Shown here: positions 1 through 64,000 of the stretch, in pieces
Position numbering within the stretch: position 1 is the first letter of the stretch
Layout: every line of letters starts with the position of its first letter
From: an uncultured Acidimicrobiia bacterium
GTDB lineage: Bacteria > Actinomycetota > Acidimicrobiia > Acidimicrobiales > CAIXPF01
Length of the DNA: 64,000 nt
Reading direction: 5' to 3'
Assembly (NCBI GenBank): GCA_903921205.1
Contig: CAIXPF010000095.1
Span: 2,042-66,041 of the forward strand
Translations under genes and position numbers: made by a program
Notes under the pieces: generated by a model
The model's database searches: none
Told to the model about the DNA's origin: nothing
Seen by the model: the letters and a program-made list of their open reading frames with translations, nothing else

Positions 1-612
1 TTTGATGTGCACGTCGAGGGTCTTGGTGTCCCCGACGTAGTCGATGCCCCAGACCCGGTCGATGAGCGTCTCCCGGGTGAGGACCCGCCCCTGGTGCTCG
101 AGGAGCAGGGCCAGCAGCTCGAACTCCTTCAGCGGCAGGCTGACCAGCTCGCCCCGGATGTGGACCTCGTGACGTTCGAGGTCGATCGACACGTCGCCGA
201 CGGTGAGACCGCCGGTGCGTTCCGTCTCGGCCGGCGGGCCGTCGCCCTGGGCGCGACGCATCACGGCACGGATCCTGGCCACCAGCTCGCGCATCCGGTA
301 CGGCTTGGCGACGTAGTCGTCGGCACCGACCTCGAGGCCGACCACCGTGTCGATCTCCGACGCCTTGGCCGTCACCATGATGATCGGTATGGTCGAACGC
401 GCACGCAGCTCCCGGCACACGTCGATCCCGGAGCGGCGGGGCAGCATCACGTCGAGCAGCACCACATCGGGCTGCACCGCGTCGAAGCGGGCCACGGCCT
501 GCTCGCCGTCGGTGGCCACCTCGACATCGAAGCCCTCCCGGCTCAGCCCGATGCGCAGGGCATCGACGTAGGACTCCTCGTCCTCGACCACGAACACCAC
601 CGGGCGGCTCAC
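1..612 (-). CDS. regX3: OmpR/PhoB-family response regulator RegX3/PhoP (runs off window start; not in ORF track)
   Basis: Minus-strand translation starts MSRPVVFVVEDEESY and ends GRVLTRETLIDRVWGIDYVGDTKTLDVHIK, typical of RegX3. GTG start overlaps the phoU stop (GTGA). Confidence 0.9.
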   Translation of the reverse strand, partial: MSRPVVFVVEDEESYVDALRIGLSREGFDVEVATDGEQAVARFDAVQPDVVLLDVMLPRRSGIDVCRELRARSTIPIIMVTAKASEIDTVVGLEVGADDYVAKPYRMRELVARIRAVMRRAQGDGPPAETERTGGLTVGDVSIDLERHEVHIRGELVSLPLKEFELLALLLEHQGRVLTRETLIDRVWGIDYVGDTKTLDVHIK

Positions 613-1394
613 GGCCGCTCACCCGACGCGCCGGCCTCCGCCGCGCCGTGCGGCGCGGCCGGCCCGGCCGGATCGCTCACGCCGGTAGCCCCGCCCTGAG
701 CGGGTACCTCGTCCGACCCGGCGGCGGCCCGGCTGCGTTCGGGCTGCTGACCCGAGGCCATGAACCACACCCGCTCACCGATGTTGACCGCATGGTCACC
801 GATGCGCTCGAAATACCGGGAGATCAACGCCAGCTGCACCGCGGGCTGCAGAGCCAGCTTGTCGTCGGCGTACACCTCGAACATGGCCTCGACGAACTCG
901 ACCTGGAGCTGGTCGAGCCGGTTGTCGATGTCGTCCATCGCCGCACCGAGCGCGCCGTTGGTCTCGGAGTACGCGTCGACCGCCAGGCGCACCATCCGGA
1001 CCGCCTCCTCGCTCATCTGCCCGATGATCCCCCGTAGCCGCGGTGGGATGTCGTGGCCGTAGATGCGACGTGCCCCCTTGGCGATGTTGACCGCCAGGTC
1101 GGCCGAACGCTCGAGGTCGCTGTTGATCCGCATGGTCGCCGACAGGGCCCGCAGGTCCGCCGCCATGGGCTGCTGCAACGCCAGCAGGCGGAAGCAACGG
1201 TCCTCGATGGTGTTCGACAGCACGTCTGCGGCGTCGTCGGCATCGATGATGCTCTGGCAGGCCGCGATGTCGGAGGCGAGCAGCGCGTCGGTGGAACGGG
1301 TCACCGCCTCGGTGACCATGGTGCCGAGGACCGCGATGTCGTGGCGCACCTCCGACAGGTCGCGGTGGAAGCTCTTGCGGCTCTCTTCTGCCAT
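609..1394 (-). CDS. phoU: Phosphate signaling complex protein PhoU
   Basis: LALQQPMAADLR, DLERSADLAVNIAK and RYFERIGDHAVNI motifs; follows pstB. Confidence 0.95.
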   Translation of the reverse strand: MAEESRKSFHRDLSEVRHDIAVLGTMVTEAVTRSTDALLASDIAACQSIIDADDAADVLSNTIEDRCFRLLALQQPMAADLRALSATMRINSDLERSADLAVNIAKGARRIYGHDIPPRLRGIIGQMSEEAVRMVRLAVDAYSETNGALGAAMDDIDNRLDQLQVEFVEAMFEVYADDKLALQPAVQLALISRYFERIGDHAVNIGERVWFMASGQQPERSRAAAGSDEVPAQGGATGVSDPAGPAAPHGAAEAGASGERP

Positions 1395-1440
1395 GTCAGC
1401 AGCACTCCTGTTCGGCGGGACGGTTCGGCGCGCAGGCCAC

Positions 1441-2280
1441 TCAGCCGAAACGGCCGGTGACGTAGTTCTCGGTCCGGGAGTCGGACGGGTTGGAGAAGAT
1501 CTTCTCGGTGTCGTCGTACTCGACGAGCACCCCGGTGCGACGGTCCGAGTCGGGGTTGACCTCGACGGTGAAGAACGCCGTACGGTCCGACACCCGCGCC
1601 GCCTGCTGCATGTTGTGGGTGACGATCACGATGGTGTACTCGGCCTTGATCTCGTGCATCAGGTCCTCGATCTTGCCGGTGGCGATGGGATCGAGGGCCG
1701 AGCACGGCTCGTCCATCAGCAACACGTCGGGGTTCGAGGCGACGGCCCGGGCGATGCACAGCCGCTGCTGCTGCCCGCCGGAGAGGCCCAGCGCCGAGCT
1801 CTTGAGCCGGTCCTTGACCTCGTCCCACAGGGCGGCCTTGCGCAGGGACGACTCGACGATCCCGTCGAACTCCGACTTGGCGACGCCGGCGATGCGCGGC
1901 CCGAACACGATGTTGTCGTAGATGGACTTGGGGAACGGGTTCGGCTTCTGGAACACCATGCCGATGCGGCGGCGCACCTCGACGGCGTCGACCTGACGGT
2001 CGTAGAGGTCGACGCCGTGGTAGCGCACCTCGCCGGTGACCCGGCAGTCGTCGATCAGCTCGTTCATGCGGTTGAAGCAGCGCAGCACCGTGGACTTGCC
2101 GCACCCCGACGGGCCGATCATGGCCACGATCTCGTTGTGGGGCACGGCGAGGTGCACGTTGCGCACGGCCAGGAACTCGCCGTAGTAGACGTGCAGGTCC
2201 TTGGCGTCGAGGACCAGGCGCGGTGCATCCGGTGCTGCGGTGCCGTCCGTGGCGACGGCGGGGTCGGGTTCGACGGTCAC
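1441..2280 (-). CDS. pstB: Phosphate ABC transporter ATP-binding protein
   Basis: [47 protein letters not shown]-terminal YVTGRFG. Confidence 0.96.
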
Positions 2281-2285
2281 CGGGG

Positions 2286-3221
2286 TTACCTCTTCTTCTC
2301 GAAACGGTTGCGCAGCACGATGGCCGTGGCGTTGGCGAGCAGGACCACGACGAGCAGCACGACGATGGCGGCGGCGGTGATCTGGTCGAAGCCGGGCCGG
2401 GCGTTGGTCGACCAGGTGGCGATGACGATCGGCATGGCCGTGAACTGCTCGCGCAGCTGGCCGGGATCGAGCAGGCCACCGCTGTAGCCGACCGAGCCGG
2501 CCACTGCACCGACCAGGATGAGCGGGGCGGCTTCGCCCAGCGCCCGACCCAGCGACAGCAACGTACCGGTGAGTATGCCCGGTGCGGCGTAGGGCAGGAC
2601 ATGGCTGCGGATCACCTCCCAGCGGGTGGCGCCGACACCGAAGCCCGCTTCCCGCAGGCTGTCGGGAACGGCCCGGATCGCCTCCGACGAGGTGATGATG
2701 ACCACCGGGAGCACCAGCACCGCGACCGCCAACGCCCCCGACAGGGCCGTCTTGCCGCCCGTCACCGGCCGCAGGAGGGTCACGAAGATGGTGTAGGCGA
2801 GGATGCCGTACACCACCGAGGGCACCCCGGCGAGGTTGCGGATGTTCAGCTCGATGAAGCGGGTCATGCGGTTACGCGGCGCGTACTCCTCGAGGTACAC
2901 CGCAGCGGAGATCCCCAGCGGGAAGGCCACCAACGTGGTCACCACCCCGATCCACAAGGTGCCGCGCAGACCCTGGAAGACCCCGGCCTCCTTGGCCCGC
3001 GAGCGTGACTCGGCGGTGAGGAAGTCGCCGAGCCGGGTGGCGAGGGTCTCCCAGCCGAGGGTCAGGACCTGCACCAGCAGGGCGGCCAGGATCACCACGG
3101 TGAACAGCAGGGCCACCTGCAGCACCACCCGGAACAGCACGCCGCGCACGTCGCGGCCCCCGGCGAGCGACGCCTTGACCCGATCCGCCGTACCGGCATC
3201 GAGCACCCGTCCGATGGTCAT
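2286..3221 (-). CDS. pstA: Phosphate ABC transporter permease PstA
   Basis: [27 protein letters not shown] motifs. Confidence 0.94.
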
Positions 3222-3231
3222 GGTCGCCCCC

Positions 3232-4176
3232 TCAGTACTTCTGGCGCACGCGGCGCACGATCCGGTTGGCGACGATGTTCAAGCCGAGCGTGATCAGGAA
3301 CAGCAACAGGCCGACGAAGAACAGGCTCTGATAGGCGTTGCCCTGCCCGACCACCGCGTCGGAACCACCCGCCAGCGAGGCCATCGCTGCGGTCATGGTC
3401 AGCGACGGCTGGAACGGGCTGGCGGTGAACTGGGCCTGGTCGGCACCGCCGGCGATGAGCACCACCATGGTCTCGCCGATCGCCCGGGAGGTCGCCAGGA
3501 TGGCCGCCGCCACGAGCCCCGACACCGCTGCGGGGACCACGACCCGCAGGCTGGTGGTCATCCGGCGGGCCCCGAGCCCGGCCGAGGCCTCCCGCAGGGC
3601 CCGTGGCACCGAGGACATGGCGTCCTCGGAGACCGAGGCCACGAGCGGGATGGTGAGGATGGCCACACCGAGCCCGGCGGATGCCAGGTTGGACAGCGGG
3701 GCGGCCGGGCGGATCCCCTGCACGATGTGCGGCGAGATCCAGGTGAGGGCGAAGAAGCCGAGCACCACGCTGGGCACCCCGGCCAGGGTCTCGAGCACCG
3801 GCTTGAGGATCCGCCGGGTCCGGGCCCCGGCGTACTCCGAGAGATACACCGCCGTGGCGAACCCGATCGGCCCGGCCACCACCATGGCCACCGAGGTCAC
3901 GATGAGGGTGGCGACGAGCAGCGTCTTGATGTCGAAGAACCCCTCACGGGGGAACCAGCCCGTCGTCCACAGCGCCGACGGGTCGACGCCGACCAGGAAA
4001 CGGCCGGCCTCGACCGCCAGCGATCCGACGATCAGGGCCGAGATGACCAGCGAGGTGAGCGCCGCGGCCAGGAAGAACAGCCGGATCCGGCCCTCGCGTC
4101 GACGGCGACGACGGTTGCCGGCGAGGTCACCGATCTCCAACGCCGGGCGCACCTGGGCATGATCGGTCAGCGCCAT
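3232..4176 (-). CDS. pstC: Phosphate ABC transporter permease PstC
   Basis: [26 protein letters not shown] motifs. Confidence 0.94.
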   Translation of the reverse strand: MALTDHAQVRPALEIGDLAGNRRRRRREGRIRLFFLAAALTSLVISALIVGSLAVEAGRFLVGVDPSALWTTGWFPREGFFDIKTLLVATLIVTSVAMVVAGPIGFATAVYLSEYAGARTRRILKPVLETLAGVPSVVLGFFALTWISPHIVQGIRPAAPLSNLASAGLGVAILTIPLVASVSEDAMSSVPRALREASAGLGARRMTTSLRVVVPAAVSGLVAAAILATSRAIGETMVVLIAGGADQAQFTASPFQPSLTMTAAMASLAGGSDAVVGQGNAYQSLFFVGLLLFLITLGLNIVANRIVRRVRQKY

Positions 4177-4342
4177 GGCCGGCCCGCCTCGACGGTCGTC
4201 GCTGGTGGCCTACGGCCTCCGGCGAGGGGTGCGGCCCGTTCGATTCCCCGTCTGACTCGCACAGGCGCTCCCCGGTGGCGGCCCGCACGCCGGGCCGGCG
4301 ACGGCAACCTACGAAGGCCAGGTAACGAAATCCCCTGGTCGG

Positions 4343-4360
4343 GGTGAACGGGAGGTGAAC
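4343..4360 (-). promoter_or_regulatory. PHO box (PhoP/RegX3 site), GTTCACC-N4-GTTCACC
   Basis: Minus strand GTTCACCtcccGTTCACC, an 11-bp direct repeat matching the Streptomyces PHO box, ~170 nt upstream of pstC. Confidence 0.8.
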
Positions 4361-4540
4361 ACCGGGCCAAGGTTGCGTGCGCGTGGCGATCGGGTCGTCA
4401 GGGGGCGCGCGACCCCGCATCGGCCCCGTGGTTGTGCCATCCTCGCAGCACGCGTCGAGGGTCCACCCCGTGAGGAACGTCCGGCGGAGGACGGGTGGCC
4501 GGCGACGCACGAGGCGGACGAGGCGGACGAGGCGAACGGC

Positions 4541-6268
4541 ATGGCGAGCACCCCGAGCCCCAGCAGCGCGCGCGGACGGTTGTCCGCGTGCATCGCCGTG
4601 CTGACGGTGCTGGTGTCCATCTGCTGGGTCGGCCTGACCCCGGCGGTGGCCGCGGCGGCGACCGTGCCCGGCCCGCCGGCGATCACCGCGCTCAGCCCGG
4701 GCAAGGCCAGCGTCACCGTCACCTGGACCGCGCCGGCCAACACCGGCGGCTCGGCCGTCACCGGCTACGTCGTCGTCCCCTACCTGGGCACCACCGCGCA
4801 GCCGGCCCGCAGCTTCGCCTCCGCCGCCACCACCCAGACCATCACCGGGCTCACCGCCGGGGCGACCTACCGGTTCAAGGTCCGCGCCCGCAACGCCGTC
4901 GGGCTGGGCACCTGGTCGGCCCTGTCAGCCACCGTCACCCCGTTCGCGACGCCCGGGGCACCCACGATCGGGACGGTCGCGGCGGCGGTCGCCAGCGTGA
5001 TCGTCACCTGGAGCGCGCCGGCGGAAACCGGCGGTTCGCCCATCACCGGCTACCTCGTGACCCCGTACCTGGGTTCCGTCGCCCAGGCCACCCGCAGCTT
5101 CGCCTCGACCGCCACCACCCAGACCATCACCGGGCTCACCAACGGGGCGACCTACCGGTTCAAGGTCCGCGCCCGCAGCGCCGTCGGGGTGGGCGCCTTC
5201 TCCGCCGCCTCGGCGGCCTCGACCCCGGTGGCGGTCGTGGCAGCACCGACCATCACCGTGTTCGGCAGCCAACCGCTCGAGTTCGGCAAGGTCGGCCTCG
5301 CCCAGCCCGACGTCAACGTCATCGGCCGGGTCAGCCCCACCGGCAGCATCCGGTCGATGACCTACGAGCTGAACGGGGCGGACCCCGTGGCGATGGGCGT
5401 CGGCCCCGACACGCGGCGGCTGACCAACCCCGGCGACTTCAACGTGGCCATCCCGGCGTCGAGCCTGCAGGTGGGGCTCAACACCGTCCGGCTGCGGGCG
5501 GTCAACACCGTCGGGGTCGCAACGGTTCGTGACGTCACCGTGCGACTCACCGGCCCGGCCCCCTGGCCACTGCCCTACTCGGTGAGCTGGGCGCCGGCGA
5601 CGAACCTGCACGCGGTGGTCCAACCGGTCGACGGCGAGTGGGCGATCTCCGGCGGGGCGGTGCGCACCCTGGAGGTCGGCTACGACCGGTTGCTCGCCGT
5701 CGGTGACGGCACGTGGACCGACTTCGAGGCGACGGTGCCGATCACGGTGCATGCGGTCGACCCGAACGGGTACACCCCGACCAGCGGTTCGCCCGGCATC
5801 GGGTTCATCACCCACTGGATCGGCCACGACACCGTCGACGCCCTCCAGCCGCACTGGGGGTTCGCCGACCGTTTCGGCGGGATCGCCTGGTACCGCTACC
5901 CGACGTCCGGCAACCGTCTCGAGCTGCGCGACGGCAAGGCCGCGCTGCTGGCCAAGGACACCACCGGCAAGACGATCACCACCGGGGTGAGCTACCTCTA
6001 CAAGGTCCGCGCCGAGAGCGGCGGAGCCGGCCAGGGACCCAAGTACCAGCTGAAGGTGTGGCCGGCGGGCACCGCCGAGCCGGCGGCGTGGGATCTCTCG
6101 GCCCGGCTGCCCGTCGGCGCGGTGGCGGCCGGATCGCTGCTGCTCGTCGCCCACCACGTGGACGCCTCGTTCGGCACCCTCCAGGTGCGGGCGCTCGGCG
6201 CCGCCGAGCTCGCCGTGAGCCGCGCCGCCGCGGACGAGGTGGTGGCCACCCCGATCCCGGAGGACTGA
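4541..6268 (+). CDS. Secreted protein with two fibronectin type III domains, an Ig-like domain and a C-terminal beta-sandwich
   Basis: Signal peptide; duplicated VTW.AP..TGGS..TGY...TITGLT.GATYRFKVRAR FN3 repeats. Start chosen at ATG 4541. Confidence 0.8.
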   Translation: MASTPSPSSARGRLSACIAVLTVLVSICWVGLTPAVAAAATVPGPPAITALSPGKASVTVTWTAPANTGGSAVTGYVVVPYLGTTAQPARSFASAATTQTITGLTAGATYRFKVRARNAVGLGTWSALSATVTPFATPGAPTIGTVAAAVASVIVTWSAPAETGGSPITGYLVTPYLGSVAQATRSFASTATTQTITGLTNGATYRFKVRARSAVGVGAFSAASAASTPVAVVAAPTITVFGSQPLEFGKVGLAQPDVNVIGRVSPTGSIRSMTYELNGADPVAMGVGPDTRRLTNPGDFNVAIPASSLQVGLNTVRLRAVNTVGVATVRDVTVRLTGPAPWPLPYSVSWAPATNLHAVVQPVDGEWAISGGAVRTLEVGYDRLLAVGDGTWTDFEATVPITVHAVDPNGYTPTSGSPGIGFITHWIGHDTVDALQPHWGFADRFGGIAWYRYPTSGNRLELRDGKAALLAKDTTGKTITTGVSYLYKVRAESGGAGQGPKYQLKVWPAGTAEPAAWDLSARLPVGAVAAGSLLLVAHHVDASFGTLQVRALGAAELAVSRAAADEVVATPIPED

Positions 6269-6311
6269 CGTCCCGGCGACCGGCACGGCGACGGTGCTCT
6301 AGAGTGCCGCG

Positions 6312-6611
6312 ATGATCGTCATCTCCGGCACCTTCACCGTCGACCCCGCTGACCGCGAGGCCTTCCTCACCGCCGCCAAGGCCGTCATGGCCGACACCCT
6401 CCTCGAGGCAGGCTGCCACGCCTACTGCTTCTCGCCGAGCGTGACCGACCCGGCCGTGGTGCACCTGTTCGAGAAGTGGGACTCCGAGGACGCCCTCGGC
6501 CCCCACATGAAGACCGACCACATCCGGGCCTTCGGCCGGGCGCTGAAGGACCTCAAGGTCCTCGGCCGCGAGATCAGCATGTACGAGGTGGCGTCCGAGA
6601 AGAAGATGTGA
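6312..6611 (+). CDS. Antibiotic biosynthesis monooxygenase (ABM) / putative quinol monooxygenase
   Basis: 99 aa with the EAGC..Y...FEKW....L..H..T.H ABM pattern. Confidence 0.85.
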   Translation: MIVISGTFTVDPADREAFLTAAKAVMADTLLEAGCHAYCFSPSVTDPAVVHLFEKWDSEDALGPHMKTDHIRAFGRALKDLKVLGREISMYEVASEKKM

Positions 6612-6709
6612 CCGTCGCGGATCCGCTGCGCTCGACGCGCACCGGACCCGCCCGATCCGCGTCCGGCCGGTACCGTGGTCGGACCTCCCGCAGAGAAAGC
6701 GAGCGTGAC

Positions 6710-7327
6710 ATGGACATCGAGTTCTGGGTCGACCCCATTTGACCGTGGTGCTGGGTGACGGCCCGTTGGGTCGTCGAAGAAGTGGCACCCGCCCGTGATC
6801 TCACGGTGCGCTGGAGGCCGATCAGCCTCCTGTTCAAGAACAACCCCGATCCGCAGAGCCCGTACTACGGGCGGGTGGTGAGCACCCACAAGATGCTCCG
6901 GGTCATGGAATCGGTGCGCGCCGCCGAGGGCGAGGGTCCCATCCAGGCCCTGTACTGGGAGATGGCGACGCGGGTCCACCACGACAAGAACGTGGATGTC
7001 CCCATGGCCGAGGTCCTCACCGCGGTCGGGCTCGACCCGGCCCACGCCGCGGCCTTCGACGACGAGAGCTGGGACGACGTCATCCGTCCGGCCCACGACG
7101 ACGGGCTGTCGCTCGTCGGCAACGACGTCGGCACGCCGATCATCGCCATCCCCGACGGCAACGGCGGCCGTATCGGCATCTTCGGCCCGGTCATCACCCG
7201 GGTTCCCACCGGCGAGCAGGCCCTGCAGCTGTGGGACGGCATGATCGCCTGTATGACCGTGCCCGGCTTCTGGGAGCTGAAGCGCACGCGGACCGAGTCA
7301 CCCGAGGTCGGGCCCCGGCCGGTCTGA
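6710..7327 (+). CDS. Probable selenoprotein: DsbA-fold Rv2466c/mycoredoxin-2-like oxidoreductase, Sec at UGA 6740-6742 (UPWC)
   Basis: MDIEFWVDPI-TGA-PWCWVTARW matches the family DPxCPWCW motif. The rest (VGNDVGTPII, FGPVITRVP, LWDG, FWELKRTR) is Rv2466c-like. SECIS-like hairpin downstream of the UGA. Confidence 0.85.
6756..6776 (+). promoter_or_regulatory. Putative bacterial SECIS hairpin
   Basis: GACGGCCC-GTT-GGGTCGTC: 8-bp stem with one G-U pair. The loop starts with G and lies 22 nt after the UGA. Confidence 0.65.
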
Positions 7328-7358
7328 CCCGCACGGGACCGGCCACCTCGGTGGTCGT

Positions 7359-7401
7359 CCGGTACCGGGTGCTGCGGCCGAGCCGCACCACCCGGTACCG
7401 G
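7359..7401. terminator. Hairpin between convergent genes (probable bidirectional terminator)
   Basis: CCGGTACCGGGTG...CACCCGGTACCGG inverted repeat with an inner TGCGGC/GCCGCA stem. Confidence 0.6.
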
Positions 7402-7409
7402 CGGCCGCG

Positions 7410-8954
7410 TCACGCCGCGGCGGCCGGTTCGTCGGGGTGGCGCCGGCGAGTGGCCCAGAACACACCGGCAGCGGCCAGCGTGACCACGCCCCCGCCGATC
7501 CCCTGGGCCCGGAACCCGGCCAGCAACGCATCCTGCTCGGCTGCGGACAGGGCGACGACCTCGTCCTCGGGCAGACCGTACTGCCCGGCGGCCTGCGCCT
7601 CGGTAGCCCCCTCACGCAGGGCCCGGCTCACCTCACCGACCTCATCACGGTCGAGATCACCGGCACCGGCCCGGTCGTAGACCGACAACATGGCGGCCGA
7701 CACCAGCAGGGCCATGGAGATCACCCCGAGCGAGGTCCCCAGACTCGTCGACGCCACCCGCAGCGCCGAGACCGAACCCTCCTCGCCCGGCGCGGCCCGG
7801 CTCATGACCGCGGTCTGCAACGGCACCAGTGCCGCGCTGAGCAACCCCGAGTAGAGGCTGACCACGACGACGGGAACAACGATGGGGAGGGTCCGGCTCA
7901 GGGTGGCGCTGAGGAACAGCACGGCGGCCACGCCCACCAGGAAGCCCGTGCCGGTGGCCGTGGCGCCCTTGACCTTCACCAGGCGGCCGGACACACGGCT
8001 TCCCAGCGAGGCCGCGAGCTGCGCCGGCACGAGCAGGACGGCTGCGGCCAGGACCGACCGGCCGTAGAAGTACTGCAGCCCGACGGTCGTGTAGTACAGC
8101 AGGTTCGAGAACGGGACGAGGACCACCACCAGCAGCAGCCACCCCAGCCCGCCCCGGCGCAACGGCTCCACCGACATCGCCGGCGACGGCGACAGACGGA
8201 CTGCGACGACCAATGCCACCGACGCCACGACGACCCCGACCGCCCATCCCACGACCACGGTGGACAGCGTCTGGTCGCGACCGTACGTCTGGGCCACCTG
8301 CACCACGCAGACCAGCAGCACCCCGGCCAGGATCGGGCTGACGAGCTCACCCCGGTGCAACGCCCGCTCGTCCTGCGGCAGCAGGAACCGGACGACCAGC
8401 ACGACCGCGAACCCACTGACGGACCACAGGCCGGCGACCCACCGCCACGACGACGATGCGACGAGCAGCCCGGCGAGCACCGGTACCACCAGCAGCACCA
8501 TCGCCGTCAGCGAGTAGAGGATGCCGAAGGCGACGGGGCGTACCCCGGTGCGGGTGGTCGACGCCACCAACGCCGCCACCGCCGACACCAGCACGGCATA
8601 GCGACCGAGGCTGCACAGGACCATGCCGGCCATCACCACCTGTACCGCCGGCCCCACCGCGATCACCACACCGCCGAGGGCGTAGCCGCACCCGCCGGCG
8701 AAAAGCACCCGGCGCTGGCCGACCCGGGCCCCGAGCACACCCGCCGGGAAGATCACCAGCAGGCCGGCCATGTTCGGCAGCGCCCGGAGCAGCGAGGTCT
8801 GCGCCGCCGTCGCGTCCAGATCCGACAGCATCGGGACCAGCATGTAGTTGAACGAGCCGGGGACGACCCAGCACAGCGCGTACATGAGGGCGGCCGCCCG
8901 TACCACCCGGTTCTCGGCGTCGGTGAACCCCGAGGAGGTCAGCAGGCGAGGCAT
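7410..8954 (-). CDS. MFS transporter (14-TM DHA2-like), paralog 1
   Basis: Many hydrophobic helices; motif A-like GVLGARVGQRRV. Confidence 0.88.
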   Translation of the reverse strand: MPRLLTSSGFTDAENRVVRAAALMYALCWVVPGSFNYMLVPMLSDLDATAAQTSLLRALPNMAGLLVIFPAGVLGARVGQRRVLFAGGCGYALGGVVIAVGPAVQVVMAGMVLCSLGRYAVLVSAVAALVASTTRTGVRPVAFGILYSLTAMVLLVVPVLAGLLVASSSWRWVAGLWSVSGFAVVLVVRFLLPQDERALHRGELVSPILAGVLLVCVVQVAQTYGRDQTLSTVVVGWAVGVVVASVALVVAVRLSPSPAMSVEPLRRGGLGWLLLVVVLVPFSNLLYYTTVGLQYFYGRSVLAAAVLLVPAQLAASLGSRVSGRLVKVKGATATGTGFLVGVAAVLFLSATLSRTLPIVVPVVVVSLYSGLLSAALVPLQTAVMSRAAPGEEGSVSALRVASTSLGTSLGVISMALLVSAAMLSVYDRAGAGDLDRDEVGEVSRALREGATEAQAAGQYGLPEDEVVALSAAEQDALLAGFRAQGIGGGVVTLAAAGVFWATRRRHPDEPAAAA

Positions 8955-9002
8955 GCCGAACGGTACCGCAGGCGGGCCTGACCGCTCGCGGCGCCGGGAC
9001 CG

Positions 9003-10532
9003 TCAGTCCTCGCCGTGGCGGCGGCGGCTGACGTAGAACACCACCGCCGAGCCCAGGGTGACGACCCCGCCGCCGAGGCCCTGGGCCCGGTAGCCGCCGA
9101 CCATCGCCTTGCGGTCGATGCCCTCGAGTACCACGACCTCGCCGGTCGGGTAGTCGTACTGCGCGGCGATGTCCTCGGTCGAGTCGCCGTCGAGGATGCC
9201 GGCCATCACGTTCTGCAGCCCGGTCCGATCGGCCCCGGCGCCGCTGTGCCCGTCGTAGACCCGGTCGACACCGACGAACGCCACGGTCGACATGAACAGC
9301 ACCCCCAGCACTCCCCCGACGGCGGCTGCTGCGCCCCGGAACGCCGCTGTCGACCCTTCGCTCCCGGCGGATGCCCGGTTCATGATCGCGGTGGAGAGCA
9401 CCACCCCGACCGCGGCCGTCGACGCCCCGTAGACGCACAGCACCGCCAAGGGCGGCAGCAGCGACACGGTCGTGGTCTGCAACAGGGTGAGGAACAACGA
9501 AGCCGACGTGATCAGCAGCAGCGTCGTGCCGGCCACGGTGATCCCCTTGGCCTTGATGAACCGCTTCACGGTGCTCGCGCCGGCCACCGCCGCCGCTTGG
9601 GGCGGGACGAGCCACAACGCCGCCCCCAGCGACGACTTGCCGTAGAGGTACTGCAGGCCGACCGTCGTGTAGTACCAGAGGTTCGAGAACGGGACCAGCA
9701 CCACCACCAGCAACAACAGCGTCAGGCCACCACCCCGCAGGGCGTCGAGCGACAACGACGGCGACGGCAACCGACGCAGCAGCACCACCAGCGCCGACGA
9801 CGAGACCACCAGCAGCACGGCCCACACCAGCGCCAGGACCGACGCAGCATCGCCCCGGCCGACGACCGACACGAACTGCACCAGTGCGGTCAACGCCAAA
9901 CCGGCCAGCACCGGCGTCCACAGCTCCCCCTCCACCAGGCGCCGGTCGCCGTCGGGCGGCAGCAACCGGCGGGCCAGCACCACCCCGATGCCGGCCAGCA
10001 CCCATGCACCGGCCATCACTCGCCAGGACACCACGGTCAGCGCCACGCCGGCCAGCACCGGCACCGCCAGGTAGCTCGCCGGTGACATCGTGCCGAAAGC
10101 GGAGAAGGCCACCGGCCGGGCGCCCTCCCGCCCCGTGGCCTCGGCGAGCAGGGCCACGACGACGATGAACATCGCCGAGCGCCCCACGCTCACCAACAAC
10201 TGCCCGACGATGGCCACCGCCATCGCCGGCGCGACGAGCACCAGCGCCGAGCCGGTCGCCATGAGCACCCCGGTACCGAGCAGGAACCGCCTCGGCCCCA
10301 CCATACGGCCGAGTACGCCGGCGGGGAAGATGGCCAGCAGGCTGCCGATGTAGGGGACCGCCCGGACCAGCGACCGGCCGGTTCCGGTCGCGCCCAGATC
10401 GGCCAGCATCGGCAGCAGCATGAGCGTGGTGGACGCCGACGAGAACAGCGCCATGAGGGCCATCAGACAGGCCGCTCGCAACACCCGGTTCTCGTCGTCG
10501 GTGAGTTCGCCCCGCGTGATCAGCCTCGGCAC
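9003..10532 (-). CDS. MFS transporter, paralog 2
   Basis: GVLGRMVGPRR; colinear with the neighbouring paralogs. Confidence 0.88.
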   Translation of the reverse strand: MPRLITRGELTDDENRVLRAACLMALMALFSSASTTLMLLPMLADLGATGTGRSLVRAVPYIGSLLAIFPAGVLGRMVGPRRFLLGTGVLMATGSALVLVAPAMAVAIVGQLLVSVGRSAMFIVVVALLAEATGREGARPVAFSAFGTMSPASYLAVPVLAGVALTVVSWRVMAGAWVLAGIGVVLARRLLPPDGDRRLVEGELWTPVLAGLALTALVQFVSVVGRGDAASVLALVWAVLLVVSSSALVVLLRRLPSPSLSLDALRGGGLTLLLLVVVLVPFSNLWYYTTVGLQYLYGKSSLGAALWLVPPQAAAVAGASTVKRFIKAKGITVAGTTLLLITSASLFLTLLQTTTVSLLPPLAVLCVYGASTAAVGVVLSTAIMNRASAGSEGSTAAFRGAAAAVGGVLGVLFMSTVAFVGVDRVYDGHSGAGADRTGLQNVMAGILDGDSTEDIAAQYDYPTGEVVVLEGIDRKAMVGGYRAQGLGGGVVTLGSAVVFYVSRRRHGED

Positions 10533-10590
10533 GGGCGGTGACCCTAACCCACCGACCGGCCGGCCCTGCGCCCGGGCCGGCCGGGCGTCG

Positions 10591-11275
10591 TCAGACGAGG
10601 ATGTTGATGGCGGCGTCGACCGAGGCGGTGCCGGTCACGTCGAGCAGCTGGTCGGCGACCCCGTCGCGGAAGACGTTGTCGCGGTTGTTGTAGGTCGGGT
10701 TGCGCAGGCTGCCGGCGTAGGCCGGGTTCGTGCCGTAGAGGGCGTCGGCGTCGGCGTCGTCGAAGGCGAACTGGCTGGTGAGCAGTCGTTTGGCCAACGA
10801 GCGGTCGCTGAACACCGCGACGTGGATGTGCGACGCCCGGCCCTGGTAGCGGCCGGGCAGGACCGACGTGAAGGCCACGGTGCCGTCGGCATCGGTCACC
10901 CCCACCGCCCGCAGGTACGACCGGGCGGCGTAGTCACCGCCGTTCATGCCGCCGCGGTAGGCGGAGTAGTGGCCGTCGACATCGCAGTGCCACACGTACA
11001 CGGCGGCACCTGCGAACGGGCTGCGGTCGCCGCCGTGGCCGACCTTGATCCGCAGGGCCAACGGGATACCGGTCACGCGGTTCGAGCCGTCGAGGTCGGT
11101 GGTCATGTCCGTCCGGAACACGGCCGGCTTGTCGAGCACGTTGGCAAGGCCGCCGGCGCCGTTCTGGTTCGAGCCGTCGGCGGGGAAGGGCCCACCGGTC
11201 TCCGTGGGCGGGGTGAGCCACGGCAGGGCGGCCGCGGAGCAGGCCGATCGTCCGTCGCCGGGTCAGCCGGACCAC
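10591..11275 (-). pseudogene. Tat-exported intradiol ring-cleavage dioxygenase-like protein with apparent frameshift at ~11236
   Basis: The catalytic frame has ETGGPFPADGSN, VWHCD..GHYS.Y and PGRY.GR..HIH but no start upstream of the ETGGPF segment. A Tat-like N-terminus MVRLTRRRTIGLL (GTG 11275) is in another frame and joins if one C of CTCCGCG is removed. Confidence 0.7.
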
Positions 11276-11303
11276 CCGGCGTCGGCGAACGGTTGGACTG
11301 CGG

Positions 11304-12839
11304 TCAGTCCTCGTCGGGATGGCGACGACGGGCGACGTAGAACACCCCGGCCGCCCCGAGGGTCACGACCGCCCCGCCGATCGCCTGGGAGCGGAAGCCG
11401 ACGACCATCGCCTCGGTCTCGTGCGCCGCCAAGCCCTCGATCTCGGACTCCGGCAGCTGCGACCAACCGGCGATCTCGGGCGTCGACTGGCCCTCGTGCA
11501 CGGCGCGCAGCACCTCCATCAGCTGGTCCCGGCCGAGGTCGTCCTCGGAGCGCTCGGCGTGGGCACGGTGGACGCCGATCGACACCACCGTCGACATGAA
11601 GATCACCCCCAGCGCCCCGCCCAGCCCGACGGCGGCACCGCGGAACGACGCCACCGTCGACTCGGTGCCGGGAACGGACCGGTTCATCACCGCCGTGGCC
11701 AGCGCAACCTCGGCCGCCGCCACCGACGCCCCGTACAGGCACAGCACCACCACGAGCACGACCACCGGCGTCGACCCGGTCTGCAGACCGGCGGCGAACA
11801 GCGTCGCCGCCACCGCCGCCAGCATCGTGGTGCCGGACTTGGTGATGCCCTTGGCCTTGATGAACCCCTCCATCAGCGCCGCCCCGGCGACCGAGGCCAT
11901 CTGCGCCGGCGCGGCCAGGAACGCCGCCCCCAGGGCCGAGATGCCGTAGACGTACTGCAGCTTGGCGTTCGTGTAGAACCACAGGTTGGCGAACGGGATC
12001 AGCACCACCACCAGCAGCAACAGCAGCAGACCGCCTCGCCGCAGCACCGCCGGGTTCACCGTCGGCGCCGGGATCCGTCGCATCAGCACCGCCAGCACCG
12101 CCAGGGCGGCCAGCGCCACCGCACCCCAGCCGAGCACGGCGACCGACACCCAGCCGCTGCGGTCGACGGCGAAGAACGCCTGCACCATCGCCGTGAGGGC
12201 CACGCCGGCCGCCGCAGGGGTCCACAGCTCGCCCAACACCGCCGGACGCTCACCGTCGGGTGACACCAAGGTGCGGGCCACCACCACCAGCCCGATACCG
12301 CTGAGCACCCACAGCGCCGCCACCGCCCGCCACGACACCACCGTCACCAGCAGGCCGGCGAACACCGGCGCCACCACGAACGCCGCGGAATCGACCGCCC
12401 CGTAGGCCGAGAAGGCGACGTGGCGGGCCCCTTCCCGGGTCGTCGCCGCGGTGAGCAGGGCGATGATGATGATGAGCAGCACCGAGCGCCCCACGCTCAG
12501 CAGGACCATACCGACCAGTGCGACGATCGCCCCCGGTGCCAGCAGCACGGCGGCCGAGCCCACCGTCACCAGAACGCCCGAGGCGACGAGCACCCGCCGG
12601 GGACCCAGCCGCATGGCGAGACCACCGGCGGGGAAGATGACCAGCAGGCTGGCGATGCTGGGTAGCGCCCGGAACAGGGCGGCCAGCCCCGAGCCGGCCC
12701 CGAAATCGGTGAGCATCGGCAGCAGCAGGTAGACGTACGACGACGGCACGACCAGCACCAGCAACGCCAGCAGGCACACGGCCCGAAGGACGCGGTTCTC
12801 GTCGTCCGTGAGGTCGCGGCGGGTCAGCAGGCGCGGCAT
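11304..12839 (-). CDS. MFS transporter, paralog 3
   Basis: MPRLLT..D.ENRVLRA start shared with the other paralogs; GGLAMRLGPRR. Confidence 0.88.
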   Translation of the reverse strand: MPRLLTRRDLTDDENRVLRAVCLLALLVLVVPSSYVYLLLPMLTDFGAGSGLAALFRALPSIASLLVIFPAGGLAMRLGPRRVLVASGVLVTVGSAAVLLAPGAIVALVGMVLLSVGRSVLLIIIIALLTAATTREGARHVAFSAYGAVDSAAFVVAPVFAGLLVTVVSWRAVAALWVLSGIGLVVVARTLVSPDGERPAVLGELWTPAAAGVALTAMVQAFFAVDRSGWVSVAVLGWGAVALAALAVLAVLMRRIPAPTVNPAVLRRGGLLLLLLVVVLIPFANLWFYTNAKLQYVYGISALGAAFLAAPAQMASVAGAALMEGFIKAKGITKSGTTMLAAVAATLFAAGLQTGSTPVVVLVVVLCLYGASVAAAEVALATAVMNRSVPGTESTVASFRGAAVGLGGALGVIFMSTVVSIGVHRAHAERSEDDLGRDQLMEVLRAVHEGQSTPEIAGWSQLPESEIEGLAAHETEAMVVGFRSQAIGGAVVTLGAAGVFYVARRRHPDED

Positions 12840-13000
12840 CGCCGGACGGTAGCGCGCCACCGTTGCGGTGACGCCATGCGCCCGGGTCGCCGGGCGGGCC
12901 GTCCGGACCCGACATCCGGACCGCCTGCCCCACCCCGGGTCCGTGCTACCGTCGACGCGTCTTTCTAACGAAGATTCGACAGCGCGGAGGGTGCAGGGAC

Positions 13001-14449
13001 ATGTCGATGCGATGCGCGGTCATCGGCGCCGGAATGGCGGGGATCCTCGCCGTCATCAAGCTGCGTGAGGCGGGCTACGACGACCTCGTCGTGTACGAGA
13101 AGGCCGACCGGGTCGGCGGGACGTGGCGGGAGAACACCTACCCCGGCATCGCCTGCGACGTGCCCTCGCACGCCTACAGCTACTCCTTCGAGCTCAACCC
13201 CGACTGGTCGCACCGCTTCTCCCCCGGCCCCGAGATCCAGGCGTACTTCCAGGGCGTGGCGGACCGCCACGGGGTCACCGAGCGCATCCGTTTCGGCGAG
13301 GAGCTCACCAGCTGCGCGTTCCGTGACGGCCGCTGGCACCTGCGCACGGCGACGGGCACGACCGACGTGGTCGACGTGGTGATCGCCGCCACCGGCGTAC
13401 TGCACCACCCCAACATCCCCGCCTTCGAGGGCATCGAGACCTTCGAGGGGGCCTGGTTCCACAGCTCCCGCTGGGATCACTCGGTGCCGCTCGACGGCCG
13501 CCGGGTCGGGGTGATCGGCACCGGGTCGACCGCGGTGCAGATCACCTCGGCGCTGGTCGAACGCACCGCCCACTTCACCCTGTTCCAGCGCACCGCCCAG
13601 TGGGTGCTGCCCATCGACAACCCGGCGTTCAGCGACGCCGAGCGCGAGGACTTCCGCGCCGACCCGGCCGGCACGAGGACCCTGCACGACCACCTGTCGC
13701 GGGCGTTCCGGGACGCGTTCTCGCACGCCGTCATCGACGTCAACTCCCCGCGGCTCGCCGAGATCGAGGCGGAGTGCCTGCGCAACCTCGAGCAGAACGT
13801 CACCGACCCGGACCTGCGCGAGCGGCTGCGACCGACCTACCGCGCGGCATGCAAACGGCTGATCGCCTCGCCGGACTTCTACCAGAAGATCCAACACCCC
13901 GATGCCGAGCTGGTCACCGCGGCCATCGAGCGCATCGAGCCCAAGGGCGTTCGCACCGCGGACGGCGTCCTGCACGAGCTCGACGTGCTGGTGTCGGCCA
14001 CCGGGTTCCGGGCCGACCGGTTCGTGCGGCCGACCACCGTCACCGGCCGCGACGGCGTCGACCTCGACGAGGTCTGGCGCGACGGCCTGCTGGCCTACCT
14101 GTCGGTCGCCGTGCCGGGCTTCCCCAACTTCTTCATGCTCAACGGCCCCAACGGCCCGATCGGCAACTTCTCGCTGATCGACATCGCCGAGCTGCAGGTC
14201 GGCTACATCCTGCAACTGCTCGAGGAGATCCGCGCCGGGCGCTGCCGCGAGATCAGCCCGACCTGGGAGGCCACCCGCAACCTCGAGGCCGAACGACGCG
14301 AGGCCGCCGTCGGCACGGTCTGGGTGACCGGCTGTCGGAGCTGGTACCTCGACCGCGACGGCATCCCCGCCAGCTGGACGTTCACCTTCGACCGTTTCTG
14401 TGACGAGATGGCCGCCCCCAAGCTCGAGGCCTACGAGCTGATCGGCTGA
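13001..14449 (+). CDS. Flavin-containing (Baeyer-Villiger-type) monooxygenase
   Basis: GAGMAG, GGTWRENTYPG.ACDVPSH, BVMO fingerprint FEGAWFHSSRWD, GTGSTAVQ, ATGF. Confidence 0.92.
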   Translation: MSMRCAVIGAGMAGILAVIKLREAGYDDLVVYEKADRVGGTWRENTYPGIACDVPSHAYSYSFELNPDWSHRFSPGPEIQAYFQGVADRHGVTERIRFGEELTSCAFRDGRWHLRTATGTTDVVDVVIAATGVLHHPNIPAFEGIETFEGAWFHSSRWDHSVPLDGRRVGVIGTGSTAVQITSALVERTAHFTLFQRTAQWVLPIDNPAFSDAEREDFRADPAGTRTLHDHLSRAFRDAFSHAVIDVNSPRLAEIEAECLRNLEQNVTDPDLRERLRPTYRAACKRLIASPDFYQKIQHPDAELVTAAIERIEPKGVRTADGVLHELDVLVSATGFRADRFVRPTTVTGRDGVDLDEVWRDGLLAYLSVAVPGFPNFFMLNGPNGPIGNFSLIDIAELQVGYILQLLEEIRAGRCREISPTWEATRNLEAERREAAVGTVWVTGCRSWYLDRDGIPASWTFTFDRFCDEMAAPKLEAYELIG

Positions 14450-14473
14450 CGTCGCCGGTCGCGGACGGCCGGA

Positions 14474-14559
14474 CGCGTCTGCCGGGACTCGGCCGGGACT
14501 CGGCCGGGCAGACGCGCCCCGTCAGGCGCGCCCCGTCAGGCGCGCCCCGTCAGGCGCGA
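14474..14559. repeat. Intergenic hairpin plus short tandem repeats
   Basis: CGCGTCTGCC/GGCAGACGCG inverted repeat enclosing (GGGACTCGGCC)x2, then (CGCGCCCCGTCAGG)x3. Confidence 0.7.
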
Positions 14560-14563
14560 CCGT

Positions 14564-15358
14564 TCAGACGTGTCCGCCCGAACCGCCGTCGACGCTGAGT
14601 GCGACCCCGTTGACGTACGAGGCGGCGTTCGAGCACAGGAACACGATGGCCGCCGCCACCTCCTCCGCCGTGCCGTACCTACCGACCGGTACGCCCTGGG
14701 AGTTGCGGGCCAGCACGTCGTCGGCCGTGCCGCCCGCCGCAGCGGCGATCTCGCCCGCGGCCCGATCCCACATGGCGGTGTGGATGAGGCCCGGCAGCAC
14801 CGAGTTCACCAGCACCCCGTCCGGCCCGTACTTGCCGGCGAGCGCCTTGCCGGTGGCGATCATCGCCGCCTTGGTCGCGGCGTAGTCGATCAGCGCAGCG
14901 TTGGGGTAGATCGCACCGGCGGTGGCCACCATGATCACCCTCCCCCAGCGTTGCTTGCGCATGGCGGGCAGGAACCGGCGGGTGCAACGCACGGCCGACA
15001 GCAGGTTCAGCTGATGCAGCTGTTCCCAGTCATCGTCGGTCATGTAGAGGAAGTTGCGCGACGGCGACGCCCCCACGTTGTTGACCAGGATGTCGACCGC
15101 GCCCAGATCGGCCTCGACCGCATCGAGGAAGGTCGCGGTCGACGCAGCGTCACCGAGGTCGGCCACGTAGCCCCGCACCGATCCTGTACCGGATGGTACG
15201 TAGGCGGCGAGGGCGGCGACACCGTCGGCCCCACGGGCGCAGAAGGCCACCTGGGCACCGTGGTCGGCCAGCAGCCGCACCGTCGCGGCGCCGATGCCGA
15301 GGCTGGCTCCGGTCACCACCGCCCGCTTCCCGGTCAGGTCGAGATCGATCACCGTCAT
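14564..15358 (-). CDS. SDR family oxidoreductase
   Basis: TGASLGIG, NNVG, YAATK, VDGG. Confidence 0.9.
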   Translation of the reverse strand: MTVIDLDLTGKRAVVTGASLGIGAATVRLLADHGAQVAFCARGADGVAALAAYVPSGTGSVRGYVADLGDAASTATFLDAVEADLGAVDILVNNVGASPSRNFLYMTDDDWEQLHQLNLLSAVRCTRRFLPAMRKQRWGRVIMVATAGAIYPNAALIDYAATKAAMIATGKALAGKYGPDGVLVNSVLPGLIHTAMWDRAAGEIAAAAGGTADDVLARNSQGVPVGRYGTAEEVAAAIVFLCSNAASYVNGVALSVDGGSGGHV

Positions 15359-15423
15359 CCTCCCGTCGTCGATGCGCTCAGCATGCCAGATGACTGCGCC
15401 CGACGGCGCCGGAGCGCACCCGG

Positions 15424-16341
15424 TCAGATCCCCAGCAGCGCCCGGACGGTGGCGGTATCGGCCACCGGACGGCCGACCGCGGCGGCGAGGGCCACCACCT
15501 CGGCCACCAGCTCGGCGTTGGTCGGCCGGCGACGTTCGCCGGGCAGGGGCGCGAAGTCCTCCCACCCCACCCGCACGTGGCCACCGAGCTCGATCGCCGC
15601 GGCGGCCAACCCGGTGCCGACCACGTCACCGCCGACCACCCCCACCATCCAACGCAACGGCGCGTCGCCGAGCAGACGCAGATAGGTCTCCAACGCCCAG
15701 ATCTCGGCCGGCAGGCCGAAATACGTGGACGGACCCGACAGGTAGAACTGCAGCTTGGCCTTGGCCGGCAACGTGCCGGCCTCGAGATGACCCAATGCCA
15801 GCCGCAGGAACCCCGGCTCGAAGATGGACACGTGCACCGCCACGTCGCGCTCACGGCACCAGGCGAACATCCAGTCGACATCGGCCGGCGAGTTCACGTA
15901 GGGCACCGCACCGGCTCCCACCGAACCGTCGGAGCGCCGTCCGGTCAGGTTCAGCGAGCCGGGGTCGGCCACCGCCAGGCTGAGCGCCCCGGCCTCGTGC
16001 AGCGCCACCAGGTGGGCGTAGCGGTCCTCGATGGTCCGGCCCTGGCCCCCGCCGGCCATCGTCGGGTAGCAGATCGCCCCGGGATGCACCGCACGGATGG
16101 CCTCCCATGCCAAACGGTACGGTTCGGGATCGTGGCGGCCGTCGCCGCCGAGCACCTCGTCGGCGGTGTGGTTGTGGATCACCGTGGCCCCGGCATCGAG
16201 GCAGGCCAGGGCGTCCTCGGCGACCTCCTCGACGGTGCAGGGCACCACCGGGTTGGCACGGGCCCCTCCCCGCCGGGCCCACGACGCCGGCAGGGCGCCG
16301 TTGATCGCCGCCTCGATGATCAGCGGTTCCGTCGCAGCCAT
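15424..16341 (-). CDS. Beta-keto acid cleavage enzyme (BKACE/Kce family)
   Basis: IIEAAING, VP.T.EE...DA..C.DAGA..IHNH, GGHVRVGWED, TNAELV. Confidence 0.88.
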   Translation of the reverse strand: MAATEPLIIEAAINGALPASWARRGGARANPVVPCTVEEVAEDALACLDAGATVIHNHTADEVLGGDGRHDPEPYRLAWEAIRAVHPGAICYPTMAGGGQGRTIEDRYAHLVALHEAGALSLAVADPGSLNLTGRRSDGSVGAGAVPYVNSPADVDWMFAWCRERDVAVHVSIFEPGFLRLALGHLEAGTLPAKAKLQFYLSGPSTYFGLPAEIWALETYLRLLGDAPLRWMVGVVGGDVVGTGLAAAAIELGGHVRVGWEDFAPLPGERRRPTNAELVAEVVALAAAVGRPVADTATVRALLGI

Positions 16342-16509
16342 CACGTCCTCCACGTCGTCCCGGTCGTCCCGGTCGTCGACGGCCAGCTTCCCACGGCTTC
16401 GTCGTCACCGCCCGGCGGGCGCGCCGGTGCCGGGTCGCGTACCGTGCCGGGACGCCGACGTGCACCGACGACACGCCGGGGACCGCTACCACACAGGAGC
16501 ACACCGACC

Positions 16510-17256
16510 ATGGGCCGACTCGACGGCAAGATCGCACTCATCACCGGCGGAGCCCGGGGCCAGGGGGCCGAGGAGGGCCGGCTGTTCTGCGCCGAGGGCG
16601 CCACGGTCATCCTCACCGACGTGCTCGACGAGGAGGGCGAACGCACCGCGGCAGGGATCGAAGGTGCGTCCTACCTCCACCTCGACGTCAGCTCCGAGGC
16701 CGAGTGGCAGTCGGTGGTCGACACGGTCATCGCCCGCCACGGGGCGCTCGACGTGCTGGTCAACAACGCCGGCATCGACCTCGACAAGCGTTTCGAGGCC
16801 ACCACCCTGGCCGACTTCGAACGCGTCGTGGCCATCAACCAGACCGGCGTGTTCCTGGGCATGCGCACTGCGGCCACCGCCATGATGGCGGCGGGCCGGC
16901 CGGGCTCGATCGTCAACATCTCCTCGGTGGCCGGCCTGCAGGGCGTGCGGGGCCGGGCCGCCTACGGCGCCACCAAGTGGGCGGTACGGGGCATGACCAA
17001 GATCGGTGCGCTCGAGTGGGGCAAGCGGGGCATCCGGGTCAACTCGGTGCACCCCGGCCTGATCGAGACCCCGATGACGGAGACCCAGCGGGCGTTCACC
17101 GATCCCGACGTGCGGGTCCGCGCCGAGCGCAACATCCCCATCGGCCGGATGGGCACCGCCACCGACATCGCCAACATGGTGCTGTTCCTCGCCAGCGACG
17201 AGTCGAGCTACTGCACCGGCCAGGAGTTCACCGTCGACGGCGGCGTGCACCCGTGA
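16510..17256 (+). CDS. SDR family oxidoreductase (3-alpha/20-beta-HSD-like)
   Basis: TGGARGQG, NNAG, YGATKWAVRGMTK, VNSVHPG. Confidence 0.92.
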   Translation: MGRLDGKIALITGGARGQGAEEGRLFCAEGATVILTDVLDEEGERTAAGIEGASYLHLDVSSEAEWQSVVDTVIARHGALDVLVNNAGIDLDKRFEATTLADFERVVAINQTGVFLGMRTAATAMMAAGRPGSIVNISSVAGLQGVRGRAAYGATKWAVRGMTKIGALEWGKRGIRVNSVHPGLIETPMTETQRAFTDPDVRVRAERNIPIGRMGTATDIANMVLFLASDESSYCTGQEFTVDGGVHP

Positions 17257-17298
17257 TCGAGGCACCGGCCACGGGCGGCGAGCCCAGCCGGGCAGCGT

Positions 17299-17988
17299 TC
17301 AGCCTGGCGCGGTGACCAGCGGCGGGGCCAGCACGAACAGGCCCTCGGCCTCGGCGAAGACCCCCTCGTCGCTCGAGCCCTCGCAGGTGATGAACAGTTT
17401 GCGGCCCTCGCGTCGGACCAGCCGGGAGCGGAACCGGACCGGCTGCTCCAGCGGGGCCGCGGCGCGGAAGGCGATGCTGAGCTGCACGGTGTAGGCGGGT
17501 TGGCCGACCAGCAGCAGGATCAGGCTCATCGACTCGTCGATCGCCGCCGCCACGGCACCGCCGTGGACCCGTTCGGGTGGGCCCTCGAAGGCCCGCCCGA
17601 ACACCGTTTCGGCCACGGTCTCGTCACCGTCGCGACGGTAGGTGAAGCCCATCGACGTCCCGCTCGACGGGCCACCGATGCAGGACAGCTCGTCGAAGCG
17701 GAGCACCGAGCCGTCGGGCGGTGCCGGCTGGGGCACGCCGGTCAGCATGAACTCGGCCAGACCGCCCCGGCCGACCATGAAGGTGCGCTTGTCGCGCACC
17801 GGGGCGTCGCCGACCGCCGCCACCCACCCCTCGACCCGCCCCGCCAGCTCATCGAGCTGCGCAACGGTGAGGTCGCGCCCGGCGAGCAGGTGCGCCGCAG
17901 CGCGTACGGCCGCCGCGGCCCGCCGGGCGGGGTCGTCGTCGCGCTCGGGACCGGGACCGACCGGGCCCTCGTCGACGTCGTCCGCCAT
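17299..17988 (-). CDS. PaaI-family hotdog-fold thioesterase
   Basis: FEGPPERVHGG..AAAIDE; C-terminal AEAEGLFV. Confidence 0.85.
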   Translation of the reverse strand: MADDVDEGPVGPGPERDDDPARRAAAAVRAAAHLLAGRDLTVAQLDELAGRVEGWVAAVGDAPVRDKRTFMVGRGGLAEFMLTGVPQPAPPDGSVLRFDELSCIGGPSSGTSMGFTYRRDGDETVAETVFGRAFEGPPERVHGGAVAAAIDESMSLILLLVGQPAYTVQLSIAFRAAAPLEQPVRFRSRLVRREGRKLFITCEGSSDEGVFAEAEGLFVLAPPLVTAPG

Positions 17989-18002
17989 GCCCGGGTCCGG
18001 AT

Positions 18003-18605
18003 TCAACGCGTCCTCGGCCGGGACGGCTTCGGGTCGGAAGGGGCGGCCTTCACCGCGGCCGGCTTCGCCGCAGCCGGCTTCGCTCCGGGAGCAGGCTTCG
18101 CGCCGGCGGGCAGGGTGCGGCGCTTGCGGGCCCGCTTGCGGCCGCCTGCCATGGCCACGATGGCGTCGAACTGGTCGGGGGTGACCGGCTGGACCGACAG
18201 GCGCGACTTGCCCACCAGCGGCATGCCCTCGAGCACCCCGCCGGGCTCGCCGTGGCTGCGCAGCTCGTCGAGGGGCACCAGCCGCGGGAAGATCTCCACG
18301 AAGCCGATGTCCACCATGAACCAGCGGGGGTCCTGCGGGGAGGACTGCTCGTCGAAGTACTTCGAGGCAGGGTCCCACGCAGTGTGGTCGGCGTAGGCGG
18401 TCCGTACCACCTCGCCGAGACCGACCACCCCGGGCGGCTTCGCATTGGAGTGGTAGACGAGCACCCAGTCGCCGAGCTGCATGTCGTCCCGCATGAAGTT
18501 GCGGGCCTGGTAGTTGCGCACCCCGTCCCACGACGTGCGGCCGAGCCGCTTCAGGTCGTCGATCGAGAACGCATCCGGTTCGGTCTTCACCAGCCAATGA
18601 GCCAC
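18003..18605 (-). CDS. EVE domain protein
   Basis: WLVKTEP..FSIDDL, WDGVRNYQARNFMRD, YHSN, RLSVQPV. Confidence 0.92.
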   Translation of the reverse strand: MAHWLVKTEPDAFSIDDLKRLGRTSWDGVRNYQARNFMRDDMQLGDWVLVYHSNAKPPGVVGLGEVVRTAYADHTAWDPASKYFDEQSSPQDPRWFMVDIGFVEIFPRLVPLDELRSHGEPGGVLEGMPLVGKSRLSVQPVTPDQFDAIVAMAGGRKRARKRRTLPAGAKPAPGAKPAAAKPAAVKAAPSDPKPSRPRTR

Positions 18606-18788
18606 AGCGGCGGATCGTAGGCCAGCGTCCTCACCCGTTCAGACTTTCGCCGGTCAGAGCGCCGGCGGACGCGTGGGCACCGGGACCGGCTCGCCTCCGG
18701 CCACCGTCCGCGCGTCGGCAACCCGGCTCCGTAATCGGCGGTCCCGTTACCGGAGATCGGCACCCGACGCGGCCGCGCCACGCGCGTG

Positions 18789-18804
18789 TGTGACCAATGT
18801 CACG
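18789..18804. promoter_or_regulatory. CRP/GlxR-like palindromic site
   Basis: TGTGA-ccaatg-TCACG (1 mismatch to TGTGA-N6-TCACA) in a divergent intergenic region. Confidence 0.5.
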
Positions 18805-18933
18805 GTTGCGTGAATTCCGGCTGTCGCCAGATGCGGGTACGGTGATCCGGCCTGCTTCCTGGCTGGCAGATGAACTGGGCGCGGCTGTCATGTTGTGCCC
18901 TCCCCGGGAAAATTGATGCAAGGAGCCCGCACC

Positions 18934-19182
18934 ATGAAGACCAAGCTTCGCCTCGTTGGTGGCCTCACCGCCGGCCTGATCCTGTTCGCCGGCCTCACCG
19001 GCTGCAGCAGCAGCGACGACAAGGAAGAGACCACCGAGACCACCGCCAAGGGCGGCGCGACCGAGACCACCAAGGCCGGCGCCACCGCCACCACCAAGGC
19101 CGGCGAGACCGCCACCACCAAGGCCGGCGCCACCGCCACCACCGCCAAGGCTGCCGAGGCAACCACCACCGTCAAGAAGTGA
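18934..19182 (+). CDS. Small Thr/Ala/Lys-repeat lipoprotein
   Basis: AAGGAG RBS, lipobox LTGC, (TTKAG.TA) repeats. Confidence 0.8.
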   Translation: MKTKLRLVGGLTAGLILFAGLTGCSSSDDKEETTETTAKGGATETTKAGATATTKAGETATTKAGATATTAKAAEATTTVKK

Positions 19183-19351
19183 TCCGGCCCGCCGCATGCC
19201 GGCGGTGCTGAGCGATCTCGTATCGCCGATACGTGGCGGCCTTCGGGCCGCCACGTTCGCGTCCCGGCACCGCTGGTGCGCGGCCGTTGTCCACCGCTGC
19301 GGGCACCGGGCCACCGCCGTGAGGGACCGCTGCACCTAGCCTGGCGTCACG

Positions 19352-20821
19352 GTGAAGCTCCGACCTGCAGTTCTCATCCCGGCCACCCTCATCCCCACCG
19401 CCCTCGCCACCGTGGGTCTGGTCCGCACCCGGCGCACCCGGCGCACCCGTGGCACCGGTCCGCAGCCGGTCCGCACCACCTCGAGAGCAGCCCGCAACGT
19501 CGAGGTGGCGGCGTTGTCGGCCCGCGTGGGCACGGCGACCGCCCTCACCAGGGCCCGACAGGTGTTCGCCTCGGCGGAGCGGCGCATCAGCCTCGACGAG
19601 GATCTGCAGCTGCGCACCGCCGCCGACGTCGCTCGCACCCTCGGCGAGATGAAGGGCGCCCTGATGAAGATCGGGCAGATGGCCAGCTACCTCGATCACG
19701 GCCTGCCCGAACCGTTGCGGCTGGCCCTGACCCAGCTGCAGTCCGGGGCCCCGCCGATGAGCGCCGAGCTCGCCGCCCGCACCATCACCGAGGAACTGGG
19801 CCGGCCTCCCCAGGATCTCTTCCTCGAGTGGGACCCGGTACCGATCGCCGCCGCCTCGATCGGCCAGGTGCACCGGGCCATCACCAACGACGGCCGGGCG
19901 GTGGCGGTCAAGGTGCAGTACCCCGGCGTGGCCGATGCCATCGCCGCCGACCTCGGCAACGCCGACCTGCTCTTCGGTGCCCTCGGGCTGGCGTTCCCCG
20001 GCCTCGACCCCGACCCCATCACCGCCGAGCTGCGCACCCGCATCACCGAGGAGCTCGACTATCGGCAGGAGGCCCGCAACCAGCAGCTCTTCGCCGACTA
20101 CTACGCCGGTCACCCGTTCATCCACATCCCGTCGGTGCTCGCCGAGCTGTCGACCGGGCGGGTGTTGACCAGCGAGCTGGTCACCGGGTCGACCTTCGCC
20201 GAGGCCGTCACCTGGGACGAACGCGAGCGTGACCTCATCGGCGAGACCATGTTCCGCTTCGTCTTCGGCAGCCTCTACCGCCTGCGGGCGTTCAACGGCG
20301 ACCCCCATCCCGGCAACTACCTGTTCCACGGCGACGGGCGGGTCACCTTCTTGGACTTCGGCCTGGTCCGGCGCTTCAGCGACGAGGAGATGGCGAACTT
20401 CCAGCGGATGATCACCGAGATGGTGCTCAACGACGACCTCGTCGCCTTCCGCCGGGCGGTCGAGGACAACGGGCTGCTGGCCCGCGGTGCCCCGGTCACC
20501 ACCGCCGAGGTCGGCGAGTACTTCAGCCACTTCTACACCTTCGTACGCCGCCGGGGACGCTTCACCTGGAGCACCGACTACGCCTCTGCCACCGTGCGCC
20601 AGACCTTCAACGCCTCGAGCCCGGTGACCCGTCACACCACGGTGCCGGCCAGCTTCGTGCTCATCCAGCGCATCAACCTGGGGCTGTACGCCCTGCTGGG
20701 GCAGCTCGAGGCCACCGCCGACTGGCGGATCATCGCCGAGGACATCTGGCCCTGGGTCGACCGGCCGGCCGACACCGAGCTGGCCCGGCGCGAGATCGCC
20801 TGGCGCAGCCGGCCCCGCTGA
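19352..20821 (+). CDS. ABC1/UbiB/AarF-family atypical kinase
   Basis: MKGALMKIGQ, AAASIGQVHRA, VAVKVQYPG, EELDY, GDPHPGN, LDFG. Confidence 0.93.
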   Translation: MKLRPAVLIPATLIPTALATVGLVRTRRTRRTRGTGPQPVRTTSRAARNVEVAALSARVGTATALTRARQVFASAERRISLDEDLQLRTAADVARTLGEMKGALMKIGQMASYLDHGLPEPLRLALTQLQSGAPPMSAELAARTITEELGRPPQDLFLEWDPVPIAAASIGQVHRAITNDGRAVAVKVQYPGVADAIAADLGNADLLFGALGLAFPGLDPDPITAELRTRITEELDYRQEARNQQLFADYYAGHPFIHIPSVLAELSTGRVLTSELVTGSTFAEAVTWDERERDLIGETMFRFVFGSLYRLRAFNGDPHPGNYLFHGDGRVTFLDFGLVRRFSDEEMANFQRMITEMVLNDDLVAFRRAVEDNGLLARGAPVTTAEVGEYFSHFYTFVRRRGRFTWSTDYASATVRQTFNASSPVTRHTTVPASFVLIQRINLGLYALLGQLEATADWRIIAEDIWPWVDRPADTELARREIAWRSRPR

Positions 20822-20925
20822 CACCGTCGCCGGCCTGCGCACCCCCGCTCGGTCGTACCGGCCCACCGACCCCCGCCCGGTCGCACCGCTACGGTGGTCG
20901 CCGACCGCCCCGGCCCGGAGCACCC

Positions 20926-21840
20926 ATGACCGATTCCGTTCCCGCACCCCTTGCCACCCGGGCGCCCGCCCGGCGTTGGGCCTTCGCCAACCCGTTGGAG
21001 ATCGCCCTGGTCGAATGGGGCCCGGCCGACGGCCCCCCACTGATCCTGGTGCACGGCGGGGGCGACTTCGCCCGCAACTTCGACGGCTTCGCCCCGCTGC
21101 TGGCCGATGCCGGCTGGCGGGTGGTGGCCTGGGACCAACGCGGCCACGGCGACTCGGCCCGGGCCGAGCTGTACGGCTGGTCCGCGGAGTTGCGCGACCT
21201 CGTCGGGGTCCTGCGGGCGGTGCCGGGTGGCCCCCACCCGGTGATCGGCCATTCCAAGGGCGGGGTCCTGGCCCTCGACGTCGCTGCGGCCCGGCCCGAC
21301 CTCGTGCGCGCCGTCGTGGCGGTCGACGGCTTCATCCGCCGGGTCTATCCCCCACGGCCGCCGGAGGAGACCGCCGAACGCTGGCTCGACCTGCAGCGAT
21401 CGGGGCGTACCGCCCGCGCCGGCACCACCGCCGAGCTCGCCGAGGGTCGCCAGGCCGCCAACCCCCGCCTCGATCGGGCCTGGATCGACTACCTGGTCGA
21501 ACTCGGCGCGACCCCCGACGCCGACGGACGCTGGAGCTGGAAGATCGACCCGGCAGCCTTCCCGCTCCCACCACATGCCGTGACCCTCGAGGCCGGCCTG
21601 CAACGGTTGGCGAGGGTGCGCTGCCCCCTGCTGGCTCTCAAGGCCGGCATCGAGGAAGCGATCGCCGGGCAGCCCTCCGCCGAGCTGCTGCGCGACCACC
21701 TGCCGCCGCTGGGCCGCCTCGAGGTCCTCGACGGGCTCGGCCACTTCGCCCACGTCGAGGACCCGCAGCGCATCGCCGCGCTCGCGCTGTCGTTCCTCGA
21801 CGACGTCCTCGATGACGACCCCGACCCCGACCGCGACTGA
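20926..21840 (+). CDS. Alpha/beta hydrolase
   Basis: LVHG, DQRGHGDS, GHSKGG, GHFAHVE. Confidence 0.88.
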   Translation: MTDSVPAPLATRAPARRWAFANPLEIALVEWGPADGPPLILVHGGGDFARNFDGFAPLLADAGWRVVAWDQRGHGDSARAELYGWSAELRDLVGVLRAVPGGPHPVIGHSKGGVLALDVAAARPDLVRAVVAVDGFIRRVYPPRPPEETAERWLDLQRSGRTARAGTTAELAEGRQAANPRLDRAWIDYLVELGATPDADGRWSWKIDPAAFPLPPHAVTLEAGLQRLARVRCPLLALKAGIEEAIAGQPSAELLRDHLPPLGRLEVLDGLGHFAHVEDPQRIAALALSFLDDVLDDDPDPDRD

Positions 21841-21843
21841 CCG

Positions 21844-22860
21844 GTGGCCCCCCGAAACCTGACCCGGTACGGGTGGTACGCCGTTGCCGCGGCCCTCGCC
21901 ACCATGGCGCTGAAGTTCGGCGCCTGGGCGTTGACCGGCTCGGTCGGGTTGCTGTCCGACGCCCTCGAGTCCACCGTCAACCTCGCAGCCGGCATCCTCA
22001 TGCTGCTGGCGCTACGGGTCTCGGCCCAGCCCCCGGACGATACCCACCAGTACGGGCACGAGAAGGCCGAGTACCTCTCGGCCGCCGCCGAGGGCCTGAT
22101 GATCATCGTCGCTGCGGCGCTGATCGTGTGGACCGCAGTCGACCGGCTGCTGCATCCCCGTCCACTGGAGCAGATGACCGTCGGCCTGACCATCAGCACC
22201 TCCGCCGCGATCGTCAACCTGGTGGTCGGACTGTGGTTCGTCCGGCTCGGCCGCCGCAACCATTCCCGGGCGCTGGAGGCCGACGGCCGGCACCTCCTGA
22301 CCGACGTCGTCACCTCGGCGGGGGTCGTGGTCGGCCTCGGGCTCGCCACGCTGACGGGCTGGGAACGGCTCGACCCGCTGGTGGCGATGACGGTCGGGGT
22401 CAACATCGTGGTCACCGGCGGTCGGGTGCTGTGGGGATCGGTCAGCGGCCTCATGGACCCGACGCTGCCACCCGAGGAGCAGGCCACCCTCGATGCAGTG
22501 CTGGCCGGCTACGCCGAGCGGGGCGTGGCATTTCATGCGGTACGGAGCCGCCAGTCCGGCCACCGTCGATTCGTCTCGCTCCACGTCCTGGTCCCGGGGG
22601 CATGGTCGGTCAGCCGGGCGCACGGCGTCGTCGAGCAGCTCGAGGCCGACATCCGCACCGCGCTCGCCCACCTCGATGCCCTCACCGTGTTCACCCATCT
22701 CGAACCACTCGAGGACCCGCGCTCCTACCGCGATGCCCACCTCGACCGCGAACCACCTCCAGCCGGGCCGCGCGGGCTGACCGGACCGACCGGACCCGAA
22801 CCTGCACCGCCAAGCGCTGCGCCCGCCGAAGCTGCCGAGCACCGGGAAGGGCCCCGATGA
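21844..22860 (+). CDS. Cation diffusion facilitator transporter
   Basis: GSVGLLSDALES, HQYGHEKAEY, ADGRHLLTD, THLEP. Confidence 0.92.
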   Translation: MAPRNLTRYGWYAVAAALATMALKFGAWALTGSVGLLSDALESTVNLAAGILMLLALRVSAQPPDDTHQYGHEKAEYLSAAAEGLMIIVAAALIVWTAVDRLLHPRPLEQMTVGLTISTSAAIVNLVVGLWFVRLGRRNHSRALEADGRHLLTDVVTSAGVVVGLGLATLTGWERLDPLVAMTVGVNIVVTGGRVLWGSVSGLMDPTLPPEEQATLDAVLAGYAERGVAFHAVRSRQSGHRRFVSLHVLVPGAWSVSRAHGVVEQLEADIRTALAHLDALTVFTHLEPLEDPRSYRDAHLDREPPPAGPRGLTGPTGPEPAPPSAAPAEAAEHREGPR

Positions 22861-23768
22861 GCGCAGAGGCCCCGGCATGGTTCACCCAGCAATGTGCCGT
22901 CGTGCCCGACGAGGGCACGATCGACGTCGACGGGTGCGCCATCCGCTGGCTGCGCTGGGGAGATCCAGCCGCGCCACCGCTGGTCCTGGTGCACGGCGGC
23001 GCCGCCAGCGCCCGGTGGTGGGTGCCGCTGGCCCCGTTCCTCACCACCGACCGCTGCGTCATCGCCCCCGACCTGTCCGGCATGGGCGACTCCGGCTGGC
23101 GTACCACCGGGTACCGTACCGAGCAGTGGGCCGACGAGGTCCTGGCCTGTGTCGGCGAGGCCAGCCGCAGCGCCGAGCGACCGGTCCTGGTGGGCCACAG
23201 CCTCGGCGGCTCGGTGGTGGCGGTGGCCGCCGTGCGCCGGCCGGACGCCGTGCGCGGGGTGGTGCTCTGCGACACCGGGGTCAGCCGTTCCACCCGCACC
23301 GGACGATCGGCGCGCCACTTCCGCAACCGGTTGACCTATCGGGACGCAGCCGAGGCCGTCGCCCGCTTCAAGCTGATCCCGCGTCAGGACTGCGCCAACG
23401 CCTGGATGGTGCAGCACATCGCCCGGACCTCGATCCGGCCGGTGGGGCCCGGTGGCCCCGACGACCCGACCCGTCCCGACGACGACGCCGCGGTCGCCTG
23501 GACCTGGAAGTTCGACTGGCGGTTGTTCGCCCGCAGCTACGAGAAGCCCTTCGCGGCGTACCTCGAGCAGCTCGGTGCCCTGGAGCTGCCGGTGGCCTGC
23601 ATCTTCGGCGAGCGCAGCCGGGTGGTCACCGCCGAGGTCGCCGAGCGCATCGCCGCCCACCTCGGTCCCCGTCCGACCGTCTGGATCCCCGACGCCGCCC
23701 ACCACCTCATGGCCGACCAGCCCATCGCCTTCGTCACCGCACTACGGGCCGTACTGCTCGGCATGTAG
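22857..23768 (+). CDS. Alpha/beta hydrolase
   Basis: LVHGG, DLSGMGDS, GHSLGG, HHLMADQP; ATGA overlap with the CDF gene. Confidence 0.88.
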   Translation: MSAEAPAWFTQQCAVVPDEGTIDVDGCAIRWLRWGDPAAPPLVLVHGGAASARWWVPLAPFLTTDRCVIAPDLSGMGDSGWRTTGYRTEQWADEVLACVGEASRSAERPVLVGHSLGGSVVAVAAVRRPDAVRGVVLCDTGVSRSTRTGRSARHFRNRLTYRDAAEAVARFKLIPRQDCANAWMVQHIARTSIRPVGPGGPDDPTRPDDDAAVAWTWKFDWRLFARSYEKPFAAYLEQLGALELPVACIFGERSRVVTAEVAERIAAHLGPRPTVWIPDAAHHLMADQPIAFVTALRAVLLGM

Positions 23769-23783
23769 ACCGTCCGTACGGCC

Positions 23784-26195
23784 TCACCCCGTCGGGAGCG
23801 GCGCCGACCCGGCCCGATCCGACGGATCGAGCACATCGAGCACATCGAGCACGTCGGCGTCGGACAACGAAGCGCGCACGTCGATGTCGACCCGGACCGC
23901 CACATCCGGACAGAAGCCCCGCACCGCCGCCGACAGCGCCTCGTGCAGCCGGGCCGCCACCTCGCCCGCACGCTCGGCGGGGCACTCGAGCACCACCGAG
24001 TCGTGCACCGTCTGGGCGGGCCACACCTCGTCGTCATCGGCCAGCCACTGCCACAGCAGCGCGAATGCCACCAGCATGGCGTCGGCCACGCCGCCCTGGA
24101 TGGGCGCATTGCGATGGGCGTTGCCGAGCACGGCGATCCGGTCCGACAACGTCCGCTCGAGCAGTCGGTCACGCTCGGCACGTCCCAGCCGCGACTCGAC
24201 CCGTTGCACCATGGCCAGCCGCAGCGGCCGGTCGTCGAAGCGTCGGTGCAGTTCGCCGTCGGACAGCGCGGCGCCGTCGTCGGACAGCCGGACACCGTGG
24301 TCGGCCGCGACCTCCTCGCGTACGGCCACCCAGGCGGCGTCGCGCCGCTGGGAGGCGCGGACCGCGGCCGAGCGCAGCACCCCCCACATGCCGATGTCGA
24401 AGATCCGCCGGCGGCCGGCCAGTGTCCGGGTCTCCCAGCCGATGGCCGCGCCGTCGGTCCCCAGCACGACGGCATCCTCGAAGCGGGCCAACCAGCGCAG
24501 CCGCTCGGCATCACCGAGGTCCGGCCGGTCGGCGAGTTCCTCGGCGGTGGGGGCCCGGCCGTGCAGGGCGCGGACCTCACGACGGAAGGACCGCAGGCGA
24601 TCGAAGCCGACCAGGAGCTCCAGGCTGGTGTCCCAGTCGGCTGCAGGCGGGTTGGCCGCGAGCTGATCGACGACGCGGTCGTGGCCGCGCAACCAGCCGG
24701 CCACGCCGGGGTAAGCCGTGAGGTACGCATCGAGCAGGCGTTGCGCAGCCTCGACGGTCACCTCCTGCTCGGCGTTGCTGAGGCTGCGCGCCAGGGAACG
24801 GGCACCGAGCCCGTAGAGGATCCCGAAGTTGATGGCCTTGGCCCGCGCCCGCAACAGACCATACCGTTTGGTATCCACATCGCGCAGTGCGTCGACATCC
24901 TCGCCGAACATCGCGCTGGCGGTGGCCACATGCACATCGCCACCACCCGCGAGCGCAGCCTGCAACGCGACATCGCCGGACACCTGGGCCATCCATCGCA
25001 GCTCGGCCTGGGAGAGATCGGCGTACACCAGGACCCGTCCCGCAGCCGGCCGGACGAACGGCTTGGTCTCCGGCGCCAGGTTCTGGGCGTTGGGGAACCG
25101 GCTGGCCAGCCGGCCGGTCGACGTGCCCACGATCTGCAGGTACTGGGGTCGGATACGACCGTCGTCGGCCACATGGTCGAGCAGGGCCTCGCCGTAGGTC
25201 GACACCAGCTTGGCGTGACGGCGGTAGCGCAGCAGCGCCTCGGCCAGCTCGCCGCCGATCTCGCCGAGCACCGCAGCGGTCAGCGGATCGTGGGGACCGA
25301 GCAGACGCGCAGCTCCACCGGCTCGCTGGAAGTAGGTGCGGACCTCCCGCTCGGCATGGCGGTTGAGCGCCGCCTTGGCCTGGGGCTCCGATGCCGGGTT
25401 CCACGTCGGTTCGACCTCGACGGAGAACAGGTTCCCCTGGCCCCCACCGGTCAGCTCGGCCAGCTCGCTCTCGCTGCGGCGCAGCGCCGACTCCTGGTCG
25501 GCCAGGAAGTGCCGGTAGCCGTCCCGGTCGAAGGGGAACCCGCAACGGGTCAGCCGGTCGAGGAACGGGCGAGCCGCCATCTCCAGCTCCGCCGCGCCGA
25601 CCAGACCTGCTCGCCCGAGGCGTTCGTTCAGCTCGTCGGCCACCCACAGGGTCACCACGGCATCGGCCCCGGCATAGCGCACCTGCTCGTCGGTGAGGTC
25701 GGTGTGCAGGTCGTAGCTCAGCTGGGTGGTGCCCTTGCCGTCGATCTCGATGCGCAGGTACCGCCGCGCCGCCCACGCCAGGCCGTGGTAGAAGGCGAAG
25801 CCGCTGCGTCCCTGGTGGAGCAGGGCATCGGCGAACATGGCGTCCCACCAGCGCAGCCGCGCCGAGGGCGCCACCCCGGCCGGCTCGAACACCGCGGTAT
25901 CGACCACCCCGGCGTCGAACGAGGCGTTCCACGCGGCCGCCCGCCGGCCCGACAGCAGCGGGGCCAGCTCGGCCGGGTCGAGGTCGCGGGCGTCGATCAC
26001 CCACGCCGCCTCGTGGCCGGCCTGGTCACGGGTGGCGGCGGACAGCACCCGCATCGAGCCGGTGCCGATGTGGGTCTCGGTGTCGACGGCGAGCGCCACC
26101 GCGTCCTGCAGCGCCGCCGCGAACGCCGGGAGCTCGCTGCGACGGGAGATCCGCTGCAGCGGGACCGATTCCGGCTGTCGCGCCCGGTGCTGCAC
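23784..26195 (-). CDS. Family A DNA polymerase with 3'-5' exonuclease and no 5'-3' nuclease (atypical PolA)
   Basis: Exonuclease motifs DTET, NASFD, YAGAD. Polymerase motifs TSTGRLAS, YADLSQAELR, RARAKAINFGILYG, NAPIQG, VHDS. Confidence 0.9.
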   Translation of the reverse strand: MQHRARQPESVPLQRISRRSELPAFAAALQDAVALAVDTETHIGTGSMRVLSAATRDQAGHEAAWVIDARDLDPAELAPLLSGRRAAAWNASFDAGVVDTAVFEPAGVAPSARLRWWDAMFADALLHQGRSGFAFYHGLAWAARRYLRIEIDGKGTTQLSYDLHTDLTDEQVRYAGADAVVTLWVADELNERLGRAGLVGAAELEMAARPFLDRLTRCGFPFDRDGYRHFLADQESALRRSESELAELTGGGQGNLFSVEVEPTWNPASEPQAKAALNRHAEREVRTYFQRAGGAARLLGPHDPLTAAVLGEIGGELAEALLRYRRHAKLVSTYGEALLDHVADDGRIRPQYLQIVGTSTGRLASRFPNAQNLAPETKPFVRPAAGRVLVYADLSQAELRWMAQVSGDVALQAALAGGGDVHVATASAMFGEDVDALRDVDTKRYGLLRARAKAINFGILYGLGARSLARSLSNAEQEVTVEAAQRLLDAYLTAYPGVAGWLRGHDRVVDQLAANPPAADWDTSLELLVGFDRLRSFRREVRALHGRAPTAEELADRPDLGDAERLRWLARFEDAVVLGTDGAAIGWETRTLAGRRRIFDIGMWGVLRSAAVRASQRRDAAWVAVREEVAADHGVRLSDDGAALSDGELHRRFDDRPLRLAMVQRVESRLGRAERDRLLERTLSDRIAVLGNAHRNAPIQGGVADAMLVAFALLWQWLADDDEVWPAQTVHDSVVLECPAERAGEVAARLHEALSAAVRGFCPDVAVRVDIDVRASLSDADVLDVLDVLDPSDRAGSAPLPTG

Positions 26196-26196
26196 G

Positions 26197-27477
26197 TCAG
26201 TCGGCGCCGGCGGCGAGCAGCGGCCGGTGCGCGCCTGCCACGGCGTCGAGGGCCGAGCGGAACCGCTCGATCGCATCCTGCAGCAGCGCGTCGTCGAGCA
26301 CGGTGGACAGTGCGATCAATCCCCGTCCGGCGAAGAACAAGCCTGCGTTCAGCGCGGCGAGGTGGAACGACGTAGCCAGGTCGTGGTCGACCCGGACCTG
26401 GTTGGCCTCCGGGGGCACGGCGCTGAAGAAGCACTGCAGCAGGCTGCCCGACCGACGCGTACTGAAGGGTATGGCAAGCCGCGCGGCATGCTCGACGAGG
26501 GCGTCGTCGAGCCGTTGTGCCCGAACCGCCATGGCGTCGATGCGTTCGGCGGTCAGCTCGCGCAGCGACACCAGCCCCGCCGCTGCGGTCACCGGGTTGC
26601 CGTTGAAGGTGCCGGAATGGACCAGCCGGGGTGCGGGAGGGACGGTGACCGCCAGGTACTCGGCCCGGCCGCCGACCGCCCCGACGGGCAGGCCACCGCC
26701 GATGATCTTGCCCATGGCGGTGAGGTCGGGCTCGACGCCGTGCAACCGCTGGGCACCGCCGGTGGACAGCCGCAGGGTGATCACCTCGTCGAGCACGAAG
26801 AGTGCCCCGGCGGCGCGGGTGGCCTCGGCAATAGCGGCGAGCGCCCCGGGCGGCGCAGCCGACAGCCCTGCGGAGCCCATCACCGGCTCGAGGATCACGG
26901 CGGCCACCTCGTGGCCGTGCCGGTCGAGCAACCGCTCGAAGTCCGCGACGTCGCCATGACGGGCGAGCACCGTCTCGGGGCCGTCGTGGCCCAGGAAGCC
27001 GACCTCGAACTCCTCGAGCGAGCCGTGGTAGCCGTAACGGGCCATGGCCACCTTGCGGCGGCCGGTGACGGCGCGGGCGAGGTAGGCGCACAGCATCGTG
27101 GCCTCGGTCCCCGAGTTGCACAGACGCACCTGTTCGACCGAATCGACCCGCTCGCACAAGGCTTCCGCGAGCTCGAGCTGCTGGTCGTTGCGGGCCGGCC
27201 ATGCCGTGCCCCGAGCCGCCTGCCGCTGCACCGCCTCGACGATCGGCGGGTAGGCGTTGCCGTGCACCAGGGACGTGTAGTTGCCCAGCAGGTCGAGGTA
27301 GCGGTTGCCGTCCACGTCGAACAGGTACGGCCCCTCGCCGCGCTCCATGGTCAACGGGTAGGGCGGGTGATACGTGGTGGTGCGGGTGTCGCCACCGGGC
27401 ATGACCGCCAGGGCCCGCCGGTGCCGGCTCGCCGAGCCGGGGGTACGGGCCGTGAACGCCGCGAGGATCTCGCTCAT
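26197..27477 (-). CDS. Class III PLP aminotransferase (glutamate-1-semialdehyde aminomutase-like)
   Basis: DVDGNRYLD, NSGTEA, DEVIT.R, GKIIGGGLPVGA, HSGTFNGNP. Confidence 0.88.
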   Translation of the reverse strand: MSEILAAFTARTPGSASRHRRALAVMPGGDTRTTTYHPPYPLTMERGEGPYLFDVDGNRYLDLLGNYTSLVHGNAYPPIVEAVQRQAARGTAWPARNDQQLELAEALCERVDSVEQVRLCNSGTEATMLCAYLARAVTGRRKVAMARYGYHGSLEEFEVGFLGHDGPETVLARHGDVADFERLLDRHGHEVAAVILEPVMGSAGLSAAPPGALAAIAEATRAAGALFVLDEVITLRLSTGGAQRLHGVEPDLTAMGKIIGGGLPVGAVGGRAEYLAVTVPPAPRLVHSGTFNGNPVTAAAGLVSLRELTAERIDAMAVRAQRLDDALVEHAARLAIPFSTRRSGSLLQCFFSAVPPEANQVRVDHDLATSFHLAALNAGLFFAGRGLIALSTVLDDALLQDAIERFRSALDAVAGAHRPLLAAGAD

Positions 27478-27531
27478 GGCGGGAGGCTATCCGAGCCTCC
27501 GTGGCCGGTGACGGCGTGGGAGACTGTGCCG

Positions 27532-28695
27532 ATGACGGCACGAAGCGAGCATGTGGCCTCCTGGGTGAGTCGGCTGGTGCAGATTCCCAGCGTCAACCCG
27601 CTGCACGCCGGTCCCCGGGCCGGTGTGCTCGGCGAGACCCGGTTGGCCGAGGCACTCGCCGGGTTCTTCACCGAGCTCGGCGCCGACTCGGTCGAGCTGG
27701 TCGAGGTGTTCGAGGGCCGGCCCAACGTGTACGGCATCTGGGAAGGCACGGGCGACCGGTGGGTGGTGCTCGACGTGCACACCGACACCGTCACCGTCGA
27801 GCACTGCGAGGGCGATCCCTTCGACGGCCGGATCGCCGACGGACGGGTCTACGGGCGGGGCTCGGTCGACACCAAGGCCTCGCTCGGGGTGATGATGGCG
27901 GTGCTCGAGCAGGCCCGCGCTGCCGGGCACCGCATCGAGCCCAACCTGGTGGTCGTGGGCTCGATCTCCGAGGAGGCCGGCGGGCTGCTCGGTGCGGTCG
28001 GCTTCCGCGAATGGGCCGAGGCCCGGGGGCTGCGACCCGACGAGGTGATCGTGGCCGAGCCGACCATGTGCGCCCCGATCCACGGCCACAAGGGCGGGGT
28101 CTCGCTCGACATCGCCGTCAAGGGCCTCGCCGCGCACTCGGCCAACCCGCATCTCGGGCGCAACGCCATCACCGCTGCGGCCAAGCTGATCCTGGCGCTC
28201 GAGGCCGAGCACCATCGCCTGCAGGCCCTCGTCCCCACCACCGCGGTCGGCAACGGCACGCTGACGGTGGCCATGATCAACGGCGGCACCGGGGGCAACA
28301 TCGTGCCCGACGCCTGCACGGTGACCGTGGGCCGCCGCATCGTGCCCGGCGAGGACAACGAGGTGGTGGCCGACGAGCTGATGGCACTGGTGGAACGGGC
28401 CTGTCCGCTGCCGGTCGAGATCACCCGCGCCTATCTCGGCTCGCCGGCGTTCTACCAGCCACCGGACTCGCCCTTCGTCCAGCAGCTCGCCGCATGGGCG
28501 GGCACCGCACCCGAGGTGGCGGCCTACGGCACCAACGCCCTGCGCTACGACGGCTTCGCCGAACAGATGGTGGTGTTCGGCCCCGGCTCGATCGACAACG
28601 CCCACACCGCGGTCGAGTACGTGGAGATCGAGCAGCTCGAACGCTGTGCCGAGGTGTTCGCCCGCTGGCTGGGCCTGCCCGCTACCGGCGGCTGA
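27532..28695 (+). CDS. M20/ArgE/DapE-family metallo-amidohydrolase
   Basis: HTDTV, YGRGSVDTK, EEAG, VAEPT, GPGSI..AH...E. Confidence 0.9.
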   Translation: MTARSEHVASWVSRLVQIPSVNPLHAGPRAGVLGETRLAEALAGFFTELGADSVELVEVFEGRPNVYGIWEGTGDRWVVLDVHTDTVTVEHCEGDPFDGRIADGRVYGRGSVDTKASLGVMMAVLEQARAAGHRIEPNLVVVGSISEEAGGLLGAVGFREWAEARGLRPDEVIVAEPTMCAPIHGHKGGVSLDIAVKGLAAHSANPHLGRNAITAAAKLILALEAEHHRLQALVPTTAVGNGTLTVAMINGGTGGNIVPDACTVTVGRRIVPGEDNEVVADELMALVERACPLPVEITRAYLGSPAFYQPPDSPFVQQLAAWAGTAPEVAAYGTNALRYDGFAEQMVVFGPGSIDNAHTAVEYVEIEQLERCAEVFARWLGLPATGG

Positions 28696-28730
28696 CCGAC
28701 CGCCGGGCAGCGGCACGTATCCTCGTGCCC

Positions 28731-29609
28731 GTGCAGCACGTCAGCCTGGTGGTACTCGCAGCGGGCCTCGGTTCGCGTTTCGGTGGGACGAAGCAGCTCG
28801 CGGCGGTCGGACCGTCGGGCGAGGCGATCCTGGACTACACCATCAACGATGCCGGACAGGCCGGGTTCGACCGGCTGGTGCTGGTGATCCGCCACGAGCT
28901 GACCGCCCTCGTCGTCGACCATCTCCGTACCGTGCACGGCGACGGACTGGACTACCGGCTGGTCTACCAGGACGACTTCGGGCCCTCGCGAGCCAAACCG
29001 TGGGGCACCGGCCATGCCGTGCTCGCGGCGCACGAGGCCGTCACCGGCCCCTTCGCGGTCGTCAATGCAGACGACTTCTACGGCCGTCGAGCGTTCGAGC
29101 AACTGGCCCGGGCGTTGCGTGGCGACGCCGCCCCGACCCACCATCACCTGGTGGCCTACCGGCTGGCCGAGACCCTCTCGGCATCGGGCACGGTCTCACG
29201 CGGGGTGTGCACGGCGCGCGCCACGGGCGAGTTGGTCTCCATCGTCGAGAACCTGGCGATCGCCCGCGACGAGCACGGCGAGATCGTCTCGCTCGAGACC
29301 GGCCGTCGCTTCGACGCCGACACACCGGTGTCGATGAACCTGTGGGGCCTGCGCCCATCGATCCTCGAGGAGTTGCACCGGGCCTGGTCGGCGTTCTCGG
29401 CGGCGCACGGTGCCGAGAACGCCGACCAGGCCGAGTTCCAGCTCCCGACGGTGATCGACGCCGCGGTGGCGGCCGGACGGGCCAGCGTCGGGGTCGAGCT
29501 CACCGACTCACCGTGGATGGGCGTCACCTACCCCGACGACCTGGCGGACGTGCAGGCACGCATCGGCGACCTGGTCGCGGCCGGCGAGTACCCCTCACCG
29601 CTGCGCTGA
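28731..29609 (+). CDS. Nucleotidyltransferase (NTP_transferase domain)
   Basis: LAAGLGSRFGG.KQL, KPWGTGHA, NADDFYG, WMGVTY. Confidence 0.88.
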   Translation: MQHVSLVVLAAGLGSRFGGTKQLAAVGPSGEAILDYTINDAGQAGFDRLVLVIRHELTALVVDHLRTVHGDGLDYRLVYQDDFGPSRAKPWGTGHAVLAAHEAVTGPFAVVNADDFYGRRAFEQLARALRGDAAPTHHHLVAYRLAETLSASGTVSRGVCTARATGELVSIVENLAIARDEHGEIVSLETGRRFDADTPVSMNLWGLRPSILEELHRAWSAFSAAHGAENADQAEFQLPTVIDAAVAAGRASVGVELTDSPWMGVTYPDDLADVQARIGDLVAAGEYPSPLR

Positions 29610-29652
29610 GCCGGCGGGCGCCGCAGGAAACGGCGCAGCGCGCCCTCCCCGG

Positions 29653-30030
<378 letters not shown>

Positions 30031-30060
30031 TCAGCTGAACGGGGTCACGGACAACGGCGA

Positions 30061-30579
30061 TCAATCCGCCAGGCCGGCCACCCGGCTCATCGGTACGGAC
30101 GGTTCGAGGAGGTAGCCCCGCGAACGAATCGTGCGGATGGACAGCCCGAGCGGTTCGACCCGGCGGCGCAGTCGCAGGATGTGGACGTCGAGGGCGTTAC
30201 GGCCGGGGCTCTCACCGGGCCAACCGGCGACGGTGAGATCGTCGCGACGCACGACGCCCTTGAACGAGGCCACCAGGACCGCAGCCAGCCGGGCCTCGAG
30301 CGGGGGCAGGCTCACCTGGTCCCCGGAGAAGCGCAACACGCCCCACTGGTCCAGACGTGGGGTCAGCAGCCCGGCGTCGCGACCACGGGCGGTCAGCGCA
30401 TCGATCCGGGCCTGGAGGTCGTTACGGTCGACGGGGAGCCGGACCCAGTCCTCGAGCGGGTCGACCGCCACCGGCGCCGGCGACTCCGGCTCGACCAGCA
30501 GCAACCTGGGCAGGCGCGCCTCGACCAGCTGATCACGACGTTGCCGCTGTGAAGGCCAGCGGACCAGCTCTACATCCAT
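30061..30579 (-). CDS. OmpR-type winged-helix regulator with truncated/degenerate receiver
   Basis: C-terminal NALDVHILRLRRR..PLGL.IRTIRSRGY. The ~65-aa N-terminus lacks the receiver phospho-Asp region. Confidence 0.82.
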   Translation of the reverse strand: MDVELVRWPSQRQRRDQLVEARLPRLLLVEPESPAPVAVDPLEDWVRLPVDRNDLQARIDALTARGRDAGLLTPRLDQWGVLRFSGDQVSLPPLEARLAAVLVASFKGVVRRDDLTVAGWPGESPGRNALDVHILRLRRRVEPLGLSIRTIRSRGYLLEPSVPMSRVAGLAD

Positions 30580-30603
30580 CGGCGGTCACGGTACGGGCGC
30601 GAC

Positions 30604-30630
30604 GTTTCCTGCCTGTTTCGTCCAGATGAA
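30604..30630 (-). promoter_or_regulatory. GlnR-like 11-bp direct repeats TTCAT-N6-GAAAC-N6-GAAAC
   Basis: Read on the minus strand just upstream of the -10 TACCGT (30588-30593) of the wHTH gene. Confidence 0.55.
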
Positions 30631-30675
30631 CACGCCGCCGTCGGGCTGCGACCCCGGCCACCCGGGCACGGCACG

Positions 30676-30691
30676 GTCACGGCACGGTCAC
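30676..30691 (+). promoter_or_regulatory. GlnR-like box GTCAC-N6-GTCAC
   Basis: 11-bp tandem repeat 20 nt upstream of the ggt start; could also be a simple duplication. Confidence 0.4.
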
Positions 30692-30711
30692 GGTGTGCAA
30701 GGCTCGCCGCC

Positions 30712-32511
30712 ATGAGCGCTTCTTCGTTCACCACCCGTCCGGAGCTGCTCGGCAGCCTCGGGATGGCGGCGAGCACCCACTGGCTGGCCACCGGCACCGC
30801 GATGTCGGTCCTCGAACGCGGCGGCAACGCCTTCGACGCCGCAGTGGCGGCGGCGCTGGTCCTGCACGTGGTCGAGCCCCACAACAACGGACCGGCCGGC
30901 GACGTGCCCATCCTGGTGCGCACCGGGCGAGAAGGCCCTGTCGAGGTGCTCTGCGGGCAGGGACCCGCTCCGGCCGGGGCCACCATCGCCCATTACCGCA
31001 GCGAAGGCCTCGACCTGATCCCGCGCAGCGGTCTGCTCGCCGCCGTGGTTCCCGGCGCCGTGCCGGCCTGGCTCACCCTGCTGCGTGACCACGGCAGCTG
31101 GTCGGTGGCCGACGTGGCGGCGCCCGCCATCGGCTACGCCCGGACCGGCTGGCCGGTGGCCACCGCGACGGCGACCGCGGTGAACGGCTCGCGCCTGCTC
31201 TTCGAACAGTTGTGGCCGACCTCGGCGGCGTACTGGCTGCCCGCGGGCCGGGCACCCCGGCCGACCGAGCGCTGGCAGAACCCTGCGCTGGCGGACACCT
31301 GGGACCGTCTGCTGGCGGCGACCGCGGGCGAGACCGGGCGCGAAGCGCAGATCGACCTGGTGCTGCGCTGCTGGCGGGAGGGCTTCGTGGCCGCCACGGT
31401 CGACCGCTTCGTCCGCAACCCGGTGGGTGACGGGGTCGGCCACACCCATGCCGGGGTGCTGCGCGCCGAGGACCTCGCCGCCTGGCAGCCGGCCTACGAG
31501 CCGTCGGTGTCGCACGACTACGCCGGCTGGACCGTGCACAAGTGCGGGCCCTGGTCGCAAGGACCGGTGCTGCTGCAGTCGCTGGCCCTGCTCGAGCAGC
31601 TCCCGATCGACGGGATCGACGTGCTCAGCGCCGACTTCGTGCACCTCGTCGCCGAGGTCATGAAGCTGACCTACGCCGACCGTGACACCTTCTACGGCGA
31701 CCCCACCCGGGTTGCGGTGCCGCTCGACGTGTTGCTGTCGGCGGCCTACAACCGGCAACGGGCCACCCTGGTCGACCTCACCCGCTCGAGCACCGAGTAC
31801 CGGCCCGGCGTGGTGGCCGGGTTCGGCCACCCGCTCGACTACGCCGCTGCGGTGGCCCGCCAGGACGTGGCGCGGGAATGGGCGAGGCGGGTCAGCGGCG
31901 AGGCGGCCGGATCGGGCCCGCCCCGGGGCGACACCTGTCATCTGGACGTGGCCGACCGCTGGGGCAACGTGGTCTCGGCCACCCCGAGCGGCGGCTGGCT
32001 GCAGTCCTCGCCCCACATCCCCGAACTCGGGTTCCCGCTGGGCAGCCGTGCCCAGATGTTCTGGCTCGACGAGGACCATCCGTCGGCGCTGGCCCCGGGA
32101 AAGCGCCCCCGGACCACCCTCACCCCCAGCCTGGCCACGGCCGATGAGGGCCGGACCGCCCTGGCCTTCGGCACCCCCGGCGGCGACGGGCAGGACCAGT
32201 GGCAGCTGCAGTTCTTCCTGCGGGTGGTGCACGGCGGGCTGAACCTGCAGCAGGCCATCGACGCGCCGGCATTCCGGTCCTCGCACTGGCCCGACAGCTT
32301 CTGGCCCCGCCAGGCGTACCCCAACCGGCTCCTGGTGGAGGGTCGCTTCGGGGCCGAGGTCCTCGGCGAGCTCACCGCTCGCGGCCACCGGGTGACCGAG
32401 GCCGACCCCTGGTCGGAGGGGAGCATCTCGGCGGTGCTCAGCCCGGCGGAGGGTTTCCTGCGCGCCGCGGCCAACCCCCGGGGCATGCAGGGCTACGCAG
32501 CCGGGCGCTGA
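30712..32511 (+). CDS. Gamma-glutamyltransferase family protein
   Basis: GGNAFDAAVA, VVEPH, GDTCH (nucleophile Thr), PGKRPRTTLTP, FGTPGGD.QDQ. Confidence 0.92.
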   Translation: MSASSFTTRPELLGSLGMAASTHWLATGTAMSVLERGGNAFDAAVAAALVLHVVEPHNNGPAGDVPILVRTGREGPVEVLCGQGPAPAGATIAHYRSEGLDLIPRSGLLAAVVPGAVPAWLTLLRDHGSWSVADVAAPAIGYARTGWPVATATATAVNGSRLLFEQLWPTSAAYWLPAGRAPRPTERWQNPALADTWDRLLAATAGETGREAQIDLVLRCWREGFVAATVDRFVRNPVGDGVGHTHAGVLRAEDLAAWQPAYEPSVSHDYAGWTVHKCGPWSQGPVLLQSLALLEQLPIDGIDVLSADFVHLVAEVMKLTYADRDTFYGDPTRVAVPLDVLLSAAYNRQRATLVDLTRSSTEYRPGVVAGFGHPLDYAAAVARQDVAREWARRVSGEAAGSGPPRGDTCHLDVADRWGNVVSATPSGGWLQSSPHIPELGFPLGSRAQMFWLDEDHPSALAPGKRPRTTLTPSLATADEGRTALAFGTPGGDGQDQWQLQFFLRVVHGGLNLQQAIDAPAFRSSHWPDSFWPRQAYPNRLLVEGRFGAEVLGELTARGHRVTEADPWSEGSISAVLSPAEGFLRAAANPRGMQGYAAGR

Positions 32512-32591
32512 GCGGGTTGACCGGGCCCCGCTGGGCGGAGCGGCCGGGTGGGCGCGGCCGCAACCGGAACGTGTCCCGGTAGCTTCGGGGC

Positions 32592-33389
32592 ATGCGGGTC
32601 TGGCGAACGGTCCTCCTCCTCGGTGTTGCCTCGATCGGGCTGAGTCTGCTCGGGGCCTGCGGCGGCAGCGATTCCGTCGGCGAGCCGCGTTCGCGGGCCG
32701 AGCAACTCGACGGGCGCACCTTCGTGGCCCAGCAGCTCAGCCAGGACGGCGCCTCGCTGCCGCTGGCCCCGGGTTCGACGATGACGGTCGGGTTCTCCGG
32801 CGGGAAGCTGACGGCCTCCGCCGGCTGCAACACGATGGGCGGGTCGTTCACCATCGAGGGCACCGCTCTGGTGGTGGGCACCCTGGCCATGACCGAGATG
32901 GCCTGCGCCGAGGCGATCATGGCTCAGGAGCAGTGGCTGAGCCATCTGCTGTCCTCGAAGCCGACGGTGGGGATCGAAGGGGTCTCGCTCACCCTCGCCG
33001 GTGAGGGCTCCACCGCCGTGCTGATCGATCGGGCCGTGGCCGAAGCGGCGCCCCCGATCCGGGGCACCACCTGGTTGCTCACCACCGTGATCACCGGTCA
33101 GACCGCGTCGACCCCGCCGACCGGGGTCGAGTCGACCCTGCTGATCGAAGGCGACCGCCTGACGATCCAGGGCGGCTGCAACCGTGGCGGGGCCACGGTG
33201 ACCATCACCGACGGCGTGTTGACCACCGGCCCGTTCATGATGACGAAGATGGCCTGCGAGCCCGCCGGCCAGGCGCTCGACCAGACCCTGCTCGACGTGT
33301 TCGGCGCCGCGCCGACCTCCCGGGTCGAGGGTCAGAACCTCTTCATCGACGCCGACACCACCAGCCTGGTCTACGTGGCGAGGAACTGA
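32592..33389 (+). CDS. Lipoprotein with two META domains
   Basis: Lipobox LGAC; two GCN...T.MAC repeats. Confidence 0.88.
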   Translation: MRVWRTVLLLGVASIGLSLLGACGGSDSVGEPRSRAEQLDGRTFVAQQLSQDGASLPLAPGSTMTVGFSGGKLTASAGCNTMGGSFTIEGTALVVGTLAMTEMACAEAIMAQEQWLSHLLSSKPTVGIEGVSLTLAGEGSTAVLIDRAVAEAAPPIRGTTWLLTTVITGQTASTPPTGVESTLLIEGDRLTIQGGCNRGGATVTITDGVLTTGPFMMTKMACEPAGQALDQTLLDVFGAAPTSRVEGQNLFIDADTTSLVYVARN

Positions 33390-33414
33390 CGGCCGGCGCC
33401 GGGTCCTGCGACGC

Positions 33415-34374
33415 TCAGCGCAACGAGATCACCGGCGTCAACGGCTGCTGCCCCGACAACACGGCGACGAGGTTGTCGCAGGCCAACTGCACCATCGCCG
33501 CCCGGGCCTCGTGGGTGGCCGAACCGAGGTGGGGTGCCAGCACCACGTTGTCGAGCTCGAGCAGACCGGGGTGGATCACCGGTTCGGCCTCGTACACGTC
33601 GAGCCCGGCCCCGGCGATGACACCGCCCTGCAGGGCCGCGACCAGGGCGGCCTCGTCCACCAACGGTCCGCGCGCCGTGTTGACCAGCAGGGCCGTGGGC
33701 TTCATCGTCGCCAGCGCCGCAGCGTCGATCACGTGGCGGGTCTCCGGGGTCGACGGGGCGTTGAGCACGATCACGTCGGAGCGCGTCAGCAACTCCTCGA
33801 GCGACACGTAGCCCGCCGTCGCCCCCGGAACCGGCCGGCGGTTGTGGTAGATCACGTCCATCTCGAAGCCGACGGCGCGACGGGCCACCGCCGAACCGAT
33901 CTTGCCCATGCCGAAGATGCCGAGGGTCTTGCCACCCAGGCCGGTGCCCAGCAGCTCTCCCGGCCGCCAACCCGACCAGCGGCCGGTCCGCGTCAGACGC
34001 TCGCCCTCGCCGATACGTCGCGCCGCGGCCAGCAGCAACGCCCAGGTGAGATCGGCGGTGGCGTCGGTGAGGACGTCGGGGGTGTTGGTGACCATCACCC
34101 CGCGTTCGACGCAGGCGGCGACATCGATGTTGTCGTAGCCGACCGCCATGTTGGCCACGATCCGCAGGTTCGGCGCGGCGTCGAGCAGGGCCGCATCGAC
34201 CCGTTCGGACAGCAGGCAGAACAGGCCGGCGGCGGGGGCGGCCAACTCGGTGAGCTCGTCCGCGGGGCATGCGGCGTCGACCTCGCGGTAACGCACCACG
34301 AAGCCGGCCTCCTCGAGCGGGGCGATGCCGGGCGAGGGGATCTGTCGGGTCACGGCTACCACGGGCACGCTCAC
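33415..34374 (-). CDS. D-2-hydroxyacid dehydrogenase (glyoxylate reductase / D-glycerate dehydrogenase)
   Basis: AVGYDNID, TNTPDVLTDATAD, GMGKIG, NTARG, PHLGSAT. Confidence 0.93.
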   Translation of the reverse strand: MSVPVVAVTRQIPSPGIAPLEEAGFVVRYREVDAACPADELTELAAPAAGLFCLLSERVDAALLDAAPNLRIVANMAVGYDNIDVAACVERGVMVTNTPDVLTDATADLTWALLLAAARRIGEGERLTRTGRWSGWRPGELLGTGLGGKTLGIFGMGKIGSAVARRAVGFEMDVIYHNRRPVPGATAGYVSLEELLTRSDVIVLNAPSTPETRHVIDAAALATMKPTALLVNTARGPLVDEAALVAALQGGVIAGAGLDVYEAEPVIHPGLLELDNVVLAPHLGSATHEARAAMVQLACDNLVAVLSGQQPLTPVISLR

Positions 34375-34399
34375 CGGCCAGAACCTAACCTGCTCGGCC

Positions 34400-35164
34400 A
34401 TGGAACTTCGCTTGGACGGCAAGGTGGCAGTGGTGACGGGCGCGTCGCGGGGAATCGGCAAGGGCATCGCCAAGGCCTACGCCGACGCGGGGGCGTCGGT
34501 GATGCTGGTGTCCCGCAAGCCCGAGGGTCTCGAGGCGGCCGCGGCGGACATCGGAGGCGACGTCGCCATCTTCCCCGCCCATGTCGGCCGGCCCGAGGAC
34601 GCAGCGGCATGCATGCAGGCCACCCTGGACCGATGGGGCGCCGTGGACGTGCTGGTCAACAACGCCGCCACCAACCCCTACGCCGGCCCGACCATCGACT
34701 GCGATCTTTCGCGCTGGGACAAGACCCACGAGGTCAACCTGCGCGGCCCCTTCGCCTGGACGCAGGCCGCCTGGCAGGCGTCGATGAAGGCCAACGGCGG
34801 CTGTGTGATCAACATCGCCTCGGCCGGTGGCTACGTCACCTCGAGCCAGCTCGGGGTGTACGGCATCTTCAAGGCTGCGATGATCCACATGACCAAGCAG
34901 CTCGCCTCGGAACTGGGCCCGAAGGTGCGGGTCAACTGCATCGCCCCGGGTCTGATCAAGACCGATTTCGCCAAGATCCTGTGGGAGGGCGAGCGGGGCC
35001 AGAAGGTCGCCGAGGTCTACCCGCTCAAGCGGCTCGGTGAGCCGGAGGACATCGGGGAGGCCGCGTTGTTCCTGACCGCGGGCGCCACCTGGATGACCGG
35101 CCACACCCTGCTGCTCGACGGCGGTGAGATCATCCGCCAGGCCGAGGTCGGCATCGACGACTGA
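34400..35164 (+). CDS. SDR family oxidoreductase
   Basis: TGASRGIG, NNAATNP, YGIFK. Confidence 0.9.
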   Translation: MELRLDGKVAVVTGASRGIGKGIAKAYADAGASVMLVSRKPEGLEAAAADIGGDVAIFPAHVGRPEDAAACMQATLDRWGAVDVLVNNAATNPYAGPTIDCDLSRWDKTHEVNLRGPFAWTQAAWQASMKANGGCVINIASAGGYVTSSQLGVYGIFKAAMIHMTKQLASELGPKVRVNCIAPGLIKTDFAKILWEGERGQKVAEVYPLKRLGEPEDIGEAALFLTAGATWMTGHTLLLDGGEIIRQAEVGIDD

Positions 35165-35243
35165 ACGGTCCGGACCGGACCCACCCGGACCGGACCCACC
35201 CGAACCCTCCCACACCCGAACCCCGCACCTCACGGAGACCGCC

Positions 35244-36035
35244 ATGGCCGAACGGACCGAGAACGGGCTGATCGTGGAGGTCCGCGACCATGTCGCGTAC
35301 GCCACGATCGACCGTCCCGAGCGCATGAACGCGTTGTCGCGCGGGCTGCAGAACGACCTCGTCGACGCCTTCGACGCGTTCTCCACCGACCGTGAGGTGT
35401 GGGCGGTGCTGCTGACCGCCACCGGCGAGCGGGCATTCTCCGCCGGGGCGGACCTCAAGGACATGGGTGCCGGCGATGCCCGCGGCCGGGGACCGGCGCA
35501 GCCGATGTTCGGGTCTCGACGCAACTTCTTCGAGGTGATCGCGGAGTGCGCCAAGCCGACGGTGGCAGCCCTGTTCGGGTGGGCGCTCGGTGGCGGCTGC
35601 GAGCTGGCGCTGGCCTGCGACGTGCGCATCGCCGCCGACGACCTACGCATCGGTATGCCCGAGGCCAAGCGGGGGCTCGGGGCCAACTTCGGCTCGGTGG
35701 TGCTGCCGCGCCTCATACCGGCCGGTATTGCCTACGAGCTGCTCTACACCGGCGAGCCCATCGACGCCGCCGCGGCCCGACACTGGGGCCTGGTGAACCG
35801 GGTGGTTCCCCGCGCCGGGCTCGCCGCCGAGGCGGAGTCCTTCGTGCGCACGATCGTGGGCAATGCCCCGCTCACCGTCCAGCGGTACAAGGCCATGAAC
35901 AGCAAGGGCCGCGAGCTCCCGCTCGCAGCGGCCCTGCGTCTGAACGTGGGCCCGAACCCGTACACCTCCGAGGACCGCAAGGAGGGCGTCGCAGCCTTCC
36001 TCGAGAAGCGTCCCCCGAACTGGCAGGCCCGCTGA
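35244..36035 (+). CDS. Enoyl-CoA hydratase/isomerase
   Basis: RPERMNA, AFSAGADL, ALGGGCELALACD, EG..AFLEKR.P. Confidence 0.92.
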   Translation: MAERTENGLIVEVRDHVAYATIDRPERMNALSRGLQNDLVDAFDAFSTDREVWAVLLTATGERAFSAGADLKDMGAGDARGRGPAQPMFGSRRNFFEVIAECAKPTVAALFGWALGGGCELALACDVRIAADDLRIGMPEAKRGLGANFGSVVLPRLIPAGIAYELLYTGEPIDAAAARHWGLVNRVVPRAGLAAEAESFVRTIVGNAPLTVQRYKAMNSKGRELPLAAALRLNVGPNPYTSEDRKEGVAAFLEKRPPNWQAR

Positions 36036-36040
36036 CGGCC

Positions 36041-37084
36041 TCAGGGACGAGGGGCGGCGGCCTTGCGCAACCGATCCCGAACCGCCCGGCCGAGCCCGTC
36101 GGGGTTGGGTAACAAGGCCACGACGTGCTCGACACCGGCGCGGTCGGCCTCGCGGAGACGGCGGTACAGCACGCGGGCGTACTCCTCGGTCGTGGCGACC
36201 GGACCGAGCACCACGGCGGCCGGATCGAGCTCGGTACGTCGGGCCGGGCCCGCTGACGGCAAGCCCAGCACGGCCACGCGCCGTCCGGTCGCCAGTGCCG
36301 CCGCCACGGCTGCCGCCAGCGCCGCCGGGTCGCCGGGCTCGACGAGCTCGACCGCTGCGCTGGGGGCATAGTGGGACGCGAGCATGCCCGAGGCCCGCGC
36401 CGGGCCGCTCGCCGACTGCAGGGCGCGGCCGAGGACGTCCTCGATGAACTCGGCGGGGATCCCACCCGGACGCAACAGGACCGGGTCGCCGCCGAGCACC
36501 TCGACGATGGTCGACTCGACGCCCACCCGGCAGGGGCCTCCGTCGAGCACCAGGCCCGGGCCCCCGCTCACGCCGGCGAACTCTGCGGTCACGTCGGTGG
36601 CAGTGGTCGGGCTCACCCGTCCGAAGCGGTTGGCGGACGGAGCGGCCAGTGGACGCCCCGTGCGTTCGAGCAGCGCGAGGGCCACGGGGTGGTCGGGTAC
36701 CCGCAACCCCACGGTGGGTTTGCCCCCGGTCGCGGCGGGCGACACCGTGTCCCGGCGCGGCACGACGATGGTCAGCGGTCCGGGCCAGAACGCCTCGGCC
36801 AGCCGCCGCGCCGCAGGTGACGGGTTCTCCGACCACCGATCGAGCTCCTCGGCGGCCGCGAGGTGGACGATGAGCGGATGGTCGGCGGGACGGCCCTTGG
36901 CCGCGAAGATCCGACCGAGCGCTGCAGCGTCGGTGGCGTCCGCACCGAGCCCGTAGACCGTCTCGGTGGGAAAGGCCACCAGCGCGCCGTGGCGCAGCAG
37001 CTCAGCGGCAGCGTCGATGGCTGCATCGTCGGCAGGTCGGACGATCAAGGCACGCGACGATACCGTCCGGCCGGAGGCCGACAC
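36041..37084 (-). CDS. tsaC: L-threonylcarbamoyladenylate synthase (Sua5 type); start uncertain
   Basis: VAFPTETVYGLGADA, KGRP.DHPLIVH, AAPSANRFG, SGML.SHYAP, Sua5 C-terminal domain. Confidence 0.92.
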   Translation of the reverse strand: MSASGRTVSSRALIVRPADDAAIDAAAELLRHGALVAFPTETVYGLGADATDAAALGRIFAAKGRPADHPLIVHLAAAEELDRWSENPSPAARRLAEAFWPGPLTIVVPRRDTVSPAATGGKPTVGLRVPDHPVALALLERTGRPLAAPSANRFGRVSPTTATDVTAEFAGVSGGPGLVLDGGPCRVGVESTIVEVLGGDPVLLRPGGIPAEFIEDVLGRALQSASGPARASGMLASHYAPSAAVELVEPGDPAALAAAVAAALATGRRVAVLGLPSAGPARRTELDPAAVVLGPVATTEEYARVLYRRLREADRAGVEHVVALLPNPDGLGRAVRDRLRKAAAPRP

Positions 37085-37168
37085 GCTGCCCGGTCGGTCG
37101 CGAGCGGAGACGCCGCAACCGGTCGGGCAGGGACCACCGGCACCCGCCCATCGCTGTGCAAGGCTTCG

Positions 37169-37230
37169 CCCGACCACCCGACCACCCGACCACCCGACCA
37201 CCGCACCCGCCCCGCCCCGCCCCGCCCCGC
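37169..37230. repeat. Short tandem repeats (CCCGACCA)x4 and (CCCGC)n
   Basis: Seen directly in the divergent intergenic region. Confidence 0.75.
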
Positions 37231-37272
37231 GATGCCGGGCGGTGGCCCCCCGAACCCGTGCAAGGATCTGCC

Positions 37273-37833
37273 ATGTCCCCGTCTGCCACACCATCGCCGT
37301 ACCCGTCGGACCCCTCGGGCATCGGCAAGGTCCACGGCCCCGACGGGGTCCGGTTCTGCCGGCGTTGCGGCGGGCAGCTCGAGGCCCGACTCGTCGGTGA
37401 CCGCATGCGCCCGGTGTGCCGTGGCTGCGGCACGGCCACGTACTTCAACCCGGCGGTCGGGGTGGCGGTGGTGCTGCGCGACACCGAGGGTCGGGTGCTG
37501 CTCGGCCGGCGTCGCGGCTCCTACGGCGGCCAGTGGTGCATCCCCTGCGGCTACGTCGAGTGGGAGGAGGACGTACGCGGCGCCGCGGCACGCGAGTTCC
37601 GCGAGGAGACCGGCCTCGACGTGGTCGTCGGCGACGTGGTCGCGGTGCACTCGAACTTCCACAACGCCGCGCAGCACACGGTGGGCATCTGGTTCGAGGG
37701 GACCGTCGTCGGCGGGACGCTCGAGGCGAACGACGACCTCGACGAGGTGGCCTTCTTCGACCCGGCGACGCCACCCGAACCGCTTGCTTTCGCCACCGAC
37801 GTCCTGGTGCTCGGCCAGCTCGCCCAGGGCTGA
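37273..37833 (+). CDS. NUDIX hydrolase with N-terminal zinc ribbon
   Basis: FCRRCG...CRGCG; Nudix box GYVEWEEDVRGAAAREFREETGL. Confidence 0.9.
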   Translation: MSPSATPSPYPSDPSGIGKVHGPDGVRFCRRCGGQLEARLVGDRMRPVCRGCGTATYFNPAVGVAVVLRDTEGRVLLGRRRGSYGGQWCIPCGYVEWEEDVRGAAAREFREETGLDVVVGDVVAVHSNFHNAAQHTVGIWFEGTVVGGTLEANDDLDEVAFFDPATPPEPLAFATDVLVLGQLAQG

Positions 37834-37934
37834 GAGTACCTCGGCGGCGCAGGGCCCGGCGGCCCGGCACCCGACCGGCACCCGACCGGCGCAGGGCCCG
37901 ACGAACCGGCCCGGTGCGCAGGATCAGGCCGCGA

Positions 37935-38153
37935 TCAACCGGCGCTGCGGACGGGAACCCGGGCGAACGGCGCGTGCCGTTGGGCGACCCGGGCCACGGT
38001 GGAGGCATGCCAGGACCCGCCGCGGGCGGAGGCCAGGCCGATGCGGTTCATCAACGACGCTATCCGGTGGTAGCTCATCCCGTTGTGACGGGCGACGACG
38101 ATGAAGGACACCACGTTGTCCGGCAGCCGCTCGCAGGTCGCACTCACACCCAT
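37935..38153 (-). CDS. Small stand-alone recombinase-domain (helix-turn-helix-like) protein
   Basis: GMSYHRIASLMNRIGLASARGGSWHASTVARV resembles the G.S...IA..LN..G..T.RG..W..STV..I pattern of serine recombinase DNA-binding domains. Confidence 0.6.
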   Translation of the reverse strand: MGVSATCERLPDNVVSFIVVARHNGMSYHRIASLMNRIGLASARGGSWHASTVARVAQRHAPFARVPVRSAG

Positions 38154-38302
38154 CGCTTCGGCCGTGGGACGCCCGGGCTGGAGCAGATTCACCAGAAGAC
38201 GGCACCAGGTCCCCCGACCTAGGTCATCGGTCCCGCTCCAGCATGGCGGAAACGGCCGTTCCGACCGGTGCAGGCGACGTCCTCGCTCGGCCGCCCGGTC
38301 GC

Positions 38303-39097
38303 TCAGCTGCCGGACCGGAGGAACGTCGAGCGGTAGCTCACGGTGAAGCCCAGCCGGTCGAACAGCTGCCTGGCCGCTCCCCCGTCGTCGGCCACGCAGA
38401 CATAGGCCGCTCGGGCGGCGTTGGCCGTCCCCCAGGTGGCCAGCGCCCCCACGATGCGCCGGGCGCTGCCCCGGTGACGACGCTCGGGGGCGACCCCCAG
38501 GCAGTACAGACCCATCCACGACCCGTCGATGTGGGCGAGACCGGTCGCCACCATCTCCCCGTCGACCAGGTGCGCCGCGAAACCGCAGCGGCCGCGCAGG
38601 TCCCAGATCAACTCGGCGGCGGCGTCCCGCTGCGATTCGTCGCGGTCGTCCAGCGTGGACCACCACCGGTCGATCCACGCCGGCGACGGCGAGGCGGCGA
38701 TGACCACCCGCCCGTCACGTTGGGGCGGCGCGACCGAACGCAACATCCGCAGGGGGCTGACCAGGGTGGCCTCGGTGCCGCTGCCCTCCGTGACGTAACC
38801 CCGCTCGGCCAGGGCCTTCGCCAACGCCGGGTTCGGCTGACGGTCGGTGAGCTCGAAGCGGGCCGGCAGCCGGCGGGCGGCGTAGAACGCCTCGGCCTGC
38901 TCGATCATCGCCCCGAGCTCCGACGTCACCGGCGATCCGAGCGCAGCGACGGCGTTGGCCCGAGGGGTGAAGCCCCCGCCGGCCCGCAACAGCCACGGAC
39001 CCAGTGGACTCGGCGGCGCTGCGGCCCAGGTGGCGGCCACCAAGGCCTCGATGCCGGCTTCGTCGGCGGGATCCTGGCGGGGCGGGGAGATCGTCAC
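38303..39097 (-). CDS. GNAT acetyltransferase; start uncertain
   Basis: WLLR..GGFT.RAN N-terminal segment; V.PERRHRGSAR acetyl-CoA motif; LFDRLGF. Confidence 0.82.
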   Translation of the reverse strand: MTISPPRQDPADEAGIEALVAATWAAAPPSPLGPWLLRAGGGFTPRANAVAALGSPVTSELGAMIEQAEAFYAARRLPARFELTDRQPNPALAKALAERGYVTEGSGTEATLVSPLRMLRSVAPPQRDGRVVIAASPSPAWIDRWWSTLDDRDESQRDAAAELIWDLRGRCGFAAHLVDGEMVATGLAHIDGSWMGLYCLGVAPERRHRGSARRIVGALATWGTANAARAAYVCVADDGGAARQLFDRLGFTVSYRSTFLRSGS

Positions 39098-39209
39098 CGC
39101 CAGAGCCAAGCCACCCGAGCCGTGCGGGTCAAGGATCCCCCGGCCCCACGCCGGATACTGCCCCGGGAGCATCACACCCCCTCCGACCTGCTCCGATTCG
39201 CTCGAACGA

Positions 39210-39237
39210 CGCAGCGAATCGACGTCGATTCGCTGCG
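39210..39237. repeat. 28-bp perfect palindrome
   Basis: CGCAGCGAATCGAC|GTCGATTCGCTGCG. Confidence 0.9.
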
Positions 39238-39399
39238 AGGCCCGGCGGATTCGTCGCCGATCGCGGCCAGGACGCCCCAAAGCGACACCCGGCGTGCGTC
39301 CGTCGCCACGCACCGCAACCACGCCATGCAGGCCCGCACGCCGACGACCGAGCCATCGCCGCCGTCCTGGCTGTCCTACCGGATGGGGATGATCCCTCC

Positions 39400-39831
39400 A
39401 TGACGTTGTCGCACCCCGCCGTCAGATCCGCCTACCAGCTCGACGCCCTGCGTCGTCTCGACCCCGGCATCCGGCGCCGCCACCTCGAGGTGCGGACCTG
39501 GGCACTGTCACAAGGCCTCGCCGTCGATCGTGCCTGCAGCGAGGGCCTCATCGTCGTGCTTGCGGTGCTGGCCGAGGCCGAAGCGGTCGTCGGCGTCGAC
39601 CATCGGGCCTGGTCCACGGCCCGCGTCGTCGACTTCGTCTGGCACGACGGTCCTCGGTGGTGCTTCCGCCAAGCCGTAGCCATCCCTGCCGGCACCGCCG
39701 ACGCCCTGCGCCTGCTGTGGGACCACCTGGCTGACACCGGCACCTTCGAACCCGGCAGCGACGAGCGGGCTGTGCTCGAGCGCACCCTCGCCGAGCACAC
39801 CGGGCCGCGGCGCGGGCGGCGCCGCCGCTGA
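39400..39831 (+). CDS. Hypothetical protein
   Basis: 143-aa ORF with coding-like composition filling the gap; no motif recognised. Confidence 0.6.
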   Translation: MTLSHPAVRSAYQLDALRRLDPGIRRRHLEVRTWALSQGLAVDRACSEGLIVVLAVLAEAEAVVGVDHRAWSTARVVDFVWHDGPRWCFRQAVAIPAGTADALRLLWDHLADTGTFEPGSDERAVLERTLAEHTGPRRGRRRR

Positions 39832-39956
39832 CGCGCCCCGCCCTACCGGATCGCAGCGAGCAGAAGTCCACCACGGCAGGCAGAATGGTACGGACCAGCA
39901 CCGCAGGTGCACACGGGGTGCCGACCGAGTACCCCGCTTCTCGAGTTGGGGGACCC

Positions 39957-41387
39957 ATGGACCCGATCGAATCGACGGCGACGAGCGGCGAGAGCCTCGC
40001 GAACCCCCAACCGGAGCCCACAACGGCCGAGGGCGAGCCCGAGGCCACCGAAGAACCGACCGCCGCCGGCTCGACCGAGGCCGAAGGTCAGGCTGCCGAC
40101 TCCGCGTCGGGGGCATCGACCGTCGAACCGGCCGAGCCCCCCGTCGACGTGACCGAGGTCGCCACCCAATCGGCCGAGCCCCCGGCCGAACCGGCCGAAC
40201 CGGCCGAACCGGCCGAACCCGCCGAACCCGCCGAACCCGCCGAACCGACGAGCGACACCGCTACCGCCGAACCGGCCAACGAACCCGCCAGCGAACCGGC
40301 CGCCGAACCCGCCACCGACACCGCCACCGACACCGCCACCGAACCGGCCGAGGGCGATGAGCAGCCCGGCGTGGCGACCACGGCGTCGGGCCTGCGCAGC
40401 GGGCAGCTCGTCGAGGGCCGGGTCGTCGCCGTCGATGCGACCGAGGTCGTCGTCGAACTCGGTGACGGCTCCGTCGGGGTCATCGGCAAGCGCCATCTGA
40501 GCGCCGACGGCCGGCTCGACCCGACCGAACTGCTGTCGATCGGCGACGGCGTCGAGGCCGCTGTGCTGGTTCGTGACGACCCCAAGGGCCGGACCGTGCT
40601 CTCGCGGGCGTGGGCGCTCAAGCAACGGGCCTGGGAGAAGGTCGAAGCCGCCAAGGCCACCAATGCCCCCATCACCGGCAACGTGACCGGCCAGGTCAAG
40701 GGCGGACTGGTCGTCGACGTCGGTACCCGGGCGTTCCTGCCCGCATCGCAGATCGACCTGCAGCACGTCGACGACCTCTCGGCCTTCGTCGGCACCGAGA
40801 TCGAAGCCTTGGTCCAGGAGCTCGACCGGGCCAACGACAAGATCGTGCTGTCGCGGCGCAACCTGCTGCGCGCCGCCCAGCGGGCCAAGGCCAACGACTT
40901 CGTGTCCACCTTGGCACCCGGCCAGGTGCACCGGGGCCGGGTGGCGCTGCTCACCGACTTCGGGGCCTTCGTCGAGATCAACGGGGTACGCGGCCTCGTC
41001 CACCTCTCCGAGCTGTCCTGGCGACGGGTCGACCGTGCCGCCGAGGTGGTCACCGCCGGCGACGAGGTCGACGTCAAGATCCTGGCGATCAAGCCCGGCC
41101 GCAAGCTGAGCCTGTCGATCCGGGCGCTCAGCCCCGACCCGCTCAGCACCCTGCAGAACGGTCAGGTCCTCACCGGCGTGGTCACCCGGCTCGCCGACTT
41201 CGGGGCCTTCGTCCGCGTCGGCGACGGCGCCGAGGGCCTCGTGCACCTGACCGAGCTCGCCGAGTACCGAGTCCACGCCCCGGAGGAGATCGTCGCTCCC
41301 GGTGACGAGGTCCTCGTCAAGGTCATCCGCGTCGACCGTAAGCGTCGGCGTCTCGACCTGTCGGTCAACCAGGCCGTGCTGAGCTGA
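39957..41387 (+). CDS. S1 RNA-binding repeat protein (divergent RpsA-like) with acidic PAE-repeat N-terminus
   Basis: Four S1 repeats (VKGGLVVDVG.RAFLPASQ; FGAFV...GLVHLSELSW; FGAFVRV..G.EGLVH). Confidence 0.85.
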   Translation: MDPIESTATSGESLANPQPEPTTAEGEPEATEEPTAAGSTEAEGQAADSASGASTVEPAEPPVDVTEVATQSAEPPAEPAEPAEPAEPAEPAEPAEPTSDTATAEPANEPASEPAAEPATDTATDTATEPAEGDEQPGVATTASGLRSGQLVEGRVVAVDATEVVVELGDGSVGVIGKRHLSADGRLDPTELLSIGDGVEAAVLVRDDPKGRTVLSRAWALKQRAWEKVEAAKATNAPITGNVTGQVKGGLVVDVGTRAFLPASQIDLQHVDDLSAFVGTEIEALVQELDRANDKIVLSRRNLLRAAQRAKANDFVSTLAPGQVHRGRVALLTDFGAFVEINGVRGLVHLSELSWRRVDRAAEVVTAGDEVDVKILAIKPGRKLSLSIRALSPDPLSTLQNGQVLTGVVTRLADFGAFVRVGDGAEGLVHLTELAEYRVHAPEEIVAPGDEVLVKVIRVDRKRRRLDLSVNQAVLS

Positions 41388-41393
41388 GCCCGC

Positions 41394-42119
41394 TCAGCGT
41401 CGAAGTCCCCCCCGCCGGTAGTCCCGCACGTGCGGGGGAACCGGTGCGGCGTTGAGCTGATCCGCCTGGGGCTCGCCTGCGGTGAGCTGCAACGGCAACA
41501 CCCCGGCCCAGACTGCGGCGGCGAGATCCTCCTCGTCGTCGACCGGTGGACCGGTGCGCACCTTGGCCGACGCCTCGCCGAGACCGAGGGCCAGCACCGA
41601 CGTGGCCGCCAGCTCCTTCTTGGTGTTGGGCCGTAGCTGTTCGCGCCGGCCGGGGACGATGTGATCGACGATGGCATCGAGAGCCGTCGACTTCTTGTCG
41701 GGGTCGGTGACCTCACGGGCCAGGCCGAACAGCACGACCGAGCGGTAGTTGATCGAATGATGGAAGGCCGAACGGGCCAGCACCAGCCCGTCGACATGGG
41801 TGACCGCCATCGACACGTCGAGCCCGTCCCGCAAGCTGCGCACCATGCCTGCGGCCGGCGAGCCGTGGACGTACACCGTGTCCCCGAGCCGGCCGTAGGT
41901 GGTGGGGATCACCACCGGACGTCCGTCGCGCCCCGCGAAGCCGAGGTGGCACACGAAGCCCTCGTCGAGGATCGCGCAGATCTCCTCGAGACCGTAGGAC
42001 CCCCGCTCGGGCAGCCGGCGAACCTGCGTGCGCTCGGAGGGGGCGCCGACGCGGTCGGCCGAGCGGGCCGATCCTCCGGGGGGCGACGGGTCCGTGTGGT
42101 TGGGAAGCTCACCTGCCAT
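41394..42119 (-). CDS. Pyridoxamine 5'-phosphate oxidase-like flavin-binding protein
   Basis: ILDEG.VCHLGF, VYVHGS, DGLVLARSAFHHS.NYRSVV, SAKVRTGPP.DD.ED. Confidence 0.88.
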   Translation of the reverse strand: MAGELPNHTDPSPPGGSARSADRVGAPSERTQVRRLPERGSYGLEEICAILDEGFVCHLGFAGRDGRPVVIPTTYGRLGDTVYVHGSPAAGMVRSLRDGLDVSMAVTHVDGLVLARSAFHHSINYRSVVLFGLAREVTDPDKKSTALDAIVDHIVPGRREQLRPNTKKELAATSVLALGLGEASAKVRTGPPVDDEEDLAAAVWAGVLPLQLTAGEPQADQLNAAPVPPHVRDYRRGGLRR

Positions 42120-42251
42120 GGTTCAGGTCTACCGCATGGTCGGAGCCGTTTCGACCGAAATGGCGCCAGTAGGCTCGCAGGCCGTGCGTGTCCGGCCCAC
42201 AGATCTGCACCGGGTCCTGAGCGAGCCGGGCGACGATCGCACCCGGCAGTC

Positions 42252-42788
42252 ATGACCGTCCACCTCTTCGGCGACGGGCTGATCCTGCGGCCGCCGCACC
42301 GCAACGACACCGCTGCGATGGTCAGCGCCGTGCGCGAGTCCCAGCCGGAGATCGGCCGGTTCCTGATCTGGGCGACGGCGGACTACGGCGCGACCGATGC
42401 CGACCAGTGGTGCCGGGCGGTCGACAACCCCGACAACGGCTATCCCCTGCACGTGTTCGACGAGCACGGCAGCCTGCTCGGCGGGGTCGGCCTGCATGCC
42501 GCAGATCAACGCAACGGCAAGATCGAGCTCGGCTACTGGACCCGCTCCTCCGCCCGGGGCCGTGGCGTGGCGGTGCGGGCCACCCGCCTGCTGGCCAACC
42601 GGGCCTTCGACGTCATGGGTTTCCAGCGGATCGAGCTGATCGTCGCCACCGACAACGTGGCCTCCCAGCGGGTGGCGGACAAGCTCGGCGCACGACGCGA
42701 AGGGCTGCTGCACGATCGCCTGAAGCTGCGCCACGGCCTGGTCGACGCCTGGCTCTATGCCCTGCTCAAACGGGATCTTCGTGGATAA
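42252..42788 (+). CDS. RimJ/RimL-type GNAT acetyltransferase
   Basis: ELGYW...ARGRGVA, N.ASQRVA.KLG..REG. Confidence 0.88.
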   Translation: MTVHLFGDGLILRPPHRNDTAAMVSAVRESQPEIGRFLIWATADYGATDADQWCRAVDNPDNGYPLHVFDEHGSLLGGVGLHAADQRNGKIELGYWTRSSARGRGVAVRATRLLANRAFDVMGFQRIELIVATDNVASQRVADKLGARREGLLHDRLKLRHGLVDAWLYALLKRDLRG

Positions 42789-42830
42789 CGGTTGCCGACG
42801 GCCTCTGACCTGTGCCAGGGTTTTCCCACG

Positions 42831-44009
42831 ATGAGTGGTCTACCCCGCGAGTCGGGCCCGTTCCGGTTCCGTCTCCGTCCCGTGGCTGCGGCCCTCGTAG
42901 CGATGGCGCTGTTGGTCGCCGGGTCGCTCGGCATCAACGCCGTCGGCGCCCAGAGCATCGATGATGCTCGCGCCGAGGCCGAGGCCCTCGCCGCCGATCT
43001 GGCGAGCACCCAGGAGCGCCTGATCGAGCTCGCGGAGGAATACAACCGGGCCACCGCCGACCTCGAAACGGCAAAGGTCCAGGTCGCCGCGGCCCAGAAG
43101 CAACTCGAGGCCAACCAGGCCGTGCTCGACCGGACCAGGGCCCAGCTGCGCGACTATGCCCTGCAGGCCTACGTGTCCGGCGGCGGCGAGCGGGAGCTCG
43201 ACGGCTTCTTCGGTGCCGATGCCAACACCGTCGACCAGCGGCTGAACTACATCAAGACCGCAGCCGGCAACAAGAAGCAACTGCTCGACGACGTGGCCGA
43301 GGCCAGCAAGCGGGTCGACAGGCAACTGGCGCAGATGCAGCTGGCCCAGAAGGCCGCCGAGGCCGAGCAGGCCCGCATCGACCGGGCCCAGGCCGAGGCC
43401 GGCCAGCTCGAGGCCGAGACCGCCGACCTGCTCGAGCAGGCCAACGGACGCCTCGCCACCCTGGTGGCCGAGGCCGAGGCCCGCCGCGAGGCTCAGGAAC
43501 GCGAAGCCGCCCTCGCTGCGGCTCGCGCTGCGCAGATTCAGGTCCAGGTCCAGAGCGAGAACACCACCTCCGCAGGCTCGTCCGGTGGCGGCAGCGGTTC
43601 CGGCGGCACCACCCCGCCGCCACCCGTGGTGTACACCCCGCCCCCCGGCCTGCGAGCCGAGGCAGCCATCGCGGTGCAGGCGGCGATGAGCCAGATAGGC
43701 GTCCCCTACGTGTTCGGCGGGGCCAGCCCCTCGGCGGGGTTCGACTGTTCGGGCCTGATGTACTGGGCCTACGCCCAGGCCGGCGTCAGCATCTCCCGCC
43801 CGGCCGACTATCAGCGCGACGACTCGGTGCGCATCAGCTACGAGGATCTCCAGCCCGGCGACCTGGTGTTCTACGGCGAACCGCCGAGCCATGTCGGCAT
43901 GTACATCGGCAACGACGAGATCGTGAACGCGCCGCGGACCGGCGAGGTGGTCAGCGTCAAGAACATGTTCTACTCGAGCAAGCCGATGACCTACGGACGG
44001 ATCGTCTGA
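42831..44009 (+). CDS. NlpC/P60 peptidoglycan endopeptidase with N-terminal coiled coil
   Basis: Signal peptide, coiled coil, GVPYVFGG, FDCSGL, PGDLVF, HVGMYIG. Confidence 0.92.
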   Translation: MSGLPRESGPFRFRLRPVAAALVAMALLVAGSLGINAVGAQSIDDARAEAEALAADLASTQERLIELAEEYNRATADLETAKVQVAAAQKQLEANQAVLDRTRAQLRDYALQAYVSGGGERELDGFFGADANTVDQRLNYIKTAAGNKKQLLDDVAEASKRVDRQLAQMQLAQKAAEAEQARIDRAQAEAGQLEAETADLLEQANGRLATLVAEAEARREAQEREAALAAARAAQIQVQVQSENTTSAGSSGGGSGSGGTTPPPPVVYTPPPGLRAEAAIAVQAAMSQIGVPYVFGGASPSAGFDCSGLMYWAYAQAGVSISRPADYQRDDSVRISYEDLQPGDLVFYGEPPSHVGMYIGNDEIVNAPRTGEVVSVKNMFYSSKPMTYGRIV

Positions 44010-44118
44010 GCGGTTCACCGAGGCAGCCGCCATGCACGGTTGCCACACGGCCCTTTACCCGGGAACCCGGGCTGCCGATACCGACAGGGAAGGTTTATCC
44101 CCTGTGGAGGCAACCACC

Positions 44119-44583
44119 ATGCGCCGTCAGCTCTTCGCCCTCACCCTTTCCGGCCTGCTGATCCTCGGTGCCTGCAGCAGCGATGACACCTCGTCGGACG
44201 CAGCCAAGGACACCGCTCACAACAGCGCCGCCGGCATGAGCGGCACCGGCCCCGTCGCCGAGGCCACGACGTGTGCCGAGCTGACCAAGGCCGCCGAGCC
44301 GGTCTTCACCAAGCTGTTCCAGAGCCTCGTGGACGACGCCCAGATGCTCACGGCCGAGCAGCTCGCCGCTGCGGCCAAGGACGTCGAGTCCTCCAAGCTG
44401 TTCACCGACTTCGAGGCCCGCCTGCAGGTCGACGGCACCGCCATCGAGGACAAGGCACAGGCACTCCAGTGCAGCCAGGACGATGCCAAGGCCGCCATGT
44501 GCGCTGCGGTCGACGGGGTCGACGGCAAGGGGAACCTCCTCGCCGAGTCGATGATCTCCGGCATGACCGCCGAGTGCTCCTGA
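44119..44583 (+). CDS. Hypothetical lipoprotein with four additional Cys
   Basis: GGAGG RBS; lipobox LGAC. Confidence 0.78.
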   Translation: MRRQLFALTLSGLLILGACSSDDTSSDAAKDTAHNSAAGMSGTGPVAEATTCAELTKAAEPVFTKLFQSLVDDAQMLTAEQLAAAAKDVESSKLFTDFEARLQVDGTAIEDKAQALQCSQDDAKAAMCAAVDGVDGKGNLLAESMISGMTAECS

Positions 44584-44589
44584 TCTCGC

Positions 44590-45141
44590 TCAGCCCGCAT
44601 CCAACCTGAGCAGGCCGATCACGCTCATCGCATCGCGTATCCGGCCATCGCGAGCCATCGCCACCGCGTCGGCCAGCGGCAGCCGCCACACGGTGATCGC
44701 CTCGGTGTCCTCTGGTTCGGGCTCGCCCTGGTGCAACCCCCGGGCCACGAACAGGTACGCCTTCTCGTCGGACACCGAGTTCGACAACTGCAGATCGCCG
44801 AGGAGCAGCTCGACGACCTCGGCCACCAACCCGGTCTCCTCCCGCAGCTCTCGACGGGCGCAGTCCTCGAGGCCCTCCCCAGCGGGGCATCCGCCCTCGG
44901 GGATCTCCCACTCGTAGCACCGGTGTGGATAGCGGTACTGGCCGACCAGCCAGGTGTAGCCCTCCTCGTCGACGGGGATGACGCCCACCGCCCGGTTGCG
45001 GAACTCCACGACCCCGTAGATGCCGGGTCCGCCGCGGGGGTTGAGCACCCGGTCTTCGCGCACCCGGATCCAGGGGTTGGCGTACACCTCGGTGCTCGAC
45101 AGCGTCGTCCACGGGTTCGGAGAAGACGATGTCCCGGTCAC
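44590..45141 (-). CDS. NUDIX hydrolase (ADP-ribose pyrophosphatase-like)
   Basis: LVGQYRYP, WEIPEGG, ARRELREETGL. Confidence 0.9.
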   Translation of the reverse strand: MTGTSSSPNPWTTLSSTEVYANPWIRVREDRVLNPRGGPGIYGVVEFRNRAVGVIPVDEEGYTWLVGQYRYPHRCYEWEIPEGGCPAGEGLEDCARRELREETGLVAEVVELLLGDLQLSNSVSDEKAYLFVARGLHQGEPEPEDTEAITVWRLPLADAVAMARDGRIRDAMSVIGLLRLDAG

Positions 45142-45219
45142 GCACCGACGAGGTTACGTCGGGCGTGCCGGGACGTCATCTCCTGGCTGGTTCCCCGTGG
45201 TTGGCCCGGGGTGGGCGGA

Positions 45220-45822
45220 TCAGGACGGGATGAGCACCGCGTCGATCACGTGGATGGTGCCGTTGCTGGTCTTGATGTCGGTCTTGATCACCTTCACCTT
45301 GTCGTTCAGCAGCACGGTGGAGCCGTCGACCTTGATGGTGACCGGCTTGCCCGCCACCGTGTCGGCCTTGGTGAGCTTCACGACGTCGGCGGCCTTCACG
45401 TCACCGGCGACCACGTGGTACTTCAGGATCTCCTGCAGCTTGGCCTTGTTCTCGGGCTTGAGCAGGCTGTCGAGCGTGCCCGCCGGCAGCGCGGCGAAGG
45501 CGGCGTCGGTGGGGGCGAACACGGTGAAGGGCCCCTTGCCCTTGAGCGTGTCGACGAGGTCGGCGGCCTTCAGCGCCGCAGCGAGGGTCTTGAAGTCACC
45601 GGCGGCCACGGCCGTGTCCACGATGTCCTTCAGCCCGGCATTGGCTGCGGTCGTCGCCGGCGCAGTGGTGGCCGGCATCTCCGCCGCCTTGGTGGTGGCG
45701 GGCATCTCGGCCGCCTTGGTGGTGGCCGTTTCCTCCTCGGCGGCGTCGTCGCTGCCTCCGCAGGCGGCGAGGAGCAACGACGCCCCGAGCAGGGGGGCGA
45801 GCAGGCGACGGGTGCGAACCAT
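45220..45822 (-). CDS. Fasciclin (FAS1) domain lipoprotein, MPT70/MPT83-like
   Basis: Lipobox LAAC; [32 protein letters not shown]. Confidence 0.93.
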
Positions 45823-45876
45823 GGGAATCCTCCGGGTGATCGTGCCGAGGGGTCGGCAGCAGGTCATCGCCGGTAC

Positions 45877-45904
45877 TTCGCTCCCATCACCCGACCTGGA
45901 TGCA
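45877..45904 (-). promoter_or_regulatory. SigK-type ECF promoter TGCATCCA-N13-GAGCGAA upstream of the fasciclin gene
   Basis: Same boxes and spacing as the element upstream of sigK; fits CATCC/CGAA SigK promoter elements. Confidence 0.8.
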
Positions 45905-45933
45905 GGGCGACCGAGAAATCTTCCGTCAACCGC

Positions 45934-46677
45934 TCACAGCGGCATCGTGCCCCGCAGCACCGAGCGGCCCGAGTGGGTGGGCACACCGTCTGCAGGCTCG
46001 ATGCTCACGTCGACCACGCGGTACACCGTCGGGTCGATGCCCCGCGGGATCGCGAGCCTGCCGGAACCGTCGACCGCACCGAGGGACACCATGCGTTACA
46101 GGTTCGAGGCGGGATCGATCAACCACACCTCGGCGTAACTGCCCTCCGGCAACGGGTCGAGCTGCTGGTCGAGCCGGAGGTAGGTGCGACCATCGGCCGA
46201 CCGCACCAGACGAGCCTCGCCGGAGCCGCTGCCCTCGAGCGGCTGCAGGGCGACCTCGGCCACCACCTGCGACCCACCCGTCCGGTTGGTCAGCAATGCC
46301 GCACCGACCGCGATCACCGCCACCAGCGACGCCGCCGCGAGCACCAGACCCCGCCACGATCGGCCCGGCCGCGGCGGACGCTGCATCAGCGGCAGGATCG
46401 TCGCCCCGCCGCCGGTCGCCGGTGGCTGCGCGACGGTGTCGGGCTCGGGCTCGGCACCCGGGCCGGGGATGACGCCGGCGAGGCCGAGCTCGGCGGCGAC
46501 CCGCTCCCAGATCTGGGTCGGCGGAGCCGGCAGCTCCTCATCGGTTCGCGCGCCGGCCGCCTGCGCCGCACGGCCGAGGCGCAGCAGTACCCGCTCGTCG
46601 TCGCTCGTGGGCTCCGGCGTGAGCGGCTCCCCGCGCAGCAGCCGGAGGAGCCGGTCATCAGGGTCGATCGGCAGCAT
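45934..46677 (-). pseudogene. rskA: Anti-sigma-K factor RskA with in-frame TAA at 46096-46098
   Basis: TM helix, then EVWLIDPASNL*RMVSLG...VVDVSIEPADG.PTHSGRSVLRG; the conserved RskA C-terminal domain continues in frame past the stop. Confidence 0.8.
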
Positions 46678-47224
46678 CGAATCCCTCCAGATAACGGCGT
46701 AGGCGGTCGAGACCCCGGCGGATGTCGCTCTTCACGGTACCGAGTGGCAGCCCGGTCCGCTCGGCGATCTCCTGGTGGGTGGCATCGGAGTAGAACGCCA
46801 ACTCGAGCACGGAGCGGGGCCGGGGATCCAGTTGACGCAAGGCTTCGGCAAGCAAGAGACGTTCGGCCGTCAGGGCGGTGGTATCGGCGAGGTCGCCCCC
46901 GGCGCCGGACTGCTCCGCCGCGGCGCGTGCACGCCCGGCGCGTTCCCGGGCACGGAGGTGGTCGATGCACTTGAACCGGGCGATGCCCACCAACCAGCCG
47001 GCCAGCGACCCCCGCTCCCGGTGGTATCCGGACCGGCCGCGCCAGGCCGCCACCCAGACGTCCTGGCTGACGTCGGCGGCGTCGTCCTCGCCCACGGTGC
47101 GGCAGCACAGGCGGTAGACCAACGGACCGAAGCGCTGGTAGGCCTGCTGCAGGCTGTCCTCGTATCCGGCCGCGAAACGCTGCTCGAGGAGCGTCAGCTG
47201 CGCCTCGTCCTCGGGCGGGGTCAC
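46658..47224 (-). CDS. sigK: ECF RNA polymerase sigma factor, SigK-like (alternative start ATG 47314)
   Basis: AADVSQDVWV.AW, WL..IAR, LELAFY...THQEIA..TGLPLGTVKS.IRRGL; precedes rskA and the fasciclin gene. Confidence 0.85.
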   Translation of the reverse strand: MTPPEDEAQLTLLEQRFAAGYEDSLQQAYQRFGPLVYRLCCRTVGEDDAADVSQDVWVAAWRGRSGYHRERGSLAGWLVGIARFKCIDHLRARERAGRARAAAEQSGAGGDLADTTALTAERLLLAEALRQLDPRPRSVLELAFYSDATHQEIAERTGLPLGTVKSDIRRGLDRLRRYLEGFDAADRP

Positions 47225-47354
47225 GTGGTCACCGTAGCCGACCCAGATCATCTGGTGGACGCGGCCCGGCGAGCGGCGGCGCACCATCAGATCGGTGGCC
47301 CCGACAGCGCTCATGGCGACGGGACCCGGGGGCGAACGCTCTCCACGCCGGAGT

Positions 47355-47382
47355 TTCGCTCACCGCGTGCCGTTTGGATGCA
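47355..47382 (-). promoter_or_regulatory. SigK-type autoregulatory promoter TGCATCCA-N13-GAGCGAA
   Basis: Second copy of the motif at 45877-45904. Confidence 0.78.
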
Positions 47383-47430
47383 CCCGGCCCGACGCGGTTG
47401 CGGCCATCGCCGCCGGGCCGGTGCCGTCGG

Positions 47431-50400
47431 CTAGCCGGTGGCGGCGACGGTGATGGTGAAGCTGACCGGGAGCTCTTCCAACGTGCCCGGCACCGCCTGT
47501 GCTCCGTCGGCGAAGGACACGGTCGAGGCCAACACCGCGTCGGCCACCGTCGTGCGGTGCGCCTCGATGGCGCCGCGCACCGTCTCGGGCAGCTCGACGA
47601 CGAGATCGATACGGTCGGTGACCGCCAGGTCGGCGTCCTTGCGGGCCTGCTGGACCAGGCGGATCAGGTCGCGCGCCGTGCCCTCGGCGCGCAGGTCGTC
47701 GGTCAGCTCCACGTCGAGGTTGACCACCGCGTCGTTGCCGCGCAGTGCTGCGGTGGCGGCACCCTCGGGTGCGGTCAACGCCAGGTCGAACTCGCCCGAC
47801 ACCAGCGTGTGACCAGCCACCACCACGGTGCCGTCGTCGTTGGCCTGCCACTGTCCGTCCTTGGCGGCCTTGATGACGGTCTGGACGTCCTTGCCGAGCT
47901 TGGGGCCGAGCACCCGGCCGTTGGGACGCAGGACGAACTGTCCGAAGGCCTCGAGGTCGCCGGAGAATTCCACGTGCTTGACGTTGAGCTCGTCGGCGAT
48001 CAGCTCGGTGTAGGCGGCCAGCTCGTCGGTGTCGCGGCCGGCCACGGTGAGGCGGGCCAGCGGGAGGCGCACCCGCAGGTTGCGGGCCTCGCGCAACGAC
48101 AGGGCGGCGGAGCAGACCTCGCGGACGCGGTCCATACGCCGCACGAGGTCGTCGTCGGCGGGCAGCAGGTCCGGCTGCGGCCAGTCGGTCAGGTGGACGG
48201 AGGCCTCACCGGTCAGGCCCCGGTAGACCTCCTCGGTGAGGAACGGCAGCAGCGGTGCCGCCACCCGGGTCAGGGTGTGCAGCACGGTGTAGAGCGTGTC
48301 GAAGGCGTCTCGGTCGACCTCGGCCCCCCAGAACCGTTCCCGCGAACGGCGGATGTACCAGTTGTTGAGAGCATCGAGGAACGACGCCACGTCGGCGCAG
48401 GCCCCGGCCAGGTCGTACTCGTCGAGCCGACGGGTCACCGAGTCGATCAGGGTCCGGGTCTTGGCCAGCACGTACCGGTCGAGCAGGTGCCCGGAATCGG
48501 TGCGCCATACCGCCTGGTACTGATCGACGTTCGCGTAGAGGGTGAAGAAGTACCAGGCGTTCCAGATCGGGTTGAGAACCAGGCGCACCACCTCGGAGAT
48601 GCCCGAACCCTCCCGGTCGATGCGCAGGTCGAGCCCGCGCAGGATCGGCGAGGAGACCAGGAACCACCGCAGGGCGTCGGAGCCGATGGTCTCGAAGACC
48701 TCCTCCGGGTCGGGATAGTTACGCAGCCGCTTGGACAGCTTGCGGCCGTCCTCGTCGAGCACCACCCCGTGGCAGATGCAGTTCTTGAACGCCGGCCGGT
48801 CGAACAGCGCCACCGACAGCACGTGCATCGTGTAGAACCAGCCGCGGGTCTGGGCGATGTACTCGACGATGAAGTCGGCGGTGTGGTCGTCGACCCACTG
48901 CTTGTTCTCGAAGGGGTAGTGCGACTGGGCGAAGGGCATCGAACCCGACTCGAACCAGCAGTCGAGCACCTCGGGCACCCGCCGCATCATCGAGCGGCCG
49001 GTGGGGTCGTCGGGGTTGGGCCGGACCAGATCGTCGATGAAGGGCCGGTGCAGGTCGGTCACCGGCACACCGAAGTCGGCCTCGAGCTCGGCGATCGACC
49101 CGTACACGTCGATACGGGGGTAGGCGGGGTCGTCGCTGCGCCACACCGGGATGGGTGCACCCCAGAAGCGGTTACGGGAGATCGACCAGTCGCGCGCACC
49201 CTCGAGCCACTTGCCGAACGCCCCGTCACGCACGTGGCCGGGAATCCAGTTGATCTCCTGGTTCAGCTCCACCAGCCGGTCGCGGAACGCCGTGACCTCG
49301 ACGTACCAGCTCGACAGGGCCCGGTAGATGACGGGGGTGTCGGTCCGCCAGCAGTGCGGATAGTTGTGGGTATAGCTGTCCGCCCGGACCAGCTTGCCCT
49401 CCTCCCGCAGCCGCCGGGTGATCGGGGTGTTCGCCTCGAACACGTTCATCCCGGCGAAGTCCGACACCTCCTCGGTGAAGCAGCCCTCGTCATCGACCGG
49501 CACCACCAGCTCGATGCCGTTGGCCTCGCACACCCGCTGGTCGTCCTCACCGAAGCCGGGGGCCATGTGGACGACGCCCACGCCCTCGCTGGTGTCGACG
49601 AAGTCGCCGGCCAGGATGCGGAACGAGCCCCGCTCCTTGTGCTCGGCGAAGTAGCCGAACAGCGGCACGTAGGTACGCCCGACCAGCTCGGTGCCCTTGA
49701 TGGTGCCCACCTGCTCGGCGTCGGCGAGCTCGCGCTCGTACTTGCCGACGGTCTCGGCACCGAGCACGTAGTGGGTACCGTCGGCCTCGCGGTAGACGGC
49801 GTAGTCGAGGTCGGGCCCCACCGCCAGGGCCTGGTTCGACGGCAGGGTCCACGGGGTGGTCGTCCACGCCAGGACCTTCATCACACCGGGGTCGCCGGGA
49901 CGGGGGTCGAGCGTGAACAGCACGGTCAGCGCCGGGTCCTGACGGGGCCGGGTGGCGTCGTCGAGACGGATCTCGAAGTTCGACAGCGGCGTCTGCGCGC
50001 CCCACGAGTAGGGCATGACGCGATGGGCCTCGTACACCAGGCCCTTGTCGTAGAGCTGCTTGAAGGCCCACATGACGCTCTCCATGTAGGAGACGTCCAT
50101 GGTCTTGTAGTCGTCGTCGAAGTCGACCCAGCGGGCCTGGCGGGTGACGTAGTCGCGCCATTGGTCGGTGTAGCGCAGGACCGAGGTGCGGCAGTGCTGG
50201 TTGAAGTTCTCGATGCCGAAGTCGATGATGTTGCGCCGGCCCGAGACGCCGAGCTCCTTCTCCGACTCCATCTCGGCCGGCAGGCCGTGGCAGTCCCAGC
50301 CGAAGCGTCGCTCGACCCGCTTGCCCCGCATGGCCTGGTAGCGGGGCACCACGTCCTTCACGTACCCGGTGAGCAGGTGGCCGTAGTGGGGCAGTCCGTT

Positions 50401-50580
50401 GGCGAAGGGCGGGCCGTCGAAGAAGACGTACTGATCGTCCTCCGAGCGCTGCTCGACCGAGCGCTCGAAGGCGCCCTCCTGCTGCCAACGGGCCAGGACG
50501 GCGCGTTCGATGGCCGGGTAGTCGGCCCGGACGGGCACCTGCGGATACGGCGTGCCGGCGGAGGAAGAGGGGGCGTTCAT
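47431..50580 (-). CDS. ileS: Isoleucine--tRNA ligase (type 2)
   Basis: DGPPFANGLPHYGH, GWDCHGLP, WTTTPWTLPSN, DWSISRNRFWG, KLSKR. Confidence 0.96.
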   Translation of the reverse strand: MNAPSSSAGTPYPQVPVRADYPAIERAVLARWQQEGAFERSVEQRSEDDQYVFFDGPPFANGLPHYGHLLTGYVKDVVPRYQAMRGKRVERRFGWDCHGLPAEMESEKELGVSGRRNIIDFGIENFNQHCRTSVLRYTDQWRDYVTRQARWVDFDDDYKTMDVSYMESVMWAFKQLYDKGLVYEAHRVMPYSWGAQTPLSNFEIRLDDATRPRQDPALTVLFTLDPRPGDPGVMKVLAWTTTPWTLPSNQALAVGPDLDYAVYREADGTHYVLGAETVGKYERELADAEQVGTIKGTELVGRTYVPLFGYFAEHKERGSFRILAGDFVDTSEGVGVVHMAPGFGEDDQRVCEANGIELVVPVDDEGCFTEEVSDFAGMNVFEANTPITRRLREEGKLVRADSYTHNYPHCWRTDTPVIYRALSSWYVEVTAFRDRLVELNQEINWIPGHVRDGAFGKWLEGARDWSISRNRFWGAPIPVWRSDDPAYPRIDVYGSIAELEADFGVPVTDLHRPFIDDLVRPNPDDPTGRSMMRRVPEVLDCWFESGSMPFAQSHYPFENKQWVDDHTADFIVEYIAQTRGWFYTMHVLSVALFDRPAFKNCICHGVVLDEDGRKLSKRLRNYPDPEEVFETIGSDALRWFLVSSPILRGLDLRIDREGSGISEVVRLVLNPIWNAWYFFTLYANVDQYQAVWRTDSGHLLDRYVLAKTRTLIDSVTRRLDEYDLAGACADVASFLDALNNWYIRRSRERFWGAEVDRDAFDTLYTVLHTLTRVAAPLLPFLTEEVYRGLTGEASVHLTDWPQPDLLPADDDLVRRMDRVREVCSAALSLREARNLRVRLPLARLTVAGRDTDELAAYTELIADELNVKHVEFSGDLEAFGQFVLRPNGRVLGPKLGKDVQTVIKAAKDGQWQANDDGTVVVAGHTLVSGEFDLALTAPEGAATAALRGNDAVVNLDVELTDDLRAEGTARDLIRLVQQARKDADLAVTDRIDLVVELPETVRGAIEAHRTTVADAVLASTVSFADGAQAVPGTLEELPVSFTITVAATG

Positions 50581-50674
50581 AGGCCCCGCCAGCGTAGTTG
50601 TGCCCGCCCCGTCCGCCACAGCAGGCGCCGGCCGGGCCGCGACCGGGGTCGGGGCGGACCCGTCCGGCGGCGGC

Positions 50675-51331
50675 TCAGCCGCCGGTCAGCAGGCCGACCG
50701 GGCAGCTCACGCCGGTGCCGCCGAGCCCGCAATACCCGTTGGGGACCTTGTCGAGGTACTGCTGGTGATAGTCCTCGGCGTAGTAGAAGGTCGGCGCCTC
50801 GGCGATCTCGGTGGTGACCGGGCCGAGGCGGTACTGGGCCAGGCGGGCCCCGAAGACCTCGGCCGAACGGCGGGCCGCCTCGAGCTGGGCCGCGGTGGTG
50901 GTGTAGATCGCCGAGCGGTACTGGGTGCCGATGTCGTTGCCCTGGCGCATGCCCTGGGTGGGGTCGTGGCTCTCCCAGAACACCGCCAGCAGCTGCTCGA
51001 AGGACACCTGCTCGGGGTCGTAGGCCACCAACACCGCCTCGGTGTGGCCGGTCATCCCCGAACACACCTCCTGGTAGGAGGCGTTCGGGGTATGTCCGCC
51101 CTGGTAGCCCACCGCCGTGGTGACGACCCCGTCGGTCTGCCAGAAGCAACGCTCGGCGCCCCAGAAACAGCCCATACCGAAGTAGGCGACCTGCACACCG
51201 TCGGCCCACGGCCCGGTCATCGACGTACCCAGCACCGTGTGCGCCGGTGCCACCGGCATGGTCTGGGTCCGCCCGGGAAGGGCCTCCTCAACGGTGGGGA
51301 TACGGAGCTTGGGGTGACCGAACAGCGCCAT
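50675..51331 (-). CDS. msrA: Peptide-methionine (S)-S-oxide reductase
   Basis: [47 protein letters not shown]. Confidence 0.95.
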
Positions 51332-51372
51332 GACGATCGACCGTCCTTTCCAGGGGAGCGTGACGCCCAACA

Positions 51373-52083
51373 CTACCGGGAGGCCGACGGCTCGGCGCCG
51401 CCGGCCGGGGTGGGGCGCGCCGGGCGAACGAACGCCGCACGATCCCGCTCGACCTCGCCGCGCACCGCGCAGCCCTCGACGTGGTCGTTGACCATGCCCA
51501 TTGCCTGCATCAGCGCGTACATGGTGGTGGGACCGACGAAACGCCAGCCCCGGGCCCGCAATGCCCTGGACATCGCCGTCGATGCCGGGGTGGCCGTCAG
51601 GGCCCGCACCGCGGCATGGTCGCAGAGAGCCGGGCGGTCGGCCGGGCCCGGCTCGAACTGCCACAGGAAGGCGGCGATCGAGCCGGCCTCGTCGATCAGC
51701 TCGAGGGCCCGCCCGGCGTTGCCGATGGCGGCCTCGATCTTGCCGCGGTGCCGCACGATGCCGGCGTCGCCGAGCAGCCGCTCGACGTCGGCCGGACCGA
51801 AGGCGGCCACCTGCGCCGGGTCGAACCCGGCGAAGGCCCGGCGGAAGTTCTCCCGCTTGCGCAGGATGGTCAGCCACGACAGCCCGGCCTGGAAGCCCTC
51901 GAGGCAGAGCTTCTCGAACAGCCGGCGGTCCTCACCGACGGGCCGGCCCCACTCGTGGTCGTGATAGTGCTGGTAGCCGGGGTCAGCGCCCGGCCACCAG
52001 CAACTCACGACCCCGTCGGCACGCCGCAGCAGGCCCTCGGCCGGGAGCGGATCACCCGCCTCTGCGGAACCGTCGCTCGCCAA
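51373..52083 (-). CDS. tag: DNA-3-methyladenine glycosylase I
   Basis: [41 protein letters not shown]. Confidence 0.93.
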
Positions 52084-52088
52084 GGTGG

Positions 52089-52883
52089 TCAGTAGATCTT
52101 GCCGCTGGAGCTCGCCGAGCTGGCCGAGCCGCCCTCGTTGGCGACCTTCACGTCGTTGCGCATGCCGCCGCTGAGGGCCTGCAGGTCGCTCGACACCGTG
52201 ATCATCCGGAACCCGTTGCCCACCCGCTTGGCAGCCAGACCGGAGATCGAATGGATGCCGGGGGTCACGCCGTGACGTTGGCAGCTACCCACGATGGTGG
52301 CGATTGCCTCGTCGAAGACCGTGCCGGGATTGTCCACCCCGGGCGGCAGGCCGTAGGTGATCGACAGGTCGGCCGGTCCCACGTAGACCGCGTCGATCCC
52401 GGGCACGGAGAGGATGTCGTCGACGGCCTCGACGGCCTGACGGGTCTCGACCATGGGGATGCAGGCGATCTCGTCGTTGGCCCACGAGTAGTAGTCGGCA
52501 CCGAAGGCCATACCGGCCCGGATGGGGCCGAAGCTCCGCGCCCCCGCCGGGGCGTAGCGGCACGCCGCCACCGCAGCCTGGGCCTCGGCCCGGGAGTTCA
52601 CCATCGGGATGACCACCCCGAGCGCACCGGCGTCGAGGACCCGGCCGATGATGCCCGGCTCCAGCCACGGCACCCGCACGATGGGCGTGGAGTCGGCGCC
52701 GCGCATCGCCGCCAGCATGTTGATGGCGACCTGGTAGTCGGCCACCCCGTGCTGCATGTCGACACAGACGTAGTCGAACCCCGCGAGCGCGGCCGCTTCG
52801 GCCACGAGCGGGCTGGGGATCGACAGCCAGGCACCGTAGGTCGGCTCGCCCGCGCGCCACTTTTCCTTGAGACGGTTCTTCAC
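52089..52883 (-). CDS. HpcH/HpaI aldolase family protein
   Basis: GFDYVCVDMQHG, LDAGA.GV..PMV, MVET, YVGPADLS. Confidence 0.9.
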   Translation of the reverse strand: MKNRLKEKWRAGEPTYGAWLSIPSPLVAEAAALAGFDYVCVDMQHGVADYQVAINMLAAMRGADSTPIVRVPWLEPGIIGRVLDAGALGVVIPMVNSRAEAQAAVAACRYAPAGARSFGPIRAGMAFGADYYSWANDEIACIPMVETRQAVEAVDDILSVPGIDAVYVGPADLSITYGLPPGVDNPGTVFDEAIATIVGSCQRHGVTPGIHSISGLAAKRVGNGFRMITVSSDLQALSGGMRNDVKVANEGGSASSASSSGKIY

Positions 52884-52938
52884 GGACGGGACGCTACTCG
52901 GCCCCGGCAGGGTCGGCCCGGCGATAGGGTGCGCGGCG

Positions 52939-53805
52939 ATGGGCTGGCTGCAACGCATCATCGGCGGCCCTGCGAGTGGGCGCGGGAGTGGGCGCGGGAG
53001 TGGGCGCGGGAGTGGCGCCCGGGAGCCTTCGGGGCAACGGGACCAGGGCAACCCGCCCTCCGCCAACGGGGCATCGTCGATGCACCTGTTCTGGGACCTC
53101 GACGGTCGGTTCGCCGCCGCCGAGGTCACCCTGACCGTCACCGAGCCACCCCGGGTGGACCGCCTGTACTTCTGGGCGCTGCAGGCCACCTTCACCGACG
53201 GCACCGAGGACTTCGGCGGTGCCCACCTCGGCCTGCAGTGGCACCCCGACCACCCGGGCGGCACCGCCGCGAACTGGGGCGGCTACCGCAGCGGGGGCGG
53301 CGAACTCGACGGATCACGCAGCGAGCTGCCCTCGGCGCTCGGCAACCCCCACACGCGGGACTTCGCCTGGCAGCCGCACGTTCCCTACCGGCTGCGGATC
53401 GAGCGCAGCCCCGACCGGTCCGGCGCCTGGCGCGGCTCGGTCGGCAACCAGCGCACCGGATCGGTCACCGTGATTCGTGACCTCTACCCCGGCGGTACCC
53501 ACCTGCGCTCGCTGATGGTCTGGTCGGAGGTATTCGCCCGTTGCGAGCACCCGTCGGTCGCGGTGCAGTGGTCGGACCCCGTGGCCGTCGACGACGACGG
53601 CGCTCGGCACCGGCCGGCTGCGGTGACGGTGAACTACCAGTCCCTCGACGACGGCGGCTGCTCGAACACGTCGTCTGACGCGGTGACCGAAGGCGGTACC
53701 GATGGTCGGGATCAGGATCAGGGTCAGGGTCCGGGCTGCGGCATCGTGCAGCGCACCGCCGTGCCGCGCACCACCCCGCAGGGGACCCGCCTGGGCCTAC
53801 CGTGA
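52939..53805 (+). CDS. Hypothetical beta-rich protein
   Basis: Trp-rich segments LYFWALQATF, GAHLGLQW, ANWGGY, VWSEVF; no family confidently recognised. Confidence 0.7.
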   Translation: MGWLQRIIGGPASGRGSGRGSGRGSGAREPSGQRDQGNPPSANGASSMHLFWDLDGRFAAAEVTLTVTEPPRVDRLYFWALQATFTDGTEDFGGAHLGLQWHPDHPGGTAANWGGYRSGGGELDGSRSELPSALGNPHTRDFAWQPHVPYRLRIERSPDRSGAWRGSVGNQRTGSVTVIRDLYPGGTHLRSLMVWSEVFARCEHPSVAVQWSDPVAVDDDGARHRPAAVTVNYQSLDDGGCSNTSSDAVTEGGTDGRDQDQGQGPGCGIVQRTAVPRTTPQGTRLGLP

Positions 53806-54864
53806 GGCGTCGGCGACCAGCGCGGTGGCGTCGTCGGGCAGCCGACTCTGCACCGTGAAGGTCCCACCCTCGACCGGATGGGGCAGGGTGAGCCGCCAGG
53901 CGTGCAGCATGACCCGGGGTCCTGCTTCGCCGCCGTAGAGCTCGTCGCCCACGATCGGCAGGCCGCTGCCGGCGAGATGCACCCGGATCTGATGGGTCCG
54001 GCCCGTGAGCGGCCGGGCCTCGATCACCACCAGCGATCCGGCCGTGCGGCGATGCACCCGGAAGGAGGTCTCGGCGTGATCGCCACCGCTGCTCACCGGC
54101 CCGTACTTCGCCGGACGGTTGCGCGGGCTCACCCGGCCGAGATGGTCCGACACGGTCCAGGACTCGCCCGGCAACCGCCCACGACATACTGCGAGGTATT
54201 GTTTGACCACCCGGCGGCCGGCGAACGTGTCGGCGAGCGCGGGGTTCACCGAGCGGTCCTTCGCGAAGAGCACCAGCCCGGTGGTGTCGCGGTCGAGGCG
54301 ATGGTGGATGGCCAGGTAGGGCCCGTCCGCGCCGGATGCAGGTCCGGCAGTACCGGCGCCGGCAGGCGACCGGGCGGCGAGCAGGGCCTGCACCATACCG
54401 TGCAGATGCGCCCGGGCGGGGTCGATCGTGGCGTGGGTGGGCAGGCCCGCCGGTTTGTCCACCACGATCAGCCACTCGTCCTCGTAGCGCACCGAGGCCT
54501 CGGTGAGCGGCGGTACGGCAGCCGACGTCGCCGCCGGGGCCACGCCGCGCCGCCCGGCACCGTCGGACGGGCTGCCGGAGGCACCGTCGTCGAGCCGGCA
54601 GACGATCCGGTACCCGAGCTGCACCGTGGCCGACGGGTGGGTACGTACCCGGCCGTTGACCGTTACCGCCCCGGCCACGATCAACCGCTGCACGCCATTG
54701 CGGCTGAGCGTCACGCCATCGGCGGCCAGACCGTCACCGACCACGCGGTCGAGCCGGGCCCCGACCCGGTCGGGCCCGACGATGATCGTGCGGACGCCAC
54801 CGGCAGCCCGGGCGGGCGGGCGGGGTGCGGACGGCGACGACGGGCTGGACCGGGGCGGTGGCAT
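53797..54864 (-). CDS. RluA/RluD-family pseudouridine synthase
   Basis: S4-like N-terminus, VVDKPAGL, HRLDRDTTGL, TGRTHQIRVHLA, GDELYG. Confidence 0.93.
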   Translation of the reverse strand: MPPPRSSPSSPSAPRPPARAAGGVRTIIVGPDRVGARLDRVVGDGLAADGVTLSRNGVQRLIVAGAVTVNGRVRTHPSATVQLGYRIVCRLDDGASGSPSDGAGRRGVAPAATSAAVPPLTEASVRYEDEWLIVVDKPAGLPTHATIDPARAHLHGMVQALLAARSPAGAGTAGPASGADGPYLAIHHRLDRDTTGLVLFAKDRSVNPALADTFAGRRVVKQYLAVCRGRLPGESWTVSDHLGRVSPRNRPAKYGPVSSGGDHAETSFRVHRRTAGSLVVIEARPLTGRTHQIRVHLAGSGLPIVGDELYGGEAGPRVMLHAWRLTLPHPVEGGTFTVQSRLPDDATALVADASR

Positions 54865-54944
54865 CGCTGCCGACACTACGCCGGGGCGGGCCGGTCCACG
54901 CGGGTGAGACCCCACAGCCCCCGCCGGTCCGTAGGCTGGCAGCT

Positions 54945-55499
54945 GTGGACGTGACGTCGATGAACCTGTTCTTCACCCTGCTGGCGTTCCTGGCCGGCGG
55001 TGCGGCGGTCGCGTTGCTGGTCCTCTCGCTGGTCTCCGCACCGGCGGTCCTCCGGCTGCGTCGCGACGTCGCCGACGCTGCGCTGCCGCTGGCCCTGGCG
55101 GTCGCTGCCACGTGCACCGCCGGCAGCCTGTACTACTCCGAGGTGATGCACTACACGCCCTGCAAGCTGTGCTGGTTCCAGCGCATCTGCATGTACCCGC
55201 TGGTGGTGCTGTTCACCGTGGCCGTGGCCCGCAAGGACCGGGGGATCCGCTTCTACGCCCTGCCGCTGAGCCTGATCGGCGGCGCGATCTCGATCTACCA
55301 CTATCAGTTGCAGCGCTTCCCGCAGCAGCACTCCGCGGTGTGCACGATCGAGGCGCCCTGCACCGCCAAAGAAGTCGAACAGTTCGGTTTCGTGACCATC
55401 CCGATGATGGCGCTGGCCGGCTTCACCCTCATCGCTGCGCTGATGTTCTGTCTGCACGTCGCGTCCCGTACCCCCCTCACCGACCAGGAGGCGTCATGA
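54945..55499 (+). CDS. dsbB: Disulfide bond formation protein B (DsbB/BdbC family)
   Basis: GSLYYSE, PCKLCWFQRI.MYP, second Cys pair, FGFVTIP.M. Confidence 0.88.
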   Translation: MDVTSMNLFFTLLAFLAGGAAVALLVLSLVSAPAVLRLRRDVADAALPLALAVAATCTAGSLYYSEVMHYTPCKLCWFQRICMYPLVVLFTVAVARKDRGIRFYALPLSLIGGAISIYHYQLQRFPQQHSAVCTIEAPCTAKEVEQFGFVTIPMMALAGFTLIAALMFCLHVASRTPLTDQEAS

Positions 55500-56164
55500 G
55501 CCCCAACCCCCCCAAGGCCCCGGCCCGCAGCCGCGCCCCGTGGATCATCGGATCCGTCGTCGCGGTGGTCGCCCTGCTCTTCGCCGTGGTGGCGCTGCTG
55601 TCGGGAACCGGTTCCGGCGGCAGCGACGGCGGCGCCACCGGGGACGCCGGACGGATGGGGGTCGTCAACGGTCCCGTCACCATCACCGGGGCCGCCCTGC
55701 CTGCCATCGCCCAGACCGGTGCCGACCCCGCTGCGGGCAAGGCGTTCCCGACATTGAAGGGTTCGAACCTGCTCGACGGGTCGCCGCTCGAGATCGGCGC
55801 CGACGGGCGGCCCAAGGTCGTCATGTACGTCGCCCACTGGTGCCCGCACTGCCAGGCCGAGATACCGGTGATCACCAAGTGGATCGCCGAGCACGGCAAC
55901 CCGAAGGACGTCGACCTCTATGCCGTGTCCACCGCCGTCGTGCCCGAACGGGGCAACTTCCCCCCGGCGTCGTGGTTGGAGCGCGAGAAGTGGCCGGTGC
56001 CGACCATGGCCGACACCGAGGACGGCAGCGCCTTCAAGGCCGCCGGGCTGTCGTCGTTCCCGAGCTTCGTGGTGGTCGACGCCAACGGCAAGGTCGTCAC
56101 CCGCACCTCCGGAGAGCTGAGCACCGTCCAGTTCGAGCAGCTGTTGGCCCAGGCCAAGGGCTGA
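55496..56164 (+). CDS. Membrane-anchored TlpA/thioredoxin-like protein
   Basis: N-terminal TM helix, AHWCPHC, FP cis-Pro loop; ATGA overlap with dsbB. Confidence 0.88.
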   Translation: MSPNPPKAPARSRAPWIIGSVVAVVALLFAVVALLSGTGSGGSDGGATGDAGRMGVVNGPVTITGAALPAIAQTGADPAAGKAFPTLKGSNLLDGSPLEIGADGRPKVVMYVAHWCPHCQAEIPVITKWIAEHGNPKDVDLYAVSTAVVPERGNFPPASWLEREKWPVPTMADTEDGSAFKAAGLSSFPSFVVVDANGKVVTRTSGELSTVQFEQLLAQAKG

Positions 56165-56182
56165 GGTGTTGACTGCCCCGTG

Positions 56183-56881
56183 ATGAACGAGCCTGCTTTC
56201 GCCACCGACGCCGTACCGGCCGCGACCGTGATCCTGTTGCGCGACGGCCTGGACGGCGTGGAGACGCTGATGTTGCGCCGGAATGCCGCGCTGGCGTTCG
56301 CGGGCGGCGCCTGGGTCTTCCCCGGCGGACGCGTCGACCCCGGCGACCTCGATCCGGCACAGCCCGACGACGAGATCGCCGCAGCCCGACGGGCCGCGGC
56401 CCGGGAGGCGAGCGAGGAGGCCGGGCTCGACCTCGACCCGGCCGAGTTCGCGGTGCTGGCCCGTTGGTCCCCGCCGCCGCAGGCCCCGCGCCGGTTCAAC
56501 ACCTGGTTCTTCGTGGCCGCCGCAGGCCAGGGCGAGGTCGTCATCGACGGCGGCGAGATCCACGACCACGCCTGGACCTCGCCCCGGGAGGCCATGCGCC
56601 GTCGCCTGGCCGGCGAGATCGAGATGATCCCACCGACCTGGGTCACCCTGCTCGGACTGTCGGCGTTTGCCACGGTCGACGACGCCCTCGACACCATCAA
56701 GCACCGCCGGCCCGACGAGTTCGTCACCCGGATGGTCAAGCTCGACGACGGCCGCCAGGCGCTGCTGTGGGGCGGCGACAGCGGACACGAGACCGGTTCG
56801 CTCGACCTGCCGGGCACCCGGCACCGGCTGTGGCTGCACGAGCCGGAATGGCGCTACGAGCGGGACTTCGACCGGGTCTGA
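56183..56881 (+). CDS. NUDIX hydrolase
   Basis: PAATVILLRD, WVFPGGRVD, AAAREASEEAGL, RRFNTWFF. Confidence 0.88.
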   Translation: MNEPAFATDAVPAATVILLRDGLDGVETLMLRRNAALAFAGGAWVFPGGRVDPGDLDPAQPDDEIAAARRAAAREASEEAGLDLDPAEFAVLARWSPPPQAPRRFNTWFFVAAAGQGEVVIDGGEIHDHAWTSPREAMRRRLAGEIEMIPPTWVTLLGLSAFATVDDALDTIKHRRPDEFVTRMVKLDDGRQALLWGGDSGHETGSLDLPGTRHRLWLHEPEWRYERDFDRV

Positions 56882-56941
56882 CCGACACCCGGGCCGGCTG
56901 CGGGCGCCCGCCGTCCGGTCGGTGAACGCCGCGGTGCTCGC

Positions 56942-57685
56942 TCAGGGCCGGTGCACGGTGGCCGCCACGAGACCGACCGTCTGGGCCACCACGACCAGGG
57001 CGCCGAGGACATCGCCGGTGTAGCCACCCAGCCTGCGCCGGGCCAGCGTCATCACGCCGAACGCGCCCAGCAGACCACCCAGTAGCGCACCAAGCCCGCT
57101 ACTGCCCGCGAGCACCAGCACCACCGCGCCGCCCCCGGCGCCGCTGACCGCCCCGATCACGTTGGCCCGACGCTCACCGAACGCCGTCGCCAGCCCGCTC
57201 GGCCGGGCGTACGGCAGGATCACCGTCGTGGCCGACATCGCGCCCCGGGCGAGTGCCCAGAGACCGGCGAGCAGCAGGGGCGAGGGCGACAGGGCGGCGA
57301 GGGCCACGACCTGCAGCACGATGCAGAGCCCGACGACCACCACGGCGAACGCCCCGACGTCAGGGGTGCGCATCACCGTCAGGCGGCGCTCACGGTCCAT
57401 CGGGGCGAGCAGTCCGTCAGCGCAATCGGCCAACCCGTCGAGGTGCAACATGCCGGTCAGCCCGGCGTCGAGGGCCACGATCAGCGCGGCGGCGACCAGC
57501 GGCGGGGCCACCGACCCCAGCGCCCACCAAGCACCGCCGAGCACGGCCCCGAGCACCAGGCCGACCGCACCGAAGTAGGCCGGTGCCCACCGGTGCGGCG
57601 CGCTCGCCCCGCCGATCACCGTGAGCAGCGAGCAGGCAGAACGCCAACCGGTGCCGCCTCCGGCCTGCGGTTCGCCGGTGCTCAC
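56942..57685 (-). CDS. cobS: Adenosylcobinamide-GDP ribazoletransferase (cobalamin synthase)
   Basis: TGMLHLDGLADCADG, M..P.VGAF, GGYTGDVLGA. Confidence 0.92.
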   Translation of the reverse strand: MSTGEPQAGGGTGWRSACSLLTVIGGASAPHRWAPAYFGAVGLVLGAVLGGAWWALGSVAPPLVAAALIVALDAGLTGMLHLDGLADCADGLLAPMDRERRLTVMRTPDVGAFAVVVVGLCIVLQVVALAALSPSPLLLAGLWALARGAMSATTVILPYARPSGLATAFGERRANVIGAVSGAGGGAVVLVLAGSSGLGALLGGLLGAFGVMTLARRRLGGYTGDVLGALVVVAQTVGLVAATVHRP

Positions 57686-58185
57686 GGCAGCACGTCCTGC
57701 CAGCCCACCAGCGGCAGGGCCCGACCGGCGACCACCAGCACGCTGCGCTGCGCGACGTCGGCCACCGCCCGGTTGAGCGAGCCGAGCGCATCCCGGAAGC
57801 GCACCCCGACCTCGGTGGGGGGATGCACGCTGAGGCCGACCTCGTCGCTCACCACGACGGTGTCGCCCCGGCGCTCCACCAGTGCCCGGCACAGCGCCCC
57901 GGTGTCGGCCACGAAGTCCTCGTGGCGGGCCAGCCAGGTGCCCAACGAGTCGACCAGGACGGTGCCGTCGATCCCGGTCAGCGCAGCGGGCAGGTCGATG
58001 CCGACCTCGACGGTGGCCCACTCGGCCGGCCGCCGGACCCGGTGGGCCTCGATGCGCGCCGCCATCGCCGCATCGCTGTTCCACCCGGTGGCGACGTAGG
58101 TGACCGGCGGGGCGAGACGCGCCACCCAGCGTTCCGCCAGATCGGACTTGCCCGAGCGGGCACCACCGAGCACCAACACGATCAC
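57682..58185 (-). CDS. cobU: Adenosylcobinamide kinase / phosphate guanylyltransferase
   Basis: LVLGGARSGKS, RI..HR.RRP..W, VSDEVG, FRD.LG.LN. Confidence 0.93.
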   Translation of the reverse strand: MIVLVLGGARSGKSDLAERWVARLAPPVTYVATGWNSDAAMAARIEAHRVRRPAEWATVEVGIDLPAALTGIDGTVLVDSLGTWLARHEDFVADTGALCRALVERRGDTVVVSDEVGLSVHPPTEVGVRFRDALGSLNRAVADVAQRSVLVVAGRALPLVGWQDVLP

Positions 58186-58417
58186 CCGGCGAACGGTAGA
58201 GGATGACGTACCGCAGCACCTGCACCCACCGGGCCGAACCGTTCCGTCCGTGCCGGCAGCACGACCCTGACCAGGGAGAACACGGGGCCCAGGGGTCCCG
58301 TCAATGCAGTGACCAACGTCCCTTGTGCTTGTGTTCACGATCGCATACGGTCTTTTCACCCCCCAACAAGCAACCGAGGCGTCGGCGAACGCCCCGATTC
58401 CAGCAAGGAGAGTCCCT

Positions 58418-58555
58418 GTGGCTGCGACAACGAAGTCCCGCCCCCTCGCTCAACTGTGCTCCTGTGGCCGTCCGTGCGTGCAGTACGTGACCGCCAAGGG
58501 CTGGGCGTCTGCGACCTACTGCGCCGAGTGCGCCAAGGACGAGCAGGCTCGCTGA
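58418..58555 (+). CDS. 45-aa Cys-rich putative zinc-binding microprotein
   Basis: AAGGAG RBS, GTG start, CSCGRPC...YCAEC; -10 TACGGT at 58346-58351; terminator downstream. Confidence 0.68.
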   Translation: MAATTKSRPLAQLCSCGRPCVQYVTAKGWASATYCAECAKDEQAR

Positions 58556-58632
58556 GCGCCGTCACGGCCGACGACGCCGGTCCGGCCCACCCCCCTCCCC
58601 CCGGGGCGGGCCGCCACCGAACCGTCGGAACC

Positions 58633-58672
58633 GCATCGGGCCCGGGTCCCCACCCGGGCCCGATGCCGTTTT
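58633..58672 (+). terminator. Rho-independent terminator-like hairpin
   Basis: 15-bp perfect stem GCATCGGGCCCGGGT-CCCC-ACCCGGGCCCGATGC followed by CGTTTT. Confidence 0.7.
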
Positions 58673-58706
58673 GCTCCCCCGATGCCGTTTTGCTCCCCCG
58701 ATGCCG
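58659..58706. repeat. 19-bp tandem repeat (2.5 copies)
   Basis: CCCGATGCCGTTTTGCTCC x2 plus CCCGATGCCG. Confidence 0.8.
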
Positions 58707-58754
58707 GACCGTGCCCGACCGGCCCGGGCCCGCATGGGGCCTGCGGCCCGGGAA

Positions 58755-58970
58755 GCGGATGGCCCATCGTCGCCGGCGACACCCCGGGGTTCACTGACGA
58801 GCGAAGGGGCGGTCGTCGGGCGGAGGACAGCCCCTTCACGGCGATAGGAGCGGCCCGGGAACTGTCCCCCGGGCCGCTCAGCCGCGTCCGGGCCCGAGAT
58901 CCACGAGGTGACGGGCCATCGGATCGTCGAGGAAAGGACCCCACCCAGGGTCCGAACGGGTGTCATCCGC
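58755..58970 (-). ncRNA. Putative multi-stem structured RNA of unknown family
   Basis: Four hairpins nested in long-range stems; A-C mismatches on + become G-U pairs on -. Confidence 0.45.
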
Positions 58971-59047
58971 CGTTGCACCCGACCGACGCCGGGGCCCGGC
59001 CGAGCACGACCCTGGTCAGCGGAGTCCCTGGACGCCAGAATGGAACG

Positions 59048-60283
59048 GTGAGGCTGCGACCCGAGCCCGTCAGCCCTGCAGGGGCACATGCGTGGGAGCT
59101 CGCCGACGAGCTCGCCCGGTCCTGGGCACCGTCCGCCGCCGAGCGGGACCGCGCCGGACGGTTCGACCCGGCGCTGGTGCAGGAGATCCGCCGGACCGGC
59201 CTGGCCGGCTGCACCGCGCCGGCCGAGTTGGGCGGCGGCGGCCTCGACCGGCTGAGTGACCTCATGGCCGTCATCCACCGTCTCGCCGTTGCGGACGGAT
59301 CGCTGGCGCTGGTGGTCCAGATGCACCTCAGCGGAGTGTGGGGCCTGGCCCGGGCCTGGCGGGCCGACCCCGACCCGCAGCGCGGCGCCTTCCTCACCGC
59401 TGTGGCGGCCGGGCGGGCCTGGTTGTGTGCCGCGGTCACCGAGGCCGGCACGAACTTCTTCCACCCCCGGGCCGTGCTGCGGGCCGGCACCGACGGCGGC
59501 TGGGTCCTCGAGGGGACCAAGATCTTCGCCACCGGATCCCCGGCCGCGACCCACTTCTCGGCCAACACCCGGGTGGAGGGCGGACCCCTCGAAGGCCGGC
59601 TGGCCCAGGTCGTGGTGCCTGCCGATGCCGACGGGGTCCACATCGAGGACAACTGGGACGGCCTCGGCATGCGCGCCTCGGGCAGCGGCATGGTCCGCTT
59701 CGCGTCGGTCCGCCTCGGGCCCTCGAGCATCGTGCAGCCCGGCGGGCCCTACGGCGCGTTCACCGCCGGGGCGTTGTGCGGGCGGGCCTTCGGCAACGTC
59801 GGCAACGTCACCGCCATGGCCGGGTTGGCCCACGCCGCCGAGGAACTGGCCCGTACCCGGGTGACCACCCGCAGCCGGGTCGACGACGCTCCGCTGGCCC
59901 GACGCGCAACGGTGCGCCAGGCTCTCGCAGAGTTGCAGACCGACGCCTTCGCCCTCACCGCGGTCGTCGACCGGCTCGGGCGGCGGGCCGACGAGGTCGC
60001 CGATGCCCTCCGGGACGACCCGGCGTCGGTCGACGACGCCTGCGCACGGGAGTTCATGGCCGAGTTCCAGGCGGCGAAGCTGAACGTCAACCGCCTGGCG
60101 TGCCGGGTGGTCGACGCCGCCTTGGCCCTGGCCGGCGGATCGGGCTACACCGGTTCCGACCCGTTGGGACGCCTGGCCCGCGACGTACGGGCCGGCCTGT
60201 TCATGCAACCGTTCTCACCGCACGAGGGCCTCGGTTTCATCGGCGCGGTCGCCGCCAGGGTCGATCCGGACGTGCTGGCCTGA
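59048..60283 (+). CDS. Acyl-CoA dehydrogenase-family flavoprotein
   Basis: A.ERDR.G.F, GTKIFATGS, WDGLGMRASGS, AGGSGY...PL.RL.RD. Confidence 0.88.
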   Translation: MRLRPEPVSPAGAHAWELADELARSWAPSAAERDRAGRFDPALVQEIRRTGLAGCTAPAELGGGGLDRLSDLMAVIHRLAVADGSLALVVQMHLSGVWGLARAWRADPDPQRGAFLTAVAAGRAWLCAAVTEAGTNFFHPRAVLRAGTDGGWVLEGTKIFATGSPAATHFSANTRVEGGPLEGRLAQVVVPADADGVHIEDNWDGLGMRASGSGMVRFASVRLGPSSIVQPGGPYGAFTAGALCGRAFGNVGNVTAMAGLAHAAEELARTRVTTRSRVDDAPLARRATVRQALAELQTDAFALTAVVDRLGRRADEVADALRDDPASVDDACAREFMAEFQAAKLNVNRLACRVVDAALALAGGSGYTGSDPLGRLARDVRAGLFMQPFSPHEGLGFIGAVAARVDPDVLA

Positions 60284-60284
60284 C

Positions 60285-61490
60285 ATGGCCCGTTCCGAAC
60301 GACCCGAGCGCAGCGCAGGCGGCAACGGCCGTTGGCGCTGGGTTCTTCCGCTCGTGGTCCTCGTCGCGGTGCTCGCCGCGCTGATCGTCGCCGATCGCAC
60401 GCCGCCCGACCCGGCCCAGCTCCTGGCGCCGAGCACCCTCGGACCGACCGACGGCGGGGCACCGCTCGGAGCCGCCGTCACCGAGACCCAACTTCCCATA
60501 CCCTCAGGTATGACAGGCACGCTCTACGTGCTCGGCAAGGATGCCACGCTCACCGAGATCGATCTGCCGAGCGGCCGCACCCGCTCGGCCCGGCTCACTT
60601 TCCGGGTCGAACCCGCTGCGGTGAACCAGGTCGTGGCGCTACGCGACGTCGTGCTGATCGGCACCCGCCGGCAGGTCTTCACGGTTGACCGGGCCACGCT
60701 GGCCGAGCAGAACCGGCTCGCCGACGAGCGCTGGATCGTCGGGTCCCCCGACGGCACCTGGGCCGCGCTGGTGCCCTTCGGGGCCGCTGCCGGCGACATC
60801 ATCATGCTCGACGGCGCCGCCGTCGCCGACCGCCAACGCAGCGTGCGACTGCCGGCGGGCGTCACCGCCGTTGGCGCGGTGTCCGCCGGGTTGGTGCTCG
60901 ACTCGGCCGGAACCCTGCACCTTCGCCCTCGCGACGGCACCCCCGGGCCGACGCTCGGTACCGGTCGGTATGTCGCCTCGGGGACGACGGCGGTGGCCCG
61001 CCTGGTCTGCCTGCAGCTGAGCTGCAGGCTGCACACCGGCACCACGGCCCAACCCGACCAGGTGGTCCTCGACGGCATCGACCCGGCAGGGTCCTGGGAG
61101 CTCGGACCCGGCGGCGTGTTCGCCCCGCAGGGCGAGACGCTGGCCATGATCGCCGAGGCCGCCGCCGGCTCTCCCGGCACGGCCGCGGCCCGCGTGGTCG
61201 GCCTCGGCGCGACCCCGCCGGTCTGGCGCAACAGCCCCGTGGCCGCCGGCGAGCCGGCCACGCCCCCGGCGCTGGCGTTCACCGCGGACGGGGCCACGCT
61301 GGTACACACCTCCCCGCAGGGCCTGGTGTTCTGGCCCGTCGGCTCCTCCCCGTCAGCCCCCGGGTCCGCAGGCGGCGGGAGCAGGGCCGACGAACTGCCC
61401 TTCCCGAGCCCGGTCCTGGCGCTCGGGGTCACGGCGCAGCCGCCACCACCACCGCCACCGCAATCGGGCCCGCCACCCTCGTTCGCCTGA
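60285..61490 (+). CDS. Hypothetical membrane-anchored protein, possibly a beta-propeller
   Basis: N-terminal TM helix; SPDG/FAPQG/FTADG repeats; Pro-rich tail. Confidence 0.7.
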   Translation: MARSERPERSAGGNGRWRWVLPLVVLVAVLAALIVADRTPPDPAQLLAPSTLGPTDGGAPLGAAVTETQLPIPSGMTGTLYVLGKDATLTEIDLPSGRTRSARLTFRVEPAAVNQVVALRDVVLIGTRRQVFTVDRATLAEQNRLADERWIVGSPDGTWAALVPFGAAAGDIIMLDGAAVADRQRSVRLPAGVTAVGAVSAGLVLDSAGTLHLRPRDGTPGPTLGTGRYVASGTTAVARLVCLQLSCRLHTGTTAQPDQVVLDGIDPAGSWELGPGGVFAPQGETLAMIAEAAAGSPGTAAARVVGLGATPPVWRNSPVAAGEPATPPALAFTADGATLVHTSPQGLVFWPVGSSPSAPGSAGGGSRADELPFPSPVLALGVTAQPPPPPPPQSGPPPSFA

Positions 61491-61555
61491 ACCGGCAGCG
61501 CACGGACGGCGCACGGCCCGGAAGCCAGGTGCGGAACCGTCACTAGTGTGACGCC

Positions 61556-63349
61556 ATGTCGCTCACCGATGCCGAACGCACCGCCGCCGACGCCAGCTGG
61601 AACCTCGAGCCGTTGCTCGGAGACGGCACGGTCGACGATCTGCTCGACCGGGCCGCCGTGCTCGCCGAGGGTGTCGCCGGCCACCGCGGACGCCTCGCCG
61701 AGCTGTCCGTGGACGAGTGGGTCGCCCTGATGCAGACCACCGCCGAACTGCACGAAGTCCTCAACCGGGCCGGCAGCTACGCCAGCCTGCACACCGCGAC
61801 CGACACCGCCGACCCCGAGAAGGGTGCGCTGCTCGCCCGGGTCCAGGAACGCGGCACGGCCCTGTCCACCCAGCTGATCTTCTTCGACATCGAGTGGGCC
61901 GAACTCGACGACGCCCTGGCCGAGGCGGTACTCGCCGACGAGCGGATGGCCTTCTGCGCCCATCACCTGCGCTCCGCCCGTCGCTACCGGCCGTATCTGC
62001 TCACCGAGGCCGAGGAACGGATCGACACCGAGAAGTCCCAGACCGCATCACAGGCCTGGTCGCGCCTGTTCGGCGAGCTGATCTCCGCCATCGACGTGCA
62101 GCTGCCCGACCAGCCCGGTCCGGTGAAACTGGAGCAGGGCCTGGCCCTGCTGTCCCATCCCGAGCGTGCCGTGCGGCAGGCCGCAGCCCACGCCGTCACC
62201 GAGGGCTTGCAGCCCGGGCTGCGCACCCGTGCGTTCATCTTCAACACCCTGCTGCTCGACAAGTCGGTCGAGGACCGGCTGCGCTCGTACCCGACGTGGC
62301 TGTCATCACGGAACCTCTCCAACGAGGCCTCCGACGCCTCGGTCGACGCCCTCGTCGCTGCGGTGCAGGCCCGCTACGACCTGCCCCAGCGCTGGTACGC
62401 CACCAAGGCCGCGATCCTCGGCATCGACCGCCTCGCCGACTACGACCGCATGGCCTCGGTCGGCGCGTCCGAGGCCGAGTTCGGCTGGACCCAGGCCAAG
62501 GACCTGGTGCTCGACAGCTACGCCAGCTTCTCGCCGCAGCTCGCCGACGCGGCACGGCGGTTCTTCGCCGAGTCGTGGATCGACGCGCCGGTGCGGCCGG
62601 CCAAGCGGCCGGGCGCGTTCTGCGCCTACACCGTGCCCTCCCACCATCCCTATGTGCTGCTGAACTGGACCGGCAAGCGCCGCGACGTGATGACGCTGGC
62701 CCACGAGCTGGGTCACGGCCTGCACGCCTACCTGGCCCGCCCGCAGGGCGTCTTCCACATGAGCACGCCACTGACCCTCGCCGAGACGGCCTCGGTGTTC
62801 GGTGAGACGGTCACCTTCGGGCGGTTGCTGGAGGACACCACCGATCCCACCGAACGGCTGGCCCTGCTGGCGGAGAGCATCGAGGGCGCCATCGCCACGG
62901 TGTTCCGCCAGACCGCCATGAACCGGTTCGAGCACGCGGTGCACACCCACCGGCGCGAGGTCGGTGAGCTGTCCCTCGACGACTTCGGCCGCTACTGGTA
63001 CGAGACCCAGACCGCCATGCTCGGCGATGCCGTCGAGGTGACCGACGACTACCGCACGTGGTGGAGCTACATCCCCCACTTCATCAACACCCCGGGGTAC
63101 GTGTACGCCTACGCATACGGCCAACTGCTCGCGCTGTCGGTCTACAAGCGCTACCAGGAGCAGGGCGCCGATTTCGTGCCGGCCTACCTGCAGCTGCTCG
63201 CCGCCGGCGGCTCGCTGCCCCCCGAGCAGCTGGCCCGGCTGGTCGACTGCGACCTGGCCGACCCGGGGTTCTGGGACGGCGGCCTGGCCATCATCGAGCA
63301 GCAGCTCGAAGCCGCCACTGCGGCCGCACGGGCTGCAGGGCGGCTCTGA
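61556..63349 (+). CDS. pepF: M3 family oligoendopeptidase F
   Basis: WNLEPL, KRPGAFC, TLAHELGHGLH, LAETASVFGE, WSYIPHF...YVYAYAYG. Confidence 0.93.
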   Translation: MSLTDAERTAADASWNLEPLLGDGTVDDLLDRAAVLAEGVAGHRGRLAELSVDEWVALMQTTAELHEVLNRAGSYASLHTATDTADPEKGALLARVQERGTALSTQLIFFDIEWAELDDALAEAVLADERMAFCAHHLRSARRYRPYLLTEAEERIDTEKSQTASQAWSRLFGELISAIDVQLPDQPGPVKLEQGLALLSHPERAVRQAAAHAVTEGLQPGLRTRAFIFNTLLLDKSVEDRLRSYPTWLSSRNLSNEASDASVDALVAAVQARYDLPQRWYATKAAILGIDRLADYDRMASVGASEAEFGWTQAKDLVLDSYASFSPQLADAARRFFAESWIDAPVRPAKRPGAFCAYTVPSHHPYVLLNWTGKRRDVMTLAHELGHGLHAYLARPQGVFHMSTPLTLAETASVFGETVTFGRLLEDTTDPTERLALLAESIEGAIATVFRQTAMNRFEHAVHTHRREVGELSLDDFGRYWYETQTAMLGDAVEVTDDYRTWWSYIPHFINTPGYVYAYAYGQLLALSVYKRYQEQGADFVPAYLQLLAAGGSLPPEQLARLVDCDLADPGFWDGGLAIIEQQLEAATAAARAAGRL

Positions 63350-63353
63350 GCAC

Positions 63354-64000
63354 TCACAGCCCGGGGATGCCGGTGAAGTCCGGCTCCCGCTTGTCGAGGA
63401 ACGCCGCCACCGCCTCACGGTTGGCGGGTCCACCGACGAGCCGGGCAAAAGCGTCGACCTCGCGGTCATGCGCGGCCAGCGCAGCCGAGGTGTGGTTGGC
63501 CGCCAGCATCAGACGCTTGGTCTCCACCAACGACGGGATCGGGTTGGCCGCGATCTCCTGGGCCACCGCCTGGGTTTCGGCGTCGAGGGCGTCGTCGTCG
63601 CACACCCGCCAGACCAGGCCCATGTCCAGGCACTCCTGGGCGTCGAACCACCGTCCGGTGAGCAGCACATAGGCCGCCTGCTGCCAGCCCATCCGGGCGG
63701 CGAAGGTGTAGCTGCTGCCGGCCTCCGGGGCCACGCCGAGCTGCGGGAACGGCGTGCGCAGGCGGGCACTGCGCGCCATCAGCGCCAGGTCGCAGTGGCC
63801 GAGGATGGTCATGCCGATCCCCACCCCGATGCCGTTCACCGCGGCGATGAGCGGCTTGGGGAACTCCGCCAGCGCGTGCAACATCGACGGGAAGTGGTAG
63901 GGCCCGGCCTCGGGACCGTAGGACTGCAGCATCTCGGTCAGGTCCTGGCCCGCCGAGAACCCGCGACCCGACCCGGTGATCACCACGACGGCGACCCCGG
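63354..64000 (-). CDS. Enoyl-CoA hydratase/isomerase (5' end outside window)
   Basis: FSAGQDL, KPLIAAVNG.GVG.G, LGVAPEAGSS, AFLDKREPDF. Confidence 0.88.
   Translation of the reverse strand, partial: GVAVVVITGSGRGFSAGQDLTEMLQSYGPEAGPYHFPSMLHALAEFPKPLIAAVNGIGVGIGMTILGHCDLALMARSARLRTPFPQLGVAPEAGSSYTFAARMGWQQAAYVLLTGRWFDAQECLDMGLVWRVCDDDALDAETQAVAQEIAANPIPSLVETKRLMLAANHTSAALAAHDREVDAFARLVGGPANREAVAAFLDKREPDFTGIPGL

What the first reader, a model, noticed from the sequence alone, without database searches (positions are those of the whole stretch)
6710..7327. Hidden selenoprotein: UPWC form of an Rv2466c/mycoredoxin-2-like DsbA-fold enzyme with a SECIS-like hairpin
Seen: ATG 6710, after a purine-rich tract, reads MDIEFWVDPI, then TGA (6740-6742), then PWCWVTARW in the same frame to 7327 (205 aa). 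The ORF track splits this into two ORFs. An 8-bp hairpin with a G-initiated loop (GACGGCCC-GTT-GGGTCGTC) lies 22 nt after the UGA. Known: mycobacterial Rv2466c (mycothiol-dependent reductase) uses a CPWC motif, Sec replaces the attacking Cys of CxxC motifs, and bacterial SECIS elements lie just 3' of the UGA with a G in the apical loop. Inference: this is a Sec-containing mycothiol-linked oxidoreductase. Sec use is uncommon in Actinobacteria, and pipelines would truncate this gene or call it a pseudogene.
Basis: partly seen in the sequence, partly recalled or inferred. Interest (0 to 1): 0.85.

Follow-up and report, generated by a model that had tools for sequence, protein, structure and literature searches.

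The report
Selenocysteine form of Rv2466c-like oxidoreductase
This gene very probably encodes a real selenoprotein, a small cytoplasmic redox enzyme whose reactive cysteine is replaced by selenocysteine, and public gene catalogues cut it short, although selenoproteins of this general DsbA-like kind are already known.

Summary
ATG 6710 opens a 205-codon frame with one in-frame TGA (6740-6742), and ORF callers split it in two.

The TGA is very probably selenocysteine:
- It aligns with the first Cys of CPWC in Cys homologues, and recurs there in 14 relatives' genomes and 76 further public loci, almost all Acidimicrobiia.
- The hairpin at 6757-6775 meets all four published bacterial SECIS criteria. 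It is 95% paired across 76 distinct sequences, with compensatory changes, and its codons are frozen at synonymous sites. Cys forms lack it.
- The genome has selA, selB, selC and selD, plus Sec-type SelD and FdhA-like genes.
- Three independent DNA runs and one RNA run read TGA.

The protein is Rv2466c-like (Pfam 146 bits; model TM 0.77-0.84 to Rv2466c). Public databases hold 190-aa truncations starting after the TGA.

Caveats:
- "DsbA-like, UxxC" selenoproteins have been catalogued since 2005, so this is a new member of a known kind.
- Sec machinery is common in this order (SelA in 30 of 41 genomes).
- The mycothiol link is inferred: MshD passes its cut-off, while MshA, MshC and Mtr fall below theirs.
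- Selenium incorporation itself is untested.

The parts
6692..6703 (+). Purine-rich tract (agagaaagcgag) 7-18 nt upstream of the ATG; likely ribosome-binding region
   Evidence: Read directly. Function inferred, not tested. An RNA-library contig begins at 6693, but contigs cannot show a transcript start.
6710..7327 (+). Complete coding sequence of the selenoprotein: 205 residues, U at residue 11, stop TGA at 7325-7327. Rv2466c-like DsbA-fold oxidoreductase.
   Evidence: Translation. Pfam PF22234 scores 145.8 bits (cut-off 27) over residues 10-192, and PF01323 scores 40.7 bits (cut-off 25.6). PDB Rv2466c entries match at E about 1e-40. AlphaFold model pLDDT 96.3, and the top 10 PDB fold matches are all Rv2466c or its M. 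leprae homologue, TM 0.77-0.84.
6740..6742 (+). In-frame TGA read as selenocysteine (U11), at the position of the first (attacking) Cys of the CPWC motif
   Evidence: It aligns with TGC/TGT (Cys) in 16 of 16 Cys-form loci and with TGA in 14 of 14 Sec-form loci from relatives. It is TGA in 76 further homologous loci. No difference at this place in contigs of 3 DNA runs from 3 studies and 1 RNA run. In the model it lies between strand 2-7 and helix 12-29.
6749..6751 (+). TGC, Cys14, the second (resolving) residue of the UPWC motif
   Evidence: Nearly invariant in alignment A5. TGC/TGT vary freely among Sec forms (47 versus 28 of 75), so this codon is constrained at protein level only.
6755..6757 (+). 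GTG (Val16) that gene callers take as a false start, giving the truncated 190-aa product
   Evidence: ORF 6755..7327. Database relatives begin MTARWVV or VTARWVV.
6757..6775 (+). Bacterial SECIS hairpin: 5' arm 6757-6764 (GACGGCCC), apical loop 6765-6767 (GUU), 3' arm 6768-6775 (GGGUCGUC)
   Evidence: It meets the four bSECIS criteria quoted: loop 3 nt, stem 8 bp, G first in the loop followed by U, 22 nt from UGA to loop, and -13.9 kcal/mol for the 30-nt core. 95.4% of 608 cells are paired in 76 distinct sequences, 0 of 500 shuffles reach this, 3 pairs show double changes, and slid registers give 16.6-57.7%. Cys forms are 46.1% paired, equal to the shuffle. Synonymous sites of codons 16-22 are frozen.

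Best explanation
Window 6710-7327 is one gene for a cytoplasmic selenoprotein of 205 residues. It is an Rv2466c (mycoredoxin-2)-type DsbA-fold thiol-disulfide oxidoreductase whose active site reads U-P-W-C instead of C-P-W-C.

How it is made (shown by sequence and comparison): the UGA at 6740-6742 is recoded as selenocysteine. The hairpin at 6757-6775, whose apical loop G-U-U starts 22 nt after the UGA, is the bacterial SECIS. It would be bound by SelB carrying Sec-tRNA(Sec). The genome encodes selC, selA, selB and selD.

How it works (inferred from the characterised homologue): Sec11 sits at the N-terminus of helix 1, the position of the attacking Cys of the thioredoxin-fold CxxC motif. As a selenolate it attacks a mixed disulfide on a substrate, most likely an S-mycothiolated protein or small molecule. 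It forms either a Se-S mixed intermediate or a selenenylsulfide with Cys14. It is then re-reduced by mycothiol, mycothione reductase and NADPH.

My odds are about 0.9 that UGA is Sec, about 0.5 that the reductant is mycothiol, and lower for any particular substrate. Within this subfamily Sec and Cys have been exchanged many times, and this genome keeps a CPWC paralogue beside the Sec gene.
For: (1) Sec/Cys pair. The TGA aligns with the first Cys of CPWC. It is TGA in 14 of 14 orthologue loci from 14 of the 41 genomes searched, at 51-94% identity to the window's protein. That covers all 7 same-genus genomes plus 6 from other genera or families. It is TGC/TGT in 16 of 16 other family loci. Of the 80 loci delivered, 76 are true homologues with the frame open to normal length where the locus allows, almost all titled Acidimicrobiia or Acidimicrobiales.

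(2) The ten codons before the TGA are conserved as protein (xDIEFWVDPI) with synonymous variation. In the model they form strand 2-7 of the fold.

(3) SECIS. All four published criteria are met. 97.1% of cells are paired in 13 distinct relatives and 95.4% in 76 distinct sequences. Double changes occur at 3 pairs in 11 cells, with 0 of 500 shuffles as high. Examples are GC to CG or UA at pair 4, and a wholly different but fully paired stem in L072. Cys forms are 46.1% paired against 45.7% for shuffles.

(4) Synonymous sites. Codons 16-22 have normalised codon entropy 0.15-0.35. The rest of the gene averages 0.68 over 106 codons and the upstream codons 0.77. The two degenerate codons between the UGA and the stem vary freely.

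(5) Machinery. tRNA-Sec scores 66.2 bits (cut-off 47) and ARAGORN calls anticodon tca. SelA scores 328.8 bits, SelB 280.7 (cut-off 242.25) and SelD 344.3.

(6) The machinery is in use elsewhere. SelD reads GAG-TGA-ACK, and a molybdopterin oxidoreductase reads NRT-TGA-HAPSV.

(7) Co-occurrence. 14 of 14 genomes with the TGA form have SelA over its cut-off, against 16 of 27 without it. These genomes are kin and not independent.

(8) Not an error. Contigs of 3 DNA runs from 3 studies and 1 RNA-library run show no difference at 6740-6742.

(9) Family and fold.

(10) Mechanism of the homologue. [quoted passage not shown]

(11) Mycothiol genes. MshD scores 204.9 bits, over its cut-off of 163.1. MshA, MshC and Mtr each give a single clear best hit well above their paralogues.
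Against: No direct evidence exists that selenium is incorporated or that the protein is made. The RNA evidence is two assembled contigs from one metatranscriptome, which cannot show translation and could include DNA.

Taken alone, the hairpin is only mildly unusual: z = -2.06, 8 of 200 shuffles fold as well, and 4.5% of synonymous recodings fold as well. Its 3-nt loop is at the lower limit of the published model. The stem overlaps the conserved peptide VTARWVV, so part of its conservation comes from the protein; the synonymous-site test addresses this.

The main SelB match covers only model positions 2-339 of 581, with a separate small match at 539-577.

For the mycothiol link, MshA (405.9 versus 462.5), MshC (416.5 versus 485.1) and Mtr (541 versus 635.65) all fall below NCBIfam's equivalog cut-offs. 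The three paralogues tested score about equally against Rv2466c (131-148 bits), so none is a clear orthologue. No conserved neighbour points to a partner; the neighbours are shared in only 2 of 89 Sec-form loci.

Frequent Sec/Cys switching (at least 23 changes on the tree) shows that Sec is not indispensable for the fold's function.
Confidence: 0.85

Rival explanations
1. The TGA is a true stop. The real product is the 190-aa protein from GTG 6755, as public gene callers annotate it, and the upstream frame is a short leader peptide or untranslated.
For: This is how the closest database entries are called: 21 of the 120 best hits are truncated, 20 of them starting [M/V]TARWVV. A GTG lies 13 nt after the TGA.
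Against: A 190-aa product would lack strand 1 and the first redox residue of a fold that is otherwise complete. The ten upstream codons are conserved as protein and in frame in 90 loci. Full-length Cys forms at 60-68% identity begin MDIEFWVDPICPWC. The covarying hairpin and frozen synonymous sites have no role under this reading. The TGA form was found only in genomes with SelA, 14 of 14.
Confidence: 0.03
2. The TGA is a nonsense mutation (pseudogene), or an assembly or sequencing error for TGC/TGT.
For: A single base separates TGA from TGC/TGT. Cys forms of the same subfamily exist, one in this genome at C183.
Against: The same TGA is found in 14 relatives' genomes and 76 further loci at 30-94% identity, with the downstream frame intact. 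Contigs of four runs from four studies read TGA. The rest of the gene shows purifying selection.
Confidence: 0.01
3. It is a genuine selenoprotein, but not mycothiol-linked. It acts as a general cytoplasmic disulfide reductase or isomerase of the FrnE/DsbM type, recycled by thioredoxin reductase or another low-molecular-weight thiol, or as a reductase of a small-molecule substrate.
For: After the Rv2466c entries, the next fold matches are FrnE, DR2335 and the cytosolic reductase DsbM. MshA, MshC and Mtr candidates score below equivalog cut-offs. There is no conserved neighbour. The genome carries four family members with different motifs, one UPWC, one CPWC and two CPWA, which suggests divided roles.
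Against: The only characterised members of PF22234 are mycothiol-dependent (and the search-listing abstract of PMC8280269). Fold similarity to Rv2466c (E about 1e-16, TM about 0.8) is far above that to FrnE-type proteins (E about 1e-6). MshD passes its cut-off, and MshA, MshC and Mtr each give one hit far above their paralogues.
Confidence: 0.35

Closest known systems
Rv2466c / mycoredoxin-2 of Mycobacterium tuberculosis and its M. leprae homologue (PDB 4NXI, 4ZIL, 5XUR, 4WKW; Pfam PF22234)
   Same: Same Pfam family (145.8 bits). Full-length sequence match at E about 1e-40. Same fold, TM 0.77-0.84 at 34-38% identity. Same motif position and spacing (xPWC) after strand 1. The frame opens directly with strand 1, so I read it as cytoplasmic; no signal-peptide predictor was run.
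   Different: The first motif residue is Sec, not Cys. The host is an aquatic Acidimicrobiia bacterium, not a mycobacterium. Mycothiol dependence is untested here. It is one of four paralogues, and the three tested score about equally against Rv2466c.
Catalogued 'DsbA-like' bacterial selenoproteins: Sargasso Sea DsbA-like (COG2761, UXXC, 9 sequences); GOS DsbA 1, 2 and 3; 'DsbA-like protein form 1 (PF01323, UxxC)' and 'form 2 (DxxUP)' of the 2026 review
   Same: PF01323 is matched over its cut-off. The motif is UxxC, and the local sequence D-P-I-U-P also fits DxxUP. JGI labels several Cys homologues 'predicted DsbA family dithiol-disulfide isomerase'; that this is the COG2761 name is my recollection. 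Marine and freshwater metagenomes are the habitat in both cases.
   Different: I could not compare sequences. The representative accessions are not retrievable with these tools and supplements are closed. None of the passages I read mentions Rv2466c, mycoredoxin, mycothiol, PF22234 or Acidimicrobiia for these families. The species named for DsbA-like selenoproteins in 2006 are Anaeromyxobacter, Desulfovibrio and Desulfotomaculum.
Consensus bacterial SECIS (bSECIS) model of Zhang and Gladyshev, as summarised in PMC13188914 section 5
   Same: Hairpin immediately 3' of the UGA inside the coding region. Apical loop 3-9 nt (here 3), upper stem 4-16 bp (here 8), G in the first two loop positions followed by G or U (here GUU; variants GGU and A-GGU-G), 16-37 nt from UGA to loop (here 22), and MFE at or below -7.5 (here -13.9).
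   Different: The loop is at the minimum length. No Rfam family matches it. SelB binding is not tested.
NCgl2478 of Corynebacterium glutamicum (CPFC motif, 'DsbA-Mrx1 cluster', mycothiol-dependent thiol-disulfide reductase)
   Same: DsbA-annotated cytoplasmic reductase with a C-P-aromatic-C motif. 64 of the 99 full-length Cys relatives of the window's protein carry CPFC.
   Different: I saw only the search listing and the start of the abstract and made no sequence comparison. The window's protein has UPWC.

Membership tests
Bacterial selenoprotein gene (UGA-Sec with bSECIS) | In-frame UGA aligned with Cys in homologues (a Sec/Cys pair), with a conserved frame on both sides | tested here: met
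   TGA in 14 plus 76 loci. TGC/TGT in 16 loci, and CPWC or CPFC in 99 full-length database proteins.
Bacterial selenoprotein gene (UGA-Sec with bSECIS) | Stem-loop meeting the bSECIS model: loop 3-9 nt, stem 4-16 bp, G in the first two loop positions, 16-37 nt from UGA to loop, MFE at or below -7.5 kcal/mol | tested here: met
   Criteria read. Here: loop 3 nt (GUU), 8 bp, 22 nt, -13.9 kcal/mol.
Bacterial selenoprotein gene (UGA-Sec with bSECIS) | Genome encodes selC, selA, selB and selD | tested here: met
   tRNA-Sec 66.2 bits, anticodon tca; SelA 328.8 bits; SelB 280.7, over 242.25; SelD 344.3.
Bacterial selenoprotein gene (UGA-Sec with bSECIS) | Selenium shown in the protein (75Se labelling or mass spectrometry) | not testable with these tools
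Rv2466c-like / mycoredoxin-2 (Pfam PF22234) | Match to the family profile over its gathering score, along the whole domain | tested here: met
   145.8 bits against 27, residues 10-192 on profile positions 1-180 of 180.
Rv2466c-like / mycoredoxin-2 (Pfam PF22234) | DsbA-like fold (thioredoxin domain with inserted helical domain) superposable on Rv2466c | tested here: met
   Model pLDDT 96.3, pTM 0.91. The ten best PDB matches are all Rv2466c or the M. leprae homologue, TM 0.77-0.84, E 3e-16 to 3e-14, with the next match at 9e-7.
Rv2466c-like / mycoredoxin-2 (Pfam PF22234) | C-P-W-C active-site motif at the N-terminus of helix 1 | tested here: met
   The motif is U-P-W-C at residues 11-14, just before helix 12-29, aligned with CPWC of 4WKW. 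The first residue is Sec instead of Cys, which is the variant feature.
Rv2466c-like / mycoredoxin-2 (Pfam PF22234) | Reduction by mycothiol, mycothione reductase and NADPH (mycothiol dependence) | tested here: inconclusive
   Only the precondition could be tested. MshD is over its cut-off. MshA, MshC and Mtr give clear single best hits but score below the equivalog cut-offs. Enzyme activity cannot be tested here.
Catalogued 'DsbA-like' selenoprotein (form 1: PF01323, UxxC; Sargasso/GOS DsbA) | PF01323 domain with Sec in a UxxC motif | tested here: met
   PF01323 scores 40.7 bits against 25.6, and the motif is UPWC. The family definition was read.
Catalogued 'DsbA-like' selenoprotein (form 1: PF01323, UxxC; Sargasso/GOS DsbA) | Sequence relatedness to the catalogued representatives | not testable with these tools
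   The representative records named cannot be fetched here, and supplementary tables are closed.

The most novel reading that the evidence does not exclude
This would be the first recognised selenoenzyme of the mycothiol redox system: a Sec-containing mycoredoxin-2. It is widespread in aquatic Acidimicrobiia, carries one conserved SECIS, has been switched between Sec and Cys many times, and is often kept beside a Cys paralogue. If so, selenium supply would tune thiol-redox repair in abundant freshwater and marine Actinomycetota. The clade would also be distinct from the 'DsbA-like' selenoproteins catalogued so far, and is systematically mis-annotated as a 190-aa fragment.
Probability: 0.3. Interest if true: 0.55.

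Novelty: new member of a known kind. Interest (0 to 1): 0.36.

Why it matters
There are three reasons, one practical and two biological.

Practical: public gene catalogues hold this protein as a 190-aa fragment without its catalytic residue, across a whole class of abundant aquatic bacteria. NCBIfam has no model for it. From recall, automatic annotation places Sec only where a curated selenoprotein model exists, so I expect it will keep truncating the gene.

Biological, the pathway: it ties a catalogued but functionally uncharacterised selenoprotein type (DsbA-like, UxxC) to a biochemically studied enzyme, Rv2466c or mycoredoxin-2. That gives a concrete, testable function, namely selenium-accelerated reduction of mycothiol mixed disulfides. 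I found no paper linking selenocysteine to that pathway.

Biological, the evolution: there are about 90 Sec forms with one covarying SECIS, at least 23 Sec/Cys switches on the tree, and a Sec/Cys paralogue pair within one genome. This makes a good natural data set for studying when Sec is worth its cost.

It is not a new kind of system. The recoding mechanism, the type of SECIS and the idea of Sec in a UxxC thioredoxin-fold motif are all textbook.

Tried and rejected
- Rfam scan of 6600-7000 at E up to 10 gave four chance-level matches and no SECIS family. Rfam has no model for this hairpin.
- NCBIfam scan of the protein gave no family at E up to 0.01.
- Lower stem. The single-sequence fold adds a lower stem (6747-6753 with 6783-6789). 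The folds of the 14 relatives differ outside the 8-bp hairpin, so I do not claim it.
- Conserved operon partner. The four neighbours are an fn3 protein, an ABM monooxygenase and two MFS transporters. They recur only in the two closest same-genus loci, 2 of 89. Rejected as a functional clue.
- Orthology to Rv2466c. The Sec gene, the CPWC paralogue and one CPWA paralogue score 141.7, 147.8 and 131.2 bits against 4NXI, so no orthologue can be singled out. The fourth family member (C202) was not tested.
- Pseudogene, sequencing error and true-stop readings were rejected for the reasons given under the rivals.
- Alternative genetic code (TGA as Trp or Gly) was rejected. The homologous residue is Cys, the gene itself ends in TGA, and 56 of the 80 scanned frames end at TGA.
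- Literature. 'Rv2466c' with 'selenocysteine' gave 0 papers. 'selenoprotein' with 'Acidimicrobi' gave 3 papers; only the Actinomarina preprint is on Sec use in this class, and it never mentions DsbA. 'selenoprotein' with 'mycothiol' gave 24 papers. I saw the titles and abstract starts of 12, and none describes such a protein. The BSepDB and deep-Sep papers have no occurrence of 'DsbA', 'Actinobacteria', 'Actinomycetota' or 'Acidimicrobi' in their main text.
- Supplementary tables of Peng 2016 and the Sargasso and GOS papers may list members of this very clade. I could not see them.
- The primary Rv2466c paper (Rosado 2017) is not held. Its mechanism is cited from a review's passages.
- The class-level sample was run without loci, so the TGA positions in its 7 '1 TGA' genomes were not checked individually.
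Full report
OBSERVATION. After a purine-rich tract (6692-6703), ATG 6710 opens MDIEFWVDPI. TGA follows at 6740-6742. The same frame continues PWCWVTARW... to the stop TGA at 7325-7327, giving 205 residues. The mechanical ORF list splits this into 6476..6742 and 6755..7327, the latter starting at a GTG. The hairpin GACGGCCC-GUU-GGGUCGUC lies at 6757-6775. Its stem starts 14 nt after the UGA and its loop 22 nt after. Taken alone, the hairpin is not striking in this G+C-rich DNA. Folding 6740-6790 gives -22.9 kcal/mol with z = -2.06, and 8 of 200 shuffles fold as well. Among 2000 synonymous recodings of the 45 nt after the UGA, 4.5% fold as well. The case therefore rests on comparison.

WHAT THE PROTEIN IS. 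Read through, the protein matches Pfam PF22234 (Rv2466c-like) at 145.8 bits over the whole 180-position profile. It matches PF01323 (DSBA) at 40.7 bits. NCBIfam has no model for it. It matches the four PDB sequences of Rv2466c and its M. leprae homologue at E about 1e-40 over residues 4-199, with its xPWC on their CPWC. An AlphaFold model built on 37 sequences has pLDDT 96.3 and pTM 0.91. Its ten best PDB matches are all those proteins (TM 0.77-0.84, E 3e-16 to 3e-14). The next matches are FrnE and DR2335 at about 1e-6. Residue 11 sits between strand 2-7 and helix 12-29, the classical place of the attacking residue of a thioredoxin-fold CxxC motif. The frame opens directly with strand 1, so I take the protein to be cytoplasmic, like Rv2466c; no signal-peptide predictor was run.

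IS THE TGA SELENOCYSTEINE? There are eight lines of evidence.

(a) Sec/Cys pair. In 41 genomes of the same order (own included), 14 carry an orthologue at 51-94% identity with one in-frame TGA. That includes all 7 same-genus genomes and 6 from other genera or families. In all 14 the TGA is the codon aligned with the first Cys of CPWC. The 16 other family loci fetched read TGC or TGT there.

(b) Breadth. Of the 80 loci delivered, 76 are true homologues. The 4 rejected are L054, L080, L102 and L103. The homologues have the frame open for about 190-210 codons after the TGA wherever the locus reaches that far. Nearly all are titled Acidimicrobiia, Acidimicrobiales or genera of that class. They include a distant branch at about 30% identity (seven loci, several titled as the Candidatus genus Poriferisocius) and one MAG labelled delta proteobacterium at 37%.

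(c) The ten codons before the TGA are kept as protein while varying at synonymous sites.

(d) SECIS. A 2026 review gives four criteria for the bacterial SECIS: loop 3-9 nt; upper stem 4-16 bp; G in the first two loop positions, usually followed by G or U; 16-37 nt from UGA to loop; and MFE at or below -7.5 kcal/mol. The hairpin meets them with 3 nt, 8 bp, GUU, 22 nt and -13.9 kcal/mol.
- Across the 14 relatives, 97.1% of pair cells are paired.
- Across 90 sequences (76 distinct), 95.4% of 608 cells are paired. Three pairs carry double changes, in 11 cells. No shuffle out of 500 reaches the observed pairing or covariation. Slid registers give 16.6-57.7%.
- Examples of compensation: GC to UA (L030, L071), GC to CG (L031, L092), GC to AU at the base (L118), and a wholly different but fully paired stem in L072.
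- The loop is GUU, GGU or A-GGU-G.
- The 16 Cys-form loci pair at 46.1% in the same columns, no better than shuffles at 45.7%.

(e) Synonymous sites. In 75 Sec orthologues, the six degenerate codons of the stem (codons 16-19, 21 and 22) have normalised codon entropy 0.15-0.35. The mean is 0.68 for 106 codons downstream and 0.77 upstream. The two degenerate codons between the UGA and the stem vary freely, at 0.55 and 0.95. Selection therefore acts on the RNA exactly where the hairpin lies.

(f) Machinery. tRNA-Sec scores 66.2 bits against a cut-off of 47, and ARAGORN calls tRNA-SeC with anticodon tca. SelA scores 328.8 bits, SelB 280.7 (cut-off 242.25) and SelD 344.3. The system is in use elsewhere. 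SelD itself reads GAG-TGA-ACK, and a molybdopterin oxidoreductase reads NRT-TGA-HAPSV. From recall, those are the known Sec positions of SelD and FdhA.

(g) Co-occurrence. All 14 genomes with the TGA form have SelA over its cut-off. Of the 27 without it, 16 do and 11 do not. These genomes are related, so I give counts and no test.

(h) Not an error. The stretch is held by 20 public runs from 14 studies, in river, drinking-water, lake, estuary and seawater metagenomes. Contigs of three DNA runs from three studies and of one metatranscriptome show no difference at 6740-6742. The only differences are 6810 G>A in all four (Arg34 to His, the residue of the nearest relative) and two near the 3' end in one run. 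The RNA-library contigs cover 6693-7059 and 7050-7311, that is, both sides of the TGA. Being contigs, they show presence only.

HOW DATABASES TREAT IT. Among the 120 best of 1964 hits in the 5.8-billion-protein collection, the closest relatives (66-94% identity) are 176-193 aa. Twenty of them begin MTARWVV or VTARWVV, that is, at the GTG after the TGA. Where named, they are called 'hypothetical protein' or 'disulfide bond formation protein DsbA'. The other 99 are full-length Cys forms, 64 with CPFC and 35 with CPWC, at up to 68% identity.

EVOLUTION. A FastTree of 200 rows was built with the Sec/Cys column masked. It held 83 Sec forms and 117 Cys forms; 7 Sec loci cut by a contig end were left out. 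The tree needs at least 23 changes of state, and at least 8 are forced by well-supported branches. The shuffled mean is 63.8. Sec and Cys have therefore been exchanged repeatedly. The window's gene lies in a supported 13-row clade of 9 Sec and 4 Cys forms, which also holds this genome's own CPWC paralogue (C183, 56% identity). That paralogue keeps the 5' arm of the hairpin but has a disrupted 3' arm. It shows 6 of 8 aligned pairs and no hairpin in its MFE fold. The direction of the changes cannot be read from an unrooted count. The near-identical SECIS throughout the main clade suggests, as an inference, one old origin and many losses. In an even sample of 150 other genomes of the class, 14 have a close homologue (E up to 1e-50). 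Seven of these have one TGA in the match and seven have none; positions were not checked individually.

FUNCTION. This part is inference. [quoted passage not shown] It takes electrons from mycothiol and mycothione reductase and uses a monothiol-disulfide mechanism. By homology the window's enzyme should do the same, with a selenolate as the attacking group. It is established chemistry that Sec in such motifs is a better nucleophile and leaving group than Cys. The precondition is partly met. MshD passes its cut-off (204.9 against 163.1). MshA (405.9 against 462.5), MshC (416.5 against 485.1) and Mtr (541 against 635.65) each give one hit far above their paralogues, but below the equivalog cut-offs. 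The neighbouring genes give no help. They are an fn3 protein, an ABM monooxygenase and two MFS transporters, and they are shared by only 2 of 89 Sec-form loci. The genome has four family members, with UPWC, CPWC, CPWA and CPWA motifs. The three tested score about equally against Rv2466c.

COMPARISON WITH WHAT IS KNOWN. Selenoproteins of the 'DsbA-like' type with a UxxC motif are already catalogued:
- Nine sequences, assigned to COG2761, in the Sargasso Sea.
- Four proteins in complete genomes in 2006, in Anaeromyxobacter, Desulfovibrio and Desulfotomaculum.
- DsbA 1, 2 and 3 in the GOS data, with 63, 18 and 5 Sec sequences.
- 45 proteins in 41 organisms in 2016.
- 'Form 1 (PF01323, UxxC)' and 'form 2 (DxxUP)' in a 2026 review.

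The window's protein fits these definitions by domain and motif. I could not compare sequences with their representatives, because the accessions cannot be fetched and supplements are closed. None of the passages read links these families to Rv2466c, mycoredoxin, mycothiol or Acidimicrobiia. A search for 'Rv2466c' with 'selenocysteine' found no paper. The one paper found on Sec use in this class, the Actinomarina preprint, reports the machinery and a Sec-type SelD but never mentions DsbA. SelA is present in 30 of 41 genomes of the order sampled, and the 2006 survey already counted Actinobacteria among the selenoprotein-rich phyla.

VERDICT. This is a real and well-supported selenoprotein gene, correctly spotted from raw sequence, and public gene catalogues cut it short. 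It is a new member, possibly a new branch, of a known kind, and not a new kind of system. The parts that may be new are its identity as an Rv2466c/mycoredoxin-2-type enzyme, its spread through Acidimicrobiia with one conserved SECIS, and its frequent Sec/Cys switching. Selenium incorporation and mycothiol dependence remain to be shown. Interest is 0.36.

Noticed in passing
G000:C67:41127-42080 (-), locus L018: The genome's selenophosphate synthetase SelD has one in-frame TGA in the motif GAG-TGA-ACK. From recall, this is the Sec/Cys position of SelD, so SelD is itself a selenoprotein here.
   Followed up: partly
G000:C169:2991-4265 (+), locus L188 position 1729: A molybdopterin oxidoreductase (PF00384, 225.9 bits) has one in-frame TGA in NRT-TGA-HAPSV. 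From recall, this is the Sec position of formate dehydrogenase alpha subunits, so it is probably a third selenoprotein gene of this genome.
   Followed up: partly
G000:C183:14078-14701, locus L185: A CPWC paralogue (207 aa, 56% identical) of the Sec gene lies in the same genome and in the same supported tree clade. It keeps the 5' arm of the hairpin but not the 3' arm (6 of 8 aligned pairs), which may be a decayed SECIS. Two more distant CPWA members are at C137 and C202.
   Followed up: partly
Loci L077, L089, L098, L115, L122, L128, L129; and L056: A distant branch of the family (about 30% identity, N-terminus MSEPITFYFDPL-U-PWCW), several loci titled as the Candidatus genus Poriferisocius, also has TGA at the same codon, with a bulged version of the hairpin. 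One MAG labelled delta proteobacterium has a 37%-identical Sec form with a different 5-bp hairpin. Sec therefore occurs in several branches of PF22234.
   Followed up: partly
Loci L054, L102 (titled Latescibacterota) and L103: The motif scan also hit short frames reading C-x-G-C-D-P-x-TGA-P-W-C-W followed by a stop after 10-13 codons. They have no homology to the family. They may be chance, or lie within another gene's frame.
   Followed up: no
window 6810: All four public runs laid read A instead of G (Arg34 to His), the residue found in the nearest relative. This is a population variant and has no bearing on the TGA.
   Followed up: yes
window 4355-6611 and 7410-10532: The neighbours are a 637-aa protein with fibronectin type III domains, a 99-aa ABM (antibiotic biosynthesis monooxygenase) family protein just upstream on the same strand, and two MFS transporters on the opposite strand. 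This arrangement is conserved only in the two closest same-genus genomes.
   Followed up: yes
Genomes G001-G040 (same order): SelA is over its cut-off in 30 of 41 genomes of the order sampled, so Sec decoding is common in this lineage.
   Followed up: yes
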